Shown here: one piece after another, positions 1-616 of the stretch
Position numbering within the stretch: position 1 is the first letter of the stretch
How the letters are laid out: each line of letters opens with the position of its first letter
Origin: Escherichia coli
Lineage (GTDB): Bacteria > Pseudomonadota > Gammaproteobacteria > Enterobacterales > Enterobacteriaceae
Length of the DNA stretch: 616 nt
Assembly (NCBI RefSeq): GCF_003334255.1
Contig: NZ_QOWU01000209.1
Reading direction: 5' to 3' (one strand)
Notes under the pieces: generated by a model
Databases searched by the model: none
Told to the model about the DNA's origin: nothing
The model's input: only the letters and a program-made list of their open reading frames with translations
Position numbers and translations under genes: made by a program

Positions 1-616
1 CCTGAATCAGACGGCCCAATTCATCATATTCCCGGCGCAATTCCAGCCCGTCAGGCCCGGTGGCTGACGTTAACTGGCTGTGGTGGTTATAGTAAAACGC
101 CGATGCCCTGCCATCCGGCGTGGTGATGCGCGTGATGAGGCCCGTCACCACATCCGGACTGTATTCTGTTGTCCTGCCTGCGGCATCCGTCTGTGCCCTG
201 AGCCTGCCCACCGCGTCAAACTGACTCTGCGTGACGCTGCCGTCCGCGTGTTCCTTTTTCACCACCCGCTTCAGCCCGCCTTCACCCTGCGTGTGCAGGA
301 CTTCACGGCGGTTCAGGCTGTCGGTGATGGTGATGCGGTCCTTCTCATACTGATACGTGTAACTTAAGCCTGCCGGGTTTAGCTGTTCTGTCACCCGCCC
401 GTCGCTGTCGTAACGGTAACAGATTTCCGGTCGGCCCGTGTGACGGTGCGCCACCATCCGGCCCCGGTATTTATCATCGTAAGTAAAGCTGCGCACCTGT
501 GTATTGCTGCGGTCATACACCGCCGCCAGTTCGCCGCGGGGCGTCCAGCCATAGCGCACCAGCGGCGCGGCAGGTAAATTCTCCGGGTATTCCGGGTCGT
601 GCGTCAGCCACACGGC
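1..616 (-). CDS. Rhs family YD-repeat core protein, internal fragment (both ends outside window; first complete codon is 616..614, last is 4..2)
   Basis: Seen in sequence: the reverse-complement frame starting at 616 is open for all 205 codons. The translation contains YD-repeat motifs typical of Rhs cores (VYDRSNTQVRSFTYDD, YRYDSDGRVTEQLNPAGLSYTY, FDAVGRLRAQTDAAGRTTEY, YDELGRLIQ) and xDG turn motifs (HADGS, TPDGR, GPDGL). GC is about 61% and third-position GC about 72%. From memory, not a search: the peptide closely resembles the N-terminal part of E. coli Rhs core proteins, but I cannot assign a paralog (rhsA to rhsE) and so give no gene symbol. Confidence 0.93.

Follow-up and report, generated by a model that had tools for sequence, protein, structure and literature searches.

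The Rhs elements of Escherichia coli have been known for decades, and a stretch of DNA that falls inside one of them raises a question for anyone annotating such a fragment: how far can one go, from an internal piece of the gene, in naming the family, the chromosomal locus, and the toxin that the complete gene carries? Here, the piece (hereafter the window, that is, the whole stretch that was analysed) comprises 616 bases with a GC content of 0.61.

Coding strand and gene family

Translation of the minus strand gives a single stop-free frame of 205 codons, which is read from position 616 (codon 1 being nucleotides 614–616), spans the entire window, and is open past both of its ends. No stop or frameshift is found in this frame, both other minus frames contain many stops, and the longest ORF on the plus strand encodes 95 amino acids (ORF 80–367). 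In 616 bases at 61% GC, an open frame of 205 codons is by itself modest to weak evidence, because 37 of 2,000 dinucleotide-preserving shuffles reach the same length in one of their six frames. Long open frames are thus not rare at such a composition, and one might ask whether this one is a chance product of GC-rich DNA, or whether the true gene is ORF 80–367 on the plus strand. We give this reading practically no weight, as it is already refuted by the match of the translated frame to the NCBIfam profile RHS_core (NF041261; E = 1.5e-120, collinear, profile positions 301–505 of 1,261) and by the 99.7% identity of the DNA to annotated rhs genes, and RefSeq annotates nothing on the opposite strand at the inspected rhs loci. 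The GC content by codon position (0.62/0.48/0.72) fits coding in the minus frame. Judged from sequence, it is homology and protein content, rather than frame length, that settle its coding status.

Other kinds of feature were also considered. As a gene, ORF 80–367 was rejected: its best NCBIfam match (E = 0.038) lies far under the cutoff, and PADLOC assigns it to no family. A search of both strands of the window against Rfam at E <= 1 returned no structured RNA family, and the internal DNA repeats in the window amount to one 19-nt pair (79% identity) and one 15-nt inverted pair, which are consistent with chance or with an echo of the repeat-coding sequence.

The window scores 403.9 bits against NF041261, or about 2.0 bits per position, and falls under the whole-protein cutoff of 2,000 bits because it is a 205-aa fragment; the full-length RhsC protein of E. 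coli K-12, with 2,683.5 bits against the same cutoff, reaches about 2.1 bits per position. The YD_repeat profile (TIGR01643) matches the window peptide with E = 3e-15 and 56 bits (cutoff 15.8), the best stretch being amino acids 117–152. The Pfam family RHS_repeat (PF05593) matches four times, in each case with E <= 4.5e-5, so that the tandem RHS/YD repeats by which the family is recognized are present according to both PF05593 and TIGR01643. All four repeats lie on the minus strand. The first (aa 69–100, YRYDSDGRV..., E = 5e-6, also seen in the motif map) corresponds to positions 317–412, and the second (aa 133–171, FDAVGRL..., E = 8e-8) to positions 104–220. The third (aa 158–190, positions 47–145, E = 1.8e-5) overlaps its neighbours in the repeat register, and the fourth (aa 176–204, EYDELGRLIQ, positions 5–91, E = 4.5e-5) is truncated by the end of the window. 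The preliminary description, made from the letters alone, had placed the window inside an Rhs core on the strength of a 205-codon stop-free minus frame with repeated YD-type motifs, and had proposed a profile HMM search as a check; the translation, the four significant repeats, the matches to RHS_core, YD_repeat, and RHS_repeat, and a DNA identity of 99.5–99.7% to E. coli rhsC all agree with that placement.

Within E. coli, sequences of this kind are common. By megablast, 3,885 of 5,426 complete genomes (about 72%) have a match to the window, with a median of three copies per genome and roughly 12,000 core copies in all, and the best matches (99.7%) are annotated as rhsC or as RHS core protein. 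When compared with the K-12 paralogs, the window is 99.5% identical to rhsC, 96.6% to both rhsA and rhsB, and 74.8% to rhsD, and all these alignments are in frame. It corresponds to codons 293–497 of the 1,397-codon K-12 rhsC (21–36% of the protein), in keeping with the earlier suggestion that the peptide resembled the N-terminal third of a core of roughly 1400 aa, and to codons 297–501 of rhsD. Although the RhsD/RhsE subfamily shares its architecture and repeat register with the window, the DNA identity of just 74.8% leaves the window outside that subfamily; a divergence of a few percent from rhsA, rhsB, and rhsC, versus more than 20% from rhsD, places it in the rhsA/B/C subfamily.

The closest K-12 protein, RhsC (b0700, WP_000015200.1), shares 613 of 616 bases and 203 of 205 residues with the window, as well as the frame, the position, and the YD repeats. 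The three substitutions are at positions 18, 38, and 40, where the window has the rhsA/rhsB state, and the only residue changes are I193L and W200L, with both leucines of the window being the residues of rhsA/B. Conversely, RhsA and RhsB of K-12, which belong to the same core subfamily, agree with the window at positions 18, 38, and 40 and differ from it at 21 sites between positions 78 and 539.

From the open frame, the identity to rhsC, and the RHS_core profile, it is almost certain that the window (positions 1–616, minus strand) is an internal 616-bp piece of an E. coli-type rhs core of the rhsA/rhsB/rhsC subfamily, closest to rhsC. It codes for the cage wall and not for the toxin; the Rhs-associated core domain (TIGR03696) occupies residues 1170–1247 of full-length K-12 RhsC. 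The feature is a member of a well-known gene family, and the finding as such is already known.

A mosaic core and the locus of the source gene

No exact copy of the window exists in the 5,426 complete E. coli genomes, in 100,044 species-representative genomes, or in the JGI metagenomes. The exact search used a 121-base pattern (window positions 10–130), which occurs in none of the species-representative genomes and in seven metagenome contigs, none of which is 100% identical over all 616 bases; the best of these, contig L012, has two mismatches. Megablast searches of the complete E. coli genomes with the whole window and with positions 1–130 likewise returned no copy identical across 616 bases.

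Within the window, 24 sites separate K-12 rhsA from rhsC, and the window does not side with one gene throughout: the 21 sites from 78 to 539 are rhsC-type, and the three at 18, 38, and 40 are rhsA/B-type. Gene conversion between paralogous cores would account most simply for this pattern; the switch point, judging from the three low-end sites, would lie between positions 40 and 78 (no strand assigned). Besides the SNP tables, this placement draws on contig L012, in which an rhsC-type patch covers gene nucleotides 954–1415 and gives way to rhsA-type sequence just where the window does.

Two readings of the source gene then have to be weighed. We lean tentatively, at a little under even confidence, toward a gene at the rhsC locus (ybfA/kdp to ybfB) with the 150-aa cysteine-rich RhsC tip (ETLKCIKPLHS...), followed by the small membrane protein YbfB. 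Positions 78–616 are identical to rhsC of K-12 and of strains G4/9, 74-2, and 300709, and the best whole-window matches, G4/9 and 74-2 (two mismatches each, at 38 and 40), are rhsC-locus genes that end in the RhsC tip and are followed by ybfB. However, positions 38 and 40 differ from the window in all four inspected rhsC-locus copies and agree with it in rhsA/B-type genes, and positions 1–130 are matched exactly by five complete genomes, all annotated rhsB, of which two were inspected, D2 with the gene at the rhsA locus and Ec-RL2-1X with the gene at the rhsB locus. Neither is an rhsC-type sequence confined to the rhsC locus, since strain CFSAN061761 has an rhsC-type core over the window at its rhsA locus, nor does the rhsC locus guarantee the RhsC tip, strain 300709 having a different tip there.

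The alternative is a gene at the rhsA or rhsB locus that took up an rhsC-type patch through gene conversion and would carry the RhsA tip with yibA, or some other non-RhsC tip; we regard it as possible and rate it slightly lower. Contig L012 is the closest precedent, being 99.4% identical to the K-12 yibF–rhsA locus over 5.6 kb and combining an RhsA tip with the shared switch point and only two differences from the window, and CFSAN061761 is a second case of an rhsC-type core at the rhsA locus. Yet L012 departs from the window at 421 and 431, two sites at which the window has the rhsC state, and the support comes from the three low-end sites only, of which position 18 is polymorphic among rhsC alleles (G4/9). 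It is because only these three sites inform the choice, one of them polymorphic, that both readings stay below an even chance. As the core is a recombination mosaic, the window does not fix the tip or the chromosomal locus, even with the rhsC locus as the reading toward which we lean.

Two observations from this comparison deserve the attention of annotators. The gene that RefSeq names rhsB in strain D2 is located at the rhsA locus and has the RhsA tip and yibA; names given to Rhs paralogs from core similarity can therefore mislead. Contigs L012 (OVAE01000011) and L013 (OSBX01000007), with low coverage of about 2.9 and 2.7, respectively, come from marine metagenomes; where they align with rhs loci of E. 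coli K-12 the identity is about 98–99%, and they look like E. coli DNA that reached the marine samples via contamination or sewage rather than DNA of a marine organism.

Junctions, tips, and immunity genes to the left of the window

Aligned with the window, the K-12 rhsC gene reads from right to left. Its core-to-tip junction, PISNIDPLGL (RhsC residues 1238–1247), ends 2,249 bp beyond position 1, and its stop codon, at 2,702 bp, shares bases with the ybfB start (ATGTAATG). We read leftward from the window in 16 related copies. The strict PxxxxDPxGL motif is present in 12 of the 16: in 11 full-size copies it ends at 2,249 bp, and in strain 74-2 it ends at 1,646 bp because of the core deletion in that strain. 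At the full-size distance, three other copies show the variant PVQYIDSMGL, and the remaining one, contig L014, stops early. The distance from position 1 to the end of the motif or its variant is thus 2,249 bp in every full-size relative; the coding sequence stops, and the immunity gene begins, at about 2.65–2.75 kb. In the anatomy of the relatives, then, the junction, tip, and immunity gene would lie about 2.2–2.8 kb beyond position 1.

A change in composition marks the same boundary. The GC content of the relatives is 0.61 in the core, 0.37–0.41 in the tips, and 0.31–0.34 in the immunity genes, with the neighbouring kdp genes at 0.56, and the gene directly downstream of the tip is ybfB, yibA, yhhH, ybfC, or yibG. 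The main predictions that the preliminary description had made for this flank are therefore borne out in the relatives: a gene running right to left with its tip beyond position 1 (as in the K-12 and G4/9 loci), a PxxxxDPxGL boundary or a variant of it, an AT-richer tip followed by a small ORF, and a window that is conserved scaffold only, with the toxin and immunity module outside it on the left. The distance that it gave, 2.5 to 3 kb, needs to be divided, as it fits the stop codon and immunity gene and overshoots the junction, which is about 0.3 kb nearer.

The tips themselves are diverse. Inspected cores at least 96.6% identical to the window carry five unrelated tips, so that the window says nothing about which toxin is attached. 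The five are the RhsC tip (150 aa) with ybfB; the RhsA tip (130 aa) with yibA; the RhsB tip (164 aa) with yhhH; a tip before ybfC, found in K-12 as an orphan module, which strain 300709 and contigs L011 and L013 have fused to the main core; and a 162-aa tip in contig L009, where the alignment with the K-12 yibJ–yibG orphan region is 98.8% identical. RhsA and RhsB of K-12 thus differ from RhsC in both tip and immunity gene. Since all five tips exist in K-12 as main or orphan modules, the sample contains no new tip. The window itself offers no positive evidence for one either, and we consider it quite improbable that the source gene is a recombinant with a hitherto undescribed toxin tip and immunity pair, about 2.25–2.8 kb left of the window.

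For the rhsC locus, the tip (K-12 locus L001, 4302–4751) has 150 aa with nine cysteines and is without a long hydrophobic segment, and YbfB (L001, 3973–4299) has 108 aa with several strongly hydrophobic stretches and is likely an inner-membrane protein. A membrane-embedded immunity protein hints at an RhsC toxin that acts on the envelope or membrane. Searches of RhsC residues 1248–1397 and of YbfB found no family in Pfam, NCBIfam, or PADLOC, and a reading of either as part of a defence system was rejected after PADLOC returned no match. A literature search on the pair ybfB and rhsC turned up incidental mentions only.

The K-12 rhsC locus contains a 1,045-bp direct repeat (L001, 2884–3927 and 4755–5798; 97.2% identity; spacing 1,871 bp), of which one copy forms the 3' end of the rhsC core and the other is what remains of the core in the orphan downstream. 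In strain 300709 (L007), exactly one 1,871-bp unit is deleted, with the result that the RhsC tip and ybfB are lost and the core is fused to the pre-ybfC orphan tip; in strain G4/9 (L002), the same unit is duplicated, so that the tip and ybfB are both present twice. The two strains show the reciprocal outcomes of unequal recombination, and tip displacement can be seen in them directly. At the rhsA locus, contigs L009 and L014 have the main core joined straight to K-12 yibJ–yibG orphan sequence (98.8% and 97.7% identity, respectively); L009 holds an intact gene with a yibJ-type tip, L014 ends before the junction, and the arrangement looks like the same displacement process as at the rhsC locus.

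Some of the inspected copies are damaged elsewhere in the gene, and the source gene could therefore be a pseudogene, that is, a disrupted or decaying rhs copy (through an insertion sequence, an internal deletion, or a frameshift) with no functional toxin. There are several examples among the relatives: in CFSAN061761 (L008, 2504–3666), an IS3 element cuts the RhsA tip 23 residues past the junction; in D2 (L016, 8264–9633), IS150 removes the 5' end of the gene and joins it to the glyS region; in strain 74-2 (L006), 603 bp are missing from the core without loss of frame; and metagenome contig L014 stops early. We nevertheless think it unlikely for the present gene, as the majority of inspected copies are intact and the window, with its unbroken frame, departs from K-12 RhsC only by the two leucines that it has in common with rhsA/B. 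The deletion in strain 74-2 removes 201 codons of the YD-repeat shell to give an RhsC of 1,196 aa and corresponds to about 5684–6286 of the K-12 locus (L001), roughly 0.7–1.3 kb left of the window. At its breakpoint, two alignment blocks overlap by 17 bases, which suggests a short direct repeat there.

The encoded cage and the meaning of the fragment

What would the encoded piece do in the complete protein? A sequence search with the window peptide against solved Rhs cages finds Tse5 as the best match (8cp6, E = 4.6e-31, window aa 12–153), along with the chains 8h8a, 8qjd, 8uxt, 7pq5, and 7q97. By homology with these structures, the window is predicted to form part of the beta-cage (shell) fold that encloses the toxin. 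Among them, Tse5 of P. aeruginosa, Rhs1/Tre23 of Photorhabdus (7pq5), RhsA of P. protegens (7q97), and Tse15 (8uxt) have a YD-repeat shell homologous to the window. These solved cages are distant in sequence and differ from E. coli RhsC in their toxins and their N-terminal secretion adaptors; moreover, their dependence on type VI secretion is experimental.

The published structures suggest how the parts may work together, and the cage, the cleavage mechanism, and the delivery route are inferred from them. The consecutive YD repeats of the window would fold into beta-hairpins that make up an early part of the Rhs cage wall, and the cage would enclose the C-terminal toxin domain as in the solved Rhs effectors. 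An aspartyl-protease plug at the PxxxxDPxGL junction (RhsC residues 1238–1247) would free the toxin, and a second self-cleavage near RhsC residue 48 (PVNPLLG...GE) may remove a short N-terminal piece and open the other end of the cage. The small immunity gene right after the toxin tip would protect the producer. In Photorhabdus Rhs1, the cage and two aspartyl self-cleavages have been shown experimentally (PMC8636562). The Tse5 shell chain starts exactly at the residue that aligns with RhsC residue 48 (PVNPLLGAKVLPGE), its N-terminal cleavage motif aligning with the same site, and DUF6531 covers residues 46–123 of K-12 RhsC (E = 3e-18), a region that includes the site at about residue 48.

How the rhsA/B/C proteins are delivered is a separate matter. 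In a region outside the window, the N-terminus of K-12 RhsC, PAAR_motif gives a marginal match (E = 0.14, 19 residues, 2–20), and we did not accept it as a PAAR domain. No vgrG or eag gene is found beside rhsC, rhsA, or rhsB at the K-12 loci. Delivery of this subfamily by type VI secretion would thus seem not to be supported by the PAAR and neighbour-gene tests.

The modular organization has been described before. The C-terminal domains of Rhs proteins act as toxins, against which the downstream gene encodes a neutralising product, and the PxxxxDPxGL boundary, the Rhs-CT/RhsI toxin–immunity pairs, and the orphan modules that serve as an exchange reservoir are all on record (PMC3150448). The same work sets out the likeness to CdiA toxins, which likewise combine a conserved delivery part, a short boundary motif (VENN versus PxxxxDPxGL), and a C-terminal toxin that varies with an immunity gene and with orphan modules farther downstream (PMC3150448). 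CdiA belongs to an unrelated family, however, with filamentous haemagglutinin repeats and two-partner secretion, and the window has no similarity to it.

As a fragment of conserved scaffold, the window is ordinary. The biology of note lies outside it, for example, in the uncharacterised RhsC tip with its membrane partner YbfB, and the only route to novelty would be a tip not yet described on the left flank. For annotation and scanning, the practical lesson is that a piece of an Rhs core is enough to name the family with certainty, but not the paralog locus or the attached toxin, because the cores are gene-conversion mosaics and the tips are swapped by recombination with downstream orphan modules.

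Follow-up and report, generated by a model that had tools for sequence, protein, structure and literature searches.

The DNA analysed here, a window of 616 bases from Escherichia coli, is occupied almost entirely by one coding fragment on its minus strand. Read from base 616, this strand runs through 205 codons with zero stops, compared with 5-11 stops in each of the other five frames, and the coding piece takes up 615 nt of the window. Megablast aligned all 616 bases at 99.7% nucleotide identity with rhsC of E. coli G4/9, which encodes a protein of 1,397 amino acids, and 204 of the 205 residues are the same as in that protein, the sole difference being a single codon (Leu versus Ile). The window covers residues 293-497 of G4/9 RhsC and spans just 205 of about 1,400 codons, and nothing in it contradicts its identification as part of an rhs core.

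Related sequences are abundant in the species. Megablast matches were recovered in 3,885 of the 5,426 complete E. coli genomes, at a median of 3 places per genome and nearly always on the chromosome, and the best of them (99.7%) are annotated as rhsC or 'RHS element core protein'. An exact copy of the window was absent from these complete genomes (best match 99.7%, megablast), and a 55-mer taken from the end of the window that carries the variant codon had 0 exact matches among GTDB species-representative genomes. Matches in the plasmid collection were all below 97.3% identity; several of them come from records of 0.28-4.8 Mb that resemble chromosome sequence deposited under a plasmid label, and the others from records of 5-15 kb, so that evidence for a plasmid origin of the window was absent.

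At the protein level, the NCBIfam model NF041261 (RHS_core) matched the translated window with E=1.5e-120 and 403.9 bits, aligning collinearly with positions 301-505 of the 1,261 in the profile. Note that the whole-protein cut-off of this model, 2000 bits, is beyond the reach of any 205-residue fragment; full-length G4/9 RhsC scores 2678 bits. The wider family is very large, with 142,232 clusters (at 50% identity) matching residues 90-1260 of RhsC at E<=0.001. The GC content of the window is 60.9%, rising to 72% at the third codon position of the rhs frame. The E. coli genome has about 51% GC, and the window is richer in GC than this genome, as RHS core DNA should be; its value, well above that of the chromosome, fits the long-noted GC-rich and apparently foreign origin of rhs cores.

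Nothing else on either strand of the window was unusual. Rfam searches returned zero RNA families on either strand. An open reading frame of 95 amino acids with a GTG start lies on the plus strand (80..367), antisense to the rhs frame. This frame and other short ones are probably by-products of GC-rich coding DNA and were treated as spurious, because in this DNA of 61% GC they either lie on the opposite strand to the strongly supported rhs frame or are read in another phase.

The translated fragment opens with a lead-in of 21 residues, a strand followed by a loop, and then continues through nine back-to-back units of 21-23 residues, of which the ninth is clipped by the edge of the window (Table 1). 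The Pfam model RHS_repeat (PF05593) gave four significant matches (E=8e-8, 5e-6, 1.8e-5 and 4.5e-5) and two further weak, non-significant ones (E=0.094 and 4.4), and the model coordinates of all six fit a single continuous 21-residue register that places the YD position at window residues 24, 46, 69, 90, 112, 133, 155, 176 and 197. The YD repeat model TIGR01643 scored 56 bits (cut-off 15.8), its best stretch covering residues 117-152, and the strict motif [YF]DxxGR[LVI] occurred 3 times compared with 0.002 expected when this protein sequence was shuffled 20,000 times. The same nine-unit register is kept in aligned homologues down to 33% identity, in an alignment of RhsC 90-1260 with 39 homologues (33-78% identity) from which the 31 of 40 rows that span the window were used. 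Tandem units of about 21 residues of the YDxxGRL(I/T) type, scoring over the profile thresholds, thus place the window in the Rhs/YD repeat family. The register was set by the Pfam model coordinates together with the homologue alignment and the predicted strands. These replaced a repeat HMM built from the strong motifs of RhsC itself, which proved over-fitted and was rejected, as it recovered the strong units and left the degenerate ones near zero.

Table 1. Coding features of the 616-base window, and the four peptides quoted in a preliminary description of it. Residues are numbered within the translated fragment.
Feature	Sequence	Window position	Strand	Residues	Description
Open reading frame, interior of rhs core gene		2..616	minus		205 codons, both ends beyond the window; corresponds to G4/9 RhsC residues 293-497
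Lead-in	AVWLTHDPEYPENLPAAPLVR	554..616	minus	1-21	beta-strand, then 13-residue loop into the first unit; without YD signature
YD unit 1	YGWTPRGELAAVYDRSNTQVRS	488..553	minus	22-43	W24-T25 at YD position; D35-R-S-N is the second turn
YD unit 2	FTYDDKYRGRMVAHRHTGRPEIC	419..487	minus	44-66	Y46-D47 is an in-register YD, then a longer turn
YD unit 3	YRYDSDGRVTEQLNPAGLSYT	356..418	minus	67-87	canonical YxYDxxGRV
YD unit 4	YQYEKDRITITDSLNRREVLHT	290..355	minus	88-109	degenerate; Y90-E91 at YD position
YD unit 5	QGEGGLKRVVKKEHADGSVTQ	227..289	minus	110-130	degenerate; conserved ADGS second turn
YD unit 6	SQFDAVGRLRAQTDAAGRTTEY	161..226	minus	131-152	both turns canonical (FDxxGRL, DxxGR)
YD unit 7	SPDVVTGLITRITTPDGRASA	98..160	minus	153-173	degenerate
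YD unit 8	FYYNHHSQLTSATGPDGLELR	35..97	minus	174-194	Y176-N177 at YD position; holds the variant codon (Leu193)
YD unit 9	REYDELGRLIQ	2..34	minus	195-205	canonical YDxxGRLI, clipped by window edge
First quoted peptide	VYDRSNTQVRSFTYDD	473..520	minus	33-48	
Second quoted peptide	YRYDSDGRVTEQLNPAGLSYTY	353..418	minus	67-88	
Third quoted peptide	FDAVGRLRAQTDAAGRTTEY	161..220	minus	133-152	
Fourth quoted peptide	YDELGRLIQ	2..28	minus	197-205	clipped by window edge

The units differ in how well they match the repeat models, and the homologues reveal which positions are shared. The lead-in has the consensus aV.L..DP..p......pLVR in homologues, and its strand and loop were assigned by DSSP on the structural model described below. 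Unit 1 (homologue consensus Y.Y...GeL.aV.dR.g..vR) has only the weak Pfam match at residues 26-59 (model positions 3-33, E=0.094), with strands predicted around it at residues 20-24, 30-34 and 40-46; around unit 2 (F.y.....grMvaHr..GrP) they are predicted at residues 40-46, 54-59 and 65-69. A significant RHS_repeat match at residues 69-100 (E=5e-6) begins in unit 3 (Y.Yd..grV.eQ.n..GL.Y), where the turn falls on D70-R74, and its second half covers unit 4 (F.Y..d.t.VTDSLgR.e.y.F). Unit 5 (eGegGL.Rlv.h.rADGS) again shows a weak match, at residues 117-139 (model positions 6-28). The best match of all (residues 133-171, E=8e-8) marks unit 6 (..yD..GRL.a.tDaLGR.t), with turns on D134-R138 and D144-R148. 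Unit 7 (..D...G...g.t.pdG) is recognised at residues 158-190 (model positions 4-36, E=1.8e-5) and unit 8 (...d..g.l.....p.G..t) at residues 176-204 (model positions 1-29, E=4.5e-5), while unit 9 (..yD..GRl) occupies model positions 22-29 of this last match.

A longer spacing is also visible along the fragment. Within window positions 2-418 (residues 67-205), strong YDxxGR motifs recur 64 residues apart, at residues 69, 133 and 197, that is, in every third unit, and the autocorrelation of glycine, aspartate and aromatic residues peaks at a lag of 64. A three-unit super-repeat of 64 residues was considered and rejected, as unit-against-unit alignment scores carried no consistent similarity at distance 3.

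The preliminary description had named four YD-type peptides on the minus strand and read them as Rhs/YD repeats of a beta-shell. All four are present in the translation at exactly the coordinates it quoted. The second, third and fourth lie in the Rhs register, where they represent units 3, 6 and 9, the best preserved of the series. The first does not, since it begins midway through unit 1 and extends as far as the YD of unit 2, so that it is not one repeat unit: its 'VYD' (residues 33-35) aligns with the V.dR.g of unit 1 and so supplies the aspartate of the second, DxxG-type turn, and its only in-register YD, within 'TYDD' (residues 45-48), belongs to unit 2. The motifs it recognised are real, but the count was incomplete, as nine contiguous units fill residues 22-205 and five of them had gone unlisted. 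Its statement that the repetition lacks a nucleotide-level counterpart also holds: Tandem Repeats Finder returned one chance-level row of 19 nt, and a repeat finder returned short two-copy families only. The two checks that it proposed came out in its favour. The profile HMM scan found RHS/YD repeats (Pfam PF05593, TIGR01643) along with the enterobacterial RHS_core model, and the structure predicted for the nearest relative available at full length is a beta-shell that superposes on solved Rhs cocoons. The reading is consequently supported and the observation confirmed; a call made by eye, from the letters, was sound.

The structure modelled was that of G4/9 RhsC residues 90-1260, which is one conservative residue away from the window in the segment concerned, using AlphaFold2 and the 40-sequence alignment. 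The model reached a mean pLDDT of 86.3 and a pTM of 0.78, and ten-residue blocks over the window (model residues 204-408) had pLDDT values of 82-96. DSSP assigned two strands to each unit in the window and located the DxxGR motifs in turns. First turns of the units were found at T25-PRG-E, D70-SDG-R, D134-AVG-R and D198-ELG-R, and second turns at D35-RSN, N80-PAG, D125-GS, D144-AAG, P167-DG and P188-DG. The arrangement expected of YD repeats in a shell, antiparallel strands with DxxGR in the turn, is thus present in the prediction, and a high-confidence prediction assigns about 18 wall strands in the N-terminal third of the shell to the window segment. In Tse5 the hairpin turn consists of DXXGR, with the tyrosine pointing into the cavity (PMC10684867), and the cocoon of RhsA is an anticlockwise spiral of 76 antiparallel strands (PMC8765631). 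The strand and turn layout predicted for the window agrees with the published descriptions of both proteins.

Comparison of the RhsC model with the PDB by Foldseek placed Tse5 of Pseudomonas aeruginosa (8cp6) first (E=7e-88, TM 0.78, 31% identity), followed by RhsA (7q97) and the Advenella VgrG-Rhs core at TM 0.74, and then by other T6SS Rhs cores, teneurins and TcB-TcC. Tse5 is the best solved relative and is also found by the window alone at sequence level (E=4.6e-31). The two share the YDxxGRL hairpin architecture; however, Tse5 belongs to another organism, is about 31% identical to the RhsC model, and has a demonstrated role in T6SS and a pore-forming C-terminal toxin, whereas the window is known from core sequence alone. 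The window sequence further matches RhsP (8h8a), the S. bongori Rhs core (8qjd/b/c), Tse15 (8uxt), Rhs-Tre23 (7pq5) and RhsA (7q97). The same closed spiral beta-cocoon of YD repeats is formed by P. protegens RhsA (7q97), Photorhabdus Rhs-Tre23 (7pq5), Acinetobacter Tse15 (8uxt) and RhsP (8h8a), and by the Salmonella bongori and Advenella Rhs cores (8qjb-d, 8qja). These solved T6SS cocoons other than Tse5 superpose on the model at TM 0.53-0.74 and match the window sequence at E=1e-13 to 1e-19, but they are 19-24% identical and carry other N-terminal delivery domains and other toxins. The Tc toxin TcB-TcC (4o9x, 4igl) and the metazoan teneurins (6fb3 and others) have the YD-repeat shell fold too, at a greater distance from the RhsC model (11-15% identity, TM 0.35-0.55), and teneurin-like proteins match the window weakly by sequence (E about 1e-6). 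Two proteins share the formation of the shell in Tc toxins, and in teneurins the toxin-like domain sits outside it (PMC8765631). The closest likeness of all is to the core lineage of E. coli RhsA/B/C described by NF041261, with which the window shares its position in the core (293-497), its richness in GC and its occurrence in multiple copies per genome.

Taken together, the window is almost certainly an internal 615-nt piece of an E. coli-type rhs core gene, essentially rhsC, that encodes nine YD repeats of the shell wall. Other readings were weighed against this assignment. That units 1, 2, 4, 5, 7 and 8 look weak or degenerate by eye, and that two Pfam matches are non-significant (E=0.094 and 4.4), might invite the view that YD-like motifs arose by chance in a GC-rich open frame that belongs to no repeat family. 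The probability of this is close to nil: the strict motif far exceeds its shuffled expectation (3 versus 0.002), HMM E-values extend to 1e-120, the DNA is nearly identical to annotated rhsC and the register persists in homologues down to 33% identity, so that HMM scans, rhsC near-identity and shuffle test jointly refute it. It is also highly improbable that the fragment derives from another class of YD-repeat protein, such as a Tc toxin C subunit, a WapA-like wall protein or a teneurin-like protein. These classes have YD repeats and the fold of the shell in common, and all appear among the fold matches. Nevertheless, Tc and teneurin structures reach TM 0.35-0.55 at 11-15% identity compared with 0.78 and 31% for Tse5, and the 99.7% DNA identity to E. 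coli rhsC, together with the collinear match to the equivalog-type model NF041261 (E=1.5e-120), effectively refutes such an origin.

A decayed or truncated rhs copy is a more tangible alternative, one in which the repeats would be real and the shell would not be made. Truncated rhs genes do occur in E. coli, and the ends of the gene lie where the window cannot show them. According to its annotation, the rhs copy that adjoins glyS in strain D2 (L002 3450-8724) has lost its N-terminus behind an IS150 insertion, and orphan C-terminal rhs fragments come after rhsC in G4/9 itself. A pseudogene origin is nonetheless unlikely, given zero stops or frameshifts in 205 codons and a sequence one conservative residue away from an intact RhsC of 1,397 amino acids; furthermore, the orphan fragments of G4/9 represent the C-terminal part of the core only (about 1.5 kb) and not residues 293-497.

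If the window is part of an intact rhsC-like gene, its function can be proposed by analogy with solved Rhs effectors. Each repeat is predicted to contribute two antiparallel strands, YDxxGR(L/V) making one tight turn and D/NxxG the next, and the units of the window to form part of the anticlockwise-spiralling beta-sheet that is the wall of the Rhs cocoon. The complete shell would enclose a variable C-terminal toxin domain, which the aspartyl autoprotease that terminates the core, at PxxxxDPxGL, would cut off inside the shell, and an N-terminal plug would close the other end. Such a shell may both shield the producer and chaperone the toxin during export, and the assembly would be exported, as is typical of its homologues, on a T6SS VgrG spike (PMC8765631, PMC10684867, review PMC4436062). 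By this analogy the window would be a wall segment of a cage around a C-terminal toxin. Our analysis bears directly on the sequence identity of the window, its repeat register, the fold predicted for it and the agreement of that fold with solved cocoons; encapsulation, autocleavage and delivery would depend, in the gene of the window, on elements that all lie outside it, as do the toxin tip, the immunity gene and the N-terminal delivery domain.

The full-length relative supplies a view of these elements. G4/9 RhsC has the Rhs-associated core domain (Rhs_assc_core, TIGR03696) at residues 1170-1247, with PxxxxDPxGL at 1238-1247, and the plug domain DUF6531 (PF20148) at its N-terminus (E=2.8e-18). 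Cleavage leaves the shell fragment of Tse5 beginning at its Pro48, and the very start of this fragment aligns with residues 48-99 (PVNPLLGAKVLPGE...) of RhsC, in the N-terminal plug; this suggests that an N-terminal autocleavage site may be conserved in E. coli RhsC (residues 1-100, L001 7125-7424). For a PAAR assignment of the N-terminus, comparisons with the Pfam PAAR_motif (E=0.13 over 19 residues) and with PAAR-type proteins of the PDB (E=0.012-0.18) were weak and not significant. The G4/9 annotation contains no vgrG up to 8 kb from rhsC. Given the weak PAAR match and the lack of vgrG within this distance, delivery by T6SS is not established for this E. coli RhsC. The 150-residue C-terminal tip of G4/9 RhsC had zero Pfam matches. 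In G4/9 the tip of rhsC is followed by ybfB; tips are polymorphic, so this need not hold for the gene of the window. Downstream of rhsC in the same strain (L001 11318-15632), the main rhsC-ybfB pair is followed by two orphan rhs C-terminal fragments, the first accompanied by a second, identical copy of ybfB and the second by ybfC, with remnants of ISAs1 transposases beyond. The arrangement is typical of orphan toxin/immunity arrays at rhs loci, here with one module duplicated.

The single difference from G4/9 rhsC deserves separate consideration. Coding-strand bases 1-576 of the window are identical to that gene, and the variant codon (window 38-40, minus strand, residue 193) reads TTG (Leu) in place of ATA (Ile), with 2 of 3 bases changed. 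The variant codon and 82 nt around it are found exactly in five E. coli genomes, in another rhs copy that adjoins glyS/yibA. Moreover, the last 157 nt of the coding strand (from base 460 onward; window 1-157) are identical to this glyS/yibA copy in D2 and four other genomes, and over the whole window the copy is only 97.6% identical. The D2 gene adjoining glyS is itself an inactivated core in which the counterpart of the window sequence survives. Gene conversion between rhs paralogues may have made the window a small mosaic, a suggestion to which we give somewhat less than an even chance. The pattern cannot be proven from a window of 616 bases but is consistent with a short tract exchanged between rhs cores; otherwise the variant codon would have arisen independently, by changes at two of its three bases.

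Rhs cores of E. coli and their YD repeats have been described since about 1990, the original work on rhs reportedly coming from the Hill laboratory, and several Rhs beta-cocoon structures have since been solved. It was on the E. coli Rhs core that YDxxGRL(I/T) repeats were first defined (review PMC4436062). The window is a member of this long-known family and represents biology that is already known. Its identification matters little beyond correct annotation, to which it adds the full repeat register of this segment of the core. If the mosaic interpretation is true, the window would in addition directly capture the exchange between paralogues that lies behind the name rhs, 'rearrangement hot spot'.

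Follow-up and report, generated by a model that had tools for sequence, protein, structure and literature searches.

Composition, codon usage and inheritance of a GC-rich segment of the Escherichia coli rhsC-type Rhs core

Results

Identity of the analysed segment

The DNA analysed here, hereafter referred to as the window, is a 616-base stretch of Escherichia coli and derives from the interior of an rhsC-type Rhs core gene. A six-frame check left a single open frame, which runs on the minus strand from base 616 through 205 codons without a stop, whereas each of the remaining five contains 5-11 stops; plus-strand ORFs of 24-95 amino acids were rejected as shadows of the minus-strand gene. According to the rhsC locus coordinates, the window corresponds to codons 293-497 of the 1397 codons of rhsC. 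At the DNA level it shares 99.7% identity with rhsC of E. coli G4/9 and 99.5% (613/616 bases) with K-12 rhsC, in which the three base differences lead to two amino-acid changes, Leu for Ile and Leu for Trp. The frame, the position in the gene and the AGG, CGA and CTA codons are shared with the core of K-12 RhsC (b0700), a member of the RhsA/B/C/F subfamily, which is clade I in Jackson et al. 2009. Overall, matches were found at 12117 places, in about 3885 of 5426 complete E. coli genomes, and 12115 of these places lie on E. coli chromosomes. Among the best 20 of the 3886 matching records none reaches 100% identity, the best of these being 99.7%.

Profile searches gave a consistent picture. Specifically, the window protein is collinear with positions 301-505 of the NCBIfam model RHS_core (NF041261; E 1.5e-120, 403.9 bits, the whole-protein cutoff of 2000 bits being out of reach for a 205-residue fragment), and the full K-12 RhsC matches positions 1-1247 of the same model with 2683.5 bits. 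In addition, TIGR01643 (YD_repeat_2x) matches residues 117-152 of the window protein at 56 bits (cutoff 15.8), and Pfam PF05593 recognises four repeats at E <= 4.5e-05 and one weaker repeat. These data confirm the Rhs core assignment proposed in an earlier note on this DNA. The features of the window are the following:

2..616, minus strand: ORF fragment of 205 codons, rhsC-type Rhs core codons 293-497, predicted part of the YD-repeat shell
317..412, minus strand: RHS/YD repeat, residues 69-100 (PF05593, E 5e-06)
104..220, minus strand: RHS/YD repeat, residues 133-171, containing all four AGG codons (PF05593, E 8e-08)
47..145, minus strand: RHS/YD repeat, residues 158-190 (PF05593, E 1.8e-05)
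5..91, minus strand: RHS/YD repeat, residues 176-204 (PF05593, E 4.5e-05)
197..205, minus strand: two AGG codons (197-199 and 203-205) in AVGRLRA (codon count and homologue alignment)
173..175, minus strand: AGG, Arg of AAGR (codon count and homologue alignment)
107..109, minus strand: AGG, Arg of PDGR, a Gly-Arg of the YD repeat (AGG in 11 of 11 homologues compared)

Other scans of the window yielded little. No Rfam match was obtained at E <= 1 and no terminator-like site was detected in the window. Repeats were limited to a direct pair of 19 nt and an inverted pair of 15 nt, as may be expected by chance or in a gene for a repeat protein. A single weak sigma-70-like match was observed at positions 64-93 of the plus strand, antisense to rhs (CTGACG, 18-nt spacer, TATAGT; 9 of 12 positions). 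Shuffled sequences contain 0.2 such promoter-like matches on average, and the site is a putative one.

Similarity to Rhs shells of known structure

The window aligns within the YD-repeat shell of solved type VI secretion system (T6SS) Rhs effectors with E values from 4.6e-31 to 1e-14, the matched structures being P. aeruginosa Tse5 (8cp6, E 4.6e-31), the S. bongori Rhs core (8qjd) and Photorhabdus Rhs1 (7q97), although the sequence similarity is distant. RhsA of P. protegens is a further structurally solved T6SS Rhs effector of this group (PMC8765631). In solved Rhs effectors, the YD repeats build a closed beta-spiral around a C-terminal toxin that is released by autoproteolysis (PMC8765631; PMC8636562). 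Tc toxins (TcB/TcC) and teneurins belong to the same repeat family; however, their shells have another domain context and far lower similarity to the window, and the teneurin-like PDB matches were weak (E about 1e-6).

Beyond the window, K-12 RhsC carries RHS_core together with the Rhs-associated core (TIGR03696, residues 1170-1247), with DPLGL at about residue 1243; this is followed in the K-12 orthologue by a tip of 41.6% GC and then by ybfB downstream, all outside the 616 bases. Residues 1-300 of K-12 RhsC match DUF6531 (E 2.9e-18) and, weakly and partially, PAAR_motif (E 0.13, 19 residues). No vgrG or T6SS genes were found within 20 kb on either side of rhsC at the G4/9 and K-12 loci. As judged from sequence similarity, a shell role of the window segment is well supported, and this particular copy would presumably combine shell and toxin functions.

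Related rhs copies

Five contigs of 0.5-4 kb contain the Rhs core or relatives of it, with 62-98% amino-acid identity and 61-66% GC. Four of them are labelled as MAG or uncultured assemblies (Oscillospiraceae, Akkermansia muciniphila, Collinsella), and the fifth, from a draft genome and 553 bp long, carries the label Rheinheimera sp. A13L. We rejected the MAG and Rheinheimera contigs as evidence on host range, as they most likely represent mis-binned or contaminant enterobacterial DNA. One homologue (L019, positions 1-612) shows a tandem duplication of 10 residues, with AGRLKAQTDA occurring twice, inside a YD repeat.

Very small plasmid-labelled records that consist largely of an rhs core fragment were also observed: NZ_CP069926.1 (5191 bp, Klebsiella oxytoca), with 95.6% amino-acid identity to the window, and likewise NZ_OY757120.1 (7307 bp; 66%) and CP048292.1 (7010 bp; 60%). 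These records may be assembly artefacts, or may be related to the circular recombination intermediates that have been proposed for rhs (PMC2935791).

In G4/9, two orphan partial-core modules lie downstream of rhsC (L001, 13551-17299), a 'partial rhsC + ybfB' unit followed by a partial core with ybfC; only the partial-core and ybfC unit is found in K-12 (L002, 15422-17299), and G4/9 thus provides an example of tip-array expansion. At the rhsC position of E. coli CX12 (L030, 13687-17886), the annotation gives a pseudogene interrupted by an internal stop, with the product 'RHS element core protein'. In Citrobacter amalonaticus, the open frames surrounding the match span no more than 2.3-2.5 kb in the three rhs copies, which may be pseudogenes or reflect frameshift errors in the assembly.

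Base composition of the window and of the rhsC core

The window contains 202 C and 173 G, that is 375 G+C in 616 bases (60.9%), and 148 of its 205 codons carry G or C at the third base (GC3 72.2%; GC1 62.4%, GC2 47.8%). Our recount thus reproduced exactly the 375/616 and 148/205 reported in the earlier note. As host background, we used 226 annotated genes from six samples of 40-50 kb, with raw GC of 50-52%, of the K-12-like genome NZ_CP026361.1, and 916 in-frame segments of 205 codons served as size-matched controls. The host genes average 0.518 in GC (sd 0.037) and 0.555 in GC3 (sd 0.061), and not one of the 226 reaches the values of the window (0.608 and 0.722, respectively). The size-matched segments reach its GC in 1 case of 916 and its GC3 in 9. 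GC1 is ordinary (0.624 against 0.601 in the host), and GC2 is high (0.478 against 0.403), with higher values in only 9 of the 226 genes. Therefore, the compositional anomaly of the window is real.

The excess has two components. When the window protein is recoded with host codon usage, the expected GC and GC3 are 55.9% and 55.4%, so that amino-acid composition accounts for about 4 of the approximately 9 points of GC excess and synonymous choice for about 5. The protein is rich in Arg (10.7% vs 5.5% in the host), Thr (9.8% vs 5.2%) and Tyr (6.8% vs 2.7%), as well as in Asp, and is poor in Ile, Lys, Phe and Met.

It could be argued that nothing here is atypical, either because the source organism has itself about 60% GC or because the excess derives wholly from the amino-acid composition of the repeat. 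The high GC2 and the roughly 4 points attributable to the protein speak for such a view, which is nevertheless close to untenable: the near-identical matches are E. coli chromosomes (12115/12117) with flanks of 50-52% GC, and the GC3 of 0.72 exceeds the 0.554 expected for the same protein under host codon usage. Accordingly, the claim of the earlier note that the window is atypical for an enterobacterial host of about 51% GC stands, GC and GC3 lying above those of all 226 genes, and its reservation about a host of about 60% GC does not apply. The part of the claim that calls for qualification is the reading of the GC value as a whole, because about half of the excess is the composition of an Arg/Thr/Tyr/Asp-rich protein (GC2 0.48 vs 0.40).

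The window is compositionally typical of the whole rhsC core. In K-12 rhsC, codons 1-1247 have a GC of 61.3% and a GC3 of 71.5%, against 41.6% and 31.3% in the C-terminal tip, and the downstream ybfB has about 31% GC. Codon usage of the core is intermediate, Glu and Lys being host-like and most other families shifted to G/C endings; its RSCU correlates at 0.78 with the host background and at 0.79 with Rhs of Ralstonia and Halomonas.

A GC-rich core followed by an AT-rich tip has been textbook knowledge on Rhs elements since the 1990s and is a routine aid for delimiting rhs cores. The GC-rich composition reported here was already described by the Hill laboratory in those years, and its account of a G+C-rich core with an A+T-rich extension has been summarised (PMC2935791). 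In Serratia, the shell has 67.7% GC and the tip 46.4% (PMC2935791). The same study reports that rhs genes of one clade differ in composition between genomes (PMC2935791).

Rare codons and codon adaptation

In the minus-strand frame, AGG codons lie at plus-strand positions 203-205, 197-199, 173-175 and 107-109, a CTA at 380-382 and a CGA at 431-433, each precisely where the earlier note had placed it. AGG represents 1.6% of host Arg codons, so that 4 among 22 corresponds to a binomial probability of 4e-4, and 0 of the 916 control segments contain at least 4 AGG. When eight rare codon types are pooled, the window contains 12, a number equalled or exceeded in 103 of the 916 segments. As 10 of these 12 codons end in G or C (AGG, CGG, CCC), rare codons and high GC3 are one signature and not two. 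The rare-codon claim of the note is borne out for the excess of AGG and is weaker for rare codons taken together.

The codon adaptation index (CAI) was computed with 29 ribosomal-protein, tuf and fusA genes as reference. The window scores 0.336 against a background median of 0.39; 44 of the 226 genes (19th percentile) and 152 of the 916 segments of 205 codons score lower. With a CAI that is unremarkable and rare codons that repeat the GC3 signal, the suggestion that the DNA is lowly expressed stays a tentative one. As far as codon usage can tell, the value is compatible with modest expression and undistinctive. The conditions of rhs expression have been described as hard to define (PMC2935791).

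In the K-12 rhsC core (L002, 17752-21492, minus strand), AGR codons are used at 6 of 19 Gly-Arg arginines and at 6 of 99 others (Fisher p = 0.004); in other words, the rare AGR codons gather at the Gly-Arg of the YD repeat, mostly as GGC-AGG. A similar pattern was observed in rhsD, E. albertii and Trabulsiella, with odds ratios of 4-8.5. The 226 background genes show no such pattern (odds ratio of 1.3, which is not significant), nor do the Ralstonia and Enterococcus homologues. Furthermore, the AGG of PDGR (107-109) and the CGG of LKRV (266-268) are identical codons in 11 of 11 homologues compared. Distant homologues, at a dS of 1.0-1.2, keep the codon at only 54-63% of conserved residues; given about 4-5 independent lineages, the invariance of the two codons is within chance.

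Age and inheritance of the locus

Outside E. coli, the closest relative is found in E. albertii, with 93% amino-acid identity. The 8.9 kb upstream of this copy comprise the kdp operon and ybfA and match 5424 of the 5426 E. coli genomes at about 92% (91.9%). As this flank is the E. coli kdp-ybfA region, the locus is orthologous. Between E. coli and E. albertii, the dS of the rhsC core is 0.25, compared to 0.21-0.42 for kdpA-E. The same site and a core dS equal to that of the flanks indicate that core and flanks have descended jointly from a time before the species split. The dS of 0.25 also excludes the E. albertii copy as a recent transfer from E. coli. In agreement, the rhsC locus, or clade I, has been reported to predate E. 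coli (PMC2935791).

These results bear on the possibility that the window is a recent horizontal acquisition into E. coli, that is, a compositional island. Such an island is recognised by GC and GC3 deviating from the host, and the window lies above 226 of 226 genes; the patchy distribution of rhs matches (about 3885 of 5426 complete genomes) and the remnants of ISAs1/H-repeat transposase and the AT-rich tip downstream point in the same direction. A recent island would also be absent from the site in the sister species or show a dS discordant with its flanks; on the contrary, the E. albertii gene occupies the kdp-ybfA site, its dS of 0.25 equals that of the flanking genes, and the locus has been placed before the origin of E. 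coli (PMC2935791). We consider a recent acquisition highly improbable. The description of the DNA as horizontally acquired consequently holds in an ancient sense only, and not as a recent event.

With respect to genomic islands and the amelioration model of Lawrence and Ochman, the window shows the off-host GC and GC3, the intermediate codon usage and the net GC to AT flux. It differs from the usual compositional islands in being GC-rich rather than AT-rich, in occupying the orthologous site in E. albertii as well, with a flank-like dS, and in owing half of its deviation to amino-acid composition.

Mutation spectrum of the rhsC core

Polymorphism at synonymous third positions was compared among six E. 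coli strains and polarised by E. albertii. In the rhsC core, S>W changes affect 54 of 746 sites (0.072) and W>S changes 16 of 316 sites (0.051); in kdpA-E, the figures are 92 of 1332 (0.069) and 54 of 985 (0.055). Per site, the spectrum is therefore that of kdpA-E, and no extra W>S input was seen in the rhsC core among the six strains. Mutation in the core thus resembles that of the adjacent genes, and since more of its sites are G/C, the net result is a loss of GC, as reflected in the 54 S>W against 16 W>S changes; this comparison covers one locus in six strains and reflects mutation more than fixation.

A test of synonymous changes along the E. coli and E. albertii rhsC branches, polarised by outgroups (rhsD and/or Trabulsiella), returned 72 S>W against 22 W>S changes, and 29 against 1 when the outgroups had to agree. 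This test was set aside: with an outgroup dS of 0.9-1.3 and a GC3 of 0.72, mis-polarisation alone is estimated to predict ratios of up to about 2.6:1 and about 6.6:1, respectively, so that the excess is not significant. As a possible control outgroup, kdp genes were sought in the Citrobacter and Trabulsiella rhs loci and none were found.

Composition of relatives in other hosts

Relatives of the core (rhsD, Citrobacter, Trabulsiella) have a GC3 of 0.67-0.76 in hosts whose flanks have 50-55% GC. Their dS from rhsC is 0.86-0.92 for K-12 rhsD, 1.1-1.2 for Citrobacter amalonaticus and 1.0-1.35 for Trabulsiella. If a single entry had been followed by decay alone in a background of about 51-55% GC, a two-state estimate puts the required ancestral GC3 at about 0.9-1.0, which is at the limit of plausibility; the GC3 of Ralstonia Rhs, 0.87-0.90, comes near this value. 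Such a high requirement argues for several entries or later transfers, or for a weak maintaining force at fixation.

In a wider comparison, the GC of the YD shell was set against that of its flanks in Moraxella (49% vs 44%), Enterococcus (43% vs 37%), Halomonas (67% vs 56%) and Ralstonia (69% vs 64%). The shell lies above the flanks in 4 of 4 other sampled hosts, which suggests a family-intrinsic offset; the flanks include AT-rich tips and immunity genes, however, and the offset is inflated as a consequence. The cross-species sampling is thin, consisting of 15 loci from one contig scan with no E. coli representative among them.

Discussion

The data presented above can be accommodated in the following scheme. 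The window encodes several YD repeats of a predicted beta-sheet shell, or 'cocoon', of the kind that surrounds a variable C-terminal toxin in Rhs proteins characterised to date. Two sources account for its 61% GC, the first being a protein rich in Arg, Thr, Tyr, Asp and Gly (about 4 points) and the second a synonymous preference for G/C endings (about 5 points; GC3 0.72, host 0.555). The synonymous component would have been inherited from a GC-rich clade ancestry rather than generated locally. The gene has been passed on vertically at kdp-ybfA since before the split between E. coli and E. albertii, and the core shows the mutation pattern of its neighbours and a slow loss of GC, which amounts to amelioration. 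AGG, CGG, GGG and CCC represent the G/C-ending face of the same bias and no independent sign of low expression. Taken together with the identity of the segment and the partition of its composition, an old GC-rich lineage, vertical within Escherichia and slowly losing GC, is in our judgement the best explanation and a probable one. Such a picture was already drawn by the Hill laboratory in the 1990s. We infer that the donor or ancestor was GC-rich.

A different proposal is that the GC-rich composition is the equilibrium state of Rhs/YD-shell genes, kept up either through selection acting at the level of mRNA, DNA or codons or through GC-biased gene conversion tied to the frequent recombination of rhs loci, in which case it would carry no message on foreign origin. 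In line with this proposal, a GC3 of 0.67-0.76 is kept in relatives about one synonymous turnover away (dS 0.9-1.35), pure amelioration is estimated to need an ancestral GC3 near the upper limit, and the AGR codons are position-specific, at the Gly-Arg of the repeat. The higher GC of the shell in the four other hosts compared above, and that in Serratia (67.7% vs 46.4% in the tip; PMC2935791), fits as well, but the offset to the flanks is inflated by AT-rich tips and immunity genes, and the GC of distant YD shells follows that of the host, from 43% to 69%. Moreover, the S>W and W>S values of the rhsC core (0.072/0.051) match those of kdpA-E (0.069/0.055), and rhs genes of the same clade differ in composition between genomes (PMC2935791). 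All together, we regard an equilibrium as unlikely, though deserving of serious attention.

Less likely still, and in our opinion doubtful, is the narrower idea that the G/C-ending bias of clade I and the confinement of AGR to Gly-Arg, including the AGG that is invariant at dS > 1, are held in place and are not the fading relic of a transfer. If they are held, translational pausing during the folding of the beta-hairpin shell may be a cause, as may biased gene conversion at a recombination-prone locus.

In conclusion, our data favour an old, vertically inherited GC-rich lineage as the origin of the composition of this rhsC-type core segment. Relatives one synonymous turnover apart keep the same GC3, which is not easily reconciled with simple amelioration after a single entry. 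Since the gene has been at the orthologous site from before the split between E. coli and E. albertii, the strong compositional anomaly is here no sign of recent transfer, and the case calls for caution in inferences based on composition.

What the first reader, a model, noticed from the sequence alone, without database searches (positions are those of the whole stretch)
1..616. Probable multi-copy sequence: recombination and assembly caveat
Established knowledge: Rhs cores usually occur in several near-identical copies per genome and mediate RecA-dependent duplications and rearrangements, which gave the family its name. Inference: this window may be present in more than one locus, so short-read assemblies can collapse or chimerise it, and paralog assignment from this fragment alone is unreliable.
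Basis: inference. Interest (0 to 1): 0.25.

Follow-up and report, generated by a model that had tools for sequence, protein, structure and literature searches.

The report
Repeated Rhs toxin-gene core fragment

Summary
The minus strand is one open frame of 205 codons. It aligns end to end with NCBIfam RHS_core and corresponds to codons 293-497 of E. coli K-12 RhsC.

- **Copy number.** 3,885 of 5,426 complete E. coli genomes hold 12,117 copies (median 3, range 1-7). In a 60-record sample, 57 had at least 2.
- **K-12.** The window is 99.5% identical to rhsC, 96.6% to rhsA and rhsB (which are identical to each other here), and 76% to rhsD.
- **Locus cannot be assigned.** In complete genome CFSAN061761 the same sequence type sits at the rhsC, rhsA and rhsB loci. 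The rhsA- and rhsC-locus genes there are identical over 2,795 bp.
- **The window is a mosaic.** It carries 21 rhsC-type sites followed by 3 rhsA/B-type sites. That haplotype occurs in none of the complete genomes.
- **Assembly trouble is documented.** Rhs elements break contigs in 454 (pyrosequencing) shotgun assemblies of K-12 strains, and stray Rhs contigs are filed under Klebsiella, Rheinheimera and an Oscillospiraceae MAG.
- **Core-mediated rearrangement is visible.** At least 15 J53-derived genomes carry both reciprocal rhsA x rhsB joints and a relocated ~143-kb segment.

The source genome is unknown, so its own copy number is untested. In a K-12-like background, 100-nt reads still separate this copy from its paralogs. 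Already known; low interest.

The parts
2..616 (-). Internal coding segment (205 codons, no start or stop) of an Rhs core of the E. coli RhsA/B/C(F) subfamily. It equals nt 877-1492 (aa 293-497 of 1397) of K-12 rhsC and encodes part of the YD-repeat shell.
   Evidence: Open frame; NF041261 RHS_core positions 301-505/1261, E 1.5e-120; position within rhsC; PDB Rhs cocoon proteins, Tse5 8cp6 E 4.6e-31.
104..220 (-). Best-scoring RHS/YD repeat unit (aa 133-171). Further units lie at window 317-412, 47-145 and 5-91.
   Evidence: Pfam PF05593 hits, i-E 8e-08 to 4.5e-05; coordinates converted.
78..539 (.). Tract in which all 21 sites that separate K-12 rhsC from rhsA/B carry the rhsC-type base.
   Evidence: Site-by-site comparison; painting of 103 diagnostic sites along the core.
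18..40 (.). Three sites (18, 38, 40 = gene nt 1475, 1455, 1453) carrying the rhsA/B-type base. The type switches between window 40 and 78, which is a probable gene-conversion edge or a polymorphic patch.
   Evidence: All three lie at one end of 24 ordered sites, p about 0.001. The junction (window 10-130) recurs exactly in 7 metagenome contigs behind rhsA, rhsB and rhsC upstream flanks.
540..616 (.). 77-base stretch invariant in all 19 gap-free full-length copies compared. It is the longest exact run shared between the window and K-12 rhsA/B.

Best explanation
The window is a piece of the conserved ~3.7-kb core of an E. coli Rhs polymorphic-toxin gene of the RhsA/B/C(F) subfamily, read on the minus strand. 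At the protein level it encodes YD repeats that form part of the beta-cocoon shell enclosing the C-terminal toxin. This is inferred by homology to solved Rhs structures.

At the DNA level it belongs to a dispersed family of direct repeats, typically three per carrier genome, at the ybfA (rhsC), yibF (rhsA) and nikR (rhsB) loci. Homologous recombination between these repeats moves kilobase tracts from one locus to another (gene conversion) and occasionally produces reciprocal crossovers. RecA dependence comes from the 1984 genetics and was not tested here.

As a result the cores are strain-specific mosaics. The window's nearest K-12 relative is rhsC, but the same sequence type can occupy one, two or three loci depending on the strain. 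The fragment alone cannot be assigned to a locus. Whether short reads can resolve it depends on how far the source strain's copies have been homogenised.
For: **Identity.**

**Copy number.**

**K-12 paralogs.** rhsC 99.5%, rhsA = rhsB 96.6%, rhsD 75.9%; rhsE lacks the region. rhsA and rhsB share an exact run of 1,811 bp and differ at one site over core nt 82-3107. rhsA, rhsB, rhsC and rhsD all lie on the same strand of the K-12 record.

**Gene conversion.** The CFSAN061761 rhsA-locus core is rhsA-type at nt 18-219, rhsC-type at 72 consecutive diagnostic sites (nt 561-2407), and mostly rhsA-type (21 of 24 diagnostic sites) from nt 2704. It is identical to that strain's rhsC-locus gene over 2,795 bp. 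The rhsB-locus gene shares an 820-bp exact run with both.

**Mosaics at all three loci.** Seen in 7 metagenome contigs.

**Reciprocal crossover.** J53-p133 (one of at least 15 such assemblies) has nikR-core-rhsA tip and, elsewhere, yibF-core-rhsB tip. The switch from B-type to A-type falls between core nt 1893 and 3108.

**Literature.** PMC2935791 and PMC3045373.
Against: - The source genome is unknown. About 5% of sampled carrier records hold a single copy, so this copy could be unique in its own genome.
- The exact haplotype was found nowhere, so its locus and neighbours are unobserved.
- The rhsC/rhsA 'types' are defined from one strain (K-12), so some apparent patches may be ordinary polymorphism.
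- The metagenome mosaics could partly be short-read chimeras (contig coverage about 3-10x).
- RecA dependence, and the direction and timing of conversion, are inferred and not shown.
- Jackson et al. 2009 argue that Rhs loci are not natural rearrangement hot spots.
Confidence: 0.9

Rival explanations
1. The window is effectively single-copy in its source genome: either a strain with one RhsA/B/C-subfamily element, or a K-12-like strain whose other cores differ by 3-4%. On this reading the assembly and paralog caveat has no practical force for this sequence.
For: 3 of 60 sampled carrier records have one place. Against K-12 rhsA/B the window has 21 mismatches. No 100-nt tile is mismatch-free, and k-mers of 77 or more are essentially unshared. 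All 21 diagnostic sites between window 78 and 539 are rhsC-type, and most hits of 99% or better lie at the ybfA/kdp locus.
Against: 57 of 60 sampled records have at least 2 copies. CFSAN061761 carries the same type at three loci at 99.0-99.5% identity to the window. The window's own end carries rhsA/B-type bases. 14-54% of k-mers of 21-55 are shared with K-12 paralogs, so assembly graphs still tangle at common k values.
Confidence: 0.12
2. The window's rhsC-type to rhsA/B-type switch near one end is not biological. It is a chimeric join made by a short-read assembler walking from one paralog into another through a shared exact stretch (window 41-77, 37 bases).
For: The full haplotype is absent from 5,426 complete genomes and from the species-representative collection. 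rhs mis-assembly producing false variants is documented (PMC3045373). Metagenome contig L017 joins the rhsB upstream flank to an rhsA tip.
Against: The junction itself (window 10-130) occurs exactly in 7 independent metagenome contigs from different samples. Complete rhsC genes of G4/9 and 74-2 already carry the A-type base at window 18. Genuine mosaics with clean breakpoints exist in closed genomes.
Confidence: 0.1

Closest known systems
E. coli K-12 rhsC (b0700) core, RhsA-B-C-F subfamily of Rhs elements (Hill laboratory nomenclature)
   Same: 99.5% nucleotide identity over all 616 bases, equal to rhsC nt 877-1492. Same frame, and GC-rich like the core. All 21 sites between window 78 and 539 that separate rhsC from rhsA/B are rhsC-type.
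   Different: Three sites at window 18, 38 and 40 carry the rhsA/B base, causing two amino-acid differences from K-12 RhsC. Locus membership cannot be claimed, because the same type occurs at the rhsA and rhsB loci of CFSAN061761.
E. coli K-12 rhsA / rhsB cores
   Same: Same subfamily: 96.6% identity, collinear without gaps. The window shares their bases at positions 18, 38 and 40.
   Different: 21 substitutions (7 amino-acid changes) and a longest exact run of 77 bases.
RhsD-E subfamily core (K-12 rhsD)
   Same: Homologous Rhs core with the same YD-repeat architecture.
   Different: Only 75.9% identity, with gaps, over window 8-616. Too divergent for megablast copy counts or for efficient homologous recombination.
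T6SS-associated Rhs cocoon proteins with solved structures (Tse5 8cp6, Salmonella bongori Rhs 8qjd, Tre23 7pq5, Tse15 8uxt)
   Same: Sequence-level homology of the YD-repeat shell (E 4.6e-31 to 1e-14). This supports the protein-level role as part of the encapsulating beta-cocoon.
   Different: Distant relatives. No structure was predicted or compared here. The secretion route of this particular protein was not examined.

Membership tests
Rhs core protein (NCBIfam NF041261 RHS_core) | End-to-end alignment to the RHS_core equivalog model above its curated cut-off (2000 bits for a full-length protein) | tested here: inconclusive
   The 205-aa fragment aligns without a break to profile positions 301-505 at 403.9 bits, E 1.5e-120. 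A 205-aa fragment cannot reach a whole-protein cut-off. The full genes at the best-matching loci are annotated RhsC or RHS element core protein.
Rhs core protein | Tandem YD / RHS repeats | tested here: met
   TIGR01643 YD_repeat_2x at 56 bits against a cut-off of 15.8. Four PF05593 hits with i-E of 4.5e-05 or better.
Rhs core protein | Core ends in the PxxxxDPxGL motif, followed by a variable toxin tip and a cognate immunity gene | not testable with these tools
   These features lie about 2.2 kb beyond the window in gene orientation. The window holds only core nt 877-1492.
E. coli RhsA-B-C-F subfamily | Core DNA within a few percent of rhsA/B/C and more than 20% from the other subfamilies (subfamilies as cited in PMC2935791; divergence figures from memory of Wang et al. 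1998, which could not be read here) | tested here: met
   99.5% to rhsC, 96.6% to rhsA and rhsB, 75.9% to rhsD.
E. coli RhsA-B-C-F subfamily | GC-rich core relative to the E. coli chromosome | tested here: met
   60.9% GC over the window, 57-64% in 200-base windows. The E. coli average of about 51% is established knowledge.
rhsC locus specifically (between ybfA/kdp and ybfB) | Unique flanking genes ybfA-kdpFABC upstream and ybfB/ybfC downstream | not testable with these tools
   The window has no flanks. The same sequence type lies behind yibF and nikR in CFSAN061761, so sequence type does not imply locus.
Multi-copy dispersed repeat | Two or more copies per genome at high identity | tested here: met
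   Median 3 places per carrier genome, and 57 of 60 sampled records have at least 2. This is met for the sequence class, not for the unknown source genome.

The most novel reading that the evidence does not exclude
The window spans a genuine inter-paralog gene-conversion junction (rhsC-type up to window 78, rhsA/B-type from window 40 to the end). It would then represent a mosaic Rhs core allele absent from all 5,426 complete E. coli genomes. More broadly, kilobase-scale conversion that can homogenise the rhsA, rhsB and rhsC shells within one strain (as in CFSAN061761) may be a systematic, under-described force shaping the delivery part of Rhs toxins.
Probability: 0.5. Interest if true: 0.25.

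Novelty: already known. Interest (0 to 1): 0.13.

Why it matters
The practical message matters more than the biology. A 616-base Rhs core fragment should not be named rhsA, rhsB or rhsC. It should not be used as a single-copy marker, or for SNP calling or strain typing from short reads, without locus-anchored long reads.

The evidence gathered here turns a generic caveat into concrete numbers:
- the copy-number distribution;
- the exact-run lengths that set the read length needed (77 bp in a K-12-like strain, 2.8 kb in CFSAN061761);
- examples of mislabelled and misplaced Rhs contigs in public records.

It adds nothing new about how Rhs toxins work.

Tried and rejected
- **Exact-source search.** Window 10-130 gave 0 hits in the species-representative genomes and 7 metagenome contigs. 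None carries the whole window exactly; the best is L014 with 2 mismatches. The source genome stays unidentified.
- **Conserved 56-mer in the species representatives.** This was meant to count copies in related species. It returned only two stray contigs under non-Escherichia names, so it gave no copy-number information. The E. coli representative apparently lacks an exact match.
- **Other readings of the window.** There is no Rfam family. The only internal repeats are one 19-nt pair and one 15-nt inverted pair, consistent with chance. The plus-strand ORFs (95 aa or shorter) lie antisense to a frame that is open end to end and strongly homologous, so they were dismissed.
- **Plasmid or phage origin.** Rejected. 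The 'plasmid' hits are megabase chromosome pieces or tiny non-mobilizable records (six of 2.3-14.6 kb; the two inspected are a 5.2-kb linear and a 10.2-kb circular record). The 'phage' hits are three unannotated 1.6-3.3 kb records.
- **Primary papers.** Wang et al. 1998 and Zhao & Hill 1995 were requested but are not held. Subfamily divergence figures therefore rest on memory plus the summary in PMC2935791.
- **Literature on the J53 rearrangement.** No paper in the library links J53 with rhsA/rhsB or yjgL.

Full report
**1. What is in the window**

Only one of the six reading frames is open. The minus strand, frame 1, runs from base 616 to base 2 without a stop (205 codons). Every plus-strand ORF is 95 aa or shorter.

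The translation aligns end to end with NCBIfam NF041261 'RHS element core protein', at profile positions 301-505 of 1261, E 1.5e-120. It also hits the YD-repeat model TIGR01643. Pfam finds four significant RHS_repeat units. The closest solved structures are T6SS-associated Rhs cocoon proteins, led by Tse5 8cp6 at E 4.6e-31. GC content is 60.9%, typical of the GC-rich Rhs core.

There is no Rfam match and no meaningful internal DNA repeat.

**2. Which Rhs**

Megablast against 5,426 complete E. coli genomes gives best hits of 99.7% (strains G4/9, 74-2, MLI110) and 99.5% (K-12 rhsC and many K-12 derivatives). No hit reaches 100%. In K-12 the window equals rhsC nt 877-1492, i.e. aa 293-497 of 1397.

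Against the other K-12 elements:

| Element | Identity to window |
|---|---|
| rhsA | 96.6% (21 substitutions, no gaps) |
| rhsB | 96.6% (21 substitutions, no gaps) |
| rhsD | 75.9% |
| rhsE | lacks this part of the core |

This places the window in the RhsA-B-C-F subfamily described by Hill and colleagues, as summarised in PMC2935791.

**3. Is it multi-copy?**

Yes, as a class. 3,885 of 5,426 genomes carry 12,117 matching places, median 3 and range 1-7. All but two places are on chromosomes. 1,541 genomes have none at this sensitivity.

In an evenly spaced sample of 60 carrier records the counts were 1 (3 records), 2 (3), 3 (42), 4 (8), 5 (3) and 6 (1). About 95% of carriers therefore hold at least two copies. 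In K-12 the three places are rhsA, rhsB and rhsC. The 3'-terminal orphan core fragments do not reach this part of the core.

**4. How alike are the copies?**

In K-12:
- rhsA and rhsB are 100% identical across the window. They share an exact run of 1,811 bp and differ at a single site over core nt 82-3107.
- The rhsC copy differs from them at 24 of 616 sites, with a longest exact run of 77 bp.
- For the window itself, 54%, 40% and 14% of k-mers of 21, 31 and 55 are shared with the other K-12 Rhs loci. Essentially none are shared at k of 77 or more.
- Every 100-nt tile has at least 1 mismatch and every 150-nt tile at least 2.

In such a background the copy tangles an assembly graph at small k but need not collapse.

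In complete genome CFSAN061761 the picture is different:
- The gene behind yibF/selA (the rhsA locus) and the gene behind ybfA/kdp (the rhsC locus) are identical over 2,795 bp (core nt 220-3014), including the whole window region.
- The gene behind nikR (the rhsB locus) differs from both at only 3 sites in the window and shares an 820-bp exact run with them.
- That genome therefore holds three copies at 99.0-99.5% identity to the window. Short reads cannot place them.

**5. Mosaicism and locus assignment**

I painted the 103 sites that separate K-12 rhsC from rhsA along the core.
- The CFSAN061761 rhsA-locus gene is rhsA-type at nt 18-219, rhsC-type at 72 consecutive sites (nt 561-2407), and mostly rhsA-type (21 of 24 sites) from nt 2704. 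This is a clean conversion tract of at least 1.85 kb.
- The window itself is rhsC-type at 21 sites (window 78-539) and rhsA/B-type at its last three (window 40, 38, 18). All three lie at one end of 24 ordered sites, p about 0.001.
- The exact junction (window 10-130) is absent from the species-representative genomes. It is present in seven metagenome contigs.
- Those contigs sit behind rhsA upstream sequence (L011, L013, L014, L016), rhsB upstream sequence (L012, L017) and rhsC upstream sequence (L015). Each has a different mosaic pattern.
- The closest of them, L014 (2 mismatches), is an rhsA-locus gene on both flanks.

Some of these short-read contigs may themselves be chimeras. L017 joins an rhsB upstream flank to an rhsA tip. 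The closed genomes show that the phenomenon is real.

Annotation names do not help either. PGAP calls the rhsA-locus gene of AL.H8 'rhsB' because it carries the rhsB tip and yhhH. It also calls an rhsC-locus fragment 'rhsB'. 'Closest to K-12 rhsC' is the most that can be said.

**6. Recombination and rearrangement**

The name derives from recA-dependent unequal crossing-over between rhsA and rhsB, which duplicates glyS (Lin, Capage and Hill 1984, as recounted in PMC2935791). That paper also states that no natural chromosomal rearrangement via rhs had been reported, and it calls the hot-spot phenotype artefactual.

I probed with hybrid queries and found both reciprocal rhsA x rhsB joints in at least 15 J53-derived complete genomes deposited under several strain-name series:
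- In J53-p133, nikA-R is followed by a core that is rhsB-type up to nt 1893 and rhsA-type from nt 3108. The rhsA tip, yibA, yibG and mtlA follow.
- About 0.75 Mb away (by the shorter arc of the circular chromosome), selA-yibF is followed by a core with the rhsB tip, yhhH and yhhI. This matches a synthetic K-12 hybrid at 100% over 7,236 bp in one piece.
- The ~143-kb interval that normally lies between rhsB and rhsA sits, circularly permuted, between two IS5 copies inside yjgL.
- The 2018 J53 reference has normal rhsB and rhsC loci.

The simplest reading is an inference. The interval was excised by an rhsA x rhsB crossover and re-inserted by an IS5 x IS5 crossover in a laboratory subline.

Smaller core-mediated events are common:
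- the main ORF fused to a downstream orphan tip (300709, H10407, O157:H7 146N4);
- a tandem duplication of the rhsC tip plus ybfB in G4/9;
- an internal deletion in 74-2.

RecA dependence was not tested here.

**7. Assembly consequences**

All five K-12 rhs elements caused contig breaks in the 454 shotgun assemblies of K-12 strains, and one false polymorphism came from an rhs assembly error (PMC3045373).

Public records also show stray fragments:
- a 5,191-bp linear 'Klebsiella oxytoca plasmid' that is E. coli kdpA-ybfA-rhs ending inside the core;
- a 553-bp 'Rheinheimera' contig 100% identical to K-12 rhsA/B;
- a 2,726-bp contig in an Oscillospiraceae MAG with both ends inside the core;
- three short unannotated 'phage' records.

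**8. Verdict**

- Collapse is strain-dependent, because the exact run shared between copies ranges from 77 bp to 2.8 kb.
- The window itself looks like a mosaic.

The one thing that cannot be checked is the copy number in the window's own genome. All of this lies within established knowledge of Rhs elements. Novelty: already known. Interest: low.

Noticed in passing
Outside the window: NZ_CP110999.1 (J53-p133) about 116-122 kb (L027), 3.944-4.088 Mb (L031, L032); the same in at least 14 other J53-derived records: A subline of laboratory strain J53 carries both reciprocal rhsA x rhsB crossover joints. The ~143-kb rhsB-rhsA interval (which holds glyS) is relocated, circularly permuted, between two IS5 copies inside yjgL. 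The 2018 J53 reference NZ_CP028702.1 has the normal arrangement. No paper in the searched library mentions this.
   Followed up: yes
L007 4680-8492, L019 9466-13659, L026 2079-6314 (CFSAN061761, NZ_CP042903.1): The three Rhs cores of one natural isolate are largely homogenised to the rhsC type. The rhsA- and rhsC-locus genes are identical over 2,795 bp. An IS3 also interrupts the rhsA-locus gene just before its toxin tip.
   Followed up: yes
L002 3428-5299 (G4/9, NZ_CP060073.1): Tandem duplication of the rhsC 3' end plus the downstream gene ybfB. The result is a full rhsC, then ybfB, then a truncated rhsC copy, then a second ybfB.
   Followed up: partly
L008 and L009 4293-8492 (300709, H10407); L023 3263-7492 (O157:H7 146N4): The main Rhs ORF is fused directly to what in K-12 is a downstream orphan tip (ybfC-linked at the rhsC locus, yibG-linked at the rhsA locus). 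The K-12 primary tip and its adjacent downstream gene (ybfB or yibA) are absent, consistent with recombination between the core and the orphan core fragment.
   Followed up: partly
L022 (AL.H8, NZ_CP082349.1) 2866-7492; also FDAARGOS_1249, ET82, VTB97420v: Natural strains carry the rhsB tip plus yhhH at the rhsA locus (yibF upstream); in AL.H8 an intact yibA follows. The yibA-like pseudogene at the K-12 rhsB locus may be a remnant of such an arrangement. In AL.H8 the gene has an internal stop.
   Followed up: partly
L020 (NZ_CP069926.1), L024 (NZ_AFHI01000069.1), L025 (JAETOQ010000140.1); phage records OR845342.1, OR844800.1, OR844789.1: E. coli Rhs core fragments are deposited as a Klebsiella oxytoca 'plasmid', a Rheinheimera draft contig (100% identical to K-12 rhsA/B), an Oscillospiraceae MAG contig, and short 'phage' records. 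These are probably contamination or mis-binning in which a multi-copy sequence survived assembly.
   Followed up: partly
L010 4902-8492 (74-2, NZ_CP050044.1): The rhsC-locus gene is about 600 nt shorter than in K-12 (3,591 against 4,194 nt). An internal in-frame gap covers 29 diagnostic sites, between about core nt 2170 and 2890.
   Followed up: no
L017 1-4601 (metagenome contig OBBJ01000659.1): The contig joins the rhsB upstream flank to a complete rhsA tip, the same joint type as in the J53 subline. It cannot be decided whether this is a real recombinant, J53-like laboratory contamination, or a short-read chimera.
   Followed up: partly
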